IMG/VR virus record: IMGVR_UViG_3300024308_000302
Location: 1-64,000 of that record
Strand: one strand, 5' to 3'
DNA: 64,000 nt
A model generated the notes under the pieces. It saw only the letters and a list, made by a program, of their open reading frames with translations, did not search any database and was not told the origin of the DNA. Shown here piece after piece: positions 1 through 64,000 of this stretch; positions within the stretch are counted from its first letter, which is position 1, and every line of letters begins with the position of its first letter. The translations under genes and the position numbers were made by a program.

Positions 1-282
1 TTATGATTTTTTAAGCCGATTGATAAACTCATTTTGGTTATCCATGACATAGGCATAAACCATAGAATAAATAATGACAGGTGAATGAACAGATTCGAAT
101 TTGTCTTTGTTAAATTTAACACGGGAGTCAAACATACTGTGAATATCTGAAGCTCCAAGGACACTACTCTCAGGAATGGAAATCCCCCTTTCAACTACTT
201 CAACCATTTGAAGATCTACTTTACGACGAATAGGACGGGGAATCATCTGGATAAAAGCTATACAAAAATCAACAGTCAGCAT
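1..282 (-). CDS. hypothetical protein
   Basis: ORF with GAGG SD; promoter TTGATT-17-TATAAT at about 334-362. Confidence 0.75.
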   Translation of the reverse strand: MLTVDFCIAFIQMIPRPIRRKVDLQMVEVVERGISIPESSVLGASDIHSMFDSRVKFNKDKFESVHSPVIIYSMVYAYVMDNQNEFINRLKKS

Positions 283-369
283 ATTGAGCCTCTATGATTT
301 GGTGTAAAAAGGTTTTTGAAACTTATGACGTATTATAATACTAAATTAATAAAAAATCAAGAAACAAAA

Positions 370-385
370 AAGGGCCGAAGCCCTT
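370..385 (-). terminator. Rho-independent terminator, cUUCGg loop (representative of the GGGCCGAAGCCC family, repeated many times)
   Basis: minus strand AAGGGCTTCGGCCCTT followed by a U-tract that abuts the next -35 box. Confidence 0.9.
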
Positions 386-398
386 AATCTGAATGTAG

Positions 399-704
399 TT
401 AGAAACTCAGGATGTGCCCGAAAATTTCAATTTTGTAAATGTTAGGGTCATTCTTATCATAAATTGCATTGTCATTACGAACATACTTTTTCAAAGAAGC
501 ATCATATTCGTAATAGACAGAAGTTTTTTCCTCGGCGTCTATAATCAATTTAGGGCTACGTTTATATGTGATAAGATACAAGTATCTAAAACCTTTATAA
601 ACATTATAGAACGTACCCAAAACAGTCAGCAGTGTTATGAAGCCAAAGAAAACAGTAAGGAAAATGGTCGGATAAGCAAAAAGATCCATAATGTTATAAT
701 CCAT
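399..704 (-). CDS. hypothetical membrane protein
   Basis: one hydrophobic segment; start placed at MDYNIM after a GAGG SD. Confidence 0.7.
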   Translation of the reverse strand: MDYNIMDLFAYPTIFLTVFFGFITLLTVLGTFYNVYKGFRYLYLITYKRSPKLIIDAEEKTSVYYEYDASLKKYVRNDNAIYDKNDPNIYKIEIFGHILSF

Positions 705-866
705 TTTAAATGCCTCTATCAAGTTAGCAATTCAATACGTGGATTATAATACTATCAAAGAATAAAATCAAGTTTTTTTAGGTTACAAGAGAGCATGATG
801 AAAAAATATTAATTTATTATGGGCATAAAAAAGGGGCCGAAGCCCCATGGTAAAAGTAAGTTTATG

Positions 867-1181
867 TTACAGGGATGAAATGTCAGGGCAACGGTCTTTG
901 AAAAGCTGCCAGAGTTCATTGTCAACTTTGTATGCCAAAGTAAGCTGGGATGCCAAAGTTTTTTCGTCAACAATGGAATTGATAGCGTGAATGATGAAAA
1001 CCTTACGTTCCCCTTTGTAAACAATCATAGCTTCTTCGTCACTGGTGAAGTGAGCACCAGCAAGGAAGTCATCAAAAAGATTGGTTTGCATTTGCTCATA
1101 GAGAGCAAGTCCACGAACATGGTCAACAGCAAGGCAGTTTTCTACGGACACAAAAGTAGGGACAGAAATCTTAACAGTCAT
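867..1181 (-). CDS. hypothetical protein (KVDxELW C-terminal motif family)
   Basis: start moved to MTVKIS (AAGGTG SD); C-terminus KVDNELWQLF resembles the 1851 and 7696 ORFs. Confidence 0.7.
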   Translation of the reverse strand: MTVKISVPTFVSVENCLAVDHVRGLALYEQMQTNLFDDFLAGAHFTSDEEAMIVYKGERKVFIIHAINSIVDEKTLASQLTLAYKVDNELWQLFKDRCPDISSL

Positions 1182-1409
1182 TAGAATCACCTTGTTGTGT
1201 GAGAAGAACAGTAGTATATCAAAAAAAAGTGAAAGGGTAAAGAGAATAATTTGATAAACCCACGACAGCCATCCAGATGGATTTTTAATACCTAAAATAA
1301 AATCAAAATACAAACATTATAATAAAAATAGATTATGGCTTGTAAATAACAAAAAAGAACTATATGTATTATAGTGCTGTCAAAAAATACGGGGTTTTAT
1401 AAAACAAAA

Positions 1410-1427
1410 AAGCCTCCGAAGAGGCTT
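1410..1427 (-). terminator. Rho-independent terminator (AAGCCTCCGAAGAGGCTT family)
   Basis: hairpin with UUCG loop plus U-tract; near-identical copies at about 5030, 11235 and 11752. Confidence 0.85.
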
Positions 1428-1446
1428 GTAGAAGATAGTAAAAGTG

Positions 1447-1713
1447 TTAAGCGGCCAGAGTTTGTTGACGCATCAGTTTGGTAGTCTGGATTTTACCAGA
1501 GCGAGTCAGAGATACGCGGGTATCAAAAAGGTCTTTGCTACGAGCAATCAGACCTTTGCCAATCATGTTATTGATGACAGCACTAACCTGATTCGACTTG
1601 ATGGTAGCTGGGCCAACAGAAAGAACGTTTTGTGGAATGCTTTGACCAACACCGTAGTTCTGGATGTTTTGCAGAACAGCTTGTTCAAGAGCGGTGATGA
1701 TGAGCTTAGCCAT
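1447..1713 (-). CDS. winged-helix (MarR-like) DNA-binding protein, paralog 1
   Basis: start at MAKLII; IKSNQVSAVINNMIGKGL helix and wing pattern VSLTRSG; near-identical to 2598-2873. Confidence 0.6.
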   Translation of the reverse strand: MAKLIITALEQAVLQNIQNYGVGQSIPQNVLSVGPATIKSNQVSAVINNMIGKGLIARSKDLFDTRVSLTRSGKIQTTKLMRQQTLAA

Positions 1714-1732
1714 TTCGATAATCCTTGTGTTG

Positions 1733-1770
1733 TCTCGTTTTGATGGGATAAGTATAGCAAAAATGAGTTT
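1733..1770 (-). promoter_or_regulatory. sigma70 promoter followed by the conserved start motif CATCAAAACGAGA
   Basis: TTGACC-17-TATACT then the motif; motif recurs at about 15 promoters. Confidence 0.8.
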
Positions 1771-1850
1771 TTTGGTCAAGACTTTATTTTAACTATAAAA
1801 AAAGGGAGCCTAAGCCCCCTATCTAATTGCAAGTGATGATTTAACCAGGT

Positions 1851-2135
1851 TTAAAGGTCATGTGGGTATTTTTTCACAAACTCAGCCCAAAGCTCTTTAT
1901 CGACCTTGTAGGTGCTGGAAAGGCCACCTTCCGGTTTAATGCCATCATAGTGGTTGACCAAGAGGTAACGAGTTTCATCTTTCAGATAATTGCCTTTGCG
2001 GTCACCAGAGAAGCGAGCATTTCGAGTAATCTCAAGAAAAGCGTTGCTTCGAATACGGTCTTCAATACGGAAGTATTCACGCCGAGTGATAACTTGAAGG
2101 TTATCTTGATTAAATTCAGTAATGAGTTCAGACAT
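1851..2135 (-). CDS. hypothetical protein (KVDxELW family)
   Basis: ORF between promoter and terminator; KVDKELWAEF C-terminus. Confidence 0.75.
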   Translation of the reverse strand: MSELITEFNQDNLQVITRREYFRIEDRIRSNAFLEITRNARFSGDRKGNYLKDETRYLLVNHYDGIKPEGGLSSTYKVDKELWAEFVKKYPHDL

Positions 2136-2233
2136 AATAGAATCCTTGAAATAGTTGAATATCTGGAAGCAATTCTAACAAAAATCAATTCAAAAATAAA
2201 GTTATAAAAGAAGATTAATGGTAAAAATAGTTA

Positions 2234-2500
2234 TTAACCGCAGCCGCAAGGGCAAGTCCAGATAGTCAATCCATGAGGACAAAAACCATTACTTTCGTTT
2301 TCATCGTCCATGTCAGAAATTTCATCAGGAGAAAGATATCCATATTTTTCACGGGCATATTCAAAAGCTTCTGGAACAACTTTTGGATCAAAGTGTTCAT
2401 CCATAAGAGAAGAGAAGCCTTTGATCAACATGAATTCGTAAGTAGTGTATTGTTTACAGGCTTGGTTGAATAGGTCATCAACAACAAAATGGAATGACAT
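2234..2500 (-). CDS. hypothetical protein with Cys/His-rich C-terminus
   Basis: CPHG...CPCGCG putative metal-binding tail. Confidence 0.75.
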   Translation of the reverse strand: MSFHFVVDDLFNQACKQYTTYEFMLIKGFSSLMDEHFDPKVVPEAFEYAREKYGYLSPDEISDMDDENESNGFCPHGLTIWTCPCGCG

Positions 2501-2597
2501 AAAAGAGATCCTTAAAGAAGAATAGAGAAATTATAGCAATAAAGTATATAAAAAACAACAAAAAAGGGGCCGAAGCCCCTGAGACAAGATTTAAGTA

Positions 2598-2873
2598 TTA
2601 AGCAGCAATTTGCTCGATAGTCGAAGAACGCATCAGTTTGGTGGTCTGGATTTTACCAGAGCGGGTAAGAGAGACAGTGTTACCGAAAAGGTCTTTGGTA
2701 CGCTCAAGCAGACCTTTACCAATCATGTTGTTGACAACAGCACCAACTTGGTTGGATTTGATTTTGGAAGGGCCAGTGGAAAGGAAGTTCTGAGGAATGA
2801 CTTGACCTACACCGTAGTTCTGAATATTTTTCAAAACAGCTTGTTCGAGAGCGGTGATGATGAGTTTAGCCAT
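2598..2873 (-). CDS. winged-helix (MarR-like) protein, paralog 2
   Basis: near-duplicate of 1447-1713, including promoter and leader. Confidence 0.6.
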   Translation of the reverse strand: MAKLIITALEQAVLKNIQNYGVGQVIPQNFLSTGPSKIKSNQVGAVVNNMIGKGLLERTKDLFGNTVSLTRSGKIQTTKLMRSSTIEQIAA

Positions 2874-2998
2874 TTCGAGAGTCCTTATGTTATCTCGTTT
2901 TGATGGGATAAGTATAACAAAAATGAGTTTTTTGGTCAACAACTTTATCAAGAAAAACAAAAAAGCCTCGGGAAAGAGGCTTTAAAATGGATAGTTCT

Positions 2999-3439
2999 TT
3001 AATCTTTTAATGTGATAACAGGGCCTAAAGATACATCAACACGGCCAGCACCCTGAGTCACTTCCTGATAGCGAGAGTTGCCCAGTTCACGAAGTTCTTT
3101 CCAGTAGGGTTCCCAAGGTCCAGTAATCAGGATAGTTCTACATCCACCACTTTTGGTAATACGGTGATATTCGTTTTTAGGGATATAGATGATTCTGCTA
3201 CGATTGCGATCAAGAGCAACAACTTTGCCATCTTGGATAACTTCTTCGATATAATTACCAGAAATCAAAAAACTGAGGGCACCAAAGGAATGTGTATGGA
3301 ATCGATCTTGCTTTCCATCTGTTTTGTGAAAGTTGAATATTTTAATACTAAAGAGTTTTTTCCATTCAAGTACAGTTATTTCTGAAACATTTTGATCGCC
3401 TAACTGAATAGATTTCTTTTTCCAAAATATAATAGACAT
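2999..3439 (-). CDS. cupin-fold protein
   Basis: FHTH...GNYIEE...HRI cupin metal motifs. Confidence 0.65.
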   Translation of the reverse strand: MSIIFWKKKSIQLGDQNVSEITVLEWKKLFSIKIFNFHKTDGKQDRFHTHSFGALSFLISGNYIEEVIQDGKVVALDRNRSRIIYIPKNEYHRITKSGGCRTILITGPWEPYWKELRELGNSRYQEVTQGAGRVDVSLGPVITLKD

Positions 3440-3471
3440 AAAGAAACTCCAAGTATAATGTAATGATTTAC

Positions 3472-3888
3472 TTACTTTAAAGAACCATAAAGAGAAGCAA
3501 TACGAGAATGATGTTGCTCAGAAACATTTAAAGTAAGTTGAATATAACCAGATAAGAAAGAAGTATCATCGTCATCATCTGGTTCAGAAACCTGTTTACT
3601 GCAAACAGAAACATTAGGGTCTAGAGTAAAACCATATGACTCGAACATTCGAATTACACCAGTTTCTGAAATACCCATAACATCTCTAAAAGCATTACCA
3701 CTTGGCCACCACCAAATAATATCAGTAACAATGGAGCCAGAAATAACATCTAATGCTTTTTGAGACGCCTTAGAATCAGTTGGATCTCTTGTTTGGTCAA
3801 TAACAGCAATAGAGCCATCATTTAATAAAAGACCAATTTTTGGAAGAAGATTTTTCTTAGTAGAGTATAAAAATGTCAAAGTAGTCAT
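3472..3888 (-). CDS. hypothetical protein
   Basis: ORF with SD and promoter. Confidence 0.75.
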   Translation of the reverse strand: MTTLTFLYSTKKNLLPKIGLLLNDGSIAVIDQTRDPTDSKASQKALDVISGSIVTDIIWWWPSGNAFRDVMGISETGVIRMFESYGFTLDPNVSVCSKQVSEPDDDDDTSFLSGYIQLTLNVSEQHHSRIASLYGSLK

Positions 3889-3993
3889 AGATATTTATCC
3901 TTTAGAGTAATATATGAAAATTATTATAACAAAAAAAACAATATAAAAACAATAAAAAAAAGACCTATGAATAGGTCTTAAATACTCTAAATA

Positions 3994-4440
3994 TCAGCAA
4001 GAATCGCCCTGTGGGCCATCAGGGTGACTGGAGTAGACATAACCTTTAGCCAAACCTTGATTAGTAATTTCAGCAAAATAAGCATCAGCTTCATCAAAAT
4101 CCATATCGTCCATTTCATCTTGCGAAGGAACTGGTTTACCTAACAGAGACATAAAGAACTGATTAAAAATCTGTTTTTGAATAAAGGAAATGAGACATGC
4201 AGAGTAAATTACATCAGGAGCTTTTCCCAAGGAGTAAAGTTCAGGATTATTGAAATCAACCAACAAAATATTATTATTGTTTGGAACAAACAAACCAGAA
4301 AGAGCACCATCATTGACGGCATCAAGAAGTGCAGGATTTTCAGAAAGAACATCAATCATTTGAGATTGAGTAAGAAAGAAATTAGTATCACCACTGATCA
4401 ATTTGCAAACTTTGGTGATTTCATTCTGATTAATGTTCAT
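3994..4440 (-). CDS. hypothetical protein, paralog of 19392-19706
   Basis: start at MNINQ (AAGGA SD); shared Q.Q.I..L...P.LL..V..G and LG.P.PS..E.DDMD motifs. Confidence 0.75.
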   Translation of the reverse strand: MNINQNEITKVCKLISGDTNFFLTQSQMIDVLSENPALLDAVNDGALSGLFVPNNNNILLVDFNNPELYSLGKAPDVIYSACLISFIQKQIFNQFFMSLLGKPVPSQDEMDDMDFDEADAYFAEITNQGLAKGYVYSSHPDGPQGDSC

Positions 4441-4530
4441 AAAATATCCTTTTGGTTGATGAGGCAATTATACACTAAACGATTAGAAAAGAAAAGAAAA
4501 AGGGGCCAACAAGGCCCCTAATGGTAAAAA

Positions 4531-4920
4531 TTACTGCCAAAGCTGATGGAAAGCTACCAGCCATGTTTTTAAATTTTCAATTTCAACATCGACTTTATCA
4601 AGAGCATATTGTGGTGCATTTAGCTGACGAAGATGTTCTTTATCACTCAACAGGTTTGCTTTTGCTGCATGATAAGCATAAGACAAAGTGTTAAGTTGCT
4701 CAGAAGTAGGTTTGTGACCAGCATTAGGATGCTCAACAGAAAGACAATAATTAGAGAGCAAACCTTTAAAAGATTCTTCAAGCTGAATATTCTTCTGAAT
4801 CCACTGGGGGTCTTTTACTCCAATAAAATGAACAATACTGGAGTGGTTAGCATTTACTTGGTGATGAAGGGTAGATTGAAGTTCTAACAGTTTTTTATAA
4901 TGATTCATGGCTATATCCAC
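4531..4920 (-). CDS. hypothetical protein
   Basis: ORF in cassette. Confidence 0.7.
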   Translation of the reverse strand: MDIAMNHYKKLLELQSTLHHQVNANHSSIVHFIGVKDPQWIQKNIQLEESFKGLLSNYCLSVEHPNAGHKPTSEQLNTLSYAYHAAKANLLSDKEHLRQLNAPQYALDKVDVEIENLKTWLVAFHQLWQ

Positions 4921-5061
4921 CTAATTAAGAAGAGATTTGAATACTGGCAAGTGTAGTCGCCAAGTTTTGATGGGATTATAATACCAAAAATTAGATTTAT
5001 AAGCAAGCAAAATCATTGAAAATAAAAAAGCCTCCGAAGAGGCTTTAACAAATCAGTGATT

Positions 5062-5544
5062 TTAGTTAAAAATTTTGTTGATTACTTCGTCATAGCGATT
5101 TTTTACTGCAGTAGCCGCTGCTGCATAATAGTGTACATTTCCCCGGCTTTTTTCGAGTTCAACCATTAAATCAGACATGGAAATGTTTTGAGTTGGAACT
5201 TTGGATAAATATCGATTTTCAAGTGCTTGCATAGAGTTGTTGAGAGCTTTATCAAGACTGGCCAAAATAACATCACGGTCACGAACGGGGTGAAGAATGA
5301 AGTTAGGATTAAGACCAATGCAAACACCACTCTCCTGTTCGTAAATATCATCTTTCTCAACTTGACTGGCTGAGTGAACATCAGAAATATTGATATTAGG
5401 ACGAATACTGAAATGTTGAGAATCAGCTTGCAAGACAACACCAGTCACCGAATTCAAGAATATTGCATGATGATTGGGGTGATCCCAAAGTTCGATATTA
5501 CGAAGGTTTACGATTTTATCACCGATATTGAACTGATGAGACAT
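5062..5544 (-). CDS. hypothetical protein, paralog of 15825-16328
   Basis: shared N-terminus F/Y-N-I/V-GDK-I/V-x-x-L-x-N-x-x-LWD. Confidence 0.75.
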   Translation of the reverse strand: MSHQFNIGDKIVNLRNIELWDHPNHHAIFLNSVTGVVLQADSQHFSIRPNINISDVHSASQVEKDDIYEQESGVCIGLNPNFILHPVRDRDVILASLDKALNNSMQALENRYLSKVPTQNISMSDLMVELEKSRGNVHYYAAAATAVKNRYDEVINKIFN

Positions 5545-5638
5545 TATGAAGCTCCGTTAAAAGATGACTTATTATAATACTAAATCAAAAAATATACAAC
5601 AAAAAAAGAGGCCGAAGCCTCTCTTTTATAAAAAATAT

Positions 5639-5914
5639 TTAAGCCAAAACAACTTTTTTGAATTCATGATTTACATGCATAAGCCCCTCAAGGCACTCTT
5701 GAGAAATTTTATGAGTGATACAAAGAGCTTCAATTTCAGAATCAATTTCATTTTGAACCTTAATGAAATCTTCTGCTGGAACATGTTCTGTGGATTCAAA
5801 AAGGGTATCGAATGCCTGAATAGATTCTACCAGTGGAGCACTTGAGATGTTATAAAAGAATTGAAGTGCTTTAGCTTCGTTAACAAGGCTTTCTTGGCGG
5901 TCTTGAATATTCAT
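5639..5914 (-). CDS. hypothetical acidic protein
   Basis: ORF in cassette with GGAG SD. Confidence 0.75.
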   Translation of the reverse strand: MNIQDRQESLVNEAKALQFFYNISSAPLVESIQAFDTLFESTEHVPAEDFIKVQNEIDSEIEALCITHKISQECLEGLMHVNHEFKKVVLA

Positions 5915-5997
5915 CGAAACACTCCTTTATTAAGTGATGGCATTATAACACTGAATAAAGAGAGATACAAGAAAAAGGGGCCGAAGCCCCAAAATAT

Positions 5998-6384
5998 TTA
6001 TTTTCGAAGATGTTCCCAATCACTTTTTTTCATTGATGCAGGATATTTCAGGAATGTGATGCCAAACAGTTTATGTGAGACACGTTTTTTAACTGTAGAA
6101 TCAAGAATAACGCCATCACGTTCACGAAATCTACCAACCCAAGTAGTTTTCCTACTGTAGATTTGACCAAAAGGTTTAATGAACAAGAACCAAGGAGTTT
6201 TAATAATCATAACAACAAAAGTCCAAGGAATCATATAGATAGATTTCCATGGAGAAAACATTTTAATAAGTCCCAAAATATTAAGAACAGTTCGCCAAAG
6301 AGTAAAAGTTACTTTCCAATAAGCAATAAAGCCAGCATTCGTATTTAAAAGTTTATGGTTAATATCATAAGTAACTTGTTTCAT
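5998..6384 (-). CDS. hypothetical membrane protein
   Basis: two hydrophobic segments. Confidence 0.7.
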   Translation of the reverse strand: MKQVTYDINHKLLNTNAGFIAYWKVTFTLWRTVLNILGLIKMFSPWKSIYMIPWTFVVMIIKTPWFLFIKPFGQIYSRKTTWVGRFRERDGVILDSTVKKRVSHKLFGITFLKYPASMKKSDWEHLRK

Positions 6385-6436
6385 GAATAATCCTCAAAAG
6401 TAAAAAAGCAAAGAGGGACCGAAGTCCCTTTACTAA

Positions 6437-6820
6437 TTAAGCTGAAATTACAAAACACCGATTAAGAATTGGTGTTGGAACTTTACTACCAGTAACACCA
6501 TGTAAGTCATCAACAGAAAAGAGCAACTTACATTTGTTATCAAACATGAGTCGCATCAAAATATTAATATCATTTGGTTCAAAATGCTGAATATTATTTG
6601 CCAAGACTACTGTATTCTCAGAAGTGGCAGTTTTATCAAGGAGAAGATTGAACATAGGAAGTCCAACTTGATTCTCTTTAAGTGGGTCTTGTTCAAAAGT
6701 ATGAACAGTCATACCTTTTCGGGTATAGTGTTCACGAATTTGATTTTGTTTGTCAACTGCAAGTGGGAAGCTGAAAAACAGAGGCATGGATACAGAATCA
6801 AGAATATTAAGGCTTTCCAT
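6437..6820 (-). CDS. hypothetical protein resembling a degenerate AAA+ C-terminal half
   Basis: start at MESLN; PTPILNRCFVI resembles the AAA+ second region of homology; no Walker A. Confidence 0.5.
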   Translation of the reverse strand: MESLNILDSVSMPLFFSFPLAVDKQNQIREHYTRKGMTVHTFEQDPLKENQVGLPMFNLLLDKTATSENTVVLANNIQHFEPNDINILMRLMFDNKCKLLFSVDDLHGVTGSKVPTPILNRCFVISA

Positions 6821-7067
6821 TGTTGAATCTCCTTGGGTTGATGGGGTAATTATACACAAAAATGAGGTTCATCACAAGCATAAAATGAAAAAAGGGGCCG
6901 AAGCCCCTGTATCAATGCAATTTATTTTTGTATTTGTAATGCCGCTTAAAAGCAAAAAAAATAAGATAACGAGGTATATAAAACGATAAAGTAGCAATTA
7001 TAGTAAAAATAAGATTTGTAGGCAACAAAAAAGCCCGCAAAAGCGAGCTTTATTGAAGATTTATGTA

Positions 7068-7622
7068 TTAGGCAGCATTGTCACTGTCTACCAGATAACG
7101 ATTTGGGATAACATCATCAATAGAAAGTTTCTTGTATTTATGTGTGAACTCACTTTTGGATACTTTGCCACAATCCCAATAAGGGTTACGAGTAATCCAA
7201 TCCATGAAGCTTTTCTTGACTGGTTTTTCAAATGTTTCAACGACCAACTTAAGATAAAAAGTATCTTTATCTTCACCAACAATAACAAGTGGAATATCAA
7301 AAAGTTTGACAGAATCAGCACAGACATCAATAGATACAATGTCACCAACTACGAAATTAGAAGCCTCAATGATTTCATAGAAGCCAGCATATGGATTGCT
7401 GGATGAATTAATCAATTGACGAAGATCGGACTGGTAAAAAGTAATATCAGGCACACCAAGATCTTGAATGCCAACGAAACCAACTTTGTTGTCGGTTTTA
7501 ATCTGGTAATCAGCTTCTGTAACGGAATAGCAAGCTGAATAACCATCTTTAGAGACAATACGAGACATATGGCCATAAGCATCAAGCACCATACGAACGT
7601 TAGCAAGGATCGGTTGAGACAT
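7068..7622 (-). CDS. hypothetical protein
   Basis: start at MSQPIL (AGGA SD). Confidence 0.75.
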   Translation of the reverse strand: MSQPILANVRMVLDAYGHMSRIVSKDGYSACYSVTEADYQIKTDNKVGFVGIQDLGVPDITFYQSDLRQLINSSSNPYAGFYEIIEASNFVVGDIVSIDVCADSVKLFDIPLVIVGEDKDTFYLKLVVETFEKPVKKSFMDWITRNPYWDCGKVSKSEFTHKYKKLSIDDVIPNRYLVDSDNAA

Positions 7623-7695
7623 TATAAAAGTCCTATTCAATAAATGATGGGTTTATTATACATAAAGCCCAATATAAAGGCAACAAAAATGAGAT

Positions 7696-7986
7696 TTATG
7701 GACGAAGTTTAGGTTTTGCACCTTCTGGATCAATACGTTCAAATTCATCCCACAAATCACAATCTACTTTTGGAGCAACGCAACGGCGGTCATTGTATGG
7801 AGGTTGAATCATCATAACTTTCCCATTGGTTTCAAGGCTCAAGAAAGGAGTATCAGTCTGAATTGAATCTTTATTAACAAAAGATGGTAATTTTTGACGG
7901 GCAAGAGCGAGCAAGACAGCATTGAACTGATAAGGATCTACTGTAACCAAGTTTTCAAGCTCATAAACGTCATCAAGATTTTTCAT
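7696..7986 (-). CDS. hypothetical protein (KVDxELW family)
   Basis: KVDCDLWDEF C-terminus. Confidence 0.75.
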   Translation of the reverse strand: MKNLDDVYELENLVTVDPYQFNAVLLALARQKLPSFVNKDSIQTDTPFLSLETNGKVMMIQPPYNDRRCVAPKVDCDLWDEFERIDPEGAKPKLRP

Positions 7987-8065
7987 ATATCACCCCTATC
8001 AAATAAATCTGATTATAACAAAGTAGAGAACGATAAACAATAAAAAAGGGGCCGAAGCCCCAATT

Positions 8066-8746
8066 TCATTGTTTTTGGAAAATTTCCCATTCTTTTTGAA
8101 TGACTGACAATGGAATGTAAGTGGTGTAGAACTTATTTACATCAAAGCCAATCAAGTTATCACCAGAAACAATGCCTGTAGCAATACCGACAATAGAACC
8201 ATCATCAGCGTATACAGGGCCACCAGACATACCACCTACAATATCAGTCTCAGCAAGGTAAACCATGTCATTCTTGACTGTTTTTGCAAACTTACCAGTA
8301 TCTTTACCAGCCAAAACCATAGGCTTGGAAGATTGGGAAATACCAACGAAAGTCACATTTTCAAGTGGTTTAGCATTCCGCCAAACATTCACAGCAACAT
8401 CAGAGTGACGTTTAACAAAACGAATATCTACGTTATTGCTGGAAGCATAAACTGAGTCTTTAACGAAGTCTACATGTTTAGCAGTCACAACATAATCAGA
8501 GTTCCATTGGGCACCAGAACCAAATTCGGAAACGGAATCTTTAAACTTCTTGCCATCTTCTTCAACAATGACAGTAGTTTTCTTTTCAAACACTACAAAA
8601 TGAAGTGGCTTACCAGCCGAACTAATCGCCGCATCTTTTGCAATATTGAAATTGTCACGGTTTGGCGTTGCAACATTGGCTGGCGGGGTGATTGCACAAC
8701 CAACGATGGAGAGAGACAGGGCAAGAACAGCAATCGATTTGAACAT
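8066..8746 (-). CDS. trypsin-like serine protease, lipoprotein
   Basis: lipobox IVGC; VVTAKHV (catalytic His); GGMSGGPV (catalytic Ser). Confidence 0.85.
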   Translation of the reverse strand: MFKSIAVLALSLSIVGCAITPPANVATPNRDNFNIAKDAAISSAGKPLHFVVFEKKTTVIVEEDGKKFKDSVSEFGSGAQWNSDYVVTAKHVDFVKDSVYASSNNVDIRFVKRHSDVAVNVWRNAKPLENVTFVGISQSSKPMVLAGKDTGKFAKTVKNDMVYLAETDIVGGMSGGPVYADDGSIVGIATGIVSGDNLIGFDVNKFYTTYIPLSVIQKEWEIFQKQ

Positions 8747-8852
8747 TTTAGAACCTTGTGTGATTTGATGAGGTGATTATAACAAACTATATAGCGATAA
8801 GCAAGAAAAGCCTCCGGGGAGGCTTATGTTTTTTTGTTTTAGTGATGAAGTG

Positions 8853-9284
8853 TTATACTGGAATTGCAATAGACAATAGGTTAATTGATTCACCATAATA
8901 TAAATTGATATAGTGTGATTTTTTACGAGCCGCAGATAACATCGTTGAAGCTTTTTCAGCAGTGTAACCCATGTCAACAAGAGCCTGAATCAACTCATCA
9001 TTTGGAATAGGATAAACAGTTGTCTCAGAGTCAGAACGAATATAATCACCATCATCATCATTGTAATGCTGGGTAGGGTATTGGTAAGATTCTACACAAT
9101 AAAGAATGATGTATTTTTCTGCAAGTAAATTTTCAATTTTCTTTTGCTTACCAGCAGAAAGATATTTGGTATCAATGTTAGAATCAGGCATCAATTGATG
9201 AAAGCATTTCACCATAACAGTGTCAGAATATGACAAGCCATGGAGTTTTTTGGTGTCATCAGTAGAAACAAATTTGATAGTCAT
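8853..9284 (-). CDS. hypothetical protein
   Basis: ORF in cassette. Confidence 0.75.
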   Translation of the reverse strand: MTIKFVSTDDTKKLHGLSYSDTVMVKCFHQLMPDSNIDTKYLSAGKQKKIENLLAEKYIILYCVESYQYPTQHYNDDDGDYIRSDSETTVYPIPNDELIQALVDMGYTAEKASTMLSAARKKSHYINLYYGESINLLSIAIPV

Positions 9285-9364
9285 ATTTTGTACTCTGTAT
9301 TTGTATGAGCTAATAGTATCAAAAACTGATTAATAACGCAATCAAAAAACAGTTTATAGAAAAA

Positions 9365-9736
9365 TTACTTGTATCGGCCAACAAAGGACTCAAATCCAGA
9401 AATATGATGTGTATTTTTAATATGACTGTAAGAAGAAGATAGGGAAGCTTCAAAAATATCAGAATAGGTTCTTTTGTTGGCATACATTTTAATCAACTTA
9501 GCAACAACTTCAGCATCAGCCTTATCTTCTTCATCAAGTGCGAAGAATACAGCAGCACCAAAATGGCCATTGAATTCCAACGAGTGGGCATACGTCAAAC
9601 CAGAAAGGATCGAATCAAGATCACAACTTCTGCCAGCAAGATTTTCACGATCATCACGATCCGTCAAATAAATGAACTGTTTGATAGTGAGTTCAACACA
9701 GTAGGTAATACGGGCAACTTGAGCAAGAGTGGTCAT
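9365..9736 (-). CDS. hypothetical protein
   Basis: ORF in cassette. Confidence 0.75.
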   Translation of the reverse strand: MTTLAQVARITYCVELTIKQFIYLTDRDDRENLAGRSCDLDSILSGLTYAHSLEFNGHFGAAVFFALDEEDKADAEVVAKLIKMYANKRTYSDIFEASLSSSYSHIKNTHHISGFESFVGRYK

Positions 9737-9792
9737 GAGAGATTCCCTATATAAGATGAGCCATTATAGCAAAAAAAGAAAAAACAGGCAAG

Positions 9793-10404
9793 TTATTCAA
9801 ATATGGAATCAAGATTTTCTCGACCAACAAGAGCATTCTGGAATAACTTTGTTTTTATATTTGACTCATCATTGACCACAACATTAAGTGCCCGAGATAA
9901 ATCACGATTAAGTTTAAAAATTAAAATAACGTCATCAGCAACTTCTATACTAAAACGCTCATGGTCATAAAGAGACATCCGAGAAGTAATCATCATTTTT
10001 TGATGAATATCAGTAAAATGAGTGTTCGTATAATCAAAGTTTGGGAATATAGCTAATACATCTTCTTTAAGTTTAGCAGAACCTTGTGAATTGATAAGTT
10101 TAATTAAACTAAGTATTTGCATATTAACCAAATGAAGTTCTTTTTTATGTTTCATGCAAAAACTAACAATTCGCTCTTTTTTGGTTCCATATTCATAAAA
10201 AGAATCAAACTTTTTAAGATCCCACATTAAATCATATATCTGTGTTTTTACTGTTTGATGAATAAGACTGTCTGATAAAGCAATCGAAGCTTTATCAGAA
10301 ACAGATAATGTATTAGGATCAATATTTTCTAATTGTTCAGGTGATGGTAATTTCTTAGAACGAAATAACCGATAGAGGAATAAAGTAAGTAATCTTTTTA
10401 TCAT
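9793..10404 (-). CDS. hypothetical protein (very AT-rich)
   Basis: 203-aa ORF directly downstream of the phosphoesterase. Confidence 0.75.
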   Translation of the reverse strand: MIKRLLTLFLYRLFRSKKLPSPEQLENIDPNTLSVSDKASIALSDSLIHQTVKTQIYDLMWDLKKFDSFYEYGTKKERIVSFCMKHKKELHLVNMQILSLIKLINSQGSAKLKEDVLAIFPNFDYTNTHFTDIHQKMMITSRMSLYDHERFSIEVADDVILIFKLNRDLSRALNVVVNDESNIKTKLFQNALVGRENLDSIFE

Positions 10405-10419
10405 ATTATAATACTCACT

Positions 10420-11178
10420 TTAAATTTCAATAATTTTAGATTCATCAAACAATTGATTAAGAGAATCAGGATAACCCATTGGATTGCAAACAACGCGGCA
10501 ATCACCAATCATGTAATCTACAGAATCATGCATATGACCATGAACAGCCAATTTAAGATCAGAATAACCAATGAAAGAATCAAGGTTATTAGTGAAATAA
10601 TGATTCAAATGCAAAGTGCGTTCATCTTGAAGATAGCGTGGATGAACACTTTGATGAGAAATACCATAATGAGTTATCAGAACTTTCTTACAGTCATTGG
10701 GAGCGTAAACAGCTTTTTCCAAGAACTTGAAAGATTCATTGTATTCCTCAAGTATTTCTGCTGGAGTAATACAATCATCACCAGCAGCATTGGTAATCTT
10801 TTGAAAATCCTTAATTTCATTGGGAGCATTGAACATGGTATGGAAATTACCATTATTAAAGTTCAGCCAGAGAGTTGAACCAATGAATTCAATGCCATCC
10901 AAGATAACACTTGAGTTATCAAGGAAATAGAAGTTTTCAATTTGAACAGACTTCCAAAAGTCACGGACTACTTGAAGCGAGTATCCATAGAATTCATGAT
11001 TACCCAAAATATAGATAACGATGTAAACTTTAGCACAAGCCTGAATGAATGGAAGGTGATTTTTAAAGCTGCCAATATCCCCAGCAAGAATAAGGTATTC
11101 AACACCATCGATTTTTTTAATTTCGATAGTATTGCCCCATTCCATATGAAGGTCGCTCAAAACAAGGATTTTGGCCAT
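10420..11178 (-). CDS. calcineurin-like metallophosphoesterase
   Basis: SDLH, AGDIG, GNHE, ITH and HGHMH motifs. Confidence 0.9.
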   Translation of the reverse strand: MAKILVLSDLHMEWGNTIEIKKIDGVEYLILAGDIGSFKNHLPFIQACAKVYIVIYILGNHEFYGYSLQVVRDFWKSVQIENFYFLDNSSVILDGIEFIGSTLWLNFNNGNFHTMFNAPNEIKDFQKITNAAGDDCITPAEILEEYNESFKFLEKAVYAPNDCKKVLITHYGISHQSVHPRYLQDERTLHLNHYFTNNLDSFIGYSDLKLAVHGHMHDSVDYMIGDCRVVCNPMGYPDSLNQLFDESKIIEI

Positions 11179-11254
11179 ATAAAAAACTCCTAAATGATGA
11201 TAGGATTATACATGAAAATAAGATTATAAGCAAGAAAAAAGCCTCCGAAGAGGC

Positions 11255-11698
11255 TTAGCTGTGACCATCAAGTATTTTATAAATTTGATCTATTGGAATA
11301 GAATAAGACTTATAACGGCGATAGTTTCCATAATAGTCATATTCTGTATATTCTTTAACATGCAAGTTTCTGAAAATAAGAGCAACAAGTTGGTTGATAT
11401 CAAATTTAGAAGTTTGTTCTAACATGGTATCAAGAACAATACGGATAGATTTAGTTACATGGCGAACTTTGACAGAGAAAGTTTCAGGGGCTGGTAATGG
11501 GGCATCAGAATAGCAAGAGCCGCATGCTTGCTCTTCAGTTTTGAAACAAACATAGAAATTTGCACTTTGACCAATACCAAAAGAATAGTTCCATTTCTGA
11601 AAATGATTTTTACTAGCAGTGCTGCTCAAAAATGAAATTTGTTTAGCGATGATTTTTTTAGTACGGTCCAAATCTTTAATAATTTTCATCATTAACAA
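11255..11698 (-). CDS. hypothetical protein
   Basis: ORF in cassette. Confidence 0.75.
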   Translation of the reverse strand: MLMMKIIKDLDRTKKIIAKQISFLSSTASKNHFQKWNYSFGIGQSANFYVCFKTEEQACGSCYSDAPLPAPETFSVKVRHVTKSIRIVLDTMLEQTSKFDINQLVALIFRNLHVKEYTEYDYYGNYRRYKSYSIPIDQIYKILDGHS

Positions 11699-11786
11699 CC
11701 CTTAGAAGTTGCTCATATTATAATACTATTCAAAATTAAAGTAAAGAAAAAAGCCTCCGAAGAGGCTTTGTTAGCAAAAGTATTTA

Positions 11787-12263
11787 TTACTTCTCTTGTT
11801 CCTTTTGAGCGTTCTCAGTGATTTCAAACGCTTTGCGAACGATGTATTTCCGCATGAAAGGGTTGAAAGCACCATTGTAGATAAGGGCATCAAAGAACAC
11901 ACACAGAGCCAGACAGCCAAAGTAGAAAATGTTTTGATTAATGCTGAACAGGTAGAAGTGTAGGCCATAGATAATGACATCACGAACCAAGTCAGTCCAC
12001 ATATCAAGTTTCATGTTGGCGGCTCGGAAAATCATGGTGAAATTGTAGAGTGACTTTTGTTGAATGCAGTCTTTTACTTGACGAACAATCATCACTACCA
12101 TTGCAAGGCAACCGATACCCAGCAGAATACCACTGATGATGGCATGTTCTTTGAAGTAGATGGATAGAACTACAAACCCTAACAACAGAAAATCAAGAAC
12201 ATTGGGAATGAGTTTACTGATCTTGAACTCATTCATTACATCTTGAGGTGTCATCTCACTCAT
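11787..12263 (-). CDS. multi-pass membrane protein
   Basis: four hydrophobic segments. Confidence 0.75.
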   Translation of the reverse strand: MSEMTPQDVMNEFKISKLIPNVLDFLLLGFVVLSIYFKEHAIISGILLGIGCLAMVVMIVRQVKDCIQQKSLYNFTMIFRAANMKLDMWTDLVRDVIIYGLHFYLFSINQNIFYFGCLALCVFFDALIYNGAFNPFMRKYIVRKAFEITENAQKEQEK

Positions 12264-12434
12264 GAAAATAGTCCTATTAATGAAAAGAAATTTTTAAATG
12301 CTCGATTTTGCAAAACAATGAGAAAGGCTTATTTGCGTGCTCGCTCATTGCCGCTTCGATGATGGAATTATAATACAATAAGAAAATAAAAACAAGTTTA
12401 TTTAAAGGAAAAAGGCCCTTCAATGGGCCTTATT

Positions 12435-13052
12435 TTAGTGAGAGCAAGATGGGTTATGGAGCAAGCCTTGTTTCCAGTGTTTACGGCATACCGAAACATA
12501 GCTGGTTTCAGCACCTACAACCACCTCGGCACCATCACGAAGGATTTCACCAGTTTCAGCATTGAAGCGGGCATTCATTGTAGCTTTAACACCACACCAG
12601 CAAATGTGTGGGAGGGCTTCAATTTTGTCTGCAATTTCAATGAGACGTTTCGAGCCGGGGAACAGTTCACCTTTAAAGTTAGTGCGAAGGCCGTAGCAAT
12701 CAACACCAATATTCAAGAAATCGACAACATCCGAGAGTTGTTCAATTTGCTCTGGAGTGTAGAACTGTACTTCGTCGCAGTAGATATGGGCGATAACTTC
12801 GCCAGCTTCTACTTTGGCCTTGATGATTTCAAAAATGTTAACACTATCGTTTACGGAGATACTTGGAGCTTTAACCCCAAGGCGAGATGCGATTACACCT
12901 TCACCAAAACGAGTGTCTACAGAGTGGGAGAACAGAACAGTGTGCTGACCACGTTTAACGTAGTTATCGTTAGCAATGAGCAGACTCAAGCTCTTACCCG
13001 AGTTCATCACTGCATGGTTAAAAGTGAGTTTGATTTCTACCGACATTGCCAT
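12435..13052 (-). CDS. tdk: thymidine kinase (TK1 family), copy 1
   Basis: MNSGKS P-loop, CDEVQF, YGLRTNF, CWCG...CRKH zinc site. Confidence 0.95.
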   Translation of the reverse strand: MAMSVEIKLTFNHAVMNSGKSLSLLIANDNYVKRGQHTVLFSHSVDTRFGEGVIASRLGVKAPSISVNDSVNIFEIIKAKVEAGEVIAHIYCDEVQFYTPEQIEQLSDVVDFLNIGVDCYGLRTNFKGELFPGSKRLIEIADKIEALPHICWCGVKATMNARFNAETGEILRDGAEVVVGAETSYVSVCRKHWKQGLLHNPSCSH

Positions 13053-13119
13053 ATACCCTTGTTCGTTTCGATGGGATGATTATACCAAAACCAACAAGGG
13101 GGATCAAGAAAAATAAGGA

Positions 13120-13638
13120 TTATTCGACCAATTCTTTTTGTTTAGCCGCAAGAACATCAGTGTAAAAGCCTGACTCAACAAGTCGTTGCCTGATAGCATC
13201 ATAGCCTGAAAACACACCAGACTTGTTTTTTTCAAAATCATGCTCACCACAGGAATTGTGATAAACGATAGAGCAAATTTCGAAAGGATCAAGTTTAGCC
13301 AGGGCGTTAAACCGTTGTTCTGAGTAGTAATAAACTGATCCCATCAGCATCACTTCCTTGCCAGTAAGATAGTTTTTAACAATCAAAACCGGATTTTTGG
13401 ATTCTGTAACATAATCAACACAGACAGCAAATCCAATAATTGGGTCTGCCCATTCGTTTGAAATACCAATGATTGGTTTACCAACCATCATTTCATACTC
13501 AATAGAAGTGATTTGATTACGTCTTTCAATTTGATTCGATCTGAATTGGTCTTCTGCTTTAGAAATATCTTTTGCACGAATAGCTGCCAGTTCAGCAGCA
13601 AAGATATTGGAGAAAAATTTGAAAATAAGCTTTTTCAT
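13120..13638 (-). CDS. hypothetical phage protein
   Basis: 172-aa ORF in cassette. Confidence 0.75.
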   Translation of the reverse strand: MKKLIFKFFSNIFAAELAAIRAKDISKAEDQFRSNQIERRNQITSIEYEMMVGKPIIGISNEWADPIIGFAVCVDYVTESKNPVLIVKNYLTGKEVMLMGSVYYYSEQRFNALAKLDPFEICSIVYHNSCGEHDFEKNKSGVFSGYDAIRQRLVESGFYTDVLAAKQKELVE

Positions 13639-13743
13639 GAAGACGCCTTTTAACTTAGATACGCAATTATACTATAGAGACTTAGAGAAAACAAGAATTT
13701 AAGACAAAAAAAGGGGCCGAAGCCCATGTCTAAAAACTTGATA

Positions 13744-14067
13744 TTAGGTGAAAGTGAAGTAAGAATCACCAGATTCGTTGAAGTCTGGTTTATAATATGA
13801 AACTTTCCATCCAGCCTTGCGGTAGAAAGCTTCAACATCAAGCCAGTTATTAGCCATAATTACAGAGTTCGTAGTATCGCCCAATTTAATAATACGTGCT
13901 ACAACATCTTTTCGATATACATTATTCGAATGTTTTTGTTTAGACTCTTGAATACATTCATTGAATGCTTGAATCACAAAATCAGGAAAGACACGATCTG
14001 CAAGATTTTGTGCTACTTGTTCTTTAGTGATTGCTTGAACTGGTGCTGATTGGTTGTTTGAGTTCAT
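13744..14067 (-). CDS. hypothetical phage protein
   Basis: WLDVEAFYRKAGWKV motif, a pattern typical of phage hypotheticals. Confidence 0.75.
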   Translation of the reverse strand: MNSNNQSAPVQAITKEQVAQNLADRVFPDFVIQAFNECIQESKQKHSNNVYRKDVVARIIKLGDTTNSVIMANNWLDVEAFYRKAGWKVSYYKPDFNESGDSYFTFT

Positions 14068-14173
14068 TTAAAGCCTCGCTAGTTGGGATAATATTATAAC
14101 AAATACAAATTATAAAGTAAAGTTAGAAAAACAAAAAAAGAGGCCGAAGCCTCTTTAGAAAGTTTTATTTAGG

Positions 14174-14485
14174 TCAATCAACCATAACCAAATCGAGTGG
14201 GTGAATTTCGAGTTCGTCAGCAATGCCATCTTGATAATACAAGCGAGCCTCAGATTCTCCTTCAATTTGAAGGCTAATCATTTTAGTACCAGTTGCCGGA
14301 GATACATAGTTCATATCAAGAACAGTGAAGGGCTTGCCACAACGTAACTGGAACTGTTTGCCCATGCTTGCTTCATGGAAAGAGAAGTCACGCATTGTTT
14401 TTTCTTTTTTCGAAACTACTGGTGTAACAGGAACAACATCGTTGCTGTTTTTGAAAAACGAAAGAAGTGCGAGTGCAAAATTCAT
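14174..14485 (-). CDS. hypothetical protein
   Basis: ORF in cassette. Confidence 0.7.
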   Translation of the reverse strand: MNFALALLSFFKNSNDVVPVTPVVSKKEKTMRDFSFHEASMGKQFQLRCGKPFTVLDMNYVSPATGTKMISLQIEGESEARLYYQDGIADELEIHPLDLVMVD

Positions 14486-14616
14486 GATTTGTCATCCTAA
14501 TTAAGATGATGCCATTATAGCAAAAATAAGGATATTGGACAATAAATTTTTACTATCAAAAGAACAAGCAGCCATCAGGCTGCTTATTGATTGCTTATTA
14601 AAAAATACCTTACTAA

Positions 14617-14895
14617 TTATTTGATGACAATATGCTGTACTGGGCGAGAGTATTGGCGAATATGGCCGGAATCGCAAGCACGTTTACGAGACGCTTCAGC
14701 CATATCAGAAAAGTTACCACATTTAACTTCTTCACGAAGTATTTCTGATACTGCTACACCAATATCCTGTTGACTTTTAACACGAATTTCTTGATTGAGA
14801 ATACCTTTAGTGAAGCAACGCACACCCCACAAGTTAGCTTTCAGACGGGTTACTTTGATTTTGTGGAAAGTATCACCAACCATGACAAGTTTCAT
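14617..14895 (-). CDS. hypothetical basic protein
   Basis: GAGG SD; ORF in cassette. Confidence 0.7.
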   Translation of the reverse strand: MKLVMVGDTFHKIKVTRLKANLWGVRCFTKGILNQEIRVKSQQDIGVAVSEILREEVKCGNFSDMAEASRKRACDSGHIRQYSRPVQHIVIK

Positions 14896-15004
14896 AACGA
14901 ATCCTCTTTTTGTGTTGAGTGTCTGTCACTGTCTTGCTACATGAACATATTATAGTAAAAAAGAAGCATGAAATCAAGTTTTTTTAAGCCTGCGGGATAC
15001 ATTT

Positions 15005-15424
15005 TTAGACTAAATAAGGGTTTTTATTTGCAAATTCCAAGTATTCTTTGCGATTCTTGAACTCTACTTGTTTATCTTCTGGAATTTGAATATAAGCTTT
15101 TCGAGATTTGCCTTCAATGCCATGAATAGAGTGCATATGAAACATTGCTGCTGAGTGCTGAGCATCTTTATGCAATGGTTTGTTTTTAGCACCATGCGAA
15201 AAAACTTCGCCACAAATAGAGCATGTGTAATAAGATTTGATAGTAGCAGTGAAAGGAGAAACCAACATTTTCTTTTCACGCATTTCGGCCAGCAAAGCGT
15301 AACCACTTTTGCCAGCACCACTTTGAGAGTAGTAAGGCTCCATCATGTCGAGAGCATTTTCGAGTTCAGCCAAGACTCGTTCAAAGTCATTGTTGTCCCA
15401 ATAATTCTCGGTTTTAGCATTCAT
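15005..15424 (-). CDS. hypothetical protein with CxxC...H..H (possible zinc finger)
   Basis: CSICG and HMHSIH. Confidence 0.7.
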   Translation of the reverse strand: MNAKTENYWDNNDFERVLAELENALDMMEPYYSQSGAGKSGYALLAEMREKKMLVSPFTATIKSYYTCSICGEVFSHGAKNKPLHKDAQHSAAMFHMHSIHGIEGKSRKAYIQIPEDKQVEFKNRKEYLEFANKNPYLV

Positions 15425-15559
15425 GATAAAGCCCTTCTGTTAAGATAGGGCTATTGTACCATTATAAGGATTACATAGCCACCAATTTAATCTTTAAATC
15501 TAAGAAAACAAAAGAAATAAAAAAGGGGCCGAAGCCCCTATGCGGATATAACATGAAGA

Positions 15560-15757
15560 TTATGCTGCTTTCAGAATTTCTTTTTTGCTTGCTTTATGTT
15601 GAGCAACCAGCACCTGAGCAGGGTATTCACGGATACCGTTATCAACCATAACTTCAATAAGAACAGAAGCTGGGGTGATGCCGCGATCAAGAGCCAGAAC
15701 GTCTTGAACCAGTTTGAATTGAGCGTCGGTCAGGTGCAGAGTGTGTTGAGTGTGCAT
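15560..15757 (-). CDS. small hypothetical protein
   Basis: start at MHTQHT (AAGGA SD); carries the leader motif. Confidence 0.7.
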   Translation of the reverse strand: MHTQHTLHLTDAQFKLVQDVLALDRGITPASVLIEVMVDNGIREYPAQVLVAQHKASKKEILKAA

Positions 15758-15824
15758 TCTGGAATTCCTTGCTGTCGTTTTGATGGGGTAATTATAGCAA
15801 ATACTCCAACCATAATCAAGTTTT

Positions 15825-16328
15825 TTAAAGGCCAAGTTTCTTCAAAATGGTTTCTTGTCGATTTTCCAAAAATTGACGTTGTGGAACTTTACCAGTAATT
15901 GCTGGTCGGCCACCAGCTTTAATGTTTTCAATTTTTGCTTGAAGCCTACGAATTTCATGCTCCAAGGAATCAATTTCTTTTGCATCATCAGCAGCCGCTT
16001 TTTCAAAAGCAGTGGCGATTTTCTTTTTGATAAAATCAACAACACGTTGATGATCGTGAACAAAATGATAAAGCGAATTGTCACGACTTGGAATATAATC
16101 GCGGCATTTACCATCTTTTTGATAGAACATGTATTGGTTATTGCATGGCATATAACTCATAGGTTGAGTTACATCAAAAGAAGTAACAGAGAAATACTCT
16201 TCACTAGCAAATGTGACAACCTTGATCAAGCTATTTTCAAACTGACCAAAGTGCATTGTATTGTCCCAAAGGGAGAGATTGGACAAATCGATGACTTTAT
16301 CACCAACATTGTATTTAAACTGAGTCAT
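15825..16328 (-). CDS. hypothetical protein, paralog of 5062-5544
   Basis: shared N-terminus; coiled-coil C-terminus. Confidence 0.75.
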   Translation of the reverse strand: MTQFKYNVGDKVIDLSNLSLWDNTMHFGQFENSLIKVVTFASEEYFSVTSFDVTQPMSYMPCNNQYMFYQKDGKCRDYIPSRDNSLYHFVHDHQRVVDFIKKKIATAFEKAAADDAKEIDSLEHEIRRLQAKIENIKAGGRPAITGKVPQRQFLENRQETILKKLGL

Positions 16329-16500
16329 GTGGCATCTCCCTTAAAATATGGAACGAGTATACAAGAATCAAGTGATAAAATCAAGTTTTATGCCTTACTG
16401 ATTCATTTTTGATTAGATCTTTTAGAAATATCAAGAACCCAGTTTTTCACAAAATAGCAGAAATAAAAAAAGGGGCCGAAGCCCCTTTGATGCAAACAAT

Positions 16501-16740
16501 TTAGTTGATTTCAAGAACAGCTTTGATACCATCTTGAATTTCTTTTCGACCTTGTTCACGGCCATACTGAAACATGAGCCTCAGAGCGGTCTGCATGATA
16601 GATGCTTCATCACAAGCAATAGCCGAAAAATCAAAAGTTTGACCATCGAAGCTAACCCGAGAATCTGCATGTTCAATTTCAAATCCCAAACGTTCCAACA
16701 GTTCACATTTTTTGTTGATAGCTTCATAGTTTCTACGCAT
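16501..16740 (-). CDS. hypothetical protein
   Basis: ORF in cassette. Confidence 0.75.
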   Translation of the reverse strand: MRRNYEAINKKCELLERLGFEIEHADSRVSFDGQTFDFSAIACDEASIMQTALRLMFQYGREQGRKEIQDGIKAVLEIN

Positions 16741-16802
16741 GAGAGGTTTCCTTATTTATAGATGGCCTATTATACAACATTTAGATGCCAAATGAAACAA
16801 AT

Positions 16803-17513
16803 TCAGTAACGAATTTGAACTTGTTCGGTTTCTTTATTGAATGAGTGCCTAACAACGTGTGGCATATCTTTAGTTTCTTCCTTGAAAATATGACGAAGTT
16901 CTCGCTGCAAGTTTTCAAGTTCTTTGACAAGTCCATGAACTTGATTGTTCAACTTAGAATCATCAACTCGTTTTTTAAGAAGAGTATAATATGCGTCCCG
17001 TTTCTGGCGAAGAGTATCTTTAGTAACATCAATTTGAGACTTCAATTTGTTTACTCGATCAAGATAAGGAGCCTTGAAAGAGCGGACAGCAGAATCATTC
17101 AGTTTCGAGCTTTGAATGATATTGAAGATGCGAACAATGTTTTCGGTGGTAGGGTTACTCAAAAACTCAGTGATAAGGTGCTTAGCAGTAGGAATATCAA
17201 ATTCCAAGGAATAATCGACTTTACCACGAAGCCCAACACCAGCACGTACAGTTGGTGTAGCACGGTCAGTATAGCTGAAAGCCAAAGAAATAGTGTTCAC
17301 GAAACGTTTATGACTGCCAAGCTCATGATAGATACCACCAAACCCCAAAATAGCAACATAATCAAAAGTCACTGGTTTGGAAGTGTAGACATTTCTGCCA
17401 ACGAAAGTGTTACCACCTTGTTTACGATTGAGTTCTACAAAAGTAAACCCTGGCAAGGTTTTGAACTGAGTCATCAAGGGTTTCAGGACTTGCATTGGGG
17501 TTGTGTTTTTCAT
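16803..17513 (-). CDS. hypothetical protein with coiled-coil C-terminus
   Basis: 236-aa ORF. Confidence 0.75.
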   Translation of the reverse strand: MKNTTPMQVLKPLMTQFKTLPGFTFVELNRKQGGNTFVGRNVYTSKPVTFDYVAILGFGGIYHELGSHKRFVNTISLAFSYTDRATPTVRAGVGLRGKVDYSLEFDIPTAKHLITEFLSNPTTENIVRIFNIIQSSKLNDSAVRSFKAPYLDRVNKLKSQIDVTKDTLRQKRDAYYTLLKKRVDDSKLNNQVHGLVKELENLQRELRHIFKEETKDMPHVVRHSFNKETEQVQIRY

Positions 17514-17607
17514 AGGAAATGCTCTGTAGGATTAATGAGTGCAGTATAACAAAAAAAGAAAAGGAAATAAACTAATTTTTAAAATAAAAAAGGGCCGAAG
17601 CCCTTGG

Positions 17608-17868
17608 TCAATTATCTTTAAAATAACATTGTGAAATAGGGACTCGCATAGTAATGCCAGTATCAACTTCTTTGATTCGAGCAGAAATGTCTGTATCAAC
17701 AACAGCAGCAACCAAAATCACATTAGCATTCTGGTAAGTTTTGATATTACCTGAATAACAAATAACAGATTTTGTCGGCTTACCTTGAGTCTTATTTTGT
17801 TGCTCTGCATGACAACCAGAAGAAATAAACAGAGCGAGCATAAATGGAATAATAAATAGTTTTTTCAT
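17608..17868 (-). CDS. small exported protein, possible lipoprotein
   Basis: signal peptide ending in SSGC. Confidence 0.7.
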   Translation of the reverse strand: MKKLFIIPFMLALFISSGCHAEQQNKTQGKPTKSVICYSGNIKTYQNANVILVAAVVDTDISARIKEVDTGITMRVPISQCYFKDN

Positions 17869-17965
17869 AAAGGTTTCCTAATCAAAATAAGTGATTCATT
17901 CTATCAAAAAAATATAAATTACACAAACAAAAAAAGGGCCGAAGCCCTTTTATTTGTTCTGGTAA

Positions 17966-18430
17966 TTAAGCCAGAACTTGAACTGGCAGGCCAGTCGATT
18001 CGATGTGCTCCACAGGAAGGTCAACTTCGGAGTCAGCTTTAACAGCTTCTTCCATAGCTACTACTGCTTTCCCAATGCGTTTGGCAGCTTTGCGGATAGC
18101 GACCAGTTGAGCAACCAGTGCTTGTTCTTCTTCCGAAACTGGAGCCTGACGGCTGAGTTCTACGTTGCTTGCCATGCGAAGGTTTTCAAGATATTGTTCT
18201 TCGGTTGGAAACAGTTCATTGTGAACAGCAATGCCAGCAGCAGTCAGCGAGACATTATCACCATCACGGGTGACCAGACCTTTACCTTTCAGATTCAGAA
18301 TAACAGCACTCACTTGAGTAGCTTTGATTTCTTGTGGACCTTCGTGAACGCTTTTAACCGAAACGTTTTCTACACCAGCGACTGCAACGTTGGCGATAAC
18401 AGCGATTTCGAGAGCGGTTACTTTAGTCAT
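17966..18430 (-). CDS. winged-helix protein, paralog 3, with C-terminal extension
   Basis: TALE...IKATQVSAVILNLKGKGLV...VSLTAAG aligns with 1447 and 2598. Confidence 0.6.
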   Translation of the reverse strand: MTKVTALEIAVIANVAVAGVENVSVKSVHEGPQEIKATQVSAVILNLKGKGLVTRDGDNVSLTAAGIAVHNELFPTEEQYLENLRMASNVELSRQAPVSEEEQALVAQLVAIRKAAKRIGKAVVAMEEAVKADSEVDLPVEHIESTGLPVQVLA

Positions 18431-18568
18431 TTTGAATCTCCAATTTGTTTGATTTGGTGTATCTCGTCTTGATGTGGCTATTCTAGCAAAAACAATATTA
18501 GTGGTCAACCACTTTTTTCGCCAAAAACAAGTTTTTTTGAAAATAAGAAAGGGGCCGAAGCCCCAAAA

Positions 18569-18982
18569 TTAAGATTTTTGCTGTTTACGCTCAGCCAGTT
18601 TTTTCTTGAAATCTTTAAAACGTTTTTTTACTCTTGCAGCATTAACATCGAATTTATTACCATGAAGTACATGAAAATAGTGCAATTCTCGCTGCAAAGG
18701 AGTTGCCAATTTTGTTTTTACAATCAAGGCCAAAGCCTCAGTTTCTTGCTTTGTAAGCTCACAAGCAACCAGACATTTGAAGTGGTAGTCAAAGCTATCA
18801 ACTGGACAAGAGTATGCTTGACCTTCGGCTTCAAACCAGCATTCTTTACCTCTTTTAAACCAACCATCACGGTTTAGAATTGGCTCAATTTTTTTATAAT
18901 GGTCGCCACTTGCAACAGTAGATGCAAACCATTGCTTAGAAGGGTACATCCAGAGATCAAGATTCAAACGTTTAATTGTCAT
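18569..18982 (-). CDS. hypothetical protein
   Basis: start at MTIKRL. Confidence 0.7.
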   Translation of the reverse strand: MTIKRLNLDLWMYPSKQWFASTVASGDHYKKIEPILNRDGWFKRGKECWFEAEGQAYSCPVDSFDYHFKCLVACELTKQETEALALIVKTKLATPLQRELHYFHVLHGNKFDVNAARVKKRFKDFKKKLAERKQQKS

Positions 18983-19096
18983 GATGCACCTATAATAAAA
19001 TGGATAATGAGCATAGGATATCAAAAATGAGTTTTTAATACAAGCTTTTTTAAGATCAAAAAAGGGGCCGAGGCCCCTAATAAACAATGATTTTTT

Positions 19097-19312
19097 TTAA
19101 ACACGAAATGGTTGGTTACGATATTTCTTACCATAAGGTTTTTCATTAAAGTTATTTTTGCCCACAGATGCTTTGAGTTGAGACACTTCATTAAGCAGAG
19201 ATTCACTGAGACTGGAAATACTAGGAATCATGTGACCACCAGTAATAAGGATGACACGCGAAGTACCAACAGCAGAACGTCCATAATGAGTAATTTCAAT
19301 ATTTTTGCTCAT
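19097..19312 (-). CDS. small hypothetical protein
   Basis: ORF in cassette. Confidence 0.7.
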   Translation of the reverse strand: MSKNIEITHYGRSAVGTSRVILITGGHMIPSISSLSESLLNEVSQLKASVGKNNFNEKPYGKKYRNQPFRV

Positions 19313-19391
19313 AAAATAACCTTTATTAGAATTGTGTTAATTATACAACAAAAGATTGTTTTAAACAAGAAAAAAGGGGCTGAAAGCCCCA

Positions 19392-19706
19392 TTATTTAAT
19401 AGTGAAGCCAAGTTCTTGTGCAGATGTTACTAATGAATTTTTGAAATCGTGTAACATTTCCAAATCCATATCTTCGAATTCTGCACTTGATGGATATGGG
19501 CGACCAATCAGGTGATGACAGATGAAATTAAATAATGCAACCTTTTGAACATCACCAGAGTTGACTTGCTTCAACAAAGATGGCTGTTTAAAAAGTAAAG
19601 AAATCATTTGTCCTTGATTAATCAGAACATTGAATTCTTCATGAATAAAAAGGCAAGCATTATGAATATTTTCAAGGTTTACTTGCCAATTATATTCGTA
19701 AGACAT
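19392..19706 (-). CDS. hypothetical protein, paralog of 3994-4440
   Basis: shared motifs. Confidence 0.75.
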   Translation of the reverse strand: MSYEYNWQVNLENIHNACLFIHEEFNVLINQGQMISLLFKQPSLLKQVNSGDVQKVALFNFICHHLIGRPYPSSAEFEDMDLEMLHDFKNSLVTSAQELGFTIK

Positions 19707-19733
19707 AGTGGCTCCTTAAATAATGGTTAGCGA

Positions 19734-19979
19734 TTAATGAGAATCTTCTGGGTCATCAAAGCCAAGTTCATACAAACGATCTCGTACACCTCTGTCATAT
19801 TCTCGATGATCAGCGGTTTCATTGAATCCACCATCAGAAAGCCCATACAAATGGTCTGCATCTTTTTTAGAAAGTTCACCATTTTTAATGTAACAGTCTA
19901 CGGTGTCACGTCCTTTCTGATAAGGTGGGACATATGGTTTTGGTGTGAAAATAGAAAGCAATGATTTCATGAAGTTCAT
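19734..19979 (-). CDS. hypothetical protein
   Basis: ORF in cassette. Confidence 0.7.
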   Translation of the reverse strand: MNFMKSLLSIFTPKPYVPPYQKGRDTVDCYIKNGELSKKDADHLYGLSDGGFNETADHREYDRGVRDRLYELGFDDPEDSH

Positions 19980-20073
19980 AATAAAAACTACGTTTAATTA
20001 AGTAAGTAAGTATATATTAAAGTTCTAATCAAAGCAACAAAAAAGACATCCGAAGATGTCTTTTTTTTGTGAT

Positions 20074-20208
20074 TTATTCCGAATCTTGGTGACGATTGCG
20101 GCGTTTATCTCGCCATTTACGGTCGTTTTTACGAGCTTTGATTTGCTCGGAATCTTTCACTTTACGACCACTGAAACGTTCTACCATATCACCATGAGAG
20201 CCTTGCAT
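20074..20208 (-). CDS. 44-aa basic peptide, MQGS...RDKRRNRH family
   Basis: GGAG SD; three paralogs in the window. Confidence 0.8.
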   Translation of the reverse strand: MQGSHGDMVERFSGRKVKDSEQIKARKNDRKWRDKRRNRHQDSE

Positions 20209-20365
20209 TTTGTATCTCCTAACCTTTTTGATTTGATTGTGTTGTTTCGTCTTGATGGAATAATTATATAGAAAACACACCATCATGTAAAGCATTTTTT
20301 TGTAGTATTTTTGATATTTTTCAAAAAAAGAGAGGCCGAAGCCTCTTTTTGTAAGAACGAATTGA

Positions 20366-20728
20366 TTATGATTCAACAATCTCCATCATGACACGATTGC
20401 CATTTTCATCATAAAAATTAACATCAATACCAACAATTTTACTACCTCTGTCTTGGCTTGCAAACCAACGAGAAAGGCCATGACAATCATGATTAGCCCA
20501 TTTGTCAAAACCAGCCAACTCAGAAAGTGGCGTTTTAAAAGAATGACAATCAGCAGCAACGATAAAATTCAAGAAATCAATTACTTCATCTTTAACAATA
20601 GAAGATGGCATTCGAATCAATGTGTGATCTTCAAGACCGTCCTCAAAAGAGCAAAAAGTCAGGTGAATCACAAACTGATTTTTGTGTTCACAGTGAAGTT
20701 TTCGTGGGCGAATATCAGTGATTTTCAT
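20366..20728 (-). CDS. hypothetical protein
   Basis: ORF in cassette. Confidence 0.75.
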   Translation of the reverse strand: MKITDIRPRKLHCEHKNQFVIHLTFCSFEDGLEDHTLIRMPSSIVKDEVIDFLNFIVAADCHSFKTPLSELAGFDKWANHDCHGLSRWFASQDRGSKIVGIDVNFYDENGNRVMMEIVES

Positions 20729-20810
20729 TTAAAAGCCTCATGATTTTGGTAGAGATATTATAAATAAAAAAAGGGTTTTTAGCAAACCCTTTTGAATATT
20801 TTAATGAGAA

Positions 20811-21188
20811 TTAAACGTCTTCATCGTCGTCTTCATGAACTACAGGAATTTCTTTATAGGCATGAAGTTCTGAGTCATAAAACAAATCGTTCACAAAAGA
20901 CATAAAATATGAATCACAATGATCTAATGAGCTATAACCATAAGTAATGTTTACTTGAGAATGAAGCCCCATGGAGTAGCGACCACCTTTATAACCATCA
21001 AAAACTTTACCAACAGCATTCCGAGCATTATCAAGCATTGCCTGAACACTAATATTTGAATCAATGGCCACACCAAGCTCTGCTGGCTCTCCACGAAATG
21101 AAAAGAATTGACCAAGCCCAGAGGAAACAACTTTTTGAGGATCTGCTTTCTCAAGCAGAACGATAAGAGCACCAAGAGAAATCGTCAT
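20811..21188 (-). CDS. hypothetical phage protein
   Basis: SFRG.PAEL...F.GYKGG.Y.M motif, typical of phage hypotheticals. Confidence 0.75.
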   Translation of the reverse strand: MTISLGALIVLLEKADPQKVVSSGLGQFFSFRGEPAELGVAIDSNISVQAMLDNARNAVGKVFDGYKGGRYSMGLHSQVNITYGYSSLDHCDSYFMSFVNDLFYDSELHAYKEIPVVHEDDDEDV

Positions 21189-21253
21189 ATATAACAGTCC
21201 TATATAAATTATCTGAAAAGTATATTACATTTCACATATAATAGCAACTGTTA

Positions 21254-21481
21254 TTAAGCGAAATGGTCTTGAAGATCAGTTGTTTTAACCCAATATTGAT
21301 TACCACTTTTAGTAGTGACCAATTGCATACTAAAACGAACAGTTACACTTAACTCACAAGTTTTTGCTTCATGGGAAATGAATTCAACAGAATTCACAGC
21401 AATCTTGCCAATAGTTTTAAGTTGTTTAATGTCATTACTGCCAGATATATCGTAGGCAGGAATAGTTTTAATTCGTTCCAT
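21254..21481 (-). CDS. small hypothetical protein
   Basis: GAGG SD; in an operon with tdk copy 2. Confidence 0.7.
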   Translation of the reverse strand: MERIKTIPAYDISGSNDIKQLKTIGKIAVNSVEFISHEAKTCELSVTVRFSMQLVTTKSGNQYWVKTTDLQDHFA

Positions 21482-21506
21482 AACAAAACCTCAATGAAAA
21501 ATATTT

Positions 21507-21749
21507 TTAATAGTTTTGGTCACTGTGACCAATAGAATAAACAGTATAATCAGCATCACTTGCTTCTTCAACCAGAAGCACAGGGCCGGGCATGGAAATA
21601 TCAGCAAAATGACCTTGAGCATAGTGCCCTTCCTGAGTAATGCACAGCTTAGAACCTGCTGGAAGTGCTTGCAGTGCTTTAATCATGTCCTCAACATCGA
21701 TCATGTGATGAACAGTTTGTTGAATATCATCAACTTTAATATCTTGCAT
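21507..21749 (-). CDS. small acidic hypothetical protein
   Basis: start at MQDIKV (GAGGA SD). Confidence 0.7.
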   Translation of the reverse strand: MQDIKVDDIQQTVHHMIDVEDMIKALQALPAGSKLCITQEGHYAQGHFADISMPGPVLLVEEASDADYTVYSIGHSDQNY

Positions 21750-21777
21750 GATAAATCCTCTAATTTGTATTTTGGTA

Positions 21778-22371
21778 TTAAACTGGTTTTTGAATTTGGC
21801 CAAGTTTCCAATGCTTGCGGCAAACAGAAATGTATTTACCTTCTGCACCAACTTCAACATCACCACCATCACGGATAACTTCGCCAGTGGCAGAATTGTA
21901 TTTCAAGTTCATGGTTGCATCACAGCCACACCAGCAAACTTGTGGAAGTTGTTCGATTTTGTCAGCGAGTTCCATCAAACGTTTGGATGCCTCGAAAAGT
22001 TCACCTTTGAAGGTGCTGCGAAGGCCATAAGCAATTACAGGGATATTGAAAGAGTCTACGATTTCAGAGAGTTGTTCGATTTGCTCAACCGAATAAAACT
22101 GTACTTCATCGCAGAAAACACAAGCAATATCGTCGCCATTTGCTACTTTAGCGGCAATGATTTCAAGCAGGTTAACAGATTCATTAACCGAAATGCTTGG
22201 AGCTTGAAGGCCAAGACGGGAAGCAATCACGCCCTCACCAAAACGGGTATCAAGCGAGTGAGAGAACAGCACAGTGCCACGGCCTTTTTTTACATAGTTG
22301 TCATTTGCAACGAGAAGGCTAAGGCTCTTGCCTGCGTTCATTACTGCGTGACGGAAGTAAAGTTTGCTCAT
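21778..22371 (-). CDS. tdk: thymidine kinase (TK1 family), copy 2
   Basis: MNAGKS, CDEVQF, YGLRSTF, CWCG...CRKH. Confidence 0.95.
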   Translation of the reverse strand: MSKLYFRHAVMNAGKSLSLLVANDNYVKKGRGTVLFSHSLDTRFGEGVIASRLGLQAPSISVNESVNLLEIIAAKVANGDDIACVFCDEVQFYSVEQIEQLSEIVDSFNIPVIAYGLRSTFKGELFEASKRLMELADKIEQLPQVCWCGCDATMNLKYNSATGEVIRDGGDVEVGAEGKYISVCRKHWKLGQIQKPV

Positions 22372-22564
22372 TGGTCTGTACCATTAACGTTTCGATGGAG
22401 TGATTATACTGTATTTATGGTGTGATGTAAACAAAAAAGCCTCAAAAGAGGCTAAAAATAATATTTATTTTCAAGCTTTCCAATGGTTGGAATCTTCCCA
22501 ATTTTCATTGTTACAACCAAGAAAAGCCATTGAAAACATCAGAATACAATAAACCATAGAAACC

Positions 22565-22819
22565 TCATTTTAGGATATTGTCGATATGTGCAATTTTTCG
22601 CTGATCAATTTTGAAAGCATGATCGCCCTCATCATTATCAAAATAACGGTTATTACTGAGATGGTTTCGGAAATCAAGAGCTACTTTTTTCAACTCTTTC
22701 ATCGCAGAAAGAAGATGTTGAACATCAGTTTCTGTATAAACCACAGTCGAACCAGCAGGCATAGTTTGCTGATTAGTGATTACAGTCAGCGAGTCTGGAG
22801 CAGCGATAAAACGTTTCAT
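22565..22819 (-). CDS. hypothetical protein
   Basis: ORF in cassette. Confidence 0.7.
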   Translation of the reverse strand: MKRFIAAPDSLTVITNQQTMPAGSTVVYTETDVQHLLSAMKELKKVALDFRNHLSNNRYFDNDEGDHAFKIDQRKIAHIDNILK

Positions 22820-23008
22820 AAAGCACCATGTCTTTTGGATTAGGTGAATTATAGCAAGGACGAAGGTTCAAGGCAAGAAAAATCTTTTATATGAAAAAAC
22901 ATATTATATAATATTTTTTAATTATAAAAGAAAAATTAATATATCAAAGATGATTTGCAATTATATATAGATATATTAATGTAGAATTAAGAAACATTAT
23001 ATTAAAAT

Positions 23009-23392
23009 ATGAGAATAATAAAAAAAATAAGTACGATATGTATGGTAAGTCTATTTAGTACCTTCACAATGGCAAGTTATCAAGTAATAATTGGAAGTCC
23101 ATCAATACAAGGTGACAATATAAACTTTGTAAGCAATACAAAACCAGTTGAACCAGAAGTTCCACCAGCACCAGTTGAAGAATGTCCAACAGACTTCCAG
23201 ACAAGTAGATGGGTTGCAGGTACACCGGAATTAGCAATGTTTTATGTAATTTGGGATGGTGTTAAATTGATAGAAACAGGTGAATATTCTATTACAGAAA
23301 AAGTAATAGGTGATTATAAATATACCAAAAAGAATCAAGTTTCAAACTATGGTTATTACACATTTAGTTTAGTATGCAGAATTAAAATATAA
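23009..23392 (+). CDS. exported protein with YQVIIG motif and Pro/Glu linker
   Basis: signal peptide; N-terminus matches 56005-56766. Confidence 0.75.
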   Translation: MRIIKKISTICMVSLFSTFTMASYQVIIGSPSIQGDNINFVSNTKPVEPEVPPAPVEECPTDFQTSRWVAGTPELAMFYVIWDGVKLIETGEYSITEKVIGDYKYTKKNQVSNYGYYTFSLVCRIKI

Positions 23393-23413
23393 AAAAAGCC
23401 TTCCAAAGGGCTT

Positions 23414-23677
23414 TTAAAATACTCTTTTGATAGAGTAAAAAGATATGTAGTAAATCAATGTAATGACAAGTAAAACAGGCCAGAGTGGAATACAAACTAT
23501 GATACAAGAGATATAATAGTTGATTCCGATTTTACGACACAAGCCGCGAAGGGCATAGTAGTAAAAAGGTGGTTTTTCGTCATCATCATCACCATCATAG
23601 GCGTAAGCTGCTGCCGCAATAAAACCAATCGACATATAAAGAACTACTGCAATGAACAATCCGAAAACGGTAAGCAT
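23414..23677 (-). CDS. membrane protein
   Basis: start at MLTVFG (GGAG SD); 2-3 TM segments. Confidence 0.7.
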   Translation of the reverse strand: MLTVFGLFIAVVLYMSIGFIAAAAYAYDGDDDDEKPPFYYYALRGLCRKIGINYYISCIIVCIPLWPVLLVITLIYYISFYSIKRVF

Positions 23678-23779
23678 TGGAGTGATCTCGTTTGTATTTG
23701 ATGATTCATTATAACACAAACCTAATATTAATAAAACAAAAAAGGTGGCATAAGCCACCCTTTATCTATAGCTATTGCT

Positions 23780-24649
23780 TCATTTTACATCAAAAACAAC
23801 TTCGCGGCCTTTAATGATTTCTTTATACTGTTTGTCACTATCAGGAATGAAGTAAGCAGTGCGTTTATCACCTTTAACAATGCTTTTCAGGGTTTCTACC
23901 ACAATCACCCCATTAACAACACCTTGGATGCTATACAGGCCGTCAGCGAAGGAATTAACGTCCTTGGTCAGAACAACAGTCGAATCAAGGCCATTCACTT
24001 TGGATTTGAAGACTTTTTTAGACTTATCTTCTTTGCCAACATGGAATGCAACAATTCGATTTGCAGTCATATCAACTGATTTAATCTGAATTGTACCCGA
24101 TACTTCAAAATAAGTACCATCCACAACAACAGCTTTAACTTCTTTGATGTTCTTTTTGTCTACATTTACAAACTGAGCTTCGGTCTTGCTCTTGTAGTAG
24201 CTGGTCACGCCATCAACTACAACTTTGAAGACAGGAACAATAGGACTACGATTCAGTCGAGTATCAACAACAGTAGCAGACGGATTCAAAACAGCCCGGA
24301 AAGTCTCATATTCCTGTTTAGGCTTTTCTGCCAGAAGATTATTAGGCAGAACATAAACGTTTACAGTAATCCAACCTTTTTCTTTCTGAGTGGTGTACAG
24401 AACTTCAAAATCATTAACGTTATATTCAGCAATGGTGGATTTCCACTCTACCTGCTTAATATCGAAGCCAACTTTTACGTTTGAAAATGACTTTTTGGAA
24501 AAGATTTGCTCCGCCGCAGTCAGGCGGTTCGATCTTTGGAAGCCCCGGAAAAATTGATTAATGTTGTAGAACGGAGCACCATTACGGCCACTGATAATAC
24601 GCAGAGTTGCAACAACGTGTGGGCGACGATTACCATTGAGAGTGAACAT
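23780..24649 (-). CDS. hypothetical Val/Lys-rich protein
   Basis: 289-aa ORF with GAGG SD. Confidence 0.8.
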   Translation of the reverse strand: MFTLNGNRRPHVVATLRIISGRNGAPFYNINQFFRGFQRSNRLTAAEQIFSKKSFSNVKVGFDIKQVEWKSTIAEYNVNDFEVLYTTQKEKGWITVNVYVLPNNLLAEKPKQEYETFRAVLNPSATVVDTRLNRSPIVPVFKVVVDGVTSYYKSKTEAQFVNVDKKNIKEVKAVVVDGTYFEVSGTIQIKSVDMTANRIVAFHVGKEDKSKKVFKSKVNGLDSTVVLTKDVNSFADGLYSIQGVVNGVIVVETLKSIVKGDKRTAYFIPDSDKQYKEIIKGREVVFDVK

Positions 24650-24718
24650 GTAAAATCCTCATTGATTTAAGATGAGGCCATTATATCAACAAATGGCCTA
24701 CATGGCAACAAATAAAAC

Positions 24719-25135
24719 TTAGTTTTCTTGATGAACGTAATTGCTCCAATCGGCTGGGGTTAGTGGGCGAAGGCCATGCTTTGCACGGGCTTTGTCACAA
24801 CGCTCATTTTTTTCACCAAACTGGTAGGAACCGGGGAAGTTATCTCGGCAAGTAGAAGAACGAGTGCTGTATGCCCCACAGAAAGCCGATTCACCAATTT
24901 TCCCTTGCAGGTTGATGCAATAAGGAGAAGTTGCACTATCAGTACCTTTCATTGCTACACGATGGGGGGTCACTTGGACAACGCTATCATCAGGTACAGT
25001 ACCACCAGCGGAAGCACATTCCATCCAGTGGAAAGTCGCTCGGAAATAGGCACAGCAAGCACCACAACCAACACAAGGGTTATGCTCTTGGCCAACTGGT
25101 ACAACAACTTTATCACTGGCAATAATTTCGGTCAT
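24719..25135 (-). CDS. YkgJ-family cysteine-cluster (CxxCxxCC) protein
   Basis: CVGCGACCAYF, C..L.G......C..Y..R...CR. Confidence 0.85.
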   Translation of the reverse strand: MTEIIASDKVVVPVGQEHNPCVGCGACCAYFRATFHWMECASAGGTVPDDSVVQVTPHRVAMKGTDSATSPYCINLQGKIGESAFCGAYSTRSSTCRDNFPGSYQFGEKNERCDKARAKHGLRPLTPADWSNYVHQEN

Positions 25136-25218
25136 GATCGATCTCTTATGTTTGAGTCGCTATTTTAACAAATCTTAAAAATGATGTAAACAAAAAAAGG
25201 CCCTTTCGGGCCTTTTTT

Positions 25219-25620
25219 TTAGATGATCCTGCTACTGTTAACGAAGAAGCCAGTAAAGTGAAGTTCTCGGATTTTATCCTGAAAATCCTGAACAAGAGCA
25301 GCATTGTCACTGCCCATTTGAGTGAACCAAACCAGAGATTTTTCGTGCTCAACAATCATTTCATTGAGAGCTTTATTAACCCAAGAAAGCTCAAATACAC
25401 TCAAAGAGATTTCCATGGTAGGGTCCATTTCAACCTGACTGAAGTAGGATACCAGATTGTCCATGCGGTCAACCACCATACCATGCTCTTGAATCAGATG
25501 CTCAACATTAGAAGTCTTTGCAACAGACTTCAAGCGGACAAGGTAAGTGTTCAGGTTGTGAACAGCAGAAACCAAAGCATTAACAACGTTGGTGGCATGC
25601 TGAGCTACGGTGTATTCCAT
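25219..25620 (-). CDS. hypothetical helical protein
   Basis: start at MEYTVA; carries the leader motif. Confidence 0.7.
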   Translation of the reverse strand: MEYTVAQHATNVVNALVSAVHNLNTYLVRLKSVAKTSNVEHLIQEHGMVVDRMDNLVSYFSQVEMDPTMEISLSVFELSWVNKALNEMIVEHEKSLVWFTQMGSDNAALVQDFQDKIRELHFTGFFVNSSRII

Positions 25621-25776
25621 GATGAGATTCCTTGTATTGTCTCGTTTTGATGAGCAAAGTATAGCAAAATCAATATTTATGGTCAACTTATTTTTTTTCC
25701 ATATTTTGAAAAAATGAGTAGTAAAAATAAGCTTTTTAAGTTATAATGCTTTCACATCATAAAGAGGTGTTTTACA

Positions 25777-26214
25777 ATGAGCAAGCTGATTTCCATTACT
25801 CAAGAAATGCTGGCCACTTTTGAGAAAGGCAAGGTGATCGATCAATATGGCATGTACAACAATGTCATTTTTAACTGTGTCGATGGTGATAATGTAATCA
25901 TCAATGATCAAGATGGCAATAAAAAGACGGTTTCTGTACGTCTCTTTTGCAAATATGGAAAAATGGTTTCAAACGAACCAAAAAAAACGGCTGCAAGAAA
26001 GAAAAAGTCGGCCAAAGAAAAACTGGTAGCAGTAACTGCTGAAATGTTGAATGCCTTTGAAAAAGGTCAAATCATCAACAGGTATTCGTTCTTCACTGAT
26101 GTTGTATTTGACAGAATTGAAGATGGTAAAGTGGTATTGATTGATTCCAAAGGCACTGAGAAAAAAGATCCTGTATGGCTTTTCCTTAAATATGCACAAT
26201 TAAAAGCTGATTGA
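25777..26214 (+). CDS. protein with two tandem copies of an approximately 60-aa domain joined by a Lys-rich linker
   Basis: EMLATFEKG..I..Y....V.F...FxKY repeated; GAGGTG SD. Confidence 0.8.
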   Translation: MSKLISITQEMLATFEKGKVIDQYGMYNNVIFNCVDGDNVIINDQDGNKKTVSVRLFCKYGKMVSNEPKKTAARKKKSAKEKLVAVTAEMLNAFEKGQIINRYSFFTDVVFDRIEDGKVVLIDSKGTEKKDPVWLFLKYAQLKAD

Positions 26215-26269
26215 ATTTAGTTTAATACAAAATAAAGCCCACTGATGTGGGCTTTTTTAATGTCTGGAA

Positions 26270-26536
26270 TTATTTAAATCCAATAGATTTTAGATAATCT
26301 GATTTATTTTCATTGGATAAGTAATTCAAGTTATCAACAGATAATGGAAGCATATAATAATCAACTTTGCGATTTCGTGCAATGATACTAAGCATGCCAG
26401 ATGATCTATTTGTGGGAATAACTCCACACTTACGTTTTTTTATTTTGCGATTAATAAAGAAACGCTCAATAAAGTTAGCCCTAACAATAGCTATAGAAAA
26501 GCCTTTATTTTTGTAAGGGATTCTAATTATTTGCAC
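26270..26536 (-). CDS. hypothetical basic protein
   Basis: in an operon with 26548 and 26936. Confidence 0.65.
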   Translation of the reverse strand: MQIIRIPYKNKGFSIAIVRANFIERFFINRKIKKRKCGVIPTNRSSGMLSIIARNRKVDYYMLPLSVDNLNYLSNENKSDYLKSIGFK

Positions 26537-26547
26537 AAATATGACCT

Positions 26548-26928
26548 TTATTTGATAAGAACAAGTGGAAGTGTTACAAGTCCACGATGTTTGAAACTAA
26601 CAGATTGATTGCGTTGGTAAACATCTTTAAGCATCAGTCTTTTTTTCTTAGTGTCAGTTTGTTTTTCAATCAAAGTAAAATCCCAGCGAGCAACTGGAAC
26701 AATAACTTCATGAATTTCATATAACTTAGGAGCGTGTTTTAGAACTGGAATTGGTTTTGCGATAAACATTTTATCACCAACTTTCAAATCATCTGAATGA
26801 TAATCACGAACTTCAAAACGTTGGCCATTATCACCAGTGAAAATAGTGCCAAAGACACGAGTAGGAGTGTCAATAGTTGCAATGCAAACTTTGCGAACAT
26901 ATTTAGCCAAAGTGTCATTATAATTCAT
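26548..26928 (-). CDS. hypothetical protein
   Basis: GAGG SD. Confidence 0.7.
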   Translation of the reverse strand: MNYNDTLAKYVRKVCIATIDTPTRVFGTIFTGDNGQRFEVRDYHSDDLKVGDKMFIAKPIPVLKHAPKLYEIHEVIVPVARWDFTLIEKQTDTKKKRLMLKDVYQRNQSVSFKHRGLVTLPLVLIK

Positions 26929-26935
26929 AAATACC

Positions 26936-27346
26936 TCACAAGTAATTAGTTAAAGATTCTTCTTTGACTTTAACAGCAACACGACTATTAAAGACAAGTT
27001 GTCTCTTACCCATGCGAATTTCGCATTTAGGAACTCTGTAAGTGACCATTTTAACACCTTTGTCAGCAAATTGTCGTCGCCAGTAAGGGTTAAACACCCA
27101 ATGCTGATACTGTTCAACATCTTTAAAACCACAAATGAATTCATCCCAGTAGCTAAGATCTACACCAGTGTCCTTTGTAGGGTCAGGATGAACTGACGTA
27201 TCATTAAATTGCTTGGTAACTGTAAACCAAAGTGAGTCTTCTCGCAAAGCATATTTTTTACTGTGATAGATGCCAAAACCATCACTGGTTTCAAGCCTTA
27301 AGACTTCCATCATTGGTAGTGAATTTTCTACTATGCTTGACTTCAT
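26936..27346 (-). CDS. hypothetical phage protein
   Basis: HP.P..D...F.CGF motif; loosely similar to 41334. Confidence 0.7.
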   Translation of the reverse strand: MKSSIVENSLPMMEVLRLETSDGFGIYHSKKYALREDSLWFTVTKQFNDTSVHPDPTKDTGVDLSYWDEFICGFKDVEQYQHWVFNPYWRRQFADKGVKMVTYRVPKCEIRMGKRQLVFNSRVAVKVKEESLTNYL

Positions 27347-27428
27347 AATGGAGTTTCCAATTTAGGTTAGACGTATTATAGCAAAAAATAGAATTATGAT
27401 CAACAAAAAAGGAGCCGAAGCTCCGTTT

Positions 27429-28667
27429 TTATTTTAGTTGTAATGTAAAATTTTTAATAACAACATTATCACCATAATCTTTAGCAACAAGCTGTAAATT
27501 ATAGGTGCCAGCATAAGGATGGAAAGTGCTTGCAGATCTAGAAGAATTATTATTAATGACTATAGGATATGATTCAAGACCTCTAATTTCAAAACCTTTA
27601 ATTGGATCAGTACCAGTCCAAGCAAAATTCAAAGTGCCTTTATTAATACTTGCTGAATCTGAATAACCATTAACAGTGAATGTATTAACTTGTGTAGGTT
27701 CATAAACTACCACTCTAGTAGGCAAAGTAATTGGATTAGATGGAACATTACCGAACGAATATGCAACAGCTTGCCAATTAGTATAATCACCAACATTGTT
27801 AACAGGAAGATTATAATAGCCAGAATCAGCGTTTGGAACAGTTAATGTAATTACTGCTGGTCCATTAGGATCACTAAATGCTTTTGCAGTAATAACAAAT
27901 CTGTTAATATTTGTGCCTGACCAACTAAGGTTTAAAGTACCGCCCGCTGGTACTGCTGAACCACCAAATAGATCGCTTGTAGGAGGGTTATTAATAGCAA
28001 AGCCAGTATAAGTCATTTCACCTTTAACTGGAATATTTATGTCCGCTGTATCAAAAGCAGCACCATCAAGAGAATAAGCAGTAAGGCGATAAGAGATAAC
28101 ATCACCAACAACGAAACCGCCAGTGTTAGATAAATATGTACCACTTGGAGAAAGCTGACCTGATGGGCTGGATGCAGCACCAGAAGAGCCACCAGTATTA
28201 ACAGCAGATATCGTCACATAGGCAGCATTAGCAACATTCCAAGATAGGTTTACTTTACCACCCAAAAGGATACCACGCATATCAGATTCAAATGCTACAA
28301 TATCAACTGGTGGAACATCAACATTAATACTGAGAGTATCTGTTTGTTGCTTGCTTCTATTATTAGCAGTAACTAAGTAAGTTCTGGATTGAGTTGGACT
28401 TACATTAACTGAACCTGTATTAGATGTGAATGTACCAACATCTTGAATAGTGATAGATGTTATTTGTTCAAAGTTCCAAGAGATTACTGCAGATTCACCA
28501 TATTGAATAGAGTCTTTATTAATGGTTACAGTACCAACAACAGTTAAATCATCATCGTTCACATATGAAAAAACACTATCATCTAAAAAAAATTTAGCAC
28601 TGTAAGTTGCAGCCATTGGGCAACCAACGGAAAGAACTGCTATTGGAATTATAATTTTTTTTAACAT
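27429..28667 (-). CDS. exported protein with about four Ig/PKD-like beta-sandwich repeats
   Basis: signal peptide; repeated I..F...G..V.LSW motif; Ser/Thr/Gly-rich. Confidence 0.75.
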   Translation of the reverse strand: MLKKIIIPIAVLSVGCPMAATYSAKFFLDDSVFSYVNDDDLTVVGTVTINKDSIQYGESAVISWNFEQITSITIQDVGTFTSNTGSVNVSPTQSRTYLVTANNRSKQQTDTLSINVDVPPVDIVAFESDMRGILLGGKVNLSWNVANAAYVTISAVNTGGSSGAASSPSGQLSPSGTYLSNTGGFVVGDVISYRLTAYSLDGAAFDTADINIPVKGEMTYTGFAINNPPTSDLFGGSAVPAGGTLNLSWSGTNINRFVITAKAFSDPNGPAVITLTVPNADSGYYNLPVNNVGDYTNWQAVAYSFGNVPSNPITLPTRVVVYEPTQVNTFTVNGYSDSASINKGTLNFAWTGTDPIKGFEIRGLESYPIVINNNSSRSASTFHPYAGTYNLQLVAKDYGDNVVIKNFTLQLK

Positions 28668-28914
28668 AAATATCTCATAGTCTTTATAATATATATACCA
28701 TAATAACTATAAGATGGAATAGATAACTGGTTAATTTTTAATCTAAAATGATGAAGTGTCAATATTGAAAAATATATGAAAATTATGCTAATTAAAGTTA
28801 ACATAGAAAATAATGATAAAATTAATAATAAAAAACTCCAATTCAATGGAGTTTTAAGTGGATATATAAATTAAAATGAGCCAAATAATCAATATATTCG
28901 GCTCAAATGATAAA

Positions 28915-29160
28915 TTATTTGTAATAAAGTGATTTAAGTTCGTCTGAAATCAATGTATGGTTCTTGATATGTCGTGGAATAAGCACATAATTAAAACCTT
29001 CAAGAAAACCAATTTTTTGAACTAAACGAGGCATAAGATCAAGTGGAATCAGGCCAGAATTGCGGCGATACATCTTCAGATAAAGAAAAATAGATTCAAA
29101 AATATTGCCATTAACATAAGCATATCGACCTTGTTTAATTCGAACTCGACTGATTTTCAT
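28915..29160 (-). CDS. hypothetical protein
   Basis: 81-aa ORF. Confidence 0.6.
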   Translation of the reverse strand: MKISRVRIKQGRYAYVNGNIFESIFLYLKMYRRNSGLIPLDLMPRLVQKIGFLEGFNYVLIPRHIKNHTLISDELKSLYYK

Positions 29161-29282
29161 CTTATGGCCTTTTTAGTATACGCTTAATGTTGAGAATTAT
29201 ACCATAACAAGATCTAAAACAAAACATATATTATCAAAAACAAAAAGGCAGATTTTATCTGCCTTATGTATTTACACAATCC

Positions 29283-29471
29283 TTATTTCTGAACGATATA
29301 ACCTTGTTTTATGCCAATTACATGTGCCCAAGGAAACTCATCCAGTGCAGCCCTTTCAGCAGTAACCATGCCAATGGCATTCACATAAATAGCAAATTTC
29401 ATTGGTGAGTTATCATCTTGCATGAGGACTCGATAACTTTGAACTGGCAGATTCTTTTTTTCAGGAGACAT
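29283..29471 (-). CDS. small hypothetical protein
   Basis: AGGA SD. Confidence 0.65.
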   Translation of the reverse strand: MSPEKKNLPVQSYRVLMQDDNSPMKFAIYVNAIGMVTAERAALDEFPWAHVIGIKQGYIVQK

Positions 29472-29495
29472 AATTAATCCTATGTAAGTTAGGTG

Positions 29496-29675
29496 TTAGT
29501 CAGCCAATTCGGTTTTGAGACTAACACGGATGGAAACAATGCCTTCTTGGCGAGCAGTTTTGCGATTGGTGCGGTCAACCTGTTTGCGGCAATTCAGCAT
29601 TTTGCCGGATTTGTAGGTGCAGCAACCATATTTGCATTGCAGTTTGTCAGTACGGGAGTGGCCATAAGCTTTCAT
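29496..29675 (-). CDS. 59-aa basic Cys-containing peptide (MKAYGHSRTDKLQCKYGCC...)
   Basis: not in the ORF track; AAAGGA SD and own promoter; translated by hand. Confidence 0.75.
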   Translation of the reverse strand: MKAYGHSRTDKLQCKYGCCTYKSGKMLNCRKQVDRTNRKTARQEGIVSIRVSLKTELAD

Positions 29676-29751
29676 AAAAACATCCTTTATGTTTGACTGT
29701 GAGCATTATACAACACATTATCATGCTACACAATAGAAATTAAAAAAATAA

Positions 29752-30030
29752 TTAATGAAATTTCATTTTGTTGTAAGCTTTAAAATTCTTAATAGTAGAC
29801 AACAGTTTTTCTCGTCGCTCAGGCCCAGGTGCCATAGTTTCGACGACACGAAACGCTTGTTTCATGGACTCTTTAATTTCACGAGATTCAATAAAACCTT
29901 GAACGGTGTGGTTGAGTCTTACATACATTGAATATTTATGATAGAGAGCCGCAGCTTTTTTAAGCAGCTTTTCATCTGATGGTTTGAAAATAGATTGAAC
30001 AAATGTTTTAAAAGCAATGAAAATAGGCAT
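29752..30030 (-). CDS. hypothetical basic protein
   Basis: ORF in cassette. Confidence 0.7.
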   Translation of the reverse strand: MPIFIAFKTFVQSIFKPSDEKLLKKAAALYHKYSMYVRLNHTVQGFIESREIKESMKQAFRVVETMAPGPERREKLLSTIKNFKAYNKMKFH

Positions 30031-30094
30031 TGTGTTTATCCCTTAATTTGATGACCACTATATCACAAAAAGCTCTTAACACAAAGAAGAATTT

Positions 30095-30415
30095 TCAAAA
30101 CTTCGATTTTTCGATGGCTTTTTTAGATTTATATGTAGAATTCATAACAAATGGAAGCGAAAGTGCCAGAAAAGACATAAACAGATAGCACATATTAGCT
30201 TCATGTTTATAAAGCTGAGAACAACCACCCAGAACAAAAAGCATCACAACACAAACAATCAAAGTAATCACATTGATATCGTGGGATTCTTGAAGAGAAC
30301 TATCAAGTTGATTTGCTTTAATAGGAATGATAACACGGCTGTCAGTAACAGTCACAACAGGTGTGGAGATATCTTTCTCCAAATCAATCTTTTTAGTGGT
30401 GGTTGAAATTTGCAT
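30095..30415 (-). CDS. membrane protein (2 TM)
   Basis: start at MQISTT (AGGTG SD). Confidence 0.7.
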   Translation of the reverse strand: MQISTTTKKIDLEKDISTPVVTVTDSRVIIPIKANQLDSSLQESHDINVITLIVCVVMLFVLGGCSQLYKHEANMCYLFMSFLALSLPFVMNSTYKSKKAIEKSKF

Positions 30416-30515
30416 AGAAACACCTATTGTTGATAATGTGAAATTGTAGCACAAAAGGCAGAATAATCAAATAAAAAACCGCTTTCAAGCGGTATTTTTT
30501 GAAGAGTGTAGAAGG

Positions 30516-30992
30516 TTATTGTTCTACTTTATATACATTGTAAGGCTCACGAATCATGAAGCCACCATGTTTTTTGAAAAATGGAAGGTGTTTAGCTGCA
30601 ACCTTATTACTGGCAATATTGCTTTCATGAGCCAAGTAAATCATATTTTTGTGAAGTTTCAAAAAATGTTCAATGACCAGTCCAGCATAACCCTGACCAC
30701 GTTCTTTTTTTGCAATATAAATCATACCAAGATTTTGATAATCAATATCTTTATCAAGACCCAATTGATTTTTGGTTCTGAAATCAACAGTTGAAGTTCT
30801 AACAATACCAACAATTCGATCATTGTCCTTGATAACTGAGACAGATTCTTTTTCAAGAATACCACGGACTTCCTGAAAAGTTAACCCGGCTGGATTAGAT
30901 ACAGAAGTGTATTTGTTACGCATGGAAAAATAAACCAGTTTTACGACTTCTGGATTTTCCGATGGCTTCTGACAATTTTCAATGGAAATCAT
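30516..30992 (-). CDS. GNAT-family acetyltransferase
   Basis: motif A YIAKKERGQGYA; N.AS motif B. Confidence 0.75.
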   Translation of the reverse strand: MISIENCQKPSENPEVVKLVYFSMRNKYTSVSNPAGLTFQEVRGILEKESVSVIKDNDRIVGIVRTSTVDFRTKNQLGLDKDIDYQNLGMIYIAKKERGQGYAGLVIEHFLKLHKNMIYLAHESNIASNKVAAKHLPFFKKHGGFMIREPYNVYKVEQ

Positions 30993-31081
30993 GATAAACC
31001 TTATAATCGCTTGGTTAATGCGGCCATTATACCAAACATTTAAAGGATCTACAATAAGAAAACCGCCCGAAGGCGGTTCTG

Positions 31082-31306
31082 TTAAGCACCAAGGGTGTTA
31101 ACATTCATACAGATATTATGAGCATCATTGGGGCCATTACTTTGCAGAACAGATTCAGCACAAGCATGGCGAGTATCACGATCTTGCTCTTTGTAGATAC
31201 GGCGAAGCATATTTTTCAAAACAGCTTCTGGAGACTCACCAGCAGCAACACGTTTTTCAAATTCTTGAACATCATTGGTGATTTTAATATTCAGTTTAGT
31301 AGTCAT
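31082..31306 (-). CDS. small hypothetical protein
   Basis: AAGG SD. Confidence 0.7.
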   Translation of the reverse strand: MTTKLNIKITNDVQEFEKRVAAGESPEAVLKNMLRRIYKEQDRDTRHACAESVLQSNGPNDAHNICMNVNTLGA

Positions 31307-31499
31307 GAGTCAACCTTATTTGTCAAAAGTGAAAATTTGTACTGGAGTGGTGTTTTTAAGTTCTTTGATAAAATCTGCCATACTTTCAACAAGTTTTTTT
31401 TGGAACAAGAGACATTACAGCACCACCACCAACATAAACCATTTCTTGCTCAGATTCAATTTTTTTATACATGTATGAACTCCAATGAGATTAAATTAA

Positions 31500-31674
31500 T
31501 TAGTCAGCATCAAGGGCAGCTTGTCGGCTATCGTAATAACCATCAGCCTCCCACATATAACAGGCTTCAAGAAATGCATCTTGGTCACGGAAATTATAAC
31601 TACTGATTTCAACAAAAGAAAGGCTACCATCAGCCCGTTTACGATAATACTTCTTGATGACTTCTTCGTGCATG
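31500..31674 (-). pseudogene. 57-aa ORF broken by one extra T (pseudogene, slippage site or sequencing error)
   Basis: 175 nt = 58 codons + 1; removing one T from the run at 31614-31617 restores the frame. Confidence 0.45.
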
Positions 31675-31839
31675 ATAATGTCCTAAGTTTAAGTTATTGA
31701 GGGATTTTGAACATTGGTCGAGGAAACTTCTCTTGCTCATCCATTCATTGTATGGGCATATTTTACCAAAAAACAAAATTTTAGACAAGCAAATAGACAA
31801 GCAAAATATCAAAAATAAAAGATATAAAAATAAGGTTTT

Positions 31840-32235
31840 TTATGATTTTTCAAAAACAACAAGTTCTCGTTTTTTTCCTTTCTCATTTCGGACATGTAAC
31901 ATATCGTTCTTAGTATAGAATTCAATTGCCTTAGAGTTGTCTACAGTCGTTTTAAGGCGTATAGGAAGTGGTACAGTATCGAACAATGCTTTGCCAATAC
32001 CTTTACCTTGATGTTCACGCATAACAGCTAATTCATGCACTGTATGCCATCCATCTTGACGTGGATGATAATGAATAAAGCCTAAAACACCATCAACACT
32101 ATCAAAGACCAAAAGAGACTTTTTAGATATAGCTTCAATAAGAGCCACTTTCATTACAAAACCAATAAAATCTCGGTTTTGATTTGCGATTTTTTTGATA
32201 ATGTCTAAATCATCAACAACAGCCAAACGAATCAT
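31840..32235 (-). CDS. GNAT-family acetyltransferase
   Basis: HELAVMREHQGKGIGKAL; N..A..FY.K. Confidence 0.85.
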   Translation of the reverse strand: MIRLAVVDDLDIIKKIANQNRDFIGFVMKVALIEAISKKSLLVFDSVDGVLGFIHYHPRQDGWHTVHELAVMREHQGKGIGKALFDTVPLPIRLKTTVDNSKAIEFYTKNDMLHVRNEKGKKRELVVFEKS

Positions 32236-32253
32236 GACAGATACTCCGAGTCG

Positions 32254-32664
32254 TTAACGAATTCCAAAATCGTAAGCCTTCAATCGATTTTTTTTGTCAT
32301 AACCAACTTGACCACCATCAATCGAACCAACCCAGTCAGGCAAGGATTCATAAGAAAACTCATCAGCAGGGATTTCAGTCAAACGTTCTTGAATAACACA
32401 GACGAATCCGTCAATTTGAATCCAACGACCTTTTGCAAGGTGAGGTGCTGAGCAGCTACCTTCCCAATCATTATCACAAATGCCATTGTCATTTAAAGGA
32501 AATTTAATAACGCAATGCTTACTCATGAATGCAGCACGATTACGACCACATATAGGCTCACCATATTTAGCTGTCAGTCGTTCTAAGGCAGCTTCTGCAC
32601 GAATGTTAATAGATTTATCATCCCAATCACAAAAACCGCCGAACAAAAGACTTGAAAGCTTCAT
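32254..32664 (-). CDS. hypothetical protein
   Basis: 136-aa ORF. Confidence 0.75.
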   Translation of the reverse strand: MKLSSLLFGGFCDWDDKSINIRAEAALERLTAKYGEPICGRNRAAFMSKHCVIKFPLNDNGICDNDWEGSCSAPHLAKGRWIQIDGFVCVIQERLTEIPADEFSYESLPDWVGSIDGGQVGYDKKNRLKAYDFGIR

Positions 32665-32780
32665 AAGTAAGAACTCATTTGAATAGAGCTGAATTATAGC
32701 ATTATTTAAAAATCAAGGCAACAAAAAACCCCGTACATACGGGGCTTTTTTCTTTATTAAATTCTATGATTGGAGTTTAA

Positions 32781-32813
32781 TTAAGACTGCATCTTTAGTT
32801 CACCTCGGGCACT
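32781..32813 (-). other. minigene unit (GAGGTGA-7nt-ATG CAG TCT TAA)
   Basis: same core as the 58974-59417 array. Confidence 0.7.
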
Positions 32814-32848
32814 GAATTATATAATAAACCGTTAATATAAGTAGTCAG

Positions 32849-33160
32849 TTATTCAGAAACTGTAACGTATACCTTGAAGCCCCAGCAACTATCAGGGAGA
32901 AGGAAACCCGGAGAACAACCGCAAGAGCAACCTGCTTTTTGTGACCACGATACTTTTGTATCTGCTGGAAGTCCTGCCTTTTCAAGAATTTGAGGGATTA
33001 CCTCTTTTTTGTAAGCAGTGCTTGGACGATGACGACGATTTGCAAGATTCTGAAGAACAGTTTCACCTTCTGGGAAAATGAAGATCTTGCTGCGTTCAGA
33101 GCGAGCACGACGACCTCTGGTAGAACTGTTTGGGAGTATTTGAAATTTGGTAATTTGCAT
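32849..33160 (-). CDS. hypothetical basic protein
   Basis: start at MQITKF; WSQKAGCSCGCSPGF motif. Confidence 0.75.
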   Translation of the reverse strand: MQITKFQILPNSSTRGRRARSERSKIFIFPEGETVLQNLANRRHRPSTAYKKEVIPQILEKAGLPADTKVSWSQKAGCSCGCSPGFLLPDSCWGFKVYVTVSE

Positions 33161-33228
33161 TTTACACCTCACATTTCGTTTCAATGTCGCTATTTTACTA
33201 CAAATTAAACGACATTGTAAACATATTT

Positions 33229-33651
33229 TTAAATGTCTTCTTTGTACGCATCCAATGTTTCAAAAGTAAAGATGCATGACAGTTTTTGAGACAAGATAGA
33301 ATCTTTTTTCCAGAAGCCCTTATCATTAAATTTTGGTACATACCTTGCTCGAATGAAAGCATGGCGTTTTTCAAAATTGAAAGAGTAGGGTTTACCCAAC
33401 TCAGGTTCTACACAAAATTGTTCACCATCAAGCTCATAGATGAAAAAATAGTTTTTGCGAGCAGCAATGAACGTAATAGTCCAAACAGTTTCGTCAGTAG
33501 TAGGCATATCAATATGCGGATCTACTTCTGCCATATACGAATATTCAACATCTTTGAATTTGTGAAAACTGGTGTGTTCTGCTGCCGGATTTTTTTTGCA
33601 GACTCGTTTGATTTCTTCAAGAACTTCTTTATCAATTGTCTGGATAGTCAT
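33229..33651 (-). CDS. putative HxD...H (2OG-Fe/cupin-like) protein, paralog of 38094
   Basis: PHID...FNF...HAF. Confidence 0.55.
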   Translation of the reverse strand: MTIQTIDKEVLEEIKRVCKKNPAAEHTSFHKFKDVEYSYMAEVDPHIDMPTTDETVWTITFIAARKNYFFIYELDGEQFCVEPELGKPYSFNFEKRHAFIRARYVPKFNDKGFWKKDSILSQKLSCIFTFETLDAYKEDI

Positions 33652-33773
33652 CACTATAGTCCTTATTTGGGATAGGGAAATTATATCAAAAATAGGATTT
33701 TTAGTCAAGGAAAAATACGAAAATAGAAAACCCGCCGAAGCGGGTTTTATGTATATTAACAACAATTTAAATC

Positions 33774-33850
33774 TGGTGGGACTTGCAGGACTTGAACCTG
33801 CGACCTGCCGATTATGAGTCGGATGCTCTAACCAACTGAGCTAAAGTCCC
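33774..33850 (-). tRNA. tRNA-Ile2: tRNA with CAT anticodon, Ile2 type (lysidine), CCA encoded
   Basis: full cloverleaf; CCGAC-TCATAAT-CGG arm resembles E. coli ileX more than Met tRNAs. Confidence 0.9.
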
Positions 33851-33938
33851 TTAGTGTGGTGATTTAGGACGCACTAAACCACCCAGTATCATCTAAATAG
33901 TATAATCTACATTATAAATTAAGTACCTGACAATCTAT

Positions 33939-34040
33939 TTCAAGCGATTTCCAATCTTTTTATTGAAATCCCTACTTTGGATTTACTTGTCTACCAAAGG
34001 TCTTAGGTTTTGCTTGAATCAACAGGATGTCAACCTGCTG
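33939..34040 (-). ncRNA. candidate structured RNA (three-way junction plus hairpin)
   Basis: three perfect helices; own promoter TTGTGT-17-TAAAAT at 34085-34113. Confidence 0.45.
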
Positions 34041-34166
34041 AAAAACTGTTTATCCTTTTGTTCGTTTATGTTTAAGAAGGTTCTATTTTAAGCCTTTTCA
34101 TTCATTTACACAAGTCTTTTTTTAATCTTTTTTTAAATCATCTTTTTTTTATCTTTGTTTTAAAAC

Positions 34167-34251
34167 TGGTGCCCGGAGCCGGACTCGAACCGGCACGGCT
34201 TTCGCCGGAAGATTTTAAGTCTTCTGTGTCTACCAATTTCACCATCCGGGC
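34167..34251 (-). tRNA. tRNA-Leu: tRNA-Leu(TAA), copy 1
   Basis: cloverleaf with long variable arm and CCA. Confidence 0.95.
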
Positions 34252-34394
34252 TTTTTAGTCTACTCTCGTCTTGATGTGGTAATTATATAGAAATCCACAT
34301 GGTAGGTCAAGCATATTTTTTAGAAAAAACCATTAATTTTCAATAATTTAAAAACAACAAAACCGCCAGATGGCGGTTCATGGATTAGAAAATT

Positions 34395-34817
34395 TTATTT
34401 TTTGTTATGCAAATCGTAAAGGAAAACCCCAGTAAATTCAATATCCATGCCAATCAAGTCTTTGAATTTATCAGAATCACCAGCAACTGCAGATTTCAGA
34501 AGAGTGATATGAGGAACATGCGGCAAATCTTCAACAATTCCGAAAGATTTGACTGCTTTGTTATAAAAATGACTCCAATCAGTACCTTCAAGTTCAGCAA
34601 CAATCATAACCTGACCGTTTGGATTCCATTCAGAAATCTTAGAAATGCGGCCAGACAAATTGCCATTTTCATTTTTTGGATAATAAGGAAGCTGAATATG
34701 TTTGATAGATCTCGAATGATCAAAAAAAACAGTCAAATGAAGGTTTGATTTAATGTCAAAATTGGAAAGAACAGCACCAGATTCTTTGGTTACTGGAGCA
34801 GCAAAATACATAGCCAT
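34395..34817 (-). CDS. 2H phosphoesterase, T4 gp57B/Acb1-like (candidate anti-CBASS nuclease)
   Basis: HLT and HIT 2H motifs; Y.AA N-terminus and EW...G...V..L pattern as in T4 57B; lies in the tRNA cluster as in T4. Confidence 0.75.
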   Translation of the reverse strand: MAMYFAAPVTKESGAVLSNFDIKSNLHLTVFFDHSRSIKHIQLPYYPKNENGNLSGRISKISEWNPNGQVMIVAELEGTDWSHFYNKAVKSFGIVEDLPHVPHITLLKSAVAGDSDKFKDLIGMDIEFTGVFLYDLHNKK

Positions 34818-34928
34818 AAACTTTTAACTCAAACGATATTTGATAACGCTAATTATACGTTAAATAAAGAAAAAGGACAATTAAAAAATGCTAGAATAGA
34901 AAAAGGCACTCTGAGTGCCTTTGATGGA

Positions 34929-35005
34929 TGGTGGGACTTGTAGGGTTTGAACCTACGACCTAACGATTATGAGTCGTCCGCTCTAACCAACTGAGCTAAA
35001 GTCCC
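34929..35005 (-). tRNA. tRNA-Ile2: tRNA-Ile2(CAT), copy 2
   Basis: cloverleaf with CCA; near-identical to copy 1. Confidence 0.9.
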
Positions 35006-35019
35006 ATTAAACAAGAATT

Positions 35020-35103
35020 TGGTGCCCGGTGCCAGACTCGAACTGGCACGGCTTTCGCCGGAAGATTTTAAGTCTTCTGTGTCTACCATTTCACCAACCG
35101 GGC
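35020..35103 (-). tRNA. tRNA-Leu: tRNA-Leu(TAA), copy 2
   Basis: cloverleaf with CCA. Confidence 0.95.
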
Positions 35104-35108
35104 GTAAA

Positions 35109-35295
35109 TTGAACAGTCCAGAACAGGCTCACATCGAGCAATCTCCGCCCTCCACGGACGGTGTTTTAAGCTTCATCCTTCGACTTTCCCAGTTTATGGC
35201 CACTCAACTGGTTCCATCTAAGACTATGCAACTCTCTAGTCAGCCTGCAGAGCCTTCCTTCAAGTTCCTTTAAACTACCGTTCTGGACTATTCAA
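35109..35295 (-). ncRNA. 187-nt structured RNA of unknown family
   Basis: 18-bp terminal helix and internal hairpins; GC-rich; lies between two tRNAs. Confidence 0.65.
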
Positions 35296-35312
35296 TCAAC
35301 AACAAATAAAGC

Positions 35313-35389
35313 TGGCGTCTGTGGCAGGACTCGAACCTGCGACCATCCGCTTAGAAGGCGGATGCTCTATCCAACTGAGCTACACACGG
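35313..35389 (-). tRNA. tRNA-Arg: tRNA-Arg(TCT) with unpaired acceptor-stem positions 1-3
   Basis: D, anticodon and T arms essentially as in the 36621 copy; 5' CCGTGTG vs 3' CACAGAC. Confidence 0.75.
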
Positions 35390-35399
35390 ATAAAGAAAA

Positions 35400-35477
35400 G
35401 GGTGCTCTTGGTAAGGATTTGAACCTACGACTTGTGGGTTTCCGCCCACAAACTCTACCAGACTGAGTTACAAGAGC
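35400..35477 (-). pseudogene. aberrant tRNA-like element (8-nt anticodon loop GCGGAAAC, bulged T stem, ends ACCC)
   Basis: 7-bp acceptor stem GCTCTTG/CAAGAGC, D arm and TTCAAAT loop intact. Confidence 0.65.
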
Positions 35478-35484
35478 GTGAAGC

Positions 35485-35610
35485 TTATTCTGCGTGACGG
35501 TTGCGGCGTTTATCACGCATTTGACGACTGATTTTGTTATCACTACGTTTGGCGTTATCTTTCGATTTGCCCGAGAATTTTTCCATAGTGTCGCGGTAAG
35601 AACCTTGCAT
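35485..35610 (-). CDS. 41-aa basic peptide, MQGS...RDKRRNRH family
   Basis: not in the ORF track; AAGGA SD; translated by hand. Confidence 0.8.
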   Translation of the reverse strand: MQGSYRDTMEKFSGKSKDNAKRSDNKISRQMRDKRRNRHAE

Positions 35611-35718
35611 TTGGTGTTTCCTTGTATGCTTCGTTTTGATGGGATAAGTATATCAACCATTGAACCCGTTAGCAACCATTTTTTTGAATATTTTTCGCTA
35701 TTTTTTCAAAAATTTAGG

Positions 35719-36060
35719 TCAATAGACAACATTTTTAATCACACCATCCAAACTGACAGATGATTCAGCATATCCACATGATTGAAGCAACCTGTTAACA
35801 TTAGCACGACTAAAGTTTTTTGGGAAACAATAATCTTTCCCTGTAATTAATGATCTTGCAACCCAAGGAAAATACTCACAAACAGAAGCATAAGTTTCAA
35901 CATTGTTAGCAAGTTCAGTGTATGAAGATGGTTTACGAGTTTGAAAAAGAATAACAGGTTCTGGTGGGCCTACAAGCAAGGGGAGATGATATAGAAAAAT
36001 AGGTGTTTCTACTTTTTTAGTAAAAATTTTTTTCATCAAATTAAAAATATTCATATTCAC
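35719..36060 (-). CDS. hypothetical protein
   Basis: ATGA overlap with the upstream ORF. Confidence 0.7.
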   Translation of the reverse strand: MNMNIFNLMKKIFTKKVETPIFLYHLPLLVGPPEPVILFQTRKPSSYTELANNVETYASVCEYFPWVARSLITGKDYCFPKNFSRANVNRLLQSCGYAESSVSLDGVIKNVVY

Positions 36061-36239
36061 CCTCTGAAATCAGTATGCTGATAGCAATAAAGTTGAAAAC
36101 CAGAAAGTTCACGGATAGTTTTGTTTTTTTCTTCAATAGTTTCACGAAGTCTTTTAATTTCGGCTTTCCAGCGAGCATTGTCATCTTCAAGAGATTTAAT
36201 GTATTCTGGGCTTTGATGATAAGGAATATCATTTTTCAT
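36057..36239 (-). CDS. small coiled-coil protein
   Basis: 60-aa ORF with own promoter. Confidence 0.65.
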   Translation of the reverse strand: MKNDIPYHQSPEYIKSLEDDNARWKAEIKRLRETIEEKNKTIRELSGFQLYCYQHTDFRG

Positions 36240-36357
36240 ATTCGTGAATCCAATTAATGTTAGACACTGATTATATCAAAAATAAAAATAAAAAACAACA
36301 AAAACCCCCTGCTGCGAGGGGGTTTTATTCTCATATAATTAAATTCTCTGATTTAGT

Positions 36358-36492
36358 TTAAAACTGCATCGGTAGTTCACCTCTGGCACTTTAATTAAAT
36401 TTTAAAAGTTTATGGGCAATCATCAATTATACTAAATTCAATAATAGGATTAAATTAAAGTTTATGCTGCATTATTGGCTCACCTCTGGCAC
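36358..36492 (-). repeat. two minigene units (MQHKL*, MQF*) 3' of tRNA-Leu
   Basis: GTGCCAGAGGTGA-7nt-ATG CAG core, twice. Confidence 0.75.
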
Positions 36493-36529
36493 ACTCATTA
36501 ATTATCAGTAGGTTTATCGTGGTTTAATT

Positions 36530-36614
36530 TGGTGCCCGGTGCCAGACTCGAACTGGCACGACTTTCGCCGGAAGATTTTAAGTCTTCTGTGTCTACCGAT
36601 TTCACCAACCGGGC
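36530..36614 (-). tRNA. tRNA-Leu: tRNA-Leu(TAA), copy 3
   Basis: cloverleaf with CCA. Confidence 0.95.
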
Positions 36615-36620
36615 ATAATT

Positions 36621-36697
36621 TGGCCCATGCGGCAGGATTCGAACCTGCGACCATCCGCTTAGAAGGCGGATGCTCTATCCAACTGAGCTACGCACGG
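36621..36697 (-). tRNA. tRNA-Arg: tRNA-Arg(TCT)
   Basis: fully paired cloverleaf with CCA. Confidence 0.95.
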
Positions 36698-36706
36698 ATG
36701 TTTGAG

Positions 36707-36835
36707 TTAAGCGTCTTGATGACGATTGCGGCGTTTATCACGGAATTGACGGTCTTTTTTTGCAAAATTGCGGGTTTCTTTGTCACGACCTTTAGAAGTG
36801 AATTTTTCGGTCATATCGTTGTGAGAACCTTGCAT
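36707..36835 (-). CDS. 42-aa basic peptide, MQGS...RDKRRNRH family
   Basis: AAGGA SD; leader motif; co-transcribed with tRNAs. Confidence 0.8.
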   Translation of the reverse strand: MQGSHNDMTEKFTSKGRDKETRNFAKKDRQFRDKRRNRHQDA

Positions 36836-36994
36836 TTCGTATTTCCTTGTATGTTTCGTTTTGATGGGTTCATTATAGAGAAATTGGTACTGCATGTAAA
36901 GCATTATTTTCAAATTTTCTTAAAAAAACACATGATATTTTTCTTGTATTTCACTGATTTTTAAAGAAAAAGAAAAGGGCCTTTCGGCCCTTAG

Positions 36995-37573
36995 TCAATC
37001 ATCGCTCACTTCATCATCATAGCATTCATAGTTTCGGATATAGTAGGTGAAAAGTTCTTCCAGAGAATCAAAATCTTTGTCTGGGTAGTTGCTACGCAGT
37101 GAGAACTTACCATCAGGAAGTGCATAAATGTAATGTTCCTGAGTAAAAATGTTAATAATTTTATTACCATCTTTGTCCATAGGTTTGAACAGTGGAATAA
37201 GATGCTTGAGGCCAGCAATGGATTTAGCATTGCGTTCAAGATCAAGTTTGTAGATAAAAACATCAACCGAACGTTGTTGGCTAAACGCACGATACCCCAT
37301 GCCATAAAGACCAAAAGATTCAATGAATTTTTGCGAAGCCGCATAACGAATCTTATCAGTCCCCGAACCAGATTCATGCATCAGAAAATCAAACCGTTCT
37401 TGTTCAGTCATATCCATCTTCAATGTTTCAATGGTGATGGATTCATTGAGAGAAGCAATCTCTTGACCAATAGAAGAAGCCTGATCTTGAAGTGGTTTGA
37501 TCTGCTCAAAAATATCATTACGCTGTGCTTTAAGTTCTTCACGGCGAGCAGTCAAAAGTGCAAGAGTAGTCAT
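36995..37573 (-). CDS. hypothetical protein with N-terminal coiled coil
   Basis: 192-aa ORF. Confidence 0.75.
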   Translation of the reverse strand: MTTLALLTARREELKAQRNDIFEQIKPLQDQASSIGQEIASLNESITIETLKMDMTEQERFDFLMHESGSGTDKIRYAASQKFIESFGLYGMGYRAFSQQRSVDVFIYKLDLERNAKSIAGLKHLIPLFKPMDKDGNKIINIFTQEHYIYALPDGKFSLRSNYPDKDFDSLEELFTYYIRNYECYDDEVSDD

Positions 37574-37644
37574 TAATATAGCCTCATTGAATTTGAATCA
37601 ATTATACATAAAAGACAGTGCCAAAGCAACCTAAAAATAAGATT

Positions 37645-37839
37645 TTAAGGGATGCCATTCAAAAAATCTTTAATACGAGATTCTGCATCAGCACGATAAA
37701 TGTACCCAGATCGACAAGAACCACGAGGCCAATGAGTGATGAAGGTATTGCAAGGACGCCACCAGAACAGCCATTTATATTCGCAAATATAAACTTTTTT
37801 ACCATCATCACGAACCGCTTCACGAATACGAGTTTGCAT
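37645..37839 (-). CDS. small hypothetical protein
   Basis: AAGGGA SD. Confidence 0.65.
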   Translation of the reverse strand: MQTRIREAVRDDGKKVYICEYKWLFWWRPCNTFITHWPRGSCRSGYIYRADAESRIKDFLNGIP

Positions 37840-37848
37840 ACAATTCCC

Positions 37849-38031
37849 TTATTCGTAAACTACCAGATCCCAAGTAACATATTCATGATCTGAACAAGAA
37901 CTGTTACGTTCAAGTACACCATTTTTAACATTTTTGGTACGTTCAACAAAATTACGAAGCTCATCAAGTGATAGAGAATCACGATCATGCATAATACCAA
38001 TTGAATCAACTACAGTACGTTTTTTATCCAT
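37849..38031 (-). CDS. small hypothetical protein
   Basis: GAGGTG SD. Confidence 0.7.
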   Translation of the reverse strand: MDKKRTVVDSIGIMHDRDSLSLDELRNFVERTKNVKNGVLERNSSCSDHEYVTWDLVVYE

Positions 38032-38093
38032 AAATCACCTCAAAAATAGTTCAAATGGAAAGCCATTATAAACAAAATACAACGAAAAGACAA

Positions 38094-38486
38094 CTATTCT
38101 TCTAGCACAAAAATACAAGCAAGTTTATCATCAGGATGCAAAGTATCGCCCCAAGCATCTTCATTATCAAAATGTTTGACATTTTTCTTTTTCAAGAGGG
38201 CATGAAGTTCAGTAAAATTGAATGAATATTTTTTATCCAATTCAGGCTCAATACAAAATTGCTGACCATCAAAATTGTAGATGAAAAAATAATTTGGCTT
38301 AACTGCAACAAAACGAATAGTCCAAAAATTTTCTTCTTTCACTGGCTCATCACGATGAGGATCAACCTCTGTCATATAGCAATATTCAACACCGTCAATT
38401 GTGAACTTTTCTGTGTAAGCAGACGCTTTAACACGCTTGCAACGTTCTTTGATGGCTTTGACAATTTCTGGATGATTAGTAAGCAT
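38094..38486 (-). CDS. putative HxD...H protein, paralog of 33229
   Basis: PHRD...YSFNF...HAL. Confidence 0.55.
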   Translation of the reverse strand: MLTNHPEIVKAIKERCKRVKASAYTEKFTIDGVEYCYMTEVDPHRDEPVKEENFWTIRFVAVKPNYFFIYNFDGQQFCIEPELDKKYSFNFTELHALLKKKNVKHFDNEDAWGDTLHPDDKLACIFVLEE

Positions 38487-38574
38487 GGTGAATACCAGTA
38501 ATTTGCAAGAAGATGATTATATCAAAAATAAGAAAATATGAAAAGCATCTTAATGAACAAGATGCTTAGAATAA

Positions 38575-38856
38575 TTAACTCTCGTTAATGAAAAAAGAAA
38601 CTCCAGTTTTGGGATAAAAAGTAGACTTCCAAAGATCACCATGTATATTGCCACCATCAAAAATGATGATTTCATAAATATGATGTTCATCAATAAGTTT
38701 TAGCAAAGAATCATAACTAACAGATTCCATATGTAGTTTAGAATCAACATTTTTAATAACGTAAGCATGGCCAACTGCATCATCAGATAGCATAGAATTG
38801 ATAGCAATGCCAAGATTACTCATGTAATCATCTGAATAAGTGATAGATTTTTGCAT
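38575..38856 (-). CDS. hypothetical protein
   Basis: start at MQKSIT (GGAG SD). Confidence 0.7.
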   Translation of the reverse strand: MQKSITYSDDYMSNLGIAINSMLSDDAVGHAYVIKNVDSKLHMESVSYDSLLKLIDEHHIYEIIIFDGGNIHGDLWKSTFYPKTGVSFFINES

Positions 38857-38939
38857 ACAATCTCCAAGATTATGATAAGAATAGAAGTTTATTATAGCAA
38901 ATATAAAAACAAAACTCAACTTATTTAAAGCAATAAAAA

Positions 38940-38957
38940 AACCACCCGAAGGTGGTT
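38940..38957 (-). terminator. terminator, AACCACCCGAAGGTGGTT family
   Basis: UUCG hairpin plus U-tract; copies at about 39637, 55615 and 57497. Confidence 0.85.
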
Positions 38958-38962
38958 AATTA

Positions 38963-39559
38963 TTAAGCAGCAAGTAATTCTTTTCTTCGTATTCCACAAG
39001 CAATTGCATTATCGATTGCTTGAGACTTGTAAGTCTCTAAATCATATATTTTATACATTTCATGAAAGTTTAAATAACACATTTGATAACAAGGATAAAA
39101 TGTAACTCGAAGATCATTTCCACAAATAAAGTTAATATAAGTTAGTAAATCGTCAAGTACAGAAGTAAAGCAATATTCAAAGGAAATTTCAGTAGATTGA
39201 ATAGTATTTAAATAATCCTTATTATGAAGATGATAAGAATGACTTTTACAAAGAGAAAGAATGTGATTTTCAAGAGACATAGCACGAAGCTTTGAAATAT
39301 CAGGATCTTTTGTGATAATTTTGAATAGATGAACAAAATTAATATTACTATCTTTAAATTTTTGTTTTAGAGCAGAAACTCTGCTACCGAAAGTAGAAGA
39401 ATGACCTATTTTAATAACACCATTTTTGAGACGCAATACATAAACAAAGTGAATATAATCTTTAGTGTTTCCATCCATTTCTTTAGAATGCATACGTCTT
39501 GGATCAACACAAGAATAGTTAGAAATAAAGAGTTTAGATCTGCGATGAAAAGCATACAT
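38963..39559 (-). CDS. GIY-YIG/T5orf172-like nuclease-domain protein
   Basis: FVYVLRLKNGVIKIGHS...R...L and a downstream E..IL. Confidence 0.6.
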   Translation of the reverse strand: MYAFHRRSKLFISNYSCVDPRRMHSKEMDGNTKDYIHFVYVLRLKNGVIKIGHSSTFGSRVSALKQKFKDSNINFVHLFKIITKDPDISKLRAMSLENHILSLCKSHSYHLHNKDYLNTIQSTEISFEYCFTSVLDDLLTYINFICGNDLRVTFYPCYQMCYLNFHEMYKIYDLETYKSQAIDNAIACGIRRKELLAA

Positions 39560-39659
39560 AAATATAAAATCTCATTTTTCAAGTTTAATAATTATATCAA
39601 AAATAAGCTCAATGGTAAAGCAAAAACAATAAAAAAACCACCCGAAGGTGGTTTGTGTT

Positions 39660-39826
39660 TGGTAGCTGTTGATGGGGTCGAACCACCAAGTTAGGACTAT
39701 TTCACAAGCTTCAGAGTACGTGCAATCTCGTCCGACAAGTTATTTCATCTTCACTCCGCTTCCACATCCACGGCTCTTGGTGTCTGCACGTATGACACCT
39801 CCTTCCGATCCAGTTTAGCAACAGCC
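39660..39826 (-). ncRNA. 167-nt tRNA-like RNA (acceptor stem, T arm, CCA) with internal pseudoknot, SD and short ORF
   Basis: GGCTGTT/AACAGCT-A-CCA; GGTGG-TTCGACC-CCATC; GGTGTC/GACACC and TACGTGCA/TGCACGTA. Confidence 0.8.
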
Positions 39827-39840
39827 ATAAATCTTAAATA

Positions 39841-39924
39841 TGGTGCGGAAAGCGGGACTCGAACCCGCACGCCTTGCGACACTGGCTTCTAAGACCAGCA
39901 CGTCTACCATTTCGTCACTTCCGC
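39841..39924 (-). tRNA. tRNA-Leu: tRNA-Leu(TAG)
   Basis: cloverleaf with long variable arm and CCA. Confidence 0.95.
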
Positions 39925-39931
39925 ATAAAAT

Positions 39932-40045
39932 CAAAGTGGTCTACTCTATTTATTTTAGCACCGAGTAGTATTCCATACTTTCAAGCTATATTGGCAACCG
40001 AAGCTGTTATTCCAAAACAAACCACTTGAAAGAAGTGCTAAGTTA
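39932..40045 (-). ncRNA. candidate structured leader RNA (pseudoknot plus cUUCGg hairpin)
   Basis: two crossing 7-bp helices; CAGC-TTCG-GTTG; AGTAT-GGA-ATACT. Confidence 0.45.
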
Positions 40046-40142
40046 TTGCTGCAAGATTTTGTATCTCCGTTTCGTCTTGTGGGCCTATTATAGTGTAATG
40101 CAAGGTAACCGTCAAGCTTTTTTACTTCTTTTAGAACAAATT

Positions 40143-40227
40143 TGGTGCCCAAAGTCGGACTCGAACCGACACTCCTTTCGGAAGCGGATTTTGAATCCGC
40201 CGCGTCTACCAATTTCACCATATGGGC
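40143..40227 (-). tRNA. tRNA-Leu: tRNA-Leu(CAA)
   Basis: cloverleaf with CCA. Confidence 0.95.
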
Positions 40228-40440
40228 TTGTTTAGTGGCTGGCCCGCGTCACCGCCTCCACCCGTAGACTTTAGCGTCTACCCTTTATGCGTTGCAGTAT
40301 ATCAAAGTTAGAGGTTCTGTACAAGCCTTTTTACCAACTTTTCAAAACTTTTTTGTCACTCAACTACATAACTACTTGCTGCATTATTGAAGTCACATTC
40401 TACTGCCAACTCATGTGATAATCAACCTTTTTTTGAAATA

Positions 40441-40623
40441 TTATTCTGCATCACGATCTTGGCAAGCTGATTTATAACCACGATTCCAGCTATACTGAAG
40501 CATGATATTGACAGCTTCCAACTGTTCAGGTGTAAAGCCTACAGTAGATGGGGCATTCGTGTTATTGGGATCTGCTGCATCTTCCATAATTTCACGAACA
40601 TCATCATGAATGTAGCCAGCCAT
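40441..40623 (-). CDS. small acidic protein
   Basis: start at MAGYIH (GAGG SD). Confidence 0.65.
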   Translation of the reverse strand: MAGYIHDDVREIMEDAADPNNTNAPSTVGFTPEQLEAVNIMLQYSWNRGYKSACQDRDAE

Positions 40624-40689
40624 GGTAAACCTCATCGTTTGTGTATAGCGTTTATATTAACAAATATCTAATTTGAAAACAAGAAAAAA

Positions 40690-41292
40690 TTAGAGTTTTT
40701 GATTGGTGTCCACATAACCTAAGTAGGCACTAATTTTTTTCTCAACATATTCTTTACTTTGTGTAAAATCATTATGGTGCTCATCACGCTGCATATAGCC
40801 TTTAGGGAATGTCATAGTCACATTCATGCCAAGTGCTTCACCAGCAATACCACCAGCCCAATCAGCACCTGTTTGACCACCTGAGATGAGGTTGGTTATA
40901 GGCCAAAATTCATGGACTTTGGAAATAACAAGATAAACCCACTGGTTCAAAGATGCTTGAGATTCGTTCACAAGTTGCTCTGCATCCAAAGTATTAAATT
41001 TGTTGGGTTGATTATCCTTAGACCATTCACCTGACAAGGAATAGATTCCATTACCAGCCACATTCAAAGTGGAAACATTGTGTTTTTTGCAAGCAGCATA
41101 AAGCATACGAGCAGCCACAAGTGGGTCAGTGCTCAAATGGATAGAAACATAACGTTCACCAGCTTCACGTTTGGTCAAGCGTTCACCGGCTGAAGAAAAG
41201 TCTTCTGCGATAGCGACAGTAAGATCTGCTGTACGAGCATTGTGTACAGTTCGTGGCTTGTACTGTGCAGATTCATGTTCGATAATATGCAT
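40690..41292 (-). CDS. SLOG-superfamily (putative molybdenum carrier-like) protein
   Basis: RT..N...ADLT.A, LNVAGN, ISGGQTGAD.AG motifs. Confidence 0.75.
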   Translation of the reverse strand: MHIIEHESAQYKPRTVHNARTADLTVAIAEDFSSAGERLTKREAGERYVSIHLSTDPLVAARMLYAACKKHNVSTLNVAGNGIYSLSGEWSKDNQPNKFNTLDAEQLVNESQASLNQWVYLVISKVHEFWPITNLISGGQTGADWAGGIAGEALGMNVTMTFPKGYMQRDEHHNDFTQSKEYVEKKISAYLGYVDTNQKL

Positions 41293-41333
41293 AAAACCCC
41301 CTCATTCTGTGAATATACATTATACCATAAGGA

Positions 41334-41738
41334 TCAACGTTTCACACGAATATTTTTAAAATTTTTAGGAACGACATTTGATATATCATTTCTAATAATT
41401 GTTTTTGGATCATTAATAAAAACAACTTGACCATCATCAGAAATAAATAAAGGATTAACATTTGAATATTCTATCAAAGCAAAACCATATTTTTGCAAAA
41501 CAGAAAAGTCACGAATAAAACGCATACATTTATCTTTAGATTCAAAAGCAAAAATTGCATAAGGATGATCATTTAATATTTTTTGAACTTCTGGAATGGC
41601 ATCAATATCTTTCATCACAGATTTTATGCCATTAATACCTTTATTGACAACTTCTATTATCTGACCACCATGTTCAAAAGGGCCAAGACTAGAGATAGAA
41701 TGTTCAATACGATACACAGAACAAATGGCATCGGTCAT
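41334..41738 (-). CDS. hypothetical protein
   Basis: VYRIEH...GPF motif. Confidence 0.7.
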   Translation of the reverse strand: MTDAICSVYRIEHSISSLGPFEHGGQIIEVVNKGINGIKSVMKDIDAIPEVQKILNDHPYAIFAFESKDKCMRFIRDFSVLQKYGFALIEYSNVNPLFISDDGQVVFINDPKTIIRNDISNVVPKNFKNIRVKR

Positions 41739-41777
41739 ATTAAAGCTCGAAAAATGGTTATAAAATTATGTATAATG

Positions 41778-41960
41778 TTAATCAGATTTTTTCAATGGAA
41801 ATATCATATCCCAAACAAAATGTCCCTTTTGAGTCGTCCAACAGTAAGCTGTAGACTCTACAGACAAACAATCTTTCATTCGATAATAGGAAGCACACAA
41901 CGACAACAAAAACGCAACACCGATGACGAAAGCAAAAATTGGAATCATACTTTTGTTCAT
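41778..41960 (-). CDS. small membrane or exported protein
   Basis: N-terminal hydrophobic segment. Confidence 0.6.
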   Translation of the reverse strand: MNKSMIPIFAFVIGVAFLLSLCASYYRMKDCLSVESTAYCWTTQKGHFVWDMIFPLKKSD

Positions 41961-42205
41961 GATTTGATGCCCTGAATGGTCATTTTAAGATGAGGACATT
42001 ATACCAATAAAACACATATGATGGCAAGAAAATTTTCAAAAATATTAGAAATGAATCAAATCAAAATAAAGAAAACGTATAATACAAAGTAAGCAATATA
42101 AATATATAGAAAAGCATAATAAATTAAAGTAAAAATAAATAAGTCAGACTATTGACCGTATAGTTTCTTATGTTAAATTTTTTAAAACAACACACATAAA
42201 GAGGG

Positions 42206-42790
42206 ATGACTATGTTAAAAAAAATATTAGGGACAATGGCTGTATTGGCATTGTGTGCTAACGCTCAAGCTGGTGTTATTATAGGCGGTTCACTTGGGTC
42301 AAGTTCAAGTGATATAAAAAATGCTAAATATGATGATAAAGTAAAGAATGAAGATTACAGTGACTCTTTGAAGAGTGCTGAAACTTGGGGTATTAAACTT
42401 GGTTATGATTTTGAAGTAGCAAGAACATATATCAGTTATGATTATGCTTCAAAAAATGATCATGGCAAGAATAGCCAAGAAAACATAGTGTTATCTGCTG
42501 ATTATATGTATAGAGTTAGTAATGAAGTAAGGTTGTTTGCAGGGCTTTCTGGTGGTTATAACAGAATGAAAAATGAATCAACAAGTTATCGTGGATATAC
42601 TTACGATCCATATAGTTATGTATGGGGTGGTCAATTAGGTATGTTATATGAATTCTCTAACTGGCAATTAGAAACAGGCTACAGATATTTAAAACATGAC
42701 ACTGATGAACATGAAGAAGGTGCAAGTAAAGTATTCCCACAAATAAGAGCCACTGACCAAGTGTATATTGGTCTAAACTATCATTTTTAA
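42206..42790 (+). CDS. outer-membrane beta-barrel protein (8-stranded OmpA/Ail-like porin family)
   Basis: signal peptide (AQA), alternating beta strands, C-terminal YIGLNYHF BAM signal. Confidence 0.85.
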   Translation: MTMLKKILGTMAVLALCANAQAGVIIGGSLGSSSSDIKNAKYDDKVKNEDYSDSLKSAETWGIKLGYDFEVARTYISYDYASKNDHGKNSQENIVLSADYMYRVSNEVRLFAGLSGGYNRMKNESTSYRGYTYDPYSYVWGGQLGMLYEFSNWQLETGYRYLKHDTDEHEEGASKVFPQIRATDQVYIGLNYHF

Positions 42791-42836
42791 ACAAACAAAA
42801 AAGCCGTCCTAAGACGGCTTTCTTATTGCTTTGAAA

Positions 42837-43031
42837 TCAGCCCATTACAACAGAACGAAGGGCCTTTTCGGAGAAGCGGCGTGGTTCAGGAGCCTGACCA
42901 GACCGAACATCTGGAACACCTTGAACAAGATATTCACGACCATTTTCAGTTGGGTACGAAGCCACAACACGACCAGTATAGCCAGAAGCACGAGCCGAAA
43001 CCAGATCACGAGCACCGAATTTATGAGTCAT
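42837..43031 (-). CDS. small SH3/KOW-like protein
   Basis: F...DLV.....GYTGRVV...Y.V pattern. Confidence 0.6.
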   Translation of the reverse strand: MTHKFGARDLVSARASGYTGRVVASYPTENGREYLVQGVPDVRSGQAPEPRRFSEKALRSVVMG

Positions 43032-43153
43032 TGTGTATTTCCTTCTATTGTTTGGTTGATGGTGGCTATTATAGCAAGGTTGGTATCAATAGACAAGCAT
43101 TTTTTCTATTTTTAAAAAGAGATTTTCTGAAAATCCCTATTTTTTAAGTGCGT

Positions 43154-43432
43154 TCAAAAAGGCCCGAAAGGGCTTTTTTGAGTACCTGCAAGACTTCTTG
43201 CTGGCGTTGGTGCTTCATACTCCAAAGCAGCCTGCAGACACTCGCGTGGAGTTCCACAATGAATGTTTCGAATGCAACGACCACCAGAACCAGTATTGTT
43301 TTTGTCTTCGTATTCATCAAGACCTGTATAGCCATTACGAGACTTAGCAGCAAGATAAACACCAGTACCAGCTAACCCAACATTGATATCTTTAAGGTCA
43401 GCAGTAAGACTTTTGATAGTATAACGAGTCAT
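43154..43432 (-). CDS. hypothetical protein
   Basis: GAGG SD. Confidence 0.7.
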   Translation of the reverse strand: MTRYTIKSLTADLKDINVGLAGTGVYLAAKSRNGYTGLDEYEDKNNTGSGGRCIRNIHCGTPRECLQAALEYEAPTPARSLAGTQKSPFGPF

Positions 43433-43537
43433 AGGAACCTCAACATGGATAATTGTGTTAATTGTACTCTAAAATGTATAAATTGGCAACGACATTAAAC
43501 AAAAAACCCGCCGAAGCGGGCTTTCAAATCAAATGAT

Positions 43538-44260
43538 TTAGAGATAACGCAACGTGTTTTGAGTTGGAGTTGCTTTATAACCAAAAGTTTCCAGAAGTTT
43601 AACATCAAAATCAATGATTTTTGCCTTTGAAGATTCACGGTCAGTAACAGGAATATCAGCAAGCGGTGCCATTTCTGCAAAAGGCAAAGCAGTTACGTTG
43701 AAAACGTTATGGCGAAGTTCAACCAAAGCAGTTTGATCGGCTGCCAATGTGGCAATTTTCACAATACGAGTGCCATCAATACTATCTTCATAAGTTCCAC
43801 GACGATGAATGTCACCATTTTCAATGGTTGGAACTTCCGTAATTGCATCAAACATTTGTTGGAAGCTGTTATCAGCCATTTCACTGGTATAGTCGGTCAG
43901 GTAGCCAAAAATAGAAACCCGAGCACCTTTGTTAGCTTCACGAACTTTATTTTTTGCAATTTTGCGAACGCTATAACTACGATTATTACGATATTCAGAC
44001 AGCAGGCGTTCAAAAGGGGTTTTCTTTTCGGTATCATCGAAAAGTCGCATAAAAGCAGGCATAGAAGTCATGCCTTTATTGTTAACCATCAAACAGATAG
44101 CATCACTTGCATGATGATAATGAGAAACAATGATACCATTGGTTTCTTCAAAACCTTTAGTAACTCGTTCAATATTTCGAAGGCCAAGAGCGTAAACTTT
44201 ATCAAAACTTGGCACTTCCGAAACATCGTGACGAATTGCAATGATGACTTGATTACCCAT
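43538..44260 (-). CDS. hypothetical protein
   Basis: start at MGNQVI (GGAG SD). Confidence 0.75.
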   Translation of the reverse strand: MGNQVIIAIRHDVSEVPSFDKVYALGLRNIERVTKGFEETNGIIVSHYHHASDAICLMVNNKGMTSMPAFMRLFDDTEKKTPFERLLSEYRNNRSYSVRKIAKNKVREANKGARVSIFGYLTDYTSEMADNSFQQMFDAITEVPTIENGDIHRRGTYEDSIDGTRIVKIATLAADQTALVELRHNVFNVTALPFAEMAPLADIPVTDRESSKAKIIDFDVKLLETFGYKATPTQNTLRYL

Positions 44261-44329
44261 GATGTAGCTCCGATTTCGTTTAAGTGAGCCAATTATACAT
44301 GAATCCACCATTGGGGTAAAGAAAAAAAT

Positions 44330-44977
44330 TTAGATTTTATACATATCGATCAAATCACAAACGGAATCAGGATTAAATCCAATATCCAAGTCAAAATTAA
44401 CATCAATTTTTTTATCTTTTAATAATTTTTCAATTGATGAATCAAGATAAGCCAAAATAGGTTCAGTTAAATACCATTTTGATTTAATGTGTTTAAAATA
44501 AGTATAAATAGTATAATTTTTGCATTCAAAACTAACAGAGTTTAAATAAAATGAAACATCGACGCCATAAGAGTGAACATCAAAATTTATTGTCTCAAAT
44601 ATTTTATTATCTTTTTCATTATTTAAGTGATTAAATACTTTAAGTAATTTTAATTGATGAGCAATATGACTATTTATAATTGAGTCATTTTTTAAAAATT
44701 CAACAAGTTCTAAATCATCAAATTTAAACTTAACACCAACTAAAGTTTCAAGAGATGGATGTAAAGAAATATCAAATAAAACCTGATCAGTAGATGTTTC
44801 AATAATATTAAAAAGAAAAGGATATTCATTGGTAACAGGAACAACTGAATAAAGAGCAGGATCAAAATTGAACTCAAGAATAGAAAACGCTTTTTGTAGA
44901 AGATTTCTCCTGCCTTCTTCTAGCCTTTTTTCTACTTCTTCCAAAAGTGAATTTGATATATAACTACTATTTTCCAT
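44330..44977 (-). CDS. hypothetical protein (very AT-rich)
   Basis: start at MENSSY; ends DLIDMYKI. Confidence 0.7.
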   Translation of the reverse strand: MENSSYISNSLLEEVEKRLEEGRRNLLQKAFSILEFNFDPALYSVVPVTNEYPFLFNIIETSTDQVLFDISLHPSLETLVGVKFKFDDLELVEFLKNDSIINSHIAHQLKLLKVFNHLNNEKDNKIFETINFDVHSYGVDVSFYLNSVSFECKNYTIYTYFKHIKSKWYLTEPILAYLDSSIEKLLKDKKIDVNFDLDIGFNPDSVCDLIDMYKI

Positions 44978-45040
44978 ATGTCCACCTAAATATAAATAAG
45001 AAAAGGCCACCTAAGTGACCTTTAATATCATAACAACCAG

Positions 45041-45430
45041 TTAGCTCATTTGCTCACTGAAACGGTTCATCGCTTCAACAAAGTCTTTGCGAACCTTCAA
45101 TGCGTCTTCATCAGAGATAACTGAACATGCCTTGATATAGCGAACAGCAGATGCGTCAATATCTTCTGGAATCTCAACATTATGACCAGACAGATAAGAG
45201 CTATTCCACGAACTCAGGGTTAGCGATTCCTGTTCTGGATAGCCGAAAAGTTCCATACCTTGAGCATTACGAGAGGCTTCCAGAGCGAAGTAGTTCACTT
45301 GCCCATCATGCGAAAAACTGAATTTCACAGTGGATTTACGAATAGCACCACCATTGAGATCAACGGTATTGATTTTTTTGAAGGAAATCGCTTTGAGCAA
45401 GGCACGGTTAAATTTTTGAGAATAGTTCAT
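45041..45430 (-). CDS. hypothetical protein
   Basis: GAGGA SD. Confidence 0.75.
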   Translation of the reverse strand: MNYSQKFNRALLKAISFKKINTVDLNGGAIRKSTVKFSFSHDGQVNYFALEASRNAQGMELFGYPEQESLTLSSWNSSYLSGHNVEIPEDIDASAVRYIKACSVISDEDALKVRKDFVEAMNRFSEQMS

Positions 45431-45520
45431 GTTCTTGAGTCCTCTCTGTTGTTAGGCGTTCATTGTACAACGAAAGTCGTAATGAGGCAAGAAAAAAATG
45501 TGTATATTATCTGAAAAATC

Positions 45521-45907
45521 TTAATTTTGGACACATGACATTTTTCCACCTTTTGATTTATAGCAAGAAACATTGAAAGATTTGTCATGATATTTGTAAA
45601 GATATTCTGATTCAAAAACTTCAATATCAATATAACTTACATTCAGTAAAGATGACTTGTTAATAACACAAGATAGACTACCACCACCTGTTTTATAACA
45701 AATATTTTTACCATCAATGAAACGAGTCAAAGAATGGCTATCATTTTTAAAAACTTGAATATTGGGAGAAAAAGTTTTATTGACTGTTTTAACTTCAACA
45801 TCAATTTTAATTGGAGTTGAAGGTGCATTGAAAAGATGATCTTTAAAACCATAGCTCAAACCAGCAATAAGCAAAACTAACAAAATAAGAATATTTCGCA
45901 TACGCAT
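45521..45907 (-). CDS. membrane-anchored protein with a duplicated D...CY...G.xSCV domain
   Basis: N-terminal TM; two CY..GG.LSCV-like repeats. Confidence 0.7.
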   Translation of the reverse strand: MRMRNILILLVLLIAGLSYGFKDHLFNAPSTPIKIDVEVKTVNKTFSPNIQVFKNDSHSLTRFIDGKNICYKTGGGSLSCVINKSSLLNVSYIDIEVFESEYLYKYHDKSFNVSCYKSKGGKMSCVQN

Positions 45908-45954
45908 TATCTAATTCTCTCTAAAATGAAAAAGGCTACCTAAGTAGCCTATAA

Positions 45955-46500
45955 TTATAACTGTTTTGAAGCGAGTTGTCTATATTTTGCTGATTTAGTC
46001 GAGTCATAAAAAACATGACCACCAATGTCAGCAACAGCCGCCATACGTTTTGCCCAAGCAGGCGTTTTGATAGTAGCTGCAACAAAATGATCTGCCCCAT
46101 TTGAATAATCTGGATATGTCCCGTCAAGTACACCACGAGCAATAATCTTCATTTTATTAGATTGTGCTGTGTTCATTTTTGGAGCCTTACCACTATTCAT
46201 CCATTTGCATACATAAGAAAATTGGCAATACCATTTATCTTTGTCTTCATCATAGCGTTTGTCTTCAACAACACCAGCTACTGTATCTTGGAAACCATCG
46301 CGTTCAGTACGGTTAACAATAACCTGACCTACAGCGATAATGCCTTTTTGAGATTCGCCACGAGCCTCGAAATAGAGAGCTTCTGCAAGTTTTACACAAT
46401 CTACATCAGCATTACAGCGATTAATGGTTTCCTTTGCTGCAAATACATTAGATGAAAATAACGCGGCGATAGAGATAAAGGCAATTTTAAAATAAGACAT
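45955..46500 (-). CDS. cell-wall hydrolase, SleB (Hydrolase_2) family
   Basis: LAEALYFEARGES..G..AV..V..NR, CQFS, IGGHVFY; signal peptide. Confidence 0.9.
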   Translation of the reverse strand: MSYFKIAFISIAALFSSNVFAAKETINRCNADVDCVKLAEALYFEARGESQKGIIAVGQVIVNRTERDGFQDTVAGVVEDKRYDEDKDKWYCQFSYVCKWMNSGKAPKMNTAQSNKMKIIARGVLDGTYPDYSNGADHFVAATIKTPAWAKRMAAVADIGGHVFYDSTKSAKYRQLASKQL

Positions 46501-46685
46501 TAAAGATCCCTTTTAAAGTTACATAAATTTAAGTTTAACCTGATAAAAGGTAGTAAGTCAAGGTTAAGCTCGCGGAAAAACACATTATAATAGATAAGCG
46601 GATAAAGATAAAGCCCAATTAAGGGCTTTTTTAGGTGTTATAATTATTAAAAAAATGCTTATCCAATCATTTCTGAATAAGTATA

Positions 46686-46943
46686 TTAACGGAACATCTT
46701 TTTCAGACTATTGTTAATATTGCGGTCAAGATTACGAAATGCTTTGCGAACTTCTTGTTTAGGCATACGTTCATAACGATTGATTTCAGAACGAACTTGT
46801 CGAGTCTGATATTTATAAGCTGGCGAAGAAAATTGCAAACCGCTGCTAGTCCAACGAAGTTTTACAGGATTTTGAGAAGATGACGAAGCAAATGCAGGGG
46901 TGGTCATCACGATTACGATGAGAGCAAAGATGATTTTTTTCAT
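46686..46943 (-). CDS. small exported basic protein
   Basis: signal peptide (AFA). Confidence 0.7.
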   Translation of the reverse strand: MKKIIFALIVIVMTTPAFASSSSQNPVKLRWTSSGLQFSSPAYKYQTRQVRSEINRYERMPKQEVRKAFRNLDRNINNSLKKMFR

Positions 46944-47018
46944 AGTGGTTCTCCGTTTTCAATGACATGATTATATCAAAAAACACAAAATAATACAACC
47001 AACTTTTACATAAAACAG

Positions 47019-47264
47019 TTAAAGTGATTTAGGAGTATACTCACGGAATTCAAACTTTAGTACCTGATGATAAACATTATCAGCATCTGGGCACGTATAA
47101 ATAATTGATTTTCCATCACAATGAGTACGCCACCAGTGGCGACCATGAGGTCCAGCATTAACACCCACAAAACCAGAGGATTGAAGTTTGTAATTATAAA
47201 TGATGATATCACGAGTTACTTTTTTTTCATCACCTTCCACCAAAACAATTTCAATGCTCGTCAT
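47019..47264 (-). CDS. hypothetical protein
   Basis: GAGG SD. Confidence 0.65.
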   Translation of the reverse strand: MTSIEIVLVEGDEKKVTRDIIIYNYKLQSSGFVGVNAGPHGRHWWRTHCDGKSIIYTCPDADNVYHQVLKFEFREYTPKSL

Positions 47265-47328
47265 AATAAACCTCTGAATCTGTTAAAGATGCCTAATTAT
47301 AGACGATAATGAATTTAATGACAAGTAA

Positions 47329-47691
47329 TTATAGACAAAGAATCTTATTTTTAGCCCAAAAATCTTTTGAAAAGTCCAAACCCAGATAGGCATAGCTATA
47401 AGGACAAGAAAGAAGTTGAACGAGTTCGGAACCAATACCTTGTTTTCTATATTTGGGAGACACATAACATTGAATGACTTTCAAGTTTTTGAATGAAATG
47501 CCTACAGGTTGTCCACCATCAAAAGCAAGAGCAATTTCAACATTGATATCCGATGGATCAGTGTCTTTACTGACAACAGCTAAAAGTAAATTTCGCAATG
47601 TCCATCCAGCAACATAAAGGCGATTAGAAAGAGCCAACTGACAGAATTGAATACGTTCTTCAAATGTGTTTGCAATCTTATAAGTAATCAT
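47329..47691 (-). CDS. GNAT-like acetyltransferase
   Basis: YVSPKYRKQGIGSELV motif A. Confidence 0.7.
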   Translation of the reverse strand: MITYKIANTFEERIQFCQLALSNRLYVAGWTLRNLLLAVVSKDTDPSDINVEIALAFDGGQPVGISFKNLKVIQCYVSPKYRKQGIGSELVQLLSCPYSYAYLGLDFSKDFWAKNKILCL

Positions 47692-47803
47692 TTGGGAGTC
47701 CTAAATTTTTATAAATTATATATAAAATAAATGAAATTGTAAACATAAAAATAGATGTTATATTGGTATATGAATGTAATAAAATAACATAAAAGAGGAT
47801 TGT

Positions 47804-48589
47804 ATGGAAATAACTGAAACACATACATTTGATCATGATTGGGGAGGGAAAGACCCTATTAAAATGTGGTCAAAAACTTGTTATATATTAATAGCAAGTT
47901 CAATATTGGCATTTATCAATATAGGATTTATAGCTGGACTTATAACAGGTGTTGTTGATTTAATAATGATATATCAACTAAAATACTTTTTAGATAAGAA
48001 TAATATAAGAGCAAGATTCAATACAGTAGAATCAAGAGGTAAACATATATTATTTTTAGGCATATATACTTTATTGCTAGGGTATATAATAAGTTCAATT
48101 GTAGTTGAAAGACCAGAAAATGAGATAATGAGTTTATTAATTAAAGTAGTAGGAGTAGCATCAATATTACATATTATTGCAAGAATATTAATAAATGAAG
48201 ACATAATGATACTTAAATATGATTATGATGGTCGTTATATGAAACATTTTAAAGATAAAGATACACCAATAAAATATATATTTGATCAATATGATGGAGT
48301 TGGTCCTATATATGGAGTAATAGCAAATAACTGTGGTGTAGAGATATTTAGTGAGTATAAGTATAAAAATAAATTATATGATAAACATACTGTTTTTGAA
48401 TATCTTAAAAAGTATGATAAACATATAGAAGATCTAACAGATGATGATTATGCAATAATAGCTAACATATACATATATGAAAATGAAGTATATGATTTAA
48501 ATGATGTTAAAGAGTATGCTAAAAAGATAAATCAAGATTATCTGTGGAATTTAAGAGAAGATGACTTTAAATTAATAAAAAAGATGTAA
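47804..48589 (+). CDS. 4-TM membrane protein with a duplicated cytoplasmic DLTDDD module
   Basis: GAGGA SD; similar layout to 50295-50990. Confidence 0.75.
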   Translation: MEITETHTFDHDWGGKDPIKMWSKTCYILIASSILAFINIGFIAGLITGVVDLIMIYQLKYFLDKNNIRARFNTVESRGKHILFLGIYTLLLGYIISSIVVERPENEIMSLLIKVVGVASILHIIARILINEDIMILKYDYDGRYMKHFKDKDTPIKYIFDQYDGVGPIYGVIANNCGVEIFSEYKYKNKLYDKHTVFEYLKKYDKHIEDLTDDDYAIIANIYIYENEVYDLNDVKEYAKKINQDYLWNLREDDFKLIKKM

Positions 48590-48612
48590 AAAAAGGGCCG
48601 AAGCCCTTTTTT

Positions 48613-49101
48613 CTATGCTGCCTCGGAAACAGTACCGAGGATATAATGTGGTTCGTTTTCAATGTTGAAAATGAAACTGTCGTAGATTGGATGACCTTGA
48701 ATGGATTGAGTAGAAACATGGTTGCCATCAATCTTAACAACCATCAGTTCACGACACCAGACAATAACAGTGTTATGTGGAACTGGCTCATGAGAAATTG
48801 CAATCACTTCTTCTGCCGAAAAATCTTCGTTACGGGCTGTTGCAATGTGCGAAAGAGCAATTGCCAGATGAGTATCAACAAATTTTTTCCGAGTCTCCAA
48901 ATCAACATTTTCAAGGCGTGGAGAATTATTCAGGACATAAAGCAGATGACCACGATGTTTAATATCAGTAGTCAAAGAAGCAAGAGCCTCATCAAAACGT
49001 TCATTTTTATCAATGGATGCAGTGCTGATTTTGGCATTCGCATAGAAATCTTTGACAGCGTTAACAACGTCTTCATAAGATTTGATAGCAATAGTTTTCA
49101 T
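48613..49101 (-). CDS. hypothetical protein
   Basis: AGGAG SD. Confidence 0.75.
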   Translation of the reverse strand: MKTIAIKSYEDVVNAVKDFYANAKISTASIDKNERFDEALASLTTDIKHRGHLLYVLNNSPRLENVDLETRKKFVDTHLAIALSHIATARNEDFSAEEVIAISHEPVPHNTVIVWCRELMVVKIDGNHVSTQSIQGHPIYDSFIFNIENEPHYILGTVSEAA

Positions 49102-49162
49102 GGCAAAGCTCCTTTGATTTGATGATGTAATTATAGCAATTTATGGAAGAAAAAACAAGGTT

Positions 49163-49399
49163 TTAAATGATAGGTTTGCGTTCAAGATAAGGCTTCAAGC
49201 GATCAATGTGACCATCATGCCACTGCATAGCACAAAGCGTAGGAAGATTTTTATTTTCTGGTGTGAATACCAAAAAACGACACCCCCTCAGCAGACCAAC
49301 ACCATAGGTTAATTCTTGACCAATTTTGTAAATGTTACCACGAACAGAGAATTCTTTACCAATATGCAGATCTTTATATTTCATGATCAACCCATTCAA
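49163..49399 (-). CDS. small hypothetical protein
   Basis: ORF in cassette. Confidence 0.65.
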   Translation of the reverse strand: MNGLIMKYKDLHIGKEFSVRGNIYKIGQELTYGVGLLRGCRFLVFTPENKNLPTLCAMQWHDGHIDRLKPYLERKPII

Positions 49400-49454
49400 A
49401 AAAATGAATTTGAATTATACCATAAAAAGTTTCTGCTGAAAAGAAAAAGCAGCC

Positions 49455-49577
49455 TTAGTGGCTGCCTTTTTTGTCATGTTTAGCAAAGAACATATAATAG
49501 CCAATGTAGACTGGTACAATAAGTGGCATGGTGCAAGCAACAACTGTAATGGTAGTCAGTTCGTTCTTAATGCTCAT
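49455..49577 (-). CDS. 40-aa membrane peptide (MSIKNELTTITVVACTMPLIVPVYIGYYMFFAKHDKKGSH)
   Basis: translated by hand; AGGT SD; own promoter. Confidence 0.55.
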   Translation of the reverse strand: MSIKNELTTITVVACTMPLIVPVYIGYYMFFAKHDKKGSH

Positions 49578-49655
49578 TTTAAGTTACCTGTTTTGTTTGT
49601 TGATGTGTTCATTATACCACAAAAACTTGAAAACAAAGAGCCGTTGATCGGATAA

Positions 49656-49931
49656 TCAAATAATTTGCATAGAAGCATATTTGATTTCCATATTGTCAAC
49701 ACTAACAGAAATAGGCATATCATTAATACACGCCTGAAAATCAAAATTAACAAGTGAATCATCATTACAGAACAGTTCAACAACACAATGTTTAGTGTTT
49801 TTATCGAAAGAAATCACCTGAGCACTGTCAATCATGGCATGGAAGAATTCTGCATCAAGATGAAAGAAATCACTTTCATAGTCAGAAAGCTGGGAAGTGA
49901 CAGTAAACGAAGCGGTTACGAAAGAGGTCAT
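49656..49931 (-). CDS. acidic hypothetical protein
   Basis: GGAG SD. Confidence 0.7.
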   Translation of the reverse strand: MTSFVTASFTVTSQLSDYESDFFHLDAEFFHAMIDSAQVISFDKNTKHCVVELFCNDDSLVNFDFQACINDMPISVSVDNMEIKYASMQII

Positions 49932-49974
49932 GGGTTATCTCCAAAAAAACTTATTTTAACACAAATTCAAAAAA

Positions 49975-50208
49975 TTAGGAAGAAACAATCACTGTATATT
50001 TGAGATAATCTGGGTAAATTCGCCATTTGTGACACCCACTATCAGTAAAAATTGTTTTACCAACTTTACATTTGCTCAGACAACGATTATCCAGAACATG
50101 GTTGGCACAAGCAACACAGGATTTTGAAAATACGGCTCTTGTAATAGCATTAATATTAACAGATTTTGGTACACTATTTTTAATTGTATCACTATTAGAA
50201 TTAAGCAT
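49975..50208 (-). CDS. small Cys-rich protein
   Basis: CxxC...CxxxC...C pattern. Confidence 0.55.
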   Translation of the reverse strand: MLNSNSDTIKNSVPKSVNINAITRAVFSKSCVACANHVLDNRCLSKCKVGKTIFTDSGCHKWRIYPDYLKYTVIVSS

Positions 50209-50294
50209 ATTGAATAGCTCCTGATAATGGTCATATTATACCACATAATGGAAAAAGAAAAAAGTTGATTTTTCAGTGAATAATGATATTTTAA

Positions 50295-50990
50295 ATGAAA
50301 AAGGATTGTCACATGCTTAATAACAAATATACATATTTACTACTAATAAAAATGATAGGCTTAATGTTCGGGTTTATATTGTTTACTTATATGCCAGCAT
50401 ACACAATGCTTTCAAAAGTGATTATGGCAGTTAGTATTACAGAATTGATTATAGACTCATACAGTATGTATAAATTAAATAAGAATAAAAGACAAATAAA
50501 AATAGATAAAGAAATATTAAAAGATATAGTTAAATTCATAGCAATAATAGCTGCCCTATATATCGGCCTACATTACATATATGATTACATATTGCATACT
50601 GAAAGTGTATTGTTAATAGGTTTTTGGGTGATAGTAATGATAATAGGTTATTTATTAAAAAAGTTAGAAAATTTTGCAATTATTAATTATATATCAAAAG
50701 GTAATGGGTTTGATGAAAAAATGCAAAAAAAGAAAAAGAAAATAATGGAAGATGAAGGATATATAGTATATCAAAGAAAAGTAGCAACATTAGATGTATT
50801 TGATGATTATAAAATAAAAGAATTAAGAATAAATAATGTTGAATATGACATATTGAAAGGTATATATAGAATAAAAGGAAAAGAATACAGTGAAAAAGTA
50901 GTTGAACTATATATAGATGAAAATAATATAAAAGTTCAAGACTTAACTGATAATGACATTGAAATGTTAGACATGCTGGACATTCGCTAA
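50295..50990 (+). CDS. 4-TM membrane protein with a cytoplasmic DLTDND module
   Basis: paralog-like to 47804. Confidence 0.75.
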   Translation: MKKDCHMLNNKYTYLLLIKMIGLMFGFILFTYMPAYTMLSKVIMAVSITELIIDSYSMYKLNKNKRQIKIDKEILKDIVKFIAIIAALYIGLHYIYDYILHTESVLLIGFWVIVMIIGYLLKKLENFAIINYISKGNGFDEKMQKKKKKIMEDEGYIVYQRKVATLDVFDDYKIKELRINNVEYDILKGIYRIKGKEYSEKVVELYIDENNIKVQDLTDNDIEMLDMLDIR

Positions 50991-51520
50991 ATAGCAATCA
51001 TGGTCAACACTTCCAGTATGTGAGGCAAATCGTTTGCATTATTATATTTAAGACCATAATTATCAAGGATAATATCTACGTTCTCAATTAAGTTACCATT
51101 AACAAGTTTTTTAGAGATACTTTGATCAACTTTTCTTAATGGTGGAGCAGAAATGGAAGTTGTGACAACTGAAACTTTAAAGGGGTCAAGGGAAATAATG
51201 TTCATATATGCAGATGTAGATATTTCATTCAAAGTTGACATATCTAAAACATGTAAAATATCTTTATAGGCTTGAATCTTTTCTAAATCAAAAAAAGAAT
51301 TATCAGAAGTACAATGATTCTCTAAAATGAGCATATGTGATGTAGCAGTATTCTTTTCAAAATTAATAGATAGCCTAAAAATGTTTCTCATAGAACTTGT
51401 ATAAAAAGCAACTTCTTGTCGCTGAACAGACCCATCATCATTTTTTATATTATTAACATTAATTTGATGTGGTTTAAACTTTAGACCAAGTGCTTTTAAA
51501 ACAATATCATATTTTTCCAT
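50987..51520 (-). CDS. hypothetical protein
   Basis: 177-aa ORF, tail-to-tail overlap with 50295. Confidence 0.7.
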   Translation of the reverse strand: MEKYDIVLKALGLKFKPHQINVNNIKNDDGSVQRQEVAFYTSSMRNIFRLSINFEKNTATSHMLILENHCTSDNSFFDLEKIQAYKDILHVLDMSTLNEISTSAYMNIISLDPFKVSVVTTSISAPPLRKVDQSISKKLVNGNLIENVDIILDNYGLKYNNANDLPHILEVLTMIAI

Positions 51521-51531
51521 GACAATAAACC

Positions 51532-52602
51532 TTATTTTTTAACTTTCAATTTAGAATGAATGCCCCAGTAATGACCTTTAGAATGGGCCTTTAAACTATG
51601 ATTAATATCAACAGTAGTACCGTCAATAGCAATAACAACATGTTCAATATCATCTGGATTTACTTTATTGGCTTCACAAAGAGTATTATAAAGATCATAA
51701 TCTAACAGTGTGTACCACCACAAATCCATACAAACTGAACCTACATTCTCATAGGACATTAACTTTTTAAAATGTGATGATTCTTCATCTTCTTCATCAT
51801 AATTCGAAATCAAAATTTCTTTATCTTTTTTAAATGCATCAAGCATTGTGTTACCAACAAAGAAAAATCCAATATTATGAGCAGCATAAAATTCAGTTTC
51901 TTTAATACAACCAGCAGTAGAGTTGATTGAATATTCATAACGATCTTCTCTTTGTTTATTAAAGAACTTTCGTGGATTATTCAAGAAGACTAATTTTTTA
52001 GAAGGTGCAGTAATAGTAACTTTTACATTAGTTGGTTTTTTATCTTTATAAGTGCAAGCTTCAGAGTCATCATCGATCATTTGAATTTTATTTTCCTTAA
52101 AGTTCAAATAGAAACTTACATATTTAGAACATTTAGGGCATTTCTGAGTTGACATAAGTTCAATTAAATTAGACCCAAATGCAAAAAGAAAAAGACTTCG
52201 CTTATCTAAAATTGTATTATTTTTAATAGAAAGATATACTTTATAAGAGTCTATTGCAACTTTTGTAGAAAGGTAACGAGAAAGACCAGCCCTGTTAAAA
52301 ATATAGTCATCTTTATATTCAACAGAATTAAGAGTTTTTCCATCATAGTTGTCATAATGCCCTTTTAAGTCGAAAACAGGTTCTGATGCATAAAAGAGAT
52401 TATCAATAATTAAATCAATAAAATCTTTATAATAAGTTTTATTTCCAAGATAAGCAGGATCTTTTTTAGCTTCCCCAACAGGAATATATGTCAGTTCAGG
52501 TACTGCTTTATCTGAATCATATTGTTTAGACTGATTAAAATCATCTAAATGAAAGTTAACAAAATTATGCAATGCTTCATAATAAAAATTCAACGATGAC
52601 AT
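51532..52602 (-). CDS. hypothetical protein with a CxxC motif
   Basis: 356-aa ORF; AGGAG SD. Confidence 0.8.
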   Translation of the reverse strand: MSSLNFYYEALHNFVNFHLDDFNQSKQYDSDKAVPELTYIPVGEAKKDPAYLGNKTYYKDFIDLIIDNLFYASEPVFDLKGHYDNYDGKTLNSVEYKDDYIFNRAGLSRYLSTKVAIDSYKVYLSIKNNTILDKRSLFLFAFGSNLIELMSTQKCPKCSKYVSFYLNFKENKIQMIDDDSEACTYKDKKPTNVKVTITAPSKKLVFLNNPRKFFNKQREDRYEYSINSTAGCIKETEFYAAHNIGFFFVGNTMLDAFKKDKEILISNYDEEDEESSHFKKLMSYENVGSVCMDLWWYTLLDYDLYNTLCEANKVNPDDIEHVVIAIDGTTVDINHSLKAHSKGHYWGIHSKLKVKK

Positions 52603-52697
52603 ATAATATAAACTCCTATAATCGCAAAAGTATATCAGATATATTTAAAAATAACAACAAAAAAGAGGCCGAAGCCTCTTTTATTATAAATGAACAA

Positions 52698-53201
52698 TTA
52701 AACTAGAAGACTAATTGCATCTTGTGTGTCTTGAATAACTTTTTGATAAGAAGAAACATATTCCTCCAGTTTCTCCTTAGTGGCGAAGTATGGAGAGCCA
52801 TGATCTGTCAAAACCAATTTATTACCTTCTGGAGTATCTACCACCCATGCTTTATAGTCACTTTCCCAACCAAGATGAAGAATATTAAATAGCTTAATTT
52901 TTTTGTAAGAGACACCATCAACTGTAACAGGTTTAGCTAAATCTGCAGAGATCTCTTCTTTTTTCGACATAACATCATAAATAATTTGGCGTTTTTCATC
53001 AAAACCTTGACCAAAAATATCATTCATACATTCAATATGAGAAGTTTCAGAGGTCGAATAAGTAGCATCCAGAACAGTCCAGAAATCATCAACCCACTGA
53101 TTAATAGCATCACTTGTGGAAAATGTCGAAAAATCAACATCACCAACACGAATGCCACCAACAACTAAATCTTTAATTTTGTCATTAGTTACAATTTGCA
53201 T
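52698..53201 (-). CDS. hypothetical protein
   Basis: GGAG SD. Confidence 0.75.
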   Translation of the reverse strand: MQIVTNDKIKDLVVGGIRVGDVDFSTFSTSDAINQWVDDFWTVLDATYSTSETSHIECMNDIFGQGFDEKRQIIYDVMSKKEEISADLAKPVTVDGVSYKKIKLFNILHLGWESDYKAWVVDTPEGNKLVLTDHGSPYFATKEKLEEYVSSYQKVIQDTQDAISLLV

Positions 53202-53294
53202 AATACTTTCTCCAAAAATATTTAATGAATTATAGCAAAATAAAGGTTCTTAAGCAACAAAGACTTCCGAAGAAGTCTTTATTTACAATTAACG

Positions 53295-53552
53295 TCAGTC
53301 CTCACCATACATCAAATCAAGGCCATCATTTGCCCATTGCAGATCTCGAATCAATTCTGCTTCACTTTCTTCATAAGCAGAAACATCCATCCATTTTTCG
53401 CAACCATATTCATCAAGTGTTACAACGTTTTTGCTACCATCATGCTCAATGATAAGGTAAGAACCTTGAGGCAGTTCTTTCTTGGTCTTGTAGAATTCGA
53501 AAGCTGTCATTTCTGCAAGTGCATTACTCATTTCTATATTCCTTGATTTCAT
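53295..53552 (-). CDS. small acidic protein
   Basis: start uncertain. Confidence 0.65.
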   Translation of the reverse strand: MKSRNIEMSNALAEMTAFEFYKTKKELPQGSYLIIEHDGSKNVVTLDEYGCEKWMDVSAYEESEAELIRDLQWANDGLDLMYGED

Positions 53553-53588
53553 TTTATGCGATGATTATACACAAATTTTAAGACATAA

Positions 53589-54227
53589 TCAAGATTTTTT
53601 AGATTCGATAATTTTTACCAGATTATCCAAGAATCCATGGACTGGTTCAGTTTGAACAAAACGTTCAAAATTGAACAGTTTTGTAATGTTTTTTTCGTCA
53701 ACAACTTTGTTGAACTCAGCTACAACTTCTTTGTAAACATTAGGGCGTGTACTTTCATTGTAATAAACAACATCTTTACCATCTTCACGGCAATAATGGT
53801 TAAGGCCAAGATTTTTGTATACTTCTGGAAGAATATCAATATAATCTGCACAAATTTTTGTATGTCGAATCACAACAGCCCTATTCATGTTTGCTTCTGG
53901 CATAGAATAAAGCTCGTCCGTCAAGGCAGCGTATTTTTCTGTACATTGCTTTTCGATGGCATGGTTTTCAATATTGATTTGAGCGTTAAGCACATCAATT
54001 TCATTCTGGAGACGATGCAGTTGAACTGCAATGTTTGCAGCCAATGCTTGTTGTTCAAGTGGAAGGCTTTGTTGCATTTTAGTCAATTCAGCCACAACAG
54101 AAGATGTATCAAAAACAGCATGACCATCATCACTCATAGACAATACAGGCAAAACATCTTTGATACTGCTACGCAGAGCTTTGGTTTCAGCAGTGTAAGT
54201 AGCAATTTTTGCAGACACAGAAGTCAT
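53589..54227 (-). CDS. hypothetical helical protein
   Basis: GAGG SD. Confidence 0.75.
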   Translation of the reverse strand: MTSVSAKIATYTAETKALRSSIKDVLPVLSMSDDGHAVFDTSSVVAELTKMQQSLPLEQQALAANIAVQLHRLQNEIDVLNAQINIENHAIEKQCTEKYAALTDELYSMPEANMNRAVVIRHTKICADYIDILPEVYKNLGLNHYCREDGKDVVYYNESTRPNVYKEVVAEFNKVVDEKNITKLFNFERFVQTEPVHGFLDNLVKIIESKKS

Positions 54228-54395
54228 GATAGATGCCTCTTAATTTAGGATGTGAGCATTATACGTATTTTTAGTTTCAACATCAACACTTTTGAGTCAA
54301 TAATTGACGATTTTTTTGATCCCAGTTGCAATAATAACAGATATCTAAAACAAAATCAAAAAAGGAGCCGAAGCTCCCTTTTTATAAAATTTGAA

Positions 54396-54740
54396 TTATT
54401 CGATGCCAGTCCAAGGCAATGTTTTACCTTCAAGTTCAAACACACTACCACGCGATTTGTTACGTGCAGGTGCTTTCCAACCTGCAGCTTTCAGTAGTGT
54501 GCCATAAGGAAATTCTTTGTCATTATGGCAGTTAACAACAAAGCCATTTACACTACGGCTACCACGATTTTCTACCACAACTTTGATGTATTTTTTACCA
54601 AAATCAAATTCAATTTCATAATCACCATTGAAACCATTTTTGGTATAGTCAGCCTTCATGAGTTCAGCAACTTTATTCAAGCCAAGATGCATATCTTCTT
54701 CACTGTGTACAATGATGTTTTGGATAGCTGCAGTAGTCAT
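54396..54740 (-). CDS. conserved phage protein (KYIK...SV.GF...LKAA.W.APARN), tandem copy 1
   Basis: motif shared with the adjacent copy. Confidence 0.8.
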   Translation of the reverse strand: MTTAAIQNIIVHSEEDMHLGLNKVAELMKADYTKNGFNGDYEIEFDFGKKYIKVVVENRGSRSVNGFVVNCHNDKEFPYGTLLKAAGWKAPARNKSRGSVFELEGKTLPWTGIE

Positions 54741-54880
54741 TTGCGTATCATCCTATGTTTTCGTCTTGATGAGTATATTATATAGAAGAACCAATAGATC
54801 ATCAACAACTATTTTTAAGTTTTTTCAAACAGAATAAACAAAAAAGGAGCCGAAGCCCCTTTCATGTTGTTCCAAATCCC

Positions 54881-55225
54881 TTACAGGATGCCAGTCCAAG
54901 CTACTTTCTTGTCTGCGATTTCGAAGATGTTGCCACGGACATTGTTTCGTGCTGGTGCAGCCCAAGAAGCAGCTTTCAGCAGAGTCCCATAAGGGAATTT
55001 CTTATCGTTATGAACGTTGACGATGAACCCACCAACACTGCTACTACCACACCAACGTTTAACGATTTTGATATATTTGCTGCCAAATTCGAATTCAATG
55101 GCATAATCCGAAGTGCTGCCACCTTTGTAGAAGTCTTTCGTCATCATGTCGGCCAAAGCTTGAAGGCAAGGCTGCATGGTTTCTGCATTGCGTTCAACTT
55201 GGGTAGCAACGGTGGTGTTAGTCAT
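54881..55225 (-). CDS. conserved phage protein, tandem copy 2
   Basis: paralog of 54396; shared terminator and leader type. Confidence 0.8.
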   Translation of the reverse strand: MTNTTVATQVERNAETMQPCLQALADMMTKDFYKGGSTSDYAIEFEFGSKYIKIVKRWCGSSSVGGFIVNVHNDKKFPYGTLLKAASWAAPARNNVRGNIFEIADKKVAWTGIL

Positions 55226-55324
55226 TTCGATTCATCCTGTGTCGTTGTCTTGATGTGGTTATTATAGGGAATTTCGCCTAGCCATGCAAGCTTTATTTTT
55301 AAGTTTTTTCAAAGAAAAACAGTT

Positions 55325-55555
55325 TTAATTTTTGTCATTTTCCTGTTTAATTAGATGGATCTTGCTAGTGATGAGATCCATGTCTTTATTTACATCTTTT
55401 ATCATTTCAATAGATTTTGACATATCACTATTTGCTTCTCGAAGCAACCTAATCATACGGTCAAAAGAAGATTCTTCCACCAGAGTAGATTTTTTAGGAG
55501 CAATGCCAAAAACTTTTTTAAGGCCGACAACAAATAGTTTAAATGAAAAAGTCAT
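55325..55555 (-). CDS. small coiled-coil protein
   Basis: start at MTFSFK (GAGG SD). Confidence 0.65.
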   Translation of the reverse strand: MTFSFKLFVVGLKKVFGIAPKKSTLVEESSFDRMIRLLREANSDMSKSIEMIKDVNKDMDLITSKIHLIKQENDKN

Positions 55556-55632
55556 AATGACCTCTGCAAAAAGATGATTTATTATAACATATGTAAAAAA
55601 AGAGAGCAATAAAAAACCACCCGAAGGTGGTC

Positions 55633-55887
55633 TTATTTGTTGCTAACAGAAAAAGTTGTGGACGCGACTTCTTGGTTATCAACATCTAGAGAAATTCGAT
55701 ATCCAACATAGTCATAGTCATAATAGTCTTCTGAACCTAAAGAAAATGAAACATCTTCTTTCAGAATACTCACAACAGAATTACGAACATCAACATCTTC
55801 TCGCATTAATTCAACAAGAATTTCTGCAAGTAAAGCTTTTGCATCAGAACTGCTTTGAATTGCTTGTAAAAGTTCAATAGGGGTCAT
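55633..55887 (-). CDS. small acidic protein
   Basis: start at MTPIEL (GAGGA SD). Confidence 0.7.
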   Translation of the reverse strand: MTPIELLQAIQSSSDAKALLAEILVELMREDVDVRNSVVSILKEDVSFSLGSEDYYDYDYVGYRISLDVDNQEVASTTFSVSNK

Positions 55888-56004
55888 AATTTTATCCTCA
55901 TAGGGCTGTCTAAACGATAGCTTGTGGATATATGTCCTCTGAACAGGTTGTAGTATAACAAAACAGAAGAAACAATGCAATAAAAAAACCGCCGAAGCGA
56001 TTTT

Positions 56005-56766
56005 TTATTTTACCCAAATTTCGATATTGTGTTTATCACCAGCAATACCTGTACCAGAATAGCCAGGATTTGTATTACCTGCACCCCAACCATGAGTGAC
56101 AGAAGCTCCAATATATTGAGTTGCAATATATAAGCTGGATGGTAGAGTAAAATCAGAAAGTCCAGCAACATCTGAATGTGGTTGTCCTTGTCTATAACCT
56201 GCAGATAAAGTTTCATTTGAATAACTTGTCAAACAAATACCAGTCGCTTGTACATTACTGCTATATGAGCATTCTCCTGAAAAATAACGAGTCCCTGCAT
56301 AACGACCATAAGCTATTGTCTTATAGGTATTTTTAGGAATGGAGTTAATGACAGCATCTGGCAATTTGTAAGTTACAGAACTTGCTGGATTAGAGGCTAT
56401 ACCTGCTGGATTACTCCAATTTGCAGTAGACATTTGAATACCACGACCAACCAGAGTCCATCCACCATTAGACATATCACAGTAAACTGAGATATCAGAA
56501 CCATTATATTTTATAGTTTGAATACCATTAGTAAGTGATGGGTCTTTTGACAAAAGTCCTTTACAAGATGAAGACGTTAAATCTTCTTCTGGTTCCTCTG
56601 GGATTACAGGTTCCTCTGGTTCTTTAACTGGTGGAGTTTCACCATTATAAAAATGAATATCAGGGACACCAATAATGACTTGATAAGTTTTTGTATCTGC
56701 GGCTAAAGATATAAAAGGTGTCAATACAATTACTGGGATTATAAGTTTGAATTTATTAAGGCTCAT
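56005..56766 (-). CDS. exported protein with a fibrinogen-like C-terminal domain
   Basis: signal peptide, YQVIIG, Pro/Glu linker, SC...VYCDM..GGWTLV fibrinogen signature. Confidence 0.8.
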   Translation of the reverse strand: MSLNKFKLIIPVIVLTPFISLAADTKTYQVIIGVPDIHFYNGETPPVKEPEEPVIPEEPEEDLTSSSCKGLLSKDPSLTNGIQTIKYNGSDISVYCDMSNGGWTLVGRGIQMSTANWSNPAGIASNPASSVTYKLPDAVINSIPKNTYKTIAYGRYAGTRYFSGECSYSSNVQATGICLTSYSNETLSAGYRQGQPHSDVAGLSDFTLPSSLYIATQYIGASVTHGWGAGNTNPGYSGTGIAGDKHNIEIWVK

Positions 56767-56877
56767 ATAAAATTTATTATTATTATTTCACACATTATAA
56801 TATAGGCCACAATTAAGTCAATAACAAAAAAGCCACTCGAAAGTGGCTTTAATTGCATTATTGAAAATATTTAGATT

Positions 56878-57066
56878 TTAAACATCTTCATAAACAGGTT
56901 TAATTCCATGGCTTTTGAATTCTGCTTCAAGTTCTTCTTGAGTCATATTGGCAAAACCTTTAAATCCATGGTAAGCAACTGAATACTGCTCACTACTGTC
57001 ACTTGCAAGCAGACTCATTTCGCTGTCAAGGAGTGCTTTGATGGATGCTTGAGTAATCTTTTTCAT
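56878..57066 (-). CDS. small hypothetical protein
   Basis: ORF in cassette. Confidence 0.7.
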   Translation of the reverse strand: MKKITQASIKALLDSEMSLLASDSSEQYSVAYHGFKGFANMTQEELEAEFKSHGIKPVYEDV

Positions 57067-57143
57067 GGAGTTTATCTCGCTCTATTTAAGATGTGCTAAT
57101 TATAACAAAAATCATCAACAAAAACAATAATTATTGTTGTATA

Positions 57144-57431
57144 TCAGTCTTCAAGAACATGAAAAGTGTATTTTTTAGTCAAGGCATCGAATTTATCTTT
57201 GAGATATTGTTTCATTTCATCCAAAGTATCAGTTTCGTGAGTCAAAAAAATCCATGTCCAGTCAGATTCTGTCTTTACAGTGAAAGCTGATTTCCACTTG
57301 TGCTGGCGATAGTTTGGTGCGGAAATCAAGCCTACAACTTCTTTTTTATATTTAATATCAACATCTGGCCAAGGATTACCAACCGAAGCCAACCCAGTTT
57401 CTTTTTTATGATTTTTAAATGTAAAAGACAT
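57144..57431 (-). CDS. hypothetical phage protein
   Basis: ORF in cassette. Confidence 0.75.
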   Translation of the reverse strand: MSFTFKNHKKETGLASVGNPWPDVDIKYKKEVVGLISAPNYRQHKWKSAFTVKTESDWTWIFLTHETDTLDEMKQYLKDKFDALTKKYTFHVLED

Positions 57432-57528
57432 ATTCCATCACCTTTAATTTGATAATGTTTTGATTATAACAAAGAACAGAAATTAAAGCAATAAAAAACC
57501 ACCCGAAGGTGGTTTAAAAAACTGCTTT

Positions 57529-58119
57529 TTAAAGGGCTGGGACAAGCCCTTTTGCAATGGCCATAGAAACCCCAAGAATCGTGTTACAAGCTCGAATTTC
57601 ACCAGAAGCAATCATTTCCATGGTTTTCTTACGAGAAATTTTGACAACCTGAATATCTTCGTCATCAATACCATGTGATTCTTCATAGTTGAAACGAGAC
57701 GAATCAACTTTTGCAAAATAGTGAATGTGCATTTCAGTCAGACAACCGGGAGTGGTATAACCTTTGCAAATAAACTGAATACTTGCAGGGTCAATTTTCA
57801 CGTTGGTTTCTTCTTCACCTTCACGATGTGCAGTGAATGCAGGATCTTCGTTAGGGTCAATATGACCAGCAACAGGTTCGATCAGCCAAGGATTTGTTTC
57901 AGTTTTGTGCATTGCTGGGCCGGTGCGGAATTGACGAACAAAAATGAATTCATCAGTCTTTTCATCAAAAAGAGTAAGGCAAATAGCATCTTGCTTGCTA
58001 ACAATGTAGTGCTCAAGCTTTTTTTCACCACCATTAATAGTGTCATGAGTAGCATGCACCAAAGCAAGCGACATGAAAGAGCGTTTAAATTCATATTCAA
58101 TTTCATCAATTTTGTACAT
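57529..58119 (-). CDS. Nudix hydrolase, ADP-ribose pyrophosphatase-like
   Basis: Nudix box GHIDPNEDPAFTAHREGEEETN; VRQFR, Y.TPG..TE, DEDI. Confidence 0.9.
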   Translation of the reverse strand: MYKIDEIEYEFKRSFMSLALVHATHDTINGGEKKLEHYIVSKQDAICLTLFDEKTDEFIFVRQFRTGPAMHKTETNPWLIEPVAGHIDPNEDPAFTAHREGEEETNVKIDPASIQFICKGYTTPGCLTEMHIHYFAKVDSSRFNYEESHGIDDEDIQVVKISRKKTMEMIASGEIRACNTILGVSMAIAKGLVPAL

Positions 58120-58213
58120 AACATTTCCTTTTGATTTAACGTTTACTTGCAATCATGATAGCAAATAAGCCATCAAATCGCAAGTTTTAATAGTGTATAA
58201 GCCCCAAAATCTA

Positions 58214-58672
58214 TCAGGTAGCAATCTTAGGCTCAGCATTTTTGTTTACAGCATGCCATTTTTGCTTTTTTTGTTGTCTTTTTGAAATATAGATTTCTGG
58301 ATTTTTAATCATTTCACCCAGTTTTTCAAGTGTGATAATCCTGTTTCCTTTGAGATTGTTGCAAACCTGACACATAGGTTGATAGTTTGCCAATTCATTA
58401 CGACCACCACGACTTTTAGGGTGAATATGGTCAACAGTCATAAGAATCATATCAGCAGTAAATACATCCCAATGGATTCCACCTTGTGAATCAATGGAGC
58501 GAACTACCTTTTCACCAATATTTGTACAGCCGGGAGTGACGCAAGCACAACCCTTGTGGAAAAACACTTGCAGGCGGCAATGATCTTTAAAACCTTCCAA
58601 ACGAGTAACAGGATATTCTTGATCGAAAAAAGCACCAAAACGTGGGATTTTTTGACCTTTAACAAGTTTCAT
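58214..58672 (-). CDS. HNH endonuclease-domain protein
   Basis: TVDHIHPKSRGG.N...N...MC..CN..KG. Confidence 0.9.
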   Translation of the reverse strand: MKLVKGQKIPRFGAFFDQEYPVTRLEGFKDHCRLQVFFHKGCACVTPGCTNIGEKVVRSIDSQGGIHWDVFTADMILMTVDHIHPKSRGGRNELANYQPMCQVCNNLKGNRIITLEKLGEMIKNPEIYISKRQQKKQKWHAVNKNAEPKIAT

Positions 58673-58741
58673 TGTTCGAATCCTTCTTTTTTTGATTTCT
58701 GTTTTTAGTGTAACATAAGTATATTTTTAGATCAACAAAAA

Positions 58742-58759
58742 AGCCACCCGAAGGTGGCT
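58742..58759 (-). terminator. terminator closing the minigene-array transcript
   Basis: GAGCCACC-TTCG-GGTGGC-TT plus U-tract. Confidence 0.85.
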
Positions 58760-58973
58760 CTTTATCTGAATTCTTCACAAGGCGGCATGATAAATGTGCC
58801 ATTTAATGAAAACCTTGCTCCAATCGCACCACTCTTTATATATATGAGATCTGCAAGATGCGATTCACTTCACTCATATCCACAACAGCTAAGTTCAGTT
58901 AAGGGGGCCTGTCGTGGTCAGCCATCACCTTAAATACATCATCATAATTAATCAAATATAAAATAATTAGAAG

Positions 58974-59417
58974 TTAGTTCTGCATCGGCGGTTCACCTCC
59001 CGGCACCCAATTAATTAGTAGGGGTTAATCGGCAATCTTAATCAAATTAATAGTTTCAAAATTATATAAGTTAGTCAACTTACTGCATCGGTAGCTCACC
59101 TCTGGCACTCAATTAAGTAGTGTGGAAGTCAAATTTGTTTCTAAGATTAATCAATAATAGGTTATCAAATTAACTTAGTACGGCATTGCTAGCTCACCTC
59201 CGGGCACTTCATTAAGAGTATCAATCGGTTTATAAAAAAGGTATTGCAATCAAATATTCTAAATTAATCAAGTCTATAATTTAAGTTCAATGCTGCATGG
59301 GTAGCTCACCTCGGGCACTTGCATTAATGTGTTCGGTTTAGGCTATTCTAACAAATTAATCAATAAAATAAAAGTTTTAATTTACTGAGTTTTACATTTT
59401 TAGCTCACCTCTGCACT
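58974..59417 (-). repeat. array of five approximately 100-nt units, each a strong-SD minigene (M*, MQH*, MPY*, MQ*, MQN*)
   Basis: core (A/G)GTGC(C)N0-2GAGGTGA-N7-ATG; ATG-to-ATG periods of 99, 112, 98 and 103 nt. Confidence 0.85.
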
Positions 59418-59435
59418 TTCTTTATTCTTTCTGTT

Positions 59436-59482
59436 TCTCGTCTTGATGTGGCTATAATATCAAAGAGTCACAAACCTGTAAA
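59436..59482 (-). promoter_or_regulatory. sigma70 promoter of the array, with the CATCAAGACGAGA start motif
   Basis: TTTACA-17-TATTAT with TGn extension. Confidence 0.8.
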
Positions 59483-59600
59483 GTGTTTTTTATAATTATT
59501 TTTCTATAAAAATCAAAGCCTTGAAGATAGCAATTAACGTGCCATAATGAAGTATAAACATAAAAAAAGCCATCGAAATGGCTTTTGTACAAATGCGATT

Positions 59601-60068
59601 TTAAGTATTGTATTTTTTTGATTGAGCTTGTGCTTTAGCTAAATCGTTAGGAGAAATTGAGCTAATAACTAACATGTCATTATCAATAAATCCATGAAGG
59701 GCGGTGTCACAACCATTAAAACGCCAAGTTTTAAAATATCCTTTTTCAATATTTATGACACTATTAATACATTCAATAACATTGCTACTGGAGAACAACA
59801 TATTAAAAGCTGGTAAATCTTTCTCATAAAGATTAGTAATGAGGATTTTAACATTACCAGTAGAATGAGAAGCTGGTTGGACGTGAATGGAATTGTTTTT
59901 AAACAAATAAGTTAAGTTAAAATCACTTGCCGCTTGAATTTCGTAGCAATGAGTCTCAGGCATTGATTGCAATTTTTTAATTTTAACAGGATCATTAAAC
60001 AATTTTGAAAGTTCAAAAAAATGTCCTTTTGTAACAACACCATGTAAAACCATGAAATTGGTAATCAT
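59601..60068 (-). CDS. hypothetical protein
   Basis: AAGGAG SD. Confidence 0.7.
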   Translation of the reverse strand: MITNFMVLHGVVTKGHFFELSKLFNDPVKIKKLQSMPETHCYEIQAASDFNLTYLFKNNSIHVQPASHSTGNVKILITNLYEKDLPAFNMLFSSSNVIECINSVINIEKGYFKTWRFNGCDTALHGFIDNDMLVISSISPNDLAKAQAQSKKYNT

Positions 60069-60141
60069 TTGACAAACTCCTTGAAAATATAAACAAGTAT
60101 AACAAATATTAAAAGTAAAATAAAGAAAAAGCTGACTTTTG

Positions 60142-60393
60142 TCAGCTTTTTAATGGTCTGTGATATTCATCCCGGCCATATTTTCTAAGTTTCGAATAAT
60201 CATTGTCACACATGGCCCATGCAAAACCCAAAATGTATACGAAAACCAGAGTATCTTTCATATATTCAGAAGGTAAGCCAACCCACACAAGGAAAGGAAT
60301 CAGCAAGATAAAATAACTTGGAACCATAATAAACAGCAAACGAGTAACATCACGATACCAGAAGAAGCACCAATATTTTTTTAGCGTATACAT
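60142..60393 (-). CDS. membrane protein (2 TM)
   Basis: GGAGG SD. Confidence 0.75.
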   Translation of the reverse strand: MYTLKKYWCFFWYRDVTRLLFIMVPSYFILLIPFLVWVGLPSEYMKDTLVFVYILGFAWAMCDNDYSKLRKYGRDEYHRPLKS

Positions 60394-60406
60394 AAGACCT
60401 CCAAAA

Positions 60407-60829
60407 TTAAGGTTTTACACCACTGATATAAAGTGTGTTTTCAATTCGATAGGCATACACCGAAATGCCTCTGGTTGAAAAGTCGATGTAATCATTACCT
60501 TTCAAATCAATGATTTTTTCAATCCTCTGAATGTTTAGAGAAGAAGTAAAGAAATCAGCAACAACAGCTAATTGAGCATGATCGAGGATATATTCAATAA
60601 CAATTTTAAAATCACCACCAATGCCACGACAAGGTGTCAGATGAAGGATAGAAGCTCGCTGGGTAGCATTAAAGCTGAATCCAAAACCACCTTTAATTTT
60701 GGTGACAGCACTTTCTTGCAAGTGTCTAAGTTTTTCAATCCTTTTGTAATTTCGAAATAATAGGCCAACAGCGGCTAAATCACCACTGTATTCAAAATGA
60801 TGTAAGACTGCCAGATCACGAAATAGCAT
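60407..60829 (-). CDS. hypothetical protein
   Basis: 140-aa ORF. Confidence 0.7.
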   Translation of the reverse strand: MLFRDLAVLHHFEYSGDLAAVGLLFRNYKRIEKLRHLQESAVTKIKGGFGFSFNATQRASILHLTPCRGIGGDFKIVIEYILDHAQLAVVADFFTSSLNIQRIEKIIDLKGNDYIDFSTRGISVYAYRIENTLYISGVKP

Positions 60830-60839
60830 AAAATAACTA

Positions 60840-60944
60840 TTATGCTACAAAGATGTAAAGGCAGAGAGCTGCAAAACCAGCACAAGAAATGTAGCAGCCA
60901 AGAACAGCAGGGTCACTAGCCAAAAGGTTTTGAATGAATTTCAT
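60840..60944 (-). CDS. 34-aa hydrophobic peptide (MKFIQNLLASDPAVLGCYISCAGFAALCLYIFVA)
   Basis: translated by hand; AGGAGG SD. Confidence 0.65.
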   Translation of the reverse strand: MKFIQNLLASDPAVLGCYISCAGFAALCLYIFVA

Positions 60945-61032
60945 AAAGACCTCCTAATAAATGTTATAAATATTATAACACAAAAAACCAAAAAAGCCAA
61001 GTTTCAAGCTTGGCTTCTTCATTAAAATTGCA

Positions 61033-61413
61033 TCAAATTGTGATAGTGCCAATAATAGGATAGTTGCCAACTGGAGCACTTTCATATTCTTCACCATCCA
61101 TGGAAATCAAAAAAAGTCCTTTTTGATGGTCAAAAGTGTCAACAATAAATGGTTTTTTATCGTAAACAATAACATCACGGGGTAGAAATTTACCTGAAAA
61201 ACGAATCAAAGCAGGGTTGAAGTCACCACCTTCTGTTTCGATCAAACTAAGGCGAATTGTATTTACTTGTGCCTCAAAAAGAAGATTTTCATTAACCTTT
61301 GAAGTGGTTGCCTGTACTACAAGATCAATATCTTCAACTGGATTTTCACTCTTTACACCACAAACTACAAGATTTTTCTGAATTTCTTGAAGATTAAGAG
61401 TTTCCATAATCAA
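61033..61413 (-). CDS. hypothetical acidic protein
   Basis: AGGA SD. Confidence 0.75.
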   Translation of the reverse strand: MIMETLNLQEIQKNLVVCGVKSENPVEDIDLVVQATTSKVNENLLFEAQVNTIRLSLIETEGGDFNPALIRFSGKFLPRDVIVYDKKPFIVDTFDHQKGLFLISMDGEEYESAPVGNYPIIGTITI

Positions 61414-61505
61414 ATCCTAATTGGTTGGTATAGGCATATTATAGCAAAAAGGGTACAGGCAGTAAACAAAAAAAAGCCCCGAAGGGCTTATTTATCGATT
61501 AATAT

Positions 61506-61760
61506 TTAAAGATGATGCATTTGTTTCAAAGCAGCTACCTGAGCCAAACGTTCAGCACAGTATTCAAGCGTTGCAGATACCATAGCTCCATGAACAGGAG
61601 AAATGATTTCAGCATAAGCATTGAAATTAGTTGGATTACTTTTTGGTGCGGTATACTTTACGTTACTAATTACAGCATCTTTATAGTTTTCTACATAATC
61701 TTTTGCCTGTTCAAAAGTCAGAGCTTTGAGAGCAGCGATACTTGCTTTAGAAAGTTTCAT
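61506..61760 (-). CDS. hypothetical protein
   Basis: AGGTG SD. Confidence 0.7.
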   Translation of the reverse strand: MKLSKASIAALKALTFEQAKDYVENYKDAVISNVKYTAPKSNPTNFNAYAEIISPVHGAMVSATLEYCAERLAQVAALKQMHHL

Positions 61761-61849
61761 TTTGGCACCTGTATAATATTTGATAGAAAGATTTTAACAA
61801 AAATTAGATTAATATACAACAACTCTTTTCAAATTATGAAAAAAGCCCA

Positions 61850-62032
61850 TCACGGGGCTTTTTCATTTTGTTTAAAAAGAGATGCAATATCACCATCAGC
61901 ATGTTTTGCAGCAAGTGTAAAAAGTTCGTCTGCTGGCATATTGTTAAACGTTTCAACAGTGGTATCAAGAGCTTTTTCAAGGTCTTTGGAAAGCTGAACA
62001 CCAAAGACCCTATCAAGAGCACTCAGAGACAT
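61850..62032 (-). CDS. small acidic protein
   Basis: TAATG overlap with the upstream gene. Confidence 0.65.
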   Translation of the reverse strand: MSLSALDRVFGVQLSKDLEKALDTTVETFNNMPADELFTLAAKHADGDIASLFKQNEKAP

Positions 62033-62634
62033 TAGCAAATACCCATCGCAACATCAAGGTCTTCTGCCAGTTTTTGCTGGTTTTCTGGCGAGAACGTTTC
62101 CATCAGGTTTTCGATTTCAGCATTGACGAATGCACGCATAGCTTTGATGTTGTCAGTGACAGACATTTTGCCATTCAAGGTTGCAACATACAATTGAGTA
62201 TGGGAAATGTAGTTACGAACAGTAACCAGTTTCAGACCACCACCCAGCATGAAGTTAACAGGCACATTATTGTCGTTGTCAAGATGGAAACCATCGAAGT
62301 CATCACCATTTTCAATGGTGCGATTATCAAGGTCTACAACAACAACTTTACGAGCACTGAGCGAAGTCATAGGGGTGGACTTGTTCAGGAAAATAGTGGT
62401 ATTTTTTGCACCTTTTGGCTTGGCATAACCAATTACAACAAAGCGATTTTCGATAACTCGCACAACTTGCGTTTCACCACTGTCCATAACCAGAGACAGA
62501 ACACCATCAACATCGGTTTTTTCCAGAACAAAGTTCTGAGTAAGCATTTTGGAAACAGCTTTCATTTCACTGTTTTTAGCAAAGATGCTGACCAGTTTTG
62601 CTTTCAGTGCCGAATGATTCAGTGCTTTAGTCAT
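62032..62634 (-). CDS. hypothetical protein
   Basis: start at MTKALN (AAGGA SD). Confidence 0.75.
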   Translation of the reverse strand: MTKALNHSALKAKLVSIFAKNSEMKAVSKMLTQNFVLEKTDVDGVLSLVMDSGETQVVRVIENRFVVIGYAKPKGAKNTTIFLNKSTPMTSLSARKVVVVDLDNRTIENGDDFDGFHLDNDNNVPVNFMLGGGLKLVTVRNYISHTQLYVATLNGKMSVTDNIKAMRAFVNAEIENLMETFSPENQQKLAEDLDVAMGIC

Positions 62635-62704
62635 TGTGTAATTCCTTTCTTCGTTGATTTGATGTGTATAGTATAGCAAAAACCTGTTGTTTGAACAAGT
62701 TTTT

Positions 62705-63382
62705 TTAAAGTTTTACGCAAACATTTCCGACTTCATCAAGGAATAAAATTTCACTAGATTCAACAACATCCCGTAGATGTTTCAAACGAGTTTCTTCAAC
62801 ATCTTTATTGATACGAGTCACGATAACCGTAACAGTGTCTGGCAATGCAGTGAAATTCAAGATAGATTCTTTACCGGGCTGTGCTGGCTTAATCGCATAC
62901 TTGTCTCGAACTTGAATTTTTTTACCTTCAAAAATCACAATGTCAGTAGGTTGATTTTTCAAAGAAACTTCAAAATAAGAATTATCAATAGAAACCAGAA
63001 TGTCAGTTGGACGCCGACCTTCCAACATAGGAATTTTAAGATTCAATACGGATTCAGTAAAAATACTATTAACAGAATTGAATTGCTCATTGGTTACAGA
63101 AACAGAGTGCATAACAGTTTCATTTTTAAGTTTATTTCGGAAGTTAACAATAAACTCTTGTTCAATATCAGCATCCAGATTTTTAACCAAGTCATTGGCG
63201 TTATTCAAAACATCCAGCACATGATCAAAATGAAATTCAAGACCACTGGATGGAAGCATACCTTCAACATTTGAAGCCGCCATAGAAACCACATCAGACA
63301 TTGAAGTCAATTGTTTAGAAAGACCTTGAACGGAAGCCAAAGAAGAAATGTTGCCAACGATAATAATAGACATGTTATTCAC
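62705..63382 (-). CDS. hypothetical protein resembling a degenerate P-loop/AAA N-terminal half
   Basis: N-terminal IIIVG strand and C-terminal ILFLDEV Walker-B-like motif; no GK[ST]. Confidence 0.45.
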   Translation of the reverse strand: MNNMSIIIVGNISSLASVQGLSKQLTSMSDVVSMAASNVEGMLPSSGLEFHFDHVLDVLNNANDLVKNLDADIEQEFIVNFRNKLKNETVMHSVSVTNEQFNSVNSIFTESVLNLKIPMLEGRRPTDILVSIDNSYFEVSLKNQPTDIVIFEGKKIQVRDKYAIKPAQPGKESILNFTALPDTVTVIVTRINKDVEETRLKHLRDVVESSEILFLDEVGNVCVKL

Positions 63383-63472
63383 CTGAATGTTTGTAGGTTC
63401 CTATTATACCTAAAAAAGAAAAAAATGACAACAAAAAAGCCGCTCGAAAGCGGCTTAAAAATTAAATTTATA

Positions 63473-64000
63473 TTATTCGTTCATCATAGCTTGCAGAATG
63501 GCAATAGATTTTACTCTTGGTTGTAAAAGCTCTTTAACCGCCCACATTTTTTCAAACAAATTAAACCAAAAAACAGAATCCCAAGATTTCAAAGAGTGAA
63601 GTTCGGTACTATTAAGGCTATGTTCAGTGCAAAGAGCTTTAATAATAGCTTCAATCAATTCACCACAAGCTTTTTTCCAACTGTTATCAATGTTTTCTGG
63701 CATATTGAATAAAAGTGGGTGACTTGCAAGTACAGTAAGTTCTTGAGAAGTAATACTTCGTTGTGAATCAAAATTGCAAGAAGCAAAAACATCAATATTT
63801 GCTTCAATATACTTATATTGCATAAGTTTCATTTCTCGTTCCACAACACGAGATTTATAAAAATCAGGAATAAGTTTTTTAATATCTTTGTCAATAATTA
63901 AAGGTTCTTGAAGATCTTTTGGAATATTCATGACTGCTTTACGAGGATTGGTTTCTTTCAAACCATCAACATGCAATTTACCATCACTGCCCCAATAGGC
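63473..64000 (-). CDS. hypothetical protein, 5' end beyond the window
   Basis: frame stays open to position 64000. Confidence 0.7.
   Translation of the reverse strand, partial: AYWGSDGKLHVDGLKETNPRKAVMNIPKDLQEPLIIDKDIKKLIPDFYKSRVVEREMKLMQYKYIEANIDVFASCNFDSQRSITSQELTVLASHPLLFNMPENIDNSWKKACGELIEAIIKALCTEHSLNSTELHSLKSWDSVFWFNLFEKMWAVKELLQPRVKSIAILQAMMNE

What the first reader, a model, noticed from the sequence alone, without database searches (positions are those of the whole stretch)
36358..36492. Two more minigene units co-transcribed directly behind tRNA-Leu(UAA)
Seen in sequence: after the CCA of the 36530 tRNA come GTGCCAGAGGTGA-gccaata-ATG CAG CAT AAA CTT TAA (36455-36472) and GTGCCAGAGGTGA-actaccg-ATG CAG TTT TAA (36358-36369), 103 nt apart, then a terminator. 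The period and core match the 59-kb array 22 kb away. Inference: the units are mobile or amplifiable modules, and RNase P/E processing of the tRNA operon could release them as small RNAs.
Basis: partly seen in the sequence, partly recalled or inferred. Interest (0 to 1): 0.72.

Follow-up and report, generated by a model that had tools for sequence, protein, structure and literature searches.

The report
Ribosome-trapping minigenes behind phage tRNA genes
Two tiny "start, one or two codons, stop" genes with an unusually strong ribosome-binding site sit behind a tRNA gene. They belong to a conserved, undescribed family of such modules in a group of very large AT-rich phage-like genomes and probably act by capturing host ribosomes, not by making a protein.

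Summary
On the minus strand, 37 nt after the CCA of tRNA-Leu(UAA) (36530-36614), lie two units 103 nt apart. Each is GTGCC-N-GAGGTGA, exactly 7 nt, ATG, CAG, 1-3 more codons, then TAA. An intrinsic terminator follows (36301-36326), and no terminator lies between the tRNA and the units.

The unit occurs 10 times in the 290-kb record: a 5-unit array at 59 kb, one unit at 32.8 kb and two at 183.8 kb. No real gene there uses GAGGTGA-N7-ATG.

Related huge AT-rich viral and metagenome contigs raise the count to 40 distinct units:
- All have 1-3 sense codons, with one exception of 5.
- Codon 2 always ends in G (CAG in 25 of 37).
- The stop is TAA in 35 of 40.

In unrelated viruses the same string starts real genes in 84% of cases. 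The tRNA-Leu/unit/unit/terminator module recurs in other contigs, and arrays change by whole units.

I conclude these are selected ribosome-engaging minigenes carried on tRNA or non-coding transcripts. Their nearest analogues are the lambda bar minigenes and CreT RNA toxins. Action in trans on translation, and release by tRNA processing, are inferred. No decisive transcription or ribosome data were obtainable.

The parts
36872..36900 (-). Sigma-70-type promoter (TTTACA, 17 nt, TATAAT; 11 of 12) of the operon that ends with the two units
   Evidence: The upstream gene's terminator lies at 36975-36992.
36710..36835 (-). 42-codon ORF for a very basic peptide, first gene of the operon
   Evidence: Translation. 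No Pfam hit. A 94%-identical paralogue lies at 169.5 kb.
36621..36697 (-). tRNA-Arg(UCU)
36530..36614 (-). tRNA-Leu(UAA) with encoded CCA
36455..36492 (-). Minigene unit 1: GTGCC box, GAGGTGA Shine-Dalgarno (36480-36486), 7-nt spacer, ATG CAG CAT AAA CTT TAA
   Evidence: Orthologous units in L201, L205 and L207 read ATG CAG CAC/CAT TAA.
36390..36454 (-). AU-rich inter-unit spacer with a conserved block (TTAATCCTATTATTGAATTTAGTATA)
   Evidence: Alignment of four copies of the module.
36358..36389 (-). Minigene unit 2: GTGCC box, GAGGTGA (36377-36383), 7-nt spacer, ATG CAG TTT TAA
36301..36326 (-). Intrinsic terminator closing the operon. It would also form the 3' hairpin of any released unit RNA.
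   Evidence: Stem changes are compensated in the orthologous modules.
32781..32812 (-). Solitary unit (ATG CAG TCT TAA) in the 3' UTR of a 111-codon gene, followed by a terminator at about 32729-32744
   Evidence: Unit plus terminator is about 73% identical to unit 2 plus its terminator.
58974..59416 (-). Five-unit minigene array: ATG TAA; ATG CAG CAT TGA; ATG CCG TAC TAA; ATG CAG TAA; ATG CAG AAC TAA
59454..59482 (-). Dedicated promoter of the array (TTTACA, 17 nt, TATTAT with TG), followed by the leader CACATCAAGACGAGA. The tRNA-operon promoters share this leader.
58742..58973 (-). 3' domain of the array transcript plus its terminator hairpin (58742-58759)
   Evidence: A partly homologous 3' hairpin domain follows the arrays in G001, G002, G003 and G005.

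Best explanation
The two units belong to a conserved family of ribosome-engaging minigene modules.

Anatomy:
- Each unit has a 7-8-nt perfect Shine-Dalgarno (GAGGTGA or GGAGGTGA), a fixed 7-nt spacer and an AUG.
- A codon ending in G follows (usually CAG), then none or one further codon, then UAA.
- An intrinsic-terminator hairpin lies downstream.

Here the units form the 3' trailer of a host-RNA-polymerase-transcribed operon: small ORF, tRNA-Arg, tRNA-Leu, unit, unit, terminator. Elsewhere the same units form stand-alone arrays with their own strong promoter.

Most likely mechanism (inferred):
- tRNA processing frees the trailer as a roughly 230-nt RNA stabilised by the terminator hairpin.
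- Each unit then captures a host ribosome, which makes fMet, fMet-Gln or a tripeptide, terminates or drops the peptidyl-tRNA, and can re-initiate on the same strong site.
- Expressed from several loci, the units would act in trans on the translation apparatus, tying up ribosomes, initiator and elongator tRNAs, release factors and peptidyl-tRNA hydrolase. This is how lambda bar minigenes and CreT RNA toxins work.

Shown: the anatomy, its conservation, its selection for shortness and its placement in tRNA/non-coding transcription units. Inferred: transcription, processing, translation and the effect on the host.
For: 1. The ribosome-binding site is exceptional. GAGGTGA-N7-ATG occurs 10 times in 290 kb, only in units, and never before one of about 400 real genes, which use weaker AGGA/GGAG sites.
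2. The spacing is invariant at 7 nt in 39 of 40 distinct units, which points to precise AUG placement in the P site.
3. Shortness is selected.
   - The 40 distinct units have 1 (3 units), 2 (14), 3 (22) or 5 (1) sense codons. They use 10 different third codons, and the stop sits at different positions.
   - Only 13-18% of random ATGs in this genome open an ORF of 3 codons or fewer.
4. Controls: in unrelated viral contigs CNGAGGTGA-N7-ATGCAG opens an ORF of 30 or more codons in 93 of 111 cases, and GTGCCNGAGGTGA-N7-ATG behaves likewise.
5. The core is nearly identical across lineages whose flanking proteins share only 23-57% identity.
6. Arrays have their own consensus promoter, a conserved leader, a 3' hairpin domain and a terminator in G000, G001, G002, G003 and G005. 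They therefore look like genes for an RNA, which favours a trans-acting product.
7. The tRNA-Leu(UAA)/unit/unit/terminator module is conserved in L201 (twice) and L205. Units also follow or separate tRNAs in L203, L207, L212, L214, L215 and L217.
8. No conserved secondary structure covers the SD-AUG region.
9. Codon 2 (CAG, CCG, AAG, GAG) is atypical for the element's own genes. CAG is 22% of Gln codons, CCG 5% of Pro codons, and CAG is the second codon in 1 of 404 genes.
10. Literature:
   - Peptidyl-tRNA drop-off and on-message ribosome recycling rise as minigenes shorten from 8 to 2 codons (PMC2490762).
   - SD plus mini-ORF plus hairpin is the required architecture of CreT RNA toxins (bioRxiv 10.64898/2026.06.02.729485).
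11. Hint of abundance: the 59-kb array is held at 0.70-0.75 of sampled words in four very small wastewater RNA-seq runs. The 4.5-kb tRNA region is held at only 0.13-0.18.
Against: - There is no direct evidence of transcription, processing, ribosome binding or toxicity. RNA-library contigs over the two units are at depth about 3, no higher than neighbouring genes.
- Stop contexts look efficient: UAA in 35 of 40 units, followed by U in 20 and G in 10. That fits fast termination better than stalling.
- A general drain on translation would also hurt the element's own genes, and no peptidyl-tRNA hydrolase gene was found in the record.
- Predicted accessibility of the SD in single-sequence folds is only average.
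- The conserved GTGCC box and the invariant G at the third position of codon 2 are not explained by this model.
- The host is unknown, so it cannot be checked whether these codons are abundant or rare in the host.
Confidence: 0.45

Rival explanations
1. The units are cis-acting ribosome landing pads. A ribosome bound and briefly cycling on the unit shields otherwise untranslated tRNA or non-coding transcripts from RNase E scanning or 3' exonucleases. Alternatively it shields them from Rho, or keeps RNA polymerase coupled to a ribosome. The early stop simply prevents the ribosome from running into tRNAs or melting the terminator.
For: - Units are recurrently embedded in tRNA operons, after and between tRNAs, and in a 3' UTR.
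- Stop contexts look efficient, which suits a harmless bind-and-release design.
- In arrays the units precede a conserved 3' hairpin domain that could be the protected cargo.
- From my own knowledge: ribosome-binding stabilisers such as the cryIIIA STAB-SD element, and ribosome obstacles to RNase E scanning, are established.
Against: - At 36.4 kb and 32.8 kb only a terminator lies downstream of the units, so there is no 3' cargo to protect. The terminator hairpin already blocks 3' exonucleases.
- The 94%-identical tRNA module at 169 kb does without units.
- Most of the 35 tRNAs have none.
- A pure stabiliser needs no AUG at fixed spacing, no conserved NNG codon and no GTGCC box.
- The spacers are AU-rich and C-poor, hence poor Rho-loading sites.
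Confidence: 0.25
2. The conserved 27-nt core is a recognition site for a factor encoded by the element, or a DNA-level signal, and its likeness to a start site is secondary. Candidate factors are a translational repressor, a processing endonuclease in the manner of T4 RegB cutting at GGAG, or another RNA-binding protein. Candidate DNA-level signals are a promoter or a recombination linker for shuffling tRNA modules.
For: - The GTGCC box, and the partly conserved spacer (GCTACCG), are conserved without any role in Shine-Dalgarno pairing.
- AT-rich TTAAT/TTAGAT boxes lie just upstream of each core.
- Unit-length deletions with breakpoints inside cores show that cores do act as recombination substrates.
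- DNA-run joints show that the tRNA region is rearranged between repeats.
Against: - A recombination linker or protein site does not explain why the variable sequence after the ATG always reaches a stop within 1-3 codons, nor the strict strand bias with transcription.
- Promoter-like hexamers upstream of units are at chance level and are not conserved among orthologous modules.
- No candidate binding protein was identified.
Confidence: 0.12
3. The units are decoy substrates or sensors for ribosome-dependent mRNA endonucleases of the RelE/YoeB type. An initiating ribosome displays an NNG codon (mostly CAG), or a UAA, in an empty A site. From my own knowledge, this is the class of codon RelE cuts best, and YoeB cuts just after start codons. 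The unit RNA could absorb such defence toxins or report their activity.
For: Codon 2 ends in G in 37 of 37 units, is CAG in 25, and is otherwise directly UAA. This regularity is unexplained by the other models.
Against: - These toxins are catalytic, so stoichiometric decoying is inefficient.
- No toxin or antitoxin partner was looked for or found.
- The codon preference of RelE is recalled from memory and was not checked here.
- AAG, GAG and CCG are not known to me as preferred sites.
Confidence: 0.06
4. The units are functionless debris: truncated gene starts or tRNA-derived fragments copied along with tRNA and terminator cassettes.
For: - The tRNA region is highly duplicated.
- GTGCCAG equals the 5' strand of the T stem of the neighbouring tRNA-Leu, and GCCCGG..GGTGA resembles its 5' end.
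Against: - The core is near-identical across lineages whose proteins have diverged to 23-57% identity.
- There are 40 distinct units with maintained spacing and shortness.
- Arrays have dedicated promoters.
- The unit profile HMM does not hit any tRNA gene.
- No real gene in the record carries this start region.
Confidence: 0.03

Closest known systems
Bacteriophage lambda bar minigenes (barI, barII)
   Same: Both are phage-borne, two-codon ORFs behind a Shine-Dalgarno-like sequence. Both are transcribed as part of longer RNAs and make no useful protein. Bar minigenes work by peptidyl-tRNA drop-off and tRNA starvation, which is strongest for 2-3-codon minigenes (PMC2490762 and the references in it).
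   Different: - Bar is AUG AUA stop. Here codon 2 is CAG, CCG, AAG or GAG.
- The SD here is a 7-8-nt perfect match with a fixed 7-nt spacer, and a conserved GTGCC box precedes it.
- The units are multi-copy, in tandem arrays with their own promoter or in tRNA operon trailers.
- The units are conserved across a clade, which implies an adaptive role. No such role has been established for bar.
CreT small RNA toxins of CRISPR-regulated toxin-antitoxin (CreTA) modules
   Same: The architecture matches: SD, then a mini-ORF of a few codons, then a GC-rich hairpin, all three of which are required for CreT toxicity. CreT inhibits translation in trans as an RNA (bioRxiv 10.64898/2026.06.02.729485). Units at 36358-36389 and 32781-32812 have exactly this layout, with the terminator as the hairpin.
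   Different: - CreT relies on two consecutive rare Arg codons or two Pro codons. The units have no consecutive rare or Pro codons.
- CreT is chromosomal, single-copy and repressed by a CreA-guided Cas complex. The units sit in a phage-like genome, are multi-copy and are driven by constitutive-looking promoters with no CRISPR context seen.
RtT RNA and the 178-bp repeats behind tyrT in E. coli, and the 3' external transcribed spacer of the glyW-cysT-leuZ tRNA operon (my own knowledge)
   Same: All are repeated or functional RNA segments in the 3' trailer of a tRNA operon. In those known cases the segment is released by processing of the tRNA precursor and acts as a small RNA. One of them also lies behind a tRNA-Leu.
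   Different: - There is no sequence or Rfam match here.
- Those RNAs act by base-pairing, sponging small RNAs or unknown means, not through SD-AUG-stop modules.
Start-stop elements and ribosome-binding RNA stabilisers such as the cryIIIA STAB-SD (my own knowledge)
   Same: All use a strong SD, with or without an AUG directly followed by a stop, to hold a ribosome on an RNA without making protein. Three units are literal AUG-UAA start-stops.
   Different: - STAB-SD needs no start codon and sits near a 5' end, protecting downstream message.
- Known bacterial start-stops are single regulatory sites upstream of a gene.
- Here there is no downstream gene and the units are arrayed.

Membership tests
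Lambda bar-type toxic minigenes | SD-like sequence, AUG, very few sense codons, then a stop | tested here: met
   40 of 40 distinct units. Sense codons number 1 (3 units), 2 (14), 3 (22) and 5 (1).
Lambda bar-type toxic minigenes | Sequence AUG AUA UAA/UGA, with homology to bar | tested here: not met
   Codon 2 is CAG, CCG, AAG or GAG. No unit has AUA.
Lambda bar-type toxic minigenes | Expression causes peptidyl-tRNA accumulation and growth arrest when Pth is limiting | not testable with these tools
   This needs expression in pth(Ts) and wild-type cells and measurement of peptidyl-tRNA.
CreT RNA toxins (CreTA) | SD plus mini-ORF plus downstream stabilising hairpin on a small RNA | tested here: met
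   Units at 36358-36389 and 32781-32812 are followed after about 30-40 nt by GC-rich terminator hairpins. Arrays end in a hairpin domain plus a terminator.
CreT RNA toxins (CreTA) | Two consecutive rare (Arg) or Pro codons that stall ribosomes or sequester a tRNA | tested here: not met
   No unit has tandem identical, rare or Pro-Pro codons.
CreT RNA toxins (CreTA) | Adjacent CreA guide and CRISPR-Cas locus that repress the toxin promoter | not tested
   No CRISPR-like array appears among the window's tandem repeats. Cas genes and CreA were not searched for.
RtT RNA (Rfam RF00391) and any other Rfam family | Match to the covariance model at the gathering score | tested here: not met
   Only tRNAs pass in the whole window. 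Nothing credible appears at E up to 5 over the array.
tRNA 3'-trailer-derived small RNAs (3'ETS type) | Lies between the last tRNA and the operon terminator with no intervening terminator | tested here: met
   The same layout occurs in L201 (twice) and L205.
tRNA 3'-trailer-derived small RNAs (3'ETS type) | Released by RNase E/RNase P processing and accumulates as a discrete RNA | tested here: inconclusive
   RNA-library contigs cover 36334-36492 at depth about 3, without direction or ends. Only contigs, not reads, were available.
Real protein-coding gene start | The RBS-ATG opens an ORF of normal length | tested here: not met
   ORFs have 1-5 codons. The same string in unrelated viruses opens 30 or more codons in 93 of 111 cases.

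The most novel reading that the evidence does not exclude
A clade of huge AT-rich phage-like elements encodes an RNA-only host-takeover weapon. It consists of multi-copy SD-AUG-NNG-UAA minigenes, expressed early from consensus promoters and from tRNA operon trailers. These would trap host ribosomes in futile 1-3-codon cycles and sequester particular host tRNAs (Gln-CUG, Pro-CGG) that the element's own AT-rich genes hardly use, while its 35 tRNA genes keep its own translation supplied. It would be the viral counterpart of bacterial CreT toxins.
Probability: 0.25. Interest if true: 0.85.

Novelty: new variant of a known kind. Interest (0 to 1): 0.68.

Why it matters
Toxic minigenes have been known since lambda bar, but mostly as a laboratory curiosity, and CreT showed only recently that cells weaponise them. 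A conserved, multi-copy, promoter-equipped minigene family would show that selection maintains minigenes in viruses, and would point to an RNA-based way of manipulating host translation. It is tied to tRNA operons in a lineage with an extravagant tRNA set.

The units are short, sharply defined and easy to test by toeprinting, cell-free translation or expression with and without extra Pth. They are invisible to gene callers and to Rfam, so they are a class of feature that annotation currently misses.

Tried and rejected
- **Rfam.** Only tRNAs pass the gathering score in the whole window. At E up to 5 over the array only chance-level hits to terminator-like families appear.
- **Conserved RNA structure.** RNAalifold gives no pairs. 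A hand-drawn 4-5-bp helix between GUGC and the G-Y-A-Y after codon 2 holds in some units only and would close a loop of about 24 nt, so I do not claim it. Single-sequence folds show only average SD accessibility.
- **Internal promoters.** Hexamers upstream of units are at chance level and not conserved among orthologous modules.
- **tRNA origin of the unit.** GTGCCAG equals the tRNA-Leu T-stem strand and GCCCGG..GGTGA resembles its 5' end. The unit profile does not hit any tRNA, so this stays an unproven lead.
- **Extended complementarity to the 16S 3' end beyond GAGGTGA.** The spacer is not conserved, so I dropped it.
- **Isolated phages and cellular genomes.** Megablast and blastn find only tRNAs and terminators. 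tblastn of the largest ORF finds nothing. The strict pattern is absent from species-representative bacterial and archaeal genomes.
- **Identity and host.**
  - Pfam and PHROGs give almost nothing for the 14 largest ORFs: one virion-protein domain, one transposase and one HNH endonuclease.
  - No Gp23, Terminase_6N, ribosomal S21 or Pth was found.
  - The host remains unknown.
- **Alternative genetic code.** ORF statistics give no reason to invoke one, so none was used.
- **Reads.** Only assembled contigs of runs were available. They neither prove nor disprove transcription.

Full report
**What is there.** All features below lie on the minus strand.
- A consensus-like promoter (TTTACA, 17 nt, TATAAT; 36872-36900) follows the terminator of the preceding gene.
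- It drives a 42-codon ORF for a very basic peptide (36710-36835).
- tRNA-Arg(UCU) (36621-36697) and tRNA-Leu(UAA) (36530-36614, CCA encoded) come next.
- Unit 1 starts 37 nt later: GTGCCAGAGGTGA, 7 nt, then ATG CAG CAT AAA CTT TAA (36455-36492).
- Unit 2 lies 103 nt further on: the same 13-mer, 7 nt, then ATG CAG TTT TAA (36358-36389).
- A 10-bp GC-rich hairpin with a T run follows (36301-36326).
- No terminator-like site lies between the tRNA and the units.

**More than chance.**
- The 13-mer with up to 2 mismatches occurs 5 times in the window, against 0.52 expected.
- In the whole 290,157-bp record (32% GC), GAGGTGA-N5-9-ATG occurs exactly 10 times. All copies are on the minus strand, all have a 7-nt spacer, and all open ORFs of 1-5 codons.
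- The 10 copies are a five-unit array (58974-59416), a solitary unit (32781-32812), the two units of the finding, and two units at 183.7-183.95 kb.
- A profile HMM recovers these 10 and nothing else.
- None of about 400 crude gene calls uses this site. Real genes use AGGA/GGAG-type sites, and CAG is their second codon in 1 of 404 cases.
- Only 13-18% of random ATGs in this genome open an ORF of 3 codons or fewer, whereas 9 of the 10 units do. The units are paralogues, so the formal P values overstate independence. However, the stop sits at different positions and follows different codons, so shortness has been kept through sequence change.

**Relatives.**
- Pattern scans of IMG/VR found the unit only in five other large, 32-33% GC records, G001-G005 of 152-437 kb.
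- A metagenome scan added contigs of 0.44-1.86 Mb.
- The strict pattern is absent from species-representative bacterial and archaeal genomes, and the array has no blastn match in isolated phages.
- Pooling gives 40 distinct units:

| Property | Counts among the 40 distinct units |
|---|---|
| Sense codons | 1 (3 units), 2 (14), 3 (22), 5 (1) |
| Codon 2 | CAG 25, CCG 7, AAG 3, GAG 2; always NNG. The other three units are AUG-UAA start-stops. |
| Stop codon | TAA 35, TAG 3, TGA 2 |
| Base after the stop | T 20, G 10, A 6, C 4 |

- Controls:
  - In unrelated viral contigs CNGAGGTGA-N7-ATGCAG opens 30 or more codons in 93 of 111 hits.
  - GTGCC-N-(G)GAGGTGA-N7-ATG behaves the same way outside the family.
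- Proteins flanking the arrays share only 23-57% identity with G000, yet the 27-nt cores are almost identical. This indicates strong purifying selection.

**Two genomic contexts.**

(a) Stand-alone arrays.
- In G000, G001, G002, G003 and G005 a consensus-type promoter comes first.
- A conserved leader follows, then 2-5 units about 100-113 nt apart, a hairpin-forming 3' domain and a terminator.
- In G000 the leader CACATCAAGACGAGA is shared with the promoters of two tRNA operons (34287, 126841) and one gene (18485). The array is therefore probably expressed together with the tRNAs by host RNA polymerase.

(b) tRNA operons.
- The exact layout of the finding recurs twice in L201 and once in L205: tRNA-Leu(UAA), about 40 nt, unit with spacer GCCAATA, conserved spacer, second unit, terminator.
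- In those copies the cores are identical, the third codons vary (unit 2 reads CAG TTT, CCG CAT, CAG CTA or CAG-stop) and the terminator stems show compensated changes.
- The orthologues of unit 1 read ATG CAG CAC/CAT TAA. A variant contig in RNA run X19 appears to read the same, by my reconstruction from the listed indels. The window's 5-codon version therefore looks like a recent 1-nt slip.
- Units also follow or separate tRNAs in L203, L207, L212, L214, L215 and L217.

**Modularity.**
- G003's array is G001's minus exactly one 113-nt unit, with the breakpoints inside the core and every other base of the array identical.
- A 94%-identical copy of the promoter/small-ORF/tRNA-Arg/tRNA-Leu module at 169.3-169.7 kb loses homology right after the CCA and runs into a protein gene instead.
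- Unit 2 plus its terminator is about 73% identical to the 32.8-kb unit plus its terminator.

The units are therefore gained, lost and amplified by homologous recombination. Nothing suggests autonomous mobility.

**Expression data.** Only assembled contigs of public runs could be laid.
- A DNA run carries 35354-36555 on one contig at 100% identity.
- Three wastewater RNA libraries cover 32.5-38.4 kb patchily (depth 0-20). The two units are covered only in X19, at depth about 3, similar to nearby genes. This neither shows nor excludes transcription.
- Four very small RNA libraries of that study hold 70-75% of the sampled words of the 59-kb array. X18 and X19 hold only 13-18% of the words of the 4.5-kb tRNA region. 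This is a weak hint that the array RNA is abundant.

**Interpretation.**
- The features under selection are those that matter to a ribosome: a 7-8-nt perfect anti-SD match, exact spacing, an AUG and an almost immediate UAA.
- They are not those of a folded RNA, a promoter or a protein-coding gene.
- Arrays with their own promoter and terminator argue for a trans-acting RNA product.
- The closest known things are the lambda bar minigenes and CreT RNA toxins.
  - Drop-off of peptidyl-tRNA and ribosome recycling on the same message are maximal for 2-3-codon minigenes (PMC2490762).
  - SD, mini-ORF and hairpin are all required for CreT toxicity (bioRxiv 10.64898/2026.06.02.729485).
- I therefore favour, at about 0.45, ribosome-capturing minigenes that load the translation apparatus in trans. 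The trailer copy would be freed by tRNA processing and stabilised by the terminator hairpin.
- The main rival, at about 0.25, is a cis-acting landing pad that protects or couples untranslated tRNA and non-coding transcripts. It fits the tRNA association and the efficient stop contexts. It does not fit the 3'-terminal position, where no cargo lies downstream, nor the unit-less paralogue.
- No model explains the GTGCC box or the invariant G at the end of codon 2.

**Membership.** The units meet the structural definition of a minigene and the CreT layout. They fail the sequence-specific criteria of both: AUA for bar, and tandem rare or Pro codons plus CRISPR control for CreT. They match no Rfam family. 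They are best filed as a new variant of the minigene or mini-ORF RNA kind, not as a member of either named family.

**Caveat on identity.**
- The record is classed by IMG/VR as a provirus, 96% complete by CheckV.
- Pieces identical to it lie on a 1,539,155-bp metagenome contig.
- Its largest ORF has 633 codons, and most large ORFs have no Pfam or PHROG match.
- 'Phage' is thus a working label. It rests on one virion-protein domain, HNH and transposase genes, 35 redundant tRNAs and CheckV. The host is unknown.

Noticed in passing
Whole record G000; loci L206, L209, L216: The 290-kb 'provirus' record is part of a 1,539,155-bp metagenome contig. Related units lie on contigs of 1.86 Mb, 678 kb, 498 kb and 437 kb, and the 1.86-Mb contig carries units at four or more separate loci. 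These could be host-flanked proviruses, concatenated relatives or very large replicons. The records could not be searched.
   Followed up: partly
G000 179840-179914 and 180849-180923 (outside the window): There are two tRNAs with anticodon CUA (amber suppressors), and TAG is the rarest stop (25 of 404 crude genes, against 285 TAA and 94 TGA). This may mean stop-codon suppression or stage-specific recoding. ORF statistics gave no reason to apply another code.
   Followed up: partly
Window 33774-40227 and G000 168-184 kb: The tRNA set is extremely redundant: 35 genes, including about 11 tRNA-Leu(UAA), 5 tRNA-Arg(UCU) and 7 tRNA-Met(CAU), in duplicated modules. Two have odd anticodon loops (35401-35477; 163041-163117). 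DNA-run contigs show joints between the repeats, which implies strain-level rearrangement.
   Followed up: partly
Window 36710-36835 (minus strand); paralogue at G000 about 169490-169615: A 42-residue, highly basic ORF (starts MQGSHNDM, rich in K and R) is the first cistron of the tRNA-Arg/tRNA-Leu operon. It is conserved at 94% nucleotide identity in the second copy and has no Pfam hit.
   Followed up: partly
Window 33886-34166 (minus strand): The spacer between tRNA-Leu(UAA) and tRNA-Met has the highest depth of the 5.9-kb stretch in all three RNA libraries (6-20). It ends in a hairpin (GGGTGGTTTAG...CTAAATCACCAC) that resembles the 3' domain of the arrays. It may be a further non-coding RNA.
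   Followed up: no
L005 700-1010, which is G000 183.7-184.0 kb (minus strand): A consensus promoter drives unit, two 8-codon acidic ORFs (MKEEFDDI, MKDEHDDL) with good SDs, a second unit, a GC-rich structured stretch of about 100 nt, tRNA-Arg(UCU) and a terminator. This is another mixed mini-ORF/non-coding-RNA/tRNA operon.
   Followed up: no
Window 18485, 34287, 59459; G000 126841 (minus strand): Four near-consensus sigma-70 promoters are followed by the same initial transcribed sequence, CACATCAAGACGAGA. A similar leader precedes the arrays of G002 and G005. It may be a shared 5' leader or processing signal.
   Followed up: partly
Window 36480-36492 compared with 36545-36551: The unit's GTGCCAG heptamer is identical to the 5' strand of the T stem of the adjacent tRNA-Leu(UAA). 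It could therefore pair with the tRNA's CUGGCAC in the precursor. Some units (GCCCGGAGGTGA) also resemble the tRNA's 5' end (GCCCGGTTGGTGA). The similarity is not significant by profile search.
   Followed up: partly
Arrays in L013, L009, L007, L158: The conserved 3' domain after the arrays (GGTG[C/T]GG, a loop holding AAGTG[A/G]CAATTTAACG, then CCTCCACC) contains a CCUCC anti-SD-like core inside a hairpin stem. It is tandemly duplicated in G005.
   Followed up: no

What the first reader, a model, noticed from the sequence alone, without database searches (positions are those of the whole stretch)
39660..39826. Miniature tmRNA-like RNA: tRNA ends wrapped around a pseudoknot, perfect SD and 12-codon ORF
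Seen in sequence: a 7-bp acceptor stem (G1.U72, G2-C71, C3-G70), discriminator A, encoded CCA and a canonical T arm (TTCGA loop), but no anticodon arm. The roughly 130-nt interior has a D-loop-like CTGG, the SD AAGGAGGTG (39796-39804) and a 6-bp stem GGTGTC/GACACC whose loop (TACGTGCA) pairs 8 bp with TGCACGTA downstream (pseudoknot or switch). It also holds the ORF GTG CAG ACA CCA AGA GCC GTG GAT GTG GAA GCG GAG TGA (39751-39789, again starting fMet-Gln) and 7 GGA motifs. Established knowledge: tmRNA has this layout but is about 350 nt with G3.U70, and T4 encodes CCA-ended non-tRNA species I/II in its tRNA cluster. Inference: possible roles are a tRNA decoy for anticodon nucleases or tRNA sensors, a CsrA/RsmA sponge stabilised by tRNA-like ends, or an SD-gated ribosome-binding RNA.
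Basis: partly seen in the sequence, partly recalled or inferred. Interest (0 to 1): 0.85.

Follow-up and report, generated by a model that had tools for sequence, protein, structure and literature searches.

The report
Kissing-arm tRNA-like phage RNA
A 167-nt non-coding RNA at the end of a phage tRNA-Leu operon has real tRNA ends, but its body is two long arms tied together by a loop-loop "kiss"; phage T4's unexplained "species 1" RNA has the same design, and this RNA is not a miniature tmRNA.

Summary
The element (minus strand, 39826..39660) is real. It has a 7-bp acceptor stem, a canonical T arm, discriminator A and an encoded CCA. It lies 14 nt after tRNA-Leu and just before an intrinsic terminator. 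ARAGORN (with introns and in tmRNA mode) and Rfam 15 find nothing there. I recovered five further distinct homologues from metagenomes. They support a cloverleaf-type four-way junction: acceptor stem, 62-nt arm I, 69-nt arm II and T arm. The two terminal loops pair over 6-8 bp. Of 50 pairs, 97.7% of cells pair, and 7 pairs show compensatory double changes, one of them in the kiss. A GGAGG Shine-Dalgarno (SD) is present in only 2 of 6 homologues. The 12-codon frame shows no coding signature and loses its stop in one homologue. Only 2 of 7 GGA motifs are conserved, and C3-G70 is invariant, so there is no alanine identity. The tmRNA, translated-ORF and CsrA-sponge readings are therefore not supported. 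The closest known thing is T4 species 1 RNA (rnaC). I show rnaC has the same architecture, including a covariation-supported kiss, but no detectable sequence homology. Best reading: a natural tRNA-scaffolded structured RNA, processed like a tRNA, whose locked arms are the working part. Its partner is unknown.

The parts
40087..40115 (-). sigma-70-type promoter (TTGACG-17-TATAAT, 11 of 12) of the tRNA-Leu(UAG)/element transcription unit
   Evidence: sequence
39925..40086 (-). about 160-nt leader between the promoter and tRNA-Leu(UAG). It is specific to the window: in the homologues the element follows tRNA-Leu(CAA) directly.
   Evidence: its fold is not better than shuffles
39841..39924 (-). 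tRNA-Leu (anticodon UAG) with encoded CCA, co-transcribed upstream partner
39827..39840 (-). 14-nt spacer. The predicted RNase P cut is at its 3' end, before G1 of the element.
   Evidence: the same spacer is present in the homologues; the cleavage itself is inferred
39660..39826 (-). the 167-nt tRNA-like RNA (whole element)
39820..39826 (-). acceptor stem, 5' strand (RNA 1-7)
   Evidence: pairs with 39664-39670; invariant in 6 homologues
39758..39819 (-). arm I (RNA 8-69). Helices: 8-10/67-69, 13-14/62-63, 20-23/53-56 and 28-33/43-48. It also has a symmetric UGGAU x UGGAU internal loop (15-19 / 57-61).
   Evidence: double changes at 9/68, 23/53 and 33/43
39785..39793 (-). terminal loop of arm I (RNA 34-42); positions 36-41 form the kiss
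39688..39756 (-). arm II (RNA 71-139). Helices: 71-74/136-139, 78-80/130-132, 87-93/117-123 and 98-100/111-113. It also has a symmetric GAAAUA x GAAAUA internal loop (81-86 / 124-129).
   Evidence: double changes at 74/136, 88/122 and 91/119
39717..39726 (-). terminal loop of arm II (RNA 101-110); positions 104-109 pair with 36-41 (the kissing helix)
   Evidence: C37-G108 becomes U-A in L030; 100% of cells paired over the 6-bp core
39671..39687 (-). T arm (RNA 140-156): 5-bp stem, loop UUCGAYC
39660..39670 (-). acceptor stem 3' strand (157-163), discriminator A164, encoded CCA (165-167)
39635..39654 (-). intrinsic terminator (8-bp stem, UUCG loop, U tract), conserved in the homologues

Best explanation
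It is a stable non-coding RNA built on a tRNA chassis, in effect a natural 'tRNA scaffold'.

How it is made: it is transcribed as the last gene of a small tRNA-Leu operon. Its acceptor/T-arm minihelix and ACCA end let the host tRNA machinery cut it out. RNase P would cut at G1, and the 3' end would be trimmed to the encoded CCA, giving a discrete 167-nt species.

How it folds: in place of a D arm and an anticodon arm it carries two long irregular arms of 62 and 69 nt. They leave the same four-way junction, and their terminal loops pair with each other over 6-8 bp, closing the body into a rigid ring.

How it probably works: the most conserved non-helical parts are two internally symmetric loops (UGGAU x UGGAU and GAAAUA x GAAAUA) and the kiss. 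These are probably the working surface, a docking site for a partner, most likely a protein and possibly a dimer, which the RNA sequesters or organises during infection. It is not translated and does not act like tmRNA.

Shown: the ends, the operon context, the fold, the kiss, and the lack of a coding or SD signal. Inferred: the processing steps, stability, and partner binding.
For: - Ends and context. The acceptor, T arm and ACCA are unique among non-tRNA sequence in the window. The promoter and terminator bracket tRNA-Leu plus the element. Five other lineages have the same arrangement of tRNA-Leu, about 14 nt, element, terminator.
- Fold. On 6 distinct homologues, 97.7% of cells across 50 pairs are paired. 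Seven pairs have changes on both sides, against 2.6 +/- 1.2 in shuffles (0 of 500), and sliding the partners gives 0-2. RNAalifold independently found arm I and arm II.
- Kiss. The 6-bp core is 100% paired, and C-G becomes U-A in L030.
- Selection. The element is 80-92% identical between lineages, while the neighbouring conserved gene is only 70-85% identical at the DNA level.
- Not coding, SD or CsrA.
- Same design elsewhere. The T4 rnaC family has an acceptor-like stem, a long arm I, arm II and a T arm, with 23 covarying pairs and a 6-bp arm I-arm II kiss. In phage MY02 that kiss covaries, UUGACG/CGUCAA to UUGGCG/CGCCAA. rnaC lacks an encoded CCA, which points to the arms rather than the 3' end as the common working part.
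- The engineered tRNA scaffold shows that an acceptor stem plus T and D arms are enough for processing and stability of foreign RNA inserts in E. coli (PMC3753655).
Against: - No partner has been identified, and the neighbouring genes give no clue.
- There are no expression data for this uncultured phage.
- Only 6 sequences at 80-92% identity were available, so each helix rests on one or two substitution events.
- The window's own arm II helix 87-93/117-123 has 3 mismatches.
- The single-sequence MFE is no better than shuffles (z = +0.71). The nested consensus is 5-10 kcal/mol above the MFE before the kiss is counted.
- The invariant acceptor stem, A73 and CCA would also fit a function at the 3' end.
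Confidence: 0.5

Rival explanations
1. tRNA-end decoy. The acceptor/T-arm/CCA half is the working part. It baits or titrates a factor that recognises tRNA 3' ends or the elbow, such as a host defence toxin that modifies or cleaves acceptor ends, a tRNA-processing enzyme or a synthetase. The arms only provide bulk and nuclease resistance.
For: The acceptor stem, A73, CCA, T loop and G16G17 are invariant in all six homologues. G1.U72 is unusual and conserved. The element is always paired with a tRNA. T4's tRNA-region RNAs are dispensable in laboratory hosts (my recollection of the older T4 literature, not checked here), as is usual for host-range or counter-defence functions.
Against: The architecturally equivalent T4 rnaC has an imperfect acceptor stem and no encoded CCA. 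Sequence-level conservation of the internal loops and the kiss is not needed for a mere decoy. With about 8% divergence, an invariant 14-nt stem is not statistically remarkable.
Confidence: 0.2
2. Processing punctuation. The tRNA-like element sits between tRNA-Leu and the terminator so that RNase P cleavage frees the tRNA's 3' trailer from the terminator hairpin. The RNA itself has no trans function.
For: It always lies between a tRNA-Leu and the terminator. T4 species 1 RNA is also the last gene before termination (PMC2330249).
Against: A minihelix would be enough for that. Instead, 130 nt of arms, the symmetric loops and the kiss are conserved with covariation. In Enterobacter phage CW742 the rnaC homologue lies in the middle of the cluster, between tRNA-Trp and tRNA-Gly.
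Confidence: 0.1
3. Miniature tmRNA-like or translated RNA. The RNA is charged, enters ribosomes and/or its SD-led 12-codon frame is translated.
For: The tRNA-like domain, a pseudoknot and an open 12-14-codon frame are retained in all six homologues. A strong SD is present in the window and in L008.
Against: - C3-G70 is invariant, so there is no AlaRS identity pair.
- ARAGORN's tmRNA mode and Rfam RF00023 give no hit.
- GGAGG is absent in 4 of 6 homologues.
- The start codon lies inside the kissing helix, and the frame runs through both arms.
- Variable sites fall 4/3/5 by codon position, and every synonymous change is explained by RNA pairing or by an unpaired position.
- The stop mutates to CGA in L030.
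- The peptide ends in acidic VEAE, unlike a degradation tag.
Confidence: 0.04
4. CsrA/RsmA sponge stabilised by tRNA-like ends.
For: 7 GGA motifs in the window copy.
Against: Only the GGAs at alignment columns 16 and 64 are present in all six homologues. Both lie in internal loops, not in hairpin loops of the A(N)GGA type. No Rsm/Csr family hit at E<=10.
Confidence: 0.03
5. An interrupted or decaying tRNA gene: either intron-containing and spliced to a 76-nt tRNA, or a pseudogene.
For: The perfect tRNA ends. A degenerate tRNA-Arg copy exists elsewhere in the same cluster.
Against: ARAGORN allowing introns up to 300 nt finds nothing. No group I intron or tRNA hit at E<=10. Removing either arm leaves no anticodon stem-loop. 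The interior is under purifying selection with compensatory changes.
Confidence: 0.03

Closest known systems
Phage T4 species 1 RNA (rnaC), the small stable RNA of the T4 tRNA cluster
   Same: - Both are encoded in a phage tRNA cluster and made from the tRNA precursor transcript (PMC2330249).
- Both have an acceptor-type stem closing a four-way junction with a long arm I, an arm II and a canonical T arm.
- In both, the terminal loops of arm I and arm II are complementary over 6 bp, with one compensatory change in each family.
- Neither has an Rfam family, and the function of both is unknown.
   Different: - There is no detectable homology. The element's covariance model hits only tRNAs in the T4 region. 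The rnaC model, with filters off, scores an ordinary tRNA-Arg best (18.9 bits) and does not hit the element.
- The element has a perfect 7-bp acceptor stem and an encoded ACCA. rnaC has a 5-bp stem with a UU/UU mismatch and no CCA.
- The arms are near equal here (62 and 69 nt), against about 70 and 26 nt in rnaC.
- rnaC has a 10-nt A/U linker between its arms; here there is a single nucleotide.
tmRNA (SsrA, RF00023)
   Same: A tRNA-like acceptor/T-arm module without an anticodon arm, a GG-containing D-loop-like stretch after the acceptor stem, a pseudoknotted body, and RNase P-type processing.
   Different: The element has no G3.U70, no long helix made of the 5' and 3' strands, and no conserved tag frame with a resume codon. 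It is 167 nt, against 260-400 nt for bacterial tmRNAs (typical size from my own knowledge, not measured here). Neither ARAGORN nor Rfam recognises it.
Engineered 'tRNA scaffold' RNAs (Ponchon and Dardel; PMC3753655)
   Same: The acceptor stem with T and D elements is kept so that the cell processes and stabilises an unrelated structured RNA placed in the body.
   Different: Here the design is natural. Both the D-arm and the anticodon-arm positions are expanded, and the two inserts interact.
Bacterial Y RNA-like YrlA (tRNA-mimicking module; PMC4201824)
   Same: A non-coding RNA with a T arm and tRNA-like fold fused to another functional module; some are phage-encoded.
   Different: In YrlA the RNA ends form the Ro-binding stem and the tRNA-like part is internal (my recollection of the YrlA literature; only the paper's title and abstract were seen here). 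There was no Rfam hit at E<=10.

Membership tests
tmRNA | tRNA-like domain: acceptor stem, T arm, 3' CCA, no anticodon arm | tested here: met
tmRNA | G3.U70 alanine identity pair | tested here: not met
   C3-G70 in all six homologues
tmRNA | Long helix 2 formed by the strands that leave the tRNA-like domain, enclosing the mRNA-like domain and pseudoknots | tested here: not met
   The body is two separate hairpin arms at a four-way junction
tmRNA | Conserved tag reading frame under coding selection, ending in a stop | tested here: not met
   Variable sites fall 4/3/5 by codon position; the stop is lost in L030; the frame is buried in helices
tmRNA | Recognised by tmRNA models | tested here: not met
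   ARAGORN -m finds nothing; Rfam at E<=10 gives no tmRNA hit
tmRNA | Aminoacylation and SmpB binding | not testable with these tools
   needs biochemistry
tRNA (canonical or intron-containing) | Cloverleaf with a 7-nt anticodon loop on a 5-bp stem, scored by tRNA models | tested here: not met
   ARAGORN with and without introns; RF00005 gives no hit at E<=10. In the element's model only the acceptor, T arm and ACCA align confidently to real tRNAs
T4 species 1 RNA (rnaC) type | Encoded within a phage tRNA cluster, co-transcribed with tRNAs | tested here: met
   PMC2330249 for T4
T4 species 1 RNA (rnaC) type | Acceptor-type stem plus canonical T arm closing a four-way junction with two further arms | tested here: met
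   element; rnaC:
T4 species 1 RNA (rnaC) type | Loop-loop pairing between arm I and arm II | tested here: met
   The element has a 6-bp core with C-G to U-A. rnaC has a 6-bp kiss with A-U to G-C. This feature of rnaC was derived here, not taken from the literature
T4 species 1 RNA (rnaC) type | Sequence or profile homology to rnaC | tested here: not met
   blastn; covariance models in both directions
CsrA/RsmA-sequestering RNAs | Multiple conserved GGA motifs, mostly in hairpin loops | tested here: not met
   2 of 7 conserved, none in a hairpin loop
Group I intron in a tRNA | Intron core (P3-P8) inserted in the anticodon loop | tested here: not met
   No RF00028 hit at E<=10; the interior is about 130 nt and splits into two arms

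The most novel reading that the evidence does not exclude
Kissing-arm tRNA-like RNAs may be a recurrent, previously unrecognised architectural class of phage RNA. T4 species 1 RNA, this family, and perhaps other 'expanded cloverleaf' RNAs in related tRNA clusters would belong to it. The class would have arisen more than once, or be very old, and would carry out one shared task. That task could be neutralising a host factor or defence that recognises tRNA shape or tRNA 3' ends, using the locked arms as a specific protein trap. If so, the 50-year-old question of what T4 species 1 RNA does would have a comparative, testable handle.
Probability: 0.15. Interest if true: 0.8.

Novelty: new variant of a known kind. 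Interest (0 to 1): 0.6.

Why it matters
Phage tRNA clusters are usually annotated as tRNAs plus spacer. This work shows that one such spacer holds a conserved RNA whose fold is supported by covariation and which no tRNA or Rfam tool reports. Its design is tRNA ends plus two arms locked by a kiss. T4 species 1 RNA, present in more than 700 sequenced T4-like genomes, has the same design and still has no function. Two unrelated sequences with the same unusual architecture argue that the architecture itself is selected. They also give concrete, compensatory-mutation-ready targets (the kiss and the symmetric loops) for genetics in T4, where experiments are easy.

Tried and rejected
- Rfam, at gathering scores over the whole window and at E<=10 over 39500-40300, gave only chance-level hits on the element.
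- ARAGORN with introns up to 300 nt, relaxed scores and tmRNA mode found nothing.
- blastn in 'distant' mode against 50,697 phage records matched only the adjacent tRNA-Leu.
- Four exact or degenerate DNA patterns in IMG/VR found only the source contig.
- The first pattern scan of the species-representative genomes found nothing. The second, gapped pattern gave 100 chance hits, none confirmed by nhmmer.
- My first guesses for pairings were 16-19/130-133, 54-57/62-65, the MFE pairing GGAC/GUCC and an isolated 10/136 tertiary pair. I dropped them in favour of the RNAalifold helices 8-10/67-69, 20-23/53-56, 71-74/136-139 and 78-80/130-132, which explain the same variable columns with neighbouring pairs.
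- A second possible mini-ORF (AUG AAA stop, after the GGAGG at 64-68) is not conserved as such: it runs to 12 codons in L030, and the GGAGG is GGAAG in the window and GGAGA in L005.
- A resemblance to the hairpin ribozyme (four-way junction, A/GUC-like motif) was considered. It was rejected because the loops do not match and Rfam gave no hit.
- Neighbouring proteins gave no functional clue from Pfam or PHROGs.
- PA5oct, whose tRNAs are 94.6% identical to some in the window, has no equivalent element in its tRNA cluster. Its four reported ncRNAs lie elsewhere (PMC7318152).

Full report
OBSERVATION

The feature lies on the minus strand, where RNA position p corresponds to window coordinate 39827-p.
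- a 7-bp acceptor stem (1-7/157-163) starting with G1.U72, G2-C71 and C3-G70;
- discriminator A and an encoded CCA;
- a 5-bp T stem with loop UUCGACC;
- CUGG at 14-17;
- AAGGAGGUG at 23-31;
- the hairpin 28-33/43-48, whose loop UACGUGCA is complementary to UGCACGUA at 103-110;
- a GUG-started 12-codon frame at 38-76;
- seven GGA motifs.

The window carries ten tRNA genes on the same strand. None of them overlaps the element.

I ran a strict scan of both strands of the window, requiring 7 of 7 acceptor pairs, a 5-bp T stem, a TTCRANN loop and NCCA. It returned only the tRNAs and this element. The tRNA-like ends are therefore not a chance event.

WHAT IT IS NOT, BY EXISTING TOOLS

- Rfam 15 reports only the tRNAs at gathering scores.
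- At E<=10 over 39500-40300, Rfam places nothing meaningful on the element. There is no tRNA, tmRNA, group I intron, Y-RNA-like or Rsm hit.
- ARAGORN finds nothing there, even when allowed introns up to 300 nt, relaxed thresholds or tmRNA mode.
- The single-sequence MFE is unremarkable: -41.3 kcal/mol, z = +0.71 against shuffles.

CONTEXT

A near-consensus sigma-70 promoter lies at 40115-40087 (11 of 12 matches). It is followed by a leader of about 160 nt, tRNA-Leu(UAG) at 39924-39841 and a 14-nt spacer. Then come the element and an intrinsic terminator at 39654-39635.

All tRNAs of this cluster encode their CCA, so the encoded CCA is the local norm.

The window is part of IMG/VR UViG_3300024308_000302 (290 kb), which was cut out of a 1.54-Mb JGI contig. 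Its gene content is phage-like. Some of its tRNAs are 94.6% identical to those of jumbo phage PA5oct.

HOMOLOGUES

GenBank phages and IMG/VR hold no second copy. I reached relatives through the flanking proteins.
- The downstream 198-aa ORF has 80% and 66% relatives in Logan assemblies.
- The upstream 60-aa protein (MAGYIHDD...) has 28 clusters.
- One metagenome pattern scan added a 678-kb contig.

This gave six distinct copies:
- the window copy;
- L013:3988-4154;
- L008:41-207;
- L018:3332-3498;
- L005:9747-9913;
- L030:2832-2999 (alignment A2).

In every lineage the element follows a tRNA-Leu by 13-14 nt and precedes the same terminator. That tRNA is Leu(CAA) in L005, L013 and L018, where ARAGORN called it, and by its anticodon loop in L030. 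In L008 only the 3' part of the upstream tRNA is on the contig. The window has acquired an extra promoter, leader and tRNA-Leu(UAG) in between.

The copies are 80-92% identical. The adjacent conserved protein gene is only 70-85% identical at the DNA level. The RNA is therefore under at least as much constraint as that gene.

STRUCTURE

RNAalifold on A2 and my own pair bookkeeping converge on a cloverleaf-type four-way junction.
- Acceptor stem: 1-7/157-163.
- Arm I (8-69): helices 8-10/67-69, 13-14/62-63, 20-23/53-56 and 28-33/43-48, with terminal loop 34-42.
- A single junction nucleotide, 70.
- Arm II (71-139): helices 71-74/136-139, 78-80/130-132, 87-93/117-123 and 98-100/111-113, with terminal loop 101-110.
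- T arm: 140-144/152-156.

The two terminal loops pair with each other. The core, 36-41 with 104-109, is paired in all six copies. The flanking pairs 35/110 and 42/103 form in 3 and 5 of the six.

Over the 50 pairs, 97.7% of cells form standard pairs. Seven pairs show changes on both sides, against 2.6 +/- 1.2 after shuffling (0 of 500 shuffles reach the observed value). Sliding the partners by 1-3 columns gives 0-2.

The double changes are spread over arm I (9/68, 23/53, 33/43), arm II (74/136, 88/122, 91/119) and the kiss (C37-G108 to U-A in L030).

By simple counting, a perfect 6-mer complement between two loops of 9 and 10 nt is expected in about 0.5% of cases, and an 8-mer in about 0.01% (my estimate, not a tool result).

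Two internal loops are striking. UGGAU (15-19) faces UGGAU (57-61), and GAAAUA (81-86) faces GAAAUA (124-129). Each reads the same 5' to 3' on both strands, and both are nearly invariant.

Three caveats apply:
- There are only six sequences.
- The window's own helix 87-93/117-123 has three mismatches.
- The nested consensus is 5-10 kcal/mol above the MFE before the kiss is counted.

SD. GGAGG upstream of the GUG occurs only in the window and in L008. The others read GGCGG, GGAAG or UAAGG. The motif overlaps stem 28-33.

ORF.
- The GUG start lies inside the kissing helix.
- The frame stays open, at 12 codons in five copies and 14 in L030, where UGA has become CGA.
- Its 12 variable sites fall 4/3/5 on codon positions 1/2/3.
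- Each of the four purely synonymous changes sits at a base-paired column that changes compatibly with its partner, or at an unpaired column.

There is thus no coding signature.

GGA motifs. Only two of the seven are in all six copies, and neither is in a hairpin loop.

tmRNA. C3-G70 is invariant, so the alanine identity pair of tmRNA is absent, and there is no tmRNA-type helix 2.

COMPARISON WITH T4

In T4 the tRNA cluster ends with species 2 RNA (rnaD) and species 1 RNA (rnaC). The cluster transcript is reported to terminate after the species I gene and to be the precursor of eight tRNAs plus both RNAs (PMC2330249).

rnaC-like sequence is present in 740 phage records, mostly unannotated. It has no Rfam family.

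I aligned six diverse copies (T4, Entb_45, CW742, Kosakonia 305, Klebsiella MY02 and VR7; alignment A4). The consensus is again a four-way junction:
- an acceptor-like stem;
- a long arm I;
- a shorter arm II;
- a canonical T arm.

It has 23 pairs with double changes, against 9.5 +/- 2.2 after shuffling (0 of 500).

The terminal loops of arm I (UUGACG) and arm II (CGUCAA) are complementary in all six copies. In MY02 they change together to UUGGCG and CGCCAA. T4 species 1 RNA therefore shares the defining design of the window element: tRNA-like ends plus two arms locked by a kiss.

There is no detectable homology. Model R1 (the element) hits only tRNAs in the T4 region. Model R2 (rnaC) scores an ordinary tRNA-Arg best (18.9 bits) and misses the element even with filters off.

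The two also differ in detail:
- rnaC has an imperfect 5-bp acceptor stem and no encoded CCA.
- Its arms are unequal.
- In phage CW742 it lies in the middle of the cluster.

MECHANISM

Shown:
- the tRNA-type ends;
- the operon position;
- the fold;
- the kiss;
- selection on the RNA rather than on a peptide.

From established knowledge, RNase P recognises the stacked acceptor/T-arm helix together with an RCCA 3' end. An acceptor stem with T and D elements is also enough to have foreign RNA inserts processed and stabilised in E. coli (tRNA scaffold, PMC3753655).

I therefore infer three things:
- The element is excised and stabilised as a 167-nt RNA by the tRNA machinery.
- The kiss locks the two arms into a rigid body.
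- The invariant symmetric loops are a binding surface for a partner, plausibly a dimeric protein.

rnaC keeps the arms and the kiss but not the CCA. For that reason I put slightly more weight on the arms than on the 3' end as the working part.

The main rival is a decoy for factors that act on tRNA 3' ends or on the elbow. A pure processing-punctuation role, a tmRNA-like or translated role, a CsrA sponge and an interrupted tRNA are progressively less likely, for the reasons given in the rival list.

NOVELTY AND SCORE

The kind of thing is known: a small stable tRNA-like RNA in a phage tRNA cluster. However, this family has no sequence relative, no Rfam model and distinctive features. These are a perfect acceptor stem with ACCA, two near-equal arms and the symmetric loops.

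As far as the searchable literature showed, neither the shared kissing-arm architecture nor the kiss in rnaC itself has been described. The function remains unknown.

I rate the finding as a new variant of a known kind, with interest 0.6.

Noticed in passing
L001:2909-3047 (-) = T4 rnaC; alignment A4: The T4 species 1 RNA family folds as a four-way junction with 23 covarying pairs. It also has a 6-bp kiss between the arm I and arm II loops (UUGACG x CGUCAA), which covaries in Klebsiella phage MY02 (UUGGCG x CGCCAA). rnaC-like sequence is in 740 phage records, nearly always unannotated, and has no Rfam family.
   Followed up: yes
L024:3253-3374 (+) and L015:2254-2376 (+): Two further RNAs of about 122 nt, unrelated in sequence, have an acceptor stem, a canonical T arm and NCCA. 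Their cloverleaf arms are expanded. They sit in the tRNA clusters of related phage contigs. ARAGORN and Rfam tRNA do not call either one. Each is a single sequence, so there was no covariation test.
   Followed up: partly
window 40441-40635 (-): A conserved 60-aa protein (MAGYIHDD...WNRGYKSA) with no Pfam family has at least 28 clusters. It sits directly upstream of a tRNA or tRNA-like operon in every locus examined, including lineages that lack the element.
   Followed up: partly
window 35317-35390 (-) and 35401-35477 (-): One tRNA-Arg(UCU) copy has its top three acceptor pairs broken; Rfam aligns only model positions 4-67. The neighbouring tRNA is called with a 2-nt 'anticodon' by ARAGORN and ends in ACCC rather than ACCA. 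Both are probably decaying duplicates in a cluster with repeated Met, Leu and Arg genes.
   Followed up: partly
window 39925-40142 (-): The window lineage has an insertion between tRNA-Leu(CAA) and the element. It consists of a second strong promoter, a leader of about 160 nt and tRNA-Leu(UAG). In the other lineages where the upstream tRNA could be identified, the element follows tRNA-Leu(CAA) directly.
   Followed up: partly
source contigs: The phage-like region and its relatives sit on very large contigs of 0.68, 1.28, 1.54 and 1.85-1.86 Mb. The IMG/VR entry is a 290-kb piece of the 1.54-Mb contig. I did not examine whether these are jumbo prophages in small genomes, chimeric assemblies or something larger.
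   Followed up: no
window 39635-39654 and 39591-39619 (-): The terminator hairpin also scores as a terminator on the opposite strand, so it may act in both directions. A promoter-like site for the downstream 198-aa ORF follows it immediately.
   Followed up: no
L015:2380-2520 (+): Downstream of the L015 tRNA-like RNA there is a long inverted repeat (UUUAGAGUUCUUAG ... CUAAGGACUCUAAA) enclosing about 110 nt. It may be another structured RNA in the same tRNA cluster.
   Followed up: no

Follow-up and report, generated by a model that had tools for sequence, protein, structure and literature searches.

Minigenes have been a laboratory curiosity for decades, through lambda bar and synthetic libraries, and a few of them act as local regulators. 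Lambda bar sites are solitary and look accidental, and they are known through a phenotype that pth mutants show in the laboratory. To our knowledge, there is no case in which evolution maintains minigenes as a repeated, stand-alone RNA. Rules for the toxicity of minigenes are published: shorter minigenes give more drop-off, with a strong Shine–Dalgarno (SD) sequence the ribosome can re-initiate while remaining bound, no stop is more harmful than UAA, and the last sense codon sets the rate (PMC8708949, PMC2490762). In full-text searches, minigenes came up as laboratory tools and as local regulators, and start-stops as elements within genes, alongside SD-based stabilisers and tRNA-trailer sponges; no conserved array or family of stand-alone phage minigenes was found.

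Five such minigenes lie in tandem on the minus strand of the 64-kb window considered here (the whole stretch of DNA analysed, the first 64,000 nt of IMG/VR virus record IMGVR_UViG_3300024308_000302), and relatives of them form a family. As in lambda bar and in synthetic toxic minigenes, where an SD and an AUG are followed by one to three sense codons and a stop, the bar-type build (SD, start, up to about 3–7 sense codons, in-frame stop) is found in all five array units; 37 of the 38 family units have at most two sense codons and one has four. Unlike bar, the units occur as 2–5 repeats in a dedicated RNA and also behind tRNA genes, are kept across diverged genomes, vary in their last codons and include start-stop copies. 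In Escherichia coli, start-stops (yecJ, hslR) bind ribosomes (10.1101/520783). Bacterial sites of this type resemble unit 1 of the array and its orthologues at loci L002, L003 and L138 (ATG TGA), in which the AUG that follows the SD stands directly before the stop; the other four array units have one or two sense codons. Bacterial start-stops lie inside genes and tune their host ORF in cis, whereas the units belong to non-coding RNA with no ORF to tune. The leader mini-ORFs of LEE1 and axe-txe (PMC3262186, PMC8708949) also are short ORFs with their own SD, in which translation matters and the product does not, but they have two codons and act on a gene a few codons downstream, while the array is followed by a terminator and no gene. 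STAB-SD elements and 5′ stabilisers (PMC4113751, PMC5737220) share with the units a strong SD in untranslated RNA, and STAB-SD works by holding a ribosome. However, a STAB-SD is an SD-like sequence near a 5′ end that lacks a start codon and shields the coding region behind it, whereas the units keep both AUG and stop, and neither a coding region nor other cargo follows them.

Sponge RNAs, such as CsrB/RsmZ and the tRNA 3′ETS-leuZ sponge (10.1101/2021.04.25.441314), likewise carry tandem SD-like sites in non-coding RNA. The tRNA-trailer location of the 3′ETS sponge is shared by units at 36503–36351 of the window and at L131, L135 and L148. In contrast to CsrB/RsmZ, where hairpin loops display many GGA motifs, the units have no hairpins and show a GGA (G at −15) in only 6 of 37 cases, and their sequence suggests the ribosome itself as ligand. 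ToxI and phage pseudo-ToxI are tandem repeat RNAs with a period of ∼34–36 nt, located directly upstream of a toxin gene. The array is also a tandem repeat RNA between promoter and terminator in a phage, and three of its short words look similar to ToxI. A ToxI-like antitoxin was nevertheless ruled out by the period (98–112 nt), the neighbours (the downstream gene encodes an HNH endonuclease, with no PADLOC match), and the lack of structure and of an Rfam match. A CRISPR array, with near-identical repeats of 28–37 nt and unique spacers of similar length, does not fit either: array copies are 64–76% identical over 33 nt and their spacers share motifs.

The array and its relatives

The anatomy of the array agrees with most of what the initial annotation had described (Table 1). 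Five minus-strand units are bracketed by a promoter and a terminator hairpin, and no ORF of at least 60 aa lies between them. All five share the same build, namely GTGC, 1–3 nt, GAGGTGA, exactly 7 nt, ATG and an early stop, which comes after 0, 2, 2, 1 and 2 sense codons in units 1–5. The reported recurrence every 98–112 nt corresponds to spacings of 99, 112, 98 and 103 nt in transcript order (repeat finder, five copies), and the TTGATTAAT motif of the AU-rich spacers is indeed present inside the array, in four copies. In the spacers of relatives, ATTGAWT is found about 30–36 nt past the ATG. This spacer motif occurs mostly in units that precede another unit.

Table 1. Features of the five-unit array and the other units of the 64-kb window
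Feature	Position	Strand	Details
Sigma-70-type promoter	59454–59482	−	TTTACA, 17 nt, TATTAT, with TG extension; 10/12 matches
Leader	59425–59447	−	Purine/A-rich, CACATCAAGACGAGAA...; putative start point
Unit 1 (start-stop type)	59383–59424	−	SD 59411–59405, ATG 59397–59395, TAA 59394–59392
Unit 2	59277–59330	−	SD 59312–59306, ATG CAG CAT TGA 59298–59287
Unit 3	59167–59218	−	SD 59200–59194, ATG CCG TAC TAA 59186–59175
Unit 4	59068–59119	−	SD 59102–59096, ATG CAG TAA 59088–59080
Unit 5	58964–59017	−	SD 58999–58993, ATG CAG AAC TAA 58985–58974
AU-rich spacers	58947–59363	−	TTGATTAAT at 59363–59355, 59271–59263, 59154–59146 and 58955–58947
Structured 3′ domain	58777–58940	−	Closes with conserved hairpin
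3′ hairpin, stem P1	58818–58813 : 58782–58777	−	
3′ hairpin, inner stem P2	58800–58797 : 58787–58784	−	
Intrinsic terminator	58736–58759	−	Hairpin 58759–58742: 7-bp GC-rich stem, TTCG loop; T run
Unit in tRNA-Arg(UCU)/tRNA-Leu(UAA) operon trailer	36503–36451	−	ATG CAG CAT AAA CTT TAA; ahead of terminator
Unit in the same trailer	36400–36351	−	ATG CAG TTT TAA; ahead of terminator
Unit in 3′ UTR of 103-aa gene	32776–32822	−	ATG CAG TCT TAA; 36 nt ahead of terminator

The dedicated transcript proposed for the array is supported, as a prediction, by homologous arrays, in which promoter, leader, 3′ hairpin and terminator are conserved. Canonical promoters stand at the same relative position at L087, L003, L134, L138 and L140, the leader word CACATCAAGACGAGAA recurs at L087 and L128, with similar words at L003 and L134, and an intrinsic terminator of the same kind closes every homologous array. 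Stand-alone arrays have 2–5 units and share the promoter, an A/C-rich leader, a structured 3′ domain and the terminator. Both stems of the 3′ hairpin covary among eight arrays: the outer stem swaps wholesale between CAAGG(C)/(G)CCTTG and GGTG.GG/CC.CCACC, and the inner stem between GGC/GCC and GAC/GTC. The 3′ domain with its covarying hairpin constitutes a separate RNA motif that has not been described. It measures 70–300 nt across stand-alone arrays, has a two-stem hairpin with the loop AATTYAWC, and is also present at L140 (4830–5040, plus strand) and in the matching part of L148.

The neighbours of the array are mostly ORFans, together with the HNH endonuclease, a NUDIX protein, a metallophosphoesterase, a protease and a virion-protein fragment; PADLOC found no defence or toxin gene among eight neighbours. 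The HNH endonuclease gene (58214–58672, minus strand) starts 64 nt past the array terminator and is missing at the homologous positions of relatives. Elsewhere in the window, long ORFs are frequently overlapped, nearly over their full length, by a long ORF of the opposite strand (e.g. at 12423–13079, 15825–16412, 16803–17549 and 62032–62679), which is unusual at 35% G+C.

The array is not the only site of its kind; three further units lie elsewhere in the window (Table 1). GAGGTGA-N7-ATG occurs there at eight sites against 0.07 expected, a number reached in none of 100 shuffles, and no long ORF starts at any of the eight. The search of related phages that the initial annotation had suggested yielded both homologous arrays and isolated units. 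Altogether the family comprises 38 distinct units on at least eight related huge-phage contigs, with only 1–3 loci per IMG/VR genome piece. Pattern scans located L002/L129, L003 and L087/L128 in IMG/VR, on contigs of 150–440 kb, and L131, L133, L134, L135, L138, L140, L146, L148 and L150 in JGI metagenome contigs. Anchors devoid of the ATG were also used: three GAGGTGA at unit spacing led to L087, and a word of the 3′ hairpin led to L128 and L129. In units recovered by these anchors, start codon, spacing and early in-frame stop are all kept. The long-type 3′ hairpin, taken as anchor in IMG/VR, gave no match. A profile of the unit core applied to 1.35 Mb of collected sequence returned exactly the known units, all in sense orientation, with neither an antisense copy nor a degenerate copy with lost start. 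Subtypes recur across contigs: the start-stop subtype is found in four arrays, and the GAGCCAATAATG subtype adjoins tRNA-Leu on three contigs (window/L139, L131 and L135).

The same phage, with the array at 98–100% identity, is present in three public sequencing runs. DNA and protein searches of the GenBank phage collection gave no match to the array region or its neighbours, and Rfam, run on the window and 12 related loci with gathering and permissive thresholds (E up to 10), returned only tRNAs, the sub-threshold matches being noise. No family member was found in a genome collection of 185,579 species. Its four matches are ordinary gene starts, at about the chance rate, and mimicry of a host initiation region was rejected for this reason; three of the four we take to be SecY-like from their N-terminal sequence. 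The window sequence is also contained in a metagenome contig of 1.54 Mb (Ga0247725_1000001), compared with 290 kb for the IMG/VR record, and a related contig of 1.86 Mb (Ga0308158_10000001) has at least five unit loci. The window may belong to a huge phage, to a provirus residing in a small genome, or to a contig that was assembled as a chimera. Phage genomes with the unit family also carry tRNAs and an aminoacyl-tRNA synthetase. Relatives encode TrpRS, with 95% identity between two of them; the best match of this TrpRS in public phage databases (68.6%) is to records labelled Acinetobacter phage.

Conservation within a unit

Conservation was counted by position over 37 distinct units with standard spacing. 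GAGGTGA is invariant. The seven spacer bases, which the initial annotation had taken as variable, are free only from −3 to −1; C at −6 is invariant, A at −4 is conserved in 92% and T at −5 in 81% of the units. In the start codon TG is invariant and A is replaced once by G, giving a GTG start at L134. G at +6 is found in 92% of the units, the three exceptions being all start-stop units, and an AAGTGCC box at −22 to −16 is conserved at 73–89%.

Conservation of the stop depends on the reading frame. The first frame-0 stop comes after 0, 1, 2 or 4 sense codons in 4, 9, 24 and 1 of the 38 units, respectively. A stop within two sense codons is thus found in frame 0 in 37/38 units (97%), versus 5/38 (13%) and 2/38 (5%) in the other frames; from local composition, 29% (0.29 per unit) is expected. 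In these 37 units, the stop is codon 2, 3 or 4, and TAA, TGA and TAG are all used. The classes with the stop at codon 3 or at codon 4 have equal distances to the downstream motifs, which indicates that the stop occupies different in-frame positions and is not part of one conserved word. The encoded peptides differ (MQ, MQH, MPY, MQN, MQI, ME, MP, MK, MKR and MVY). The share of UAA among unit stops (89%) is not clearly higher than in genes (76%). As to RNA structure, RNAalifold predicts 0 pairs for the unit, and folding of single units gives a mean z of +0.17 relative to shuffles.

Frame-specific stops, invariant SD, spacing and start, and the lack of RNA structure together argue for selection on initiation and immediate termination. 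This agrees with the initial claim that initiation, rather than RNA structure, is selected, and the units recovered with anchors devoid of the ATG point the same way. The simplest reading is selection for ribosome binding, start-codon recognition and immediate termination. Ribosome binding and SD pairing alone do not account for the AAGTGCC box and C at −6. The SD duplex might be prolonged past one mismatch by the C, Y and A found at −6 to −4; conservation outside the SD leaves room for a protein or RNA decoy.

The strength of the initiation sites was estimated from SD duplex energies, computed with an assumed canonical 16S tail. Unit duplexes have 7–9 bp and energies of −11.7 to −16.2 kcal/mol, compared with a mean of −6.2 kcal/mol for 100 ORFs of the window, even though the starts of the latter were picked to favour strong SDs. 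The SD of the units lies 4 nt farther from the ATG than in window genes with recognisable SDs (aligned spacing of −11 versus −5 to −9), so that the unit may not be tuned for maximal initiation. Second codons are peculiar as well: all 34 sense second codons are NNG, against just 9% in genes, and they are rare synonyms in the genome (CCG, 4% of Pro codons; GTG, 9%; GAG, 16%; AAG, 18%; CAG, 27%). In 24 of the 38 units, the last sense codon belongs to the ordinary NNY or NNA type.

Other candidate relationships were tried and rejected. A stem between an upstream TTA.. and the ..TAA stop, which could have accounted for the stops independently of translation, is too weak (cognate −1.6 versus non-cognate −1.2 kcal/mol); it was equalled by 198 of 5000 permutations, and its energy is close to 0 in many units. 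A derivation of the units from tRNA-Leu fragments, with which they share a GCCCGAG..GGTGAA word, found no local alignment that beat shuffles at p ≤0.05 in 24 comparisons. An anti-SD/anti-AUG small RNA from the opposite strand was discarded, as it is the SD strand that agrees with promoters, terminators, tRNAs and the stop pattern.

Units in tRNA operons

The five-unit array itself has no tRNA. Elsewhere, units are found 3′ of, or between, genes for tRNA-Leu, tRNA-Arg and tRNA(CAU) in relatives, and at L131, L135 and L148 they come after tRNA genes and ahead of a terminator, as in the tRNA operon of the window. The tRNAs associated with units are Leu(UAA), Leu(UAG), Arg(UCU), CAU and Gly(UCC). 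Every unit is co-oriented with the flanking tRNAs, genes and terminators.

The operons show several further peculiarities. At 36835–36300 of the window (minus strand), L131 and L146, a gene for a very basic protein of 42 aa (MQGS...RRNRH...) forms a cassette in which it is followed, in this order, by one or two tRNAs, units and a terminator; this cassette is duplicated in L131, 1.4 kb apart. ARAGORN detects tRNA-like genes with abnormal anticodon loops, ‘ga’ and ‘tc’, at 35401–35477 of the window and at 1353–1432 of L148 (both minus strand), amid duplicated genes for tRNA-Leu, tRNA-Arg and tRNA(CAU). A conserved stretch of ∼330 nt with a structured look (L133, 2160–2440, plus strand, and the matching part of L150) lies in a tRNA operon between tRNA-Leu(UAA) and a unit; Rfam gave no match to this stretch. 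Finally, L146 has, after tRNA-Arg (∼1440–1470, plus strand), a minigene that is outside the unit family (AAGGAG, 7 nt, ATG GCT CTC GCA TAA).

Possible modes of action

The units may be ribosome-engaging minigene modules, expressed by the phage and acting in trans on the translation apparatus, a reading to which we give about an even chance. We infer that the units are transcribed and occupied by ribosomes, that they act in trans and that the phage benefits. Each unit of ∼100 nt would be a genuine initiation site with a 1–4-codon ORF, endowed with a strong SD, a fixed spacer and an AUG (once GUG). Its A site would present a rare NNG codon or a stop, and the peptide would be irrelevant. Conservation would concern an event in which a ribosome binds and initiates and then terminates straight away, while still attached to the SD. 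Such modules would be expressed in non-coding, strongly transcribed contexts, either in the dedicated RNA with 2–5 units or in trailers and spacers of tRNA operons. Ribosomes cycling on these minigenes would tie up ribosomes and initiator tRNA and, via drop-off, short peptidyl-tRNAs too. As an outcome, host translation would be retuned or depressed, possibly with the help of co-transcribed phage tRNAs reading A-ending codons.

Two sub-versions are conceivable, capture of ribosomes and initiator tRNA, or sequestration of peptidyl-tRNAs. The NNG second codons, taken with phage tRNAs for A-ending codons, suggest a codon-selective version, and the varied last codons together with the start-stop units indicate that there is no single tRNA target. 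Candidate roles named in the initial annotation were a sponge for host shut-off, sequestration of fMet-Gln-tRNA and a decoy for toxins. The Gln-specific version of sequestration is weakened, as last sense codons vary widely and start-stop units form no peptidyl-tRNA. Judged by their sequence, the units fit every published rule for toxic minigenes at this level (short, strong SD, UAA), and the family shows purifying selection on exactly those features that make minigenes harmful or ribosome-retaining. The small number of loci per IMG/VR genome piece counts against a stoichiometric sponge, for which 1–3 are few, and sequestration of ribosomes would harm the phage too, unless it is selective. In its fullest form, which we put forward tentatively and consider rather doubtful, the units would constitute an evolved translation-interference RNA, in which optimised minigene arrays cooperate with phage tRNAs. 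Futile cycling of host ribosomes would trap ribosomes, initiator tRNA and short peptidyl-tRNAs, and would shift translation to the A-ending codons of the phage. If true, this would be the first natural function of bar-type minigenes and the first RNA sponge with the ribosome as ligand.

The locations of the units would also fit an action in cis. A ribosome parked on SD and AUG would shield the array, the tRNA precursor or trailer, or the 3′ UTR from RNases, and the early stop would only prevent run-on translation. Units do occur within transcripts beside tRNAs, in a 3′ UTR and ahead of terminators. Precedents include the block of RNase J1 by ribosomes initiating at a strong SD (PMC5737220), the stabilisation of mRNA by mini-ORFs against endonuclease attack (PMC8708949) and STAB-SD (reviewed in PMC4113751), and comparison was also made with the hbs leader and the LEE4/axe-txe mini-ORFs. 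However, in most tRNA cassettes the units come last before the terminator, with nothing downstream to shield, and in stand-alone arrays they are the main RNA content. Protection leaves the tandem copies, the NNG second codon and the fixed long spacing unexplained, and the host may not be a Firmicute with RNase J1. Altogether, cis protection is unlikely.

Conservation beyond the pairing reach of the 16S tail, as seen in the AAGTGCC box and at C −6 and G +6, would be explained by a decoy that mimics an initiation region and titrates a factor binding SD-plus-AUG regions; translational repressors, SD-directed nucleases and small RNAs whose seed is anti-SD would be candidates. The early stops would then be a side-effect of a live ribosome-binding site. 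The tandem, multivalent organisation recalls known sponge RNAs, and tRNA trailers are known as sponges of small RNAs (10.1101/2021.04.25.441314). Yet no binding partner emerged: the window and loci (1.35 Mb) contain no anti-unit sequence, all profile matches being sense; no real gene of these phages has the same initiation region; the GGA-in-hairpin architecture is lacking; and ATG to GTG as the sole change of the start is not what a decoy predicts. Such a decoy seems to us improbable.

The bias of second codons could point to codon-selective depletion of tRNAs, which sharpens the idea of the initial annotation: tRNAs for G-ending codons would be trapped as short peptidyl-tRNAs, while the phage, which rarely uses these codons, co-expresses tRNAs for A-ending ones. 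The strict NNG at 34/34 sense second codons, despite the rarity of these synonyms in the phage, the set of unit-associated tRNAs (Leu(UAA), Leu(UAG), Arg(UCU), CAU and Gly(UCC)) and the published minigene rules (PMC8708949, PMC2490762) are all in line with it. The last sense codon, however, is NNY or NNA in 24/38 units, so trapping would most likely hit a tRNA that is not specific for NNG, and start-stop units trap no tRNA; this depletion is quite improbable. Very hard to credit are a repeat that is selfish or acts at the DNA level (iterons, MITE-like, homing site) and a structured non-coding RNA that resembles SD and ATG by coincidence: copies are multiple and modular, an HNH endonuclease gene adjoins the array and the 3′ domain is truly structured, but units invariably point in the direction of transcription, inverted termini were not observed, 1–3 loci per IMG/VR genome piece are few (a dispersed selfish repeat was rejected on this count), frame-specific stops are meaningless at the DNA level, and the units themselves have no structure and no Rfam match.

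Collectively, the unit family is real and conserved, undescribed as far as the literature search found, and its mechanism is resolved only in part. It is possible, though we hold it only tentatively, that the units represent a new class of RNA with the ribosome as ligand. If the ribosome-engaging minigene modules act in trans, they would provide phages with an RNA-only route to reprogram host translation, and simple constructs would allow a direct test of what natural minigenes are good for. With an action in cis, they would represent a new portable RNA-protection element. Either way, they constitute an unannotated RNA family with a clear sequence signature, which annotation pipelines have missed.
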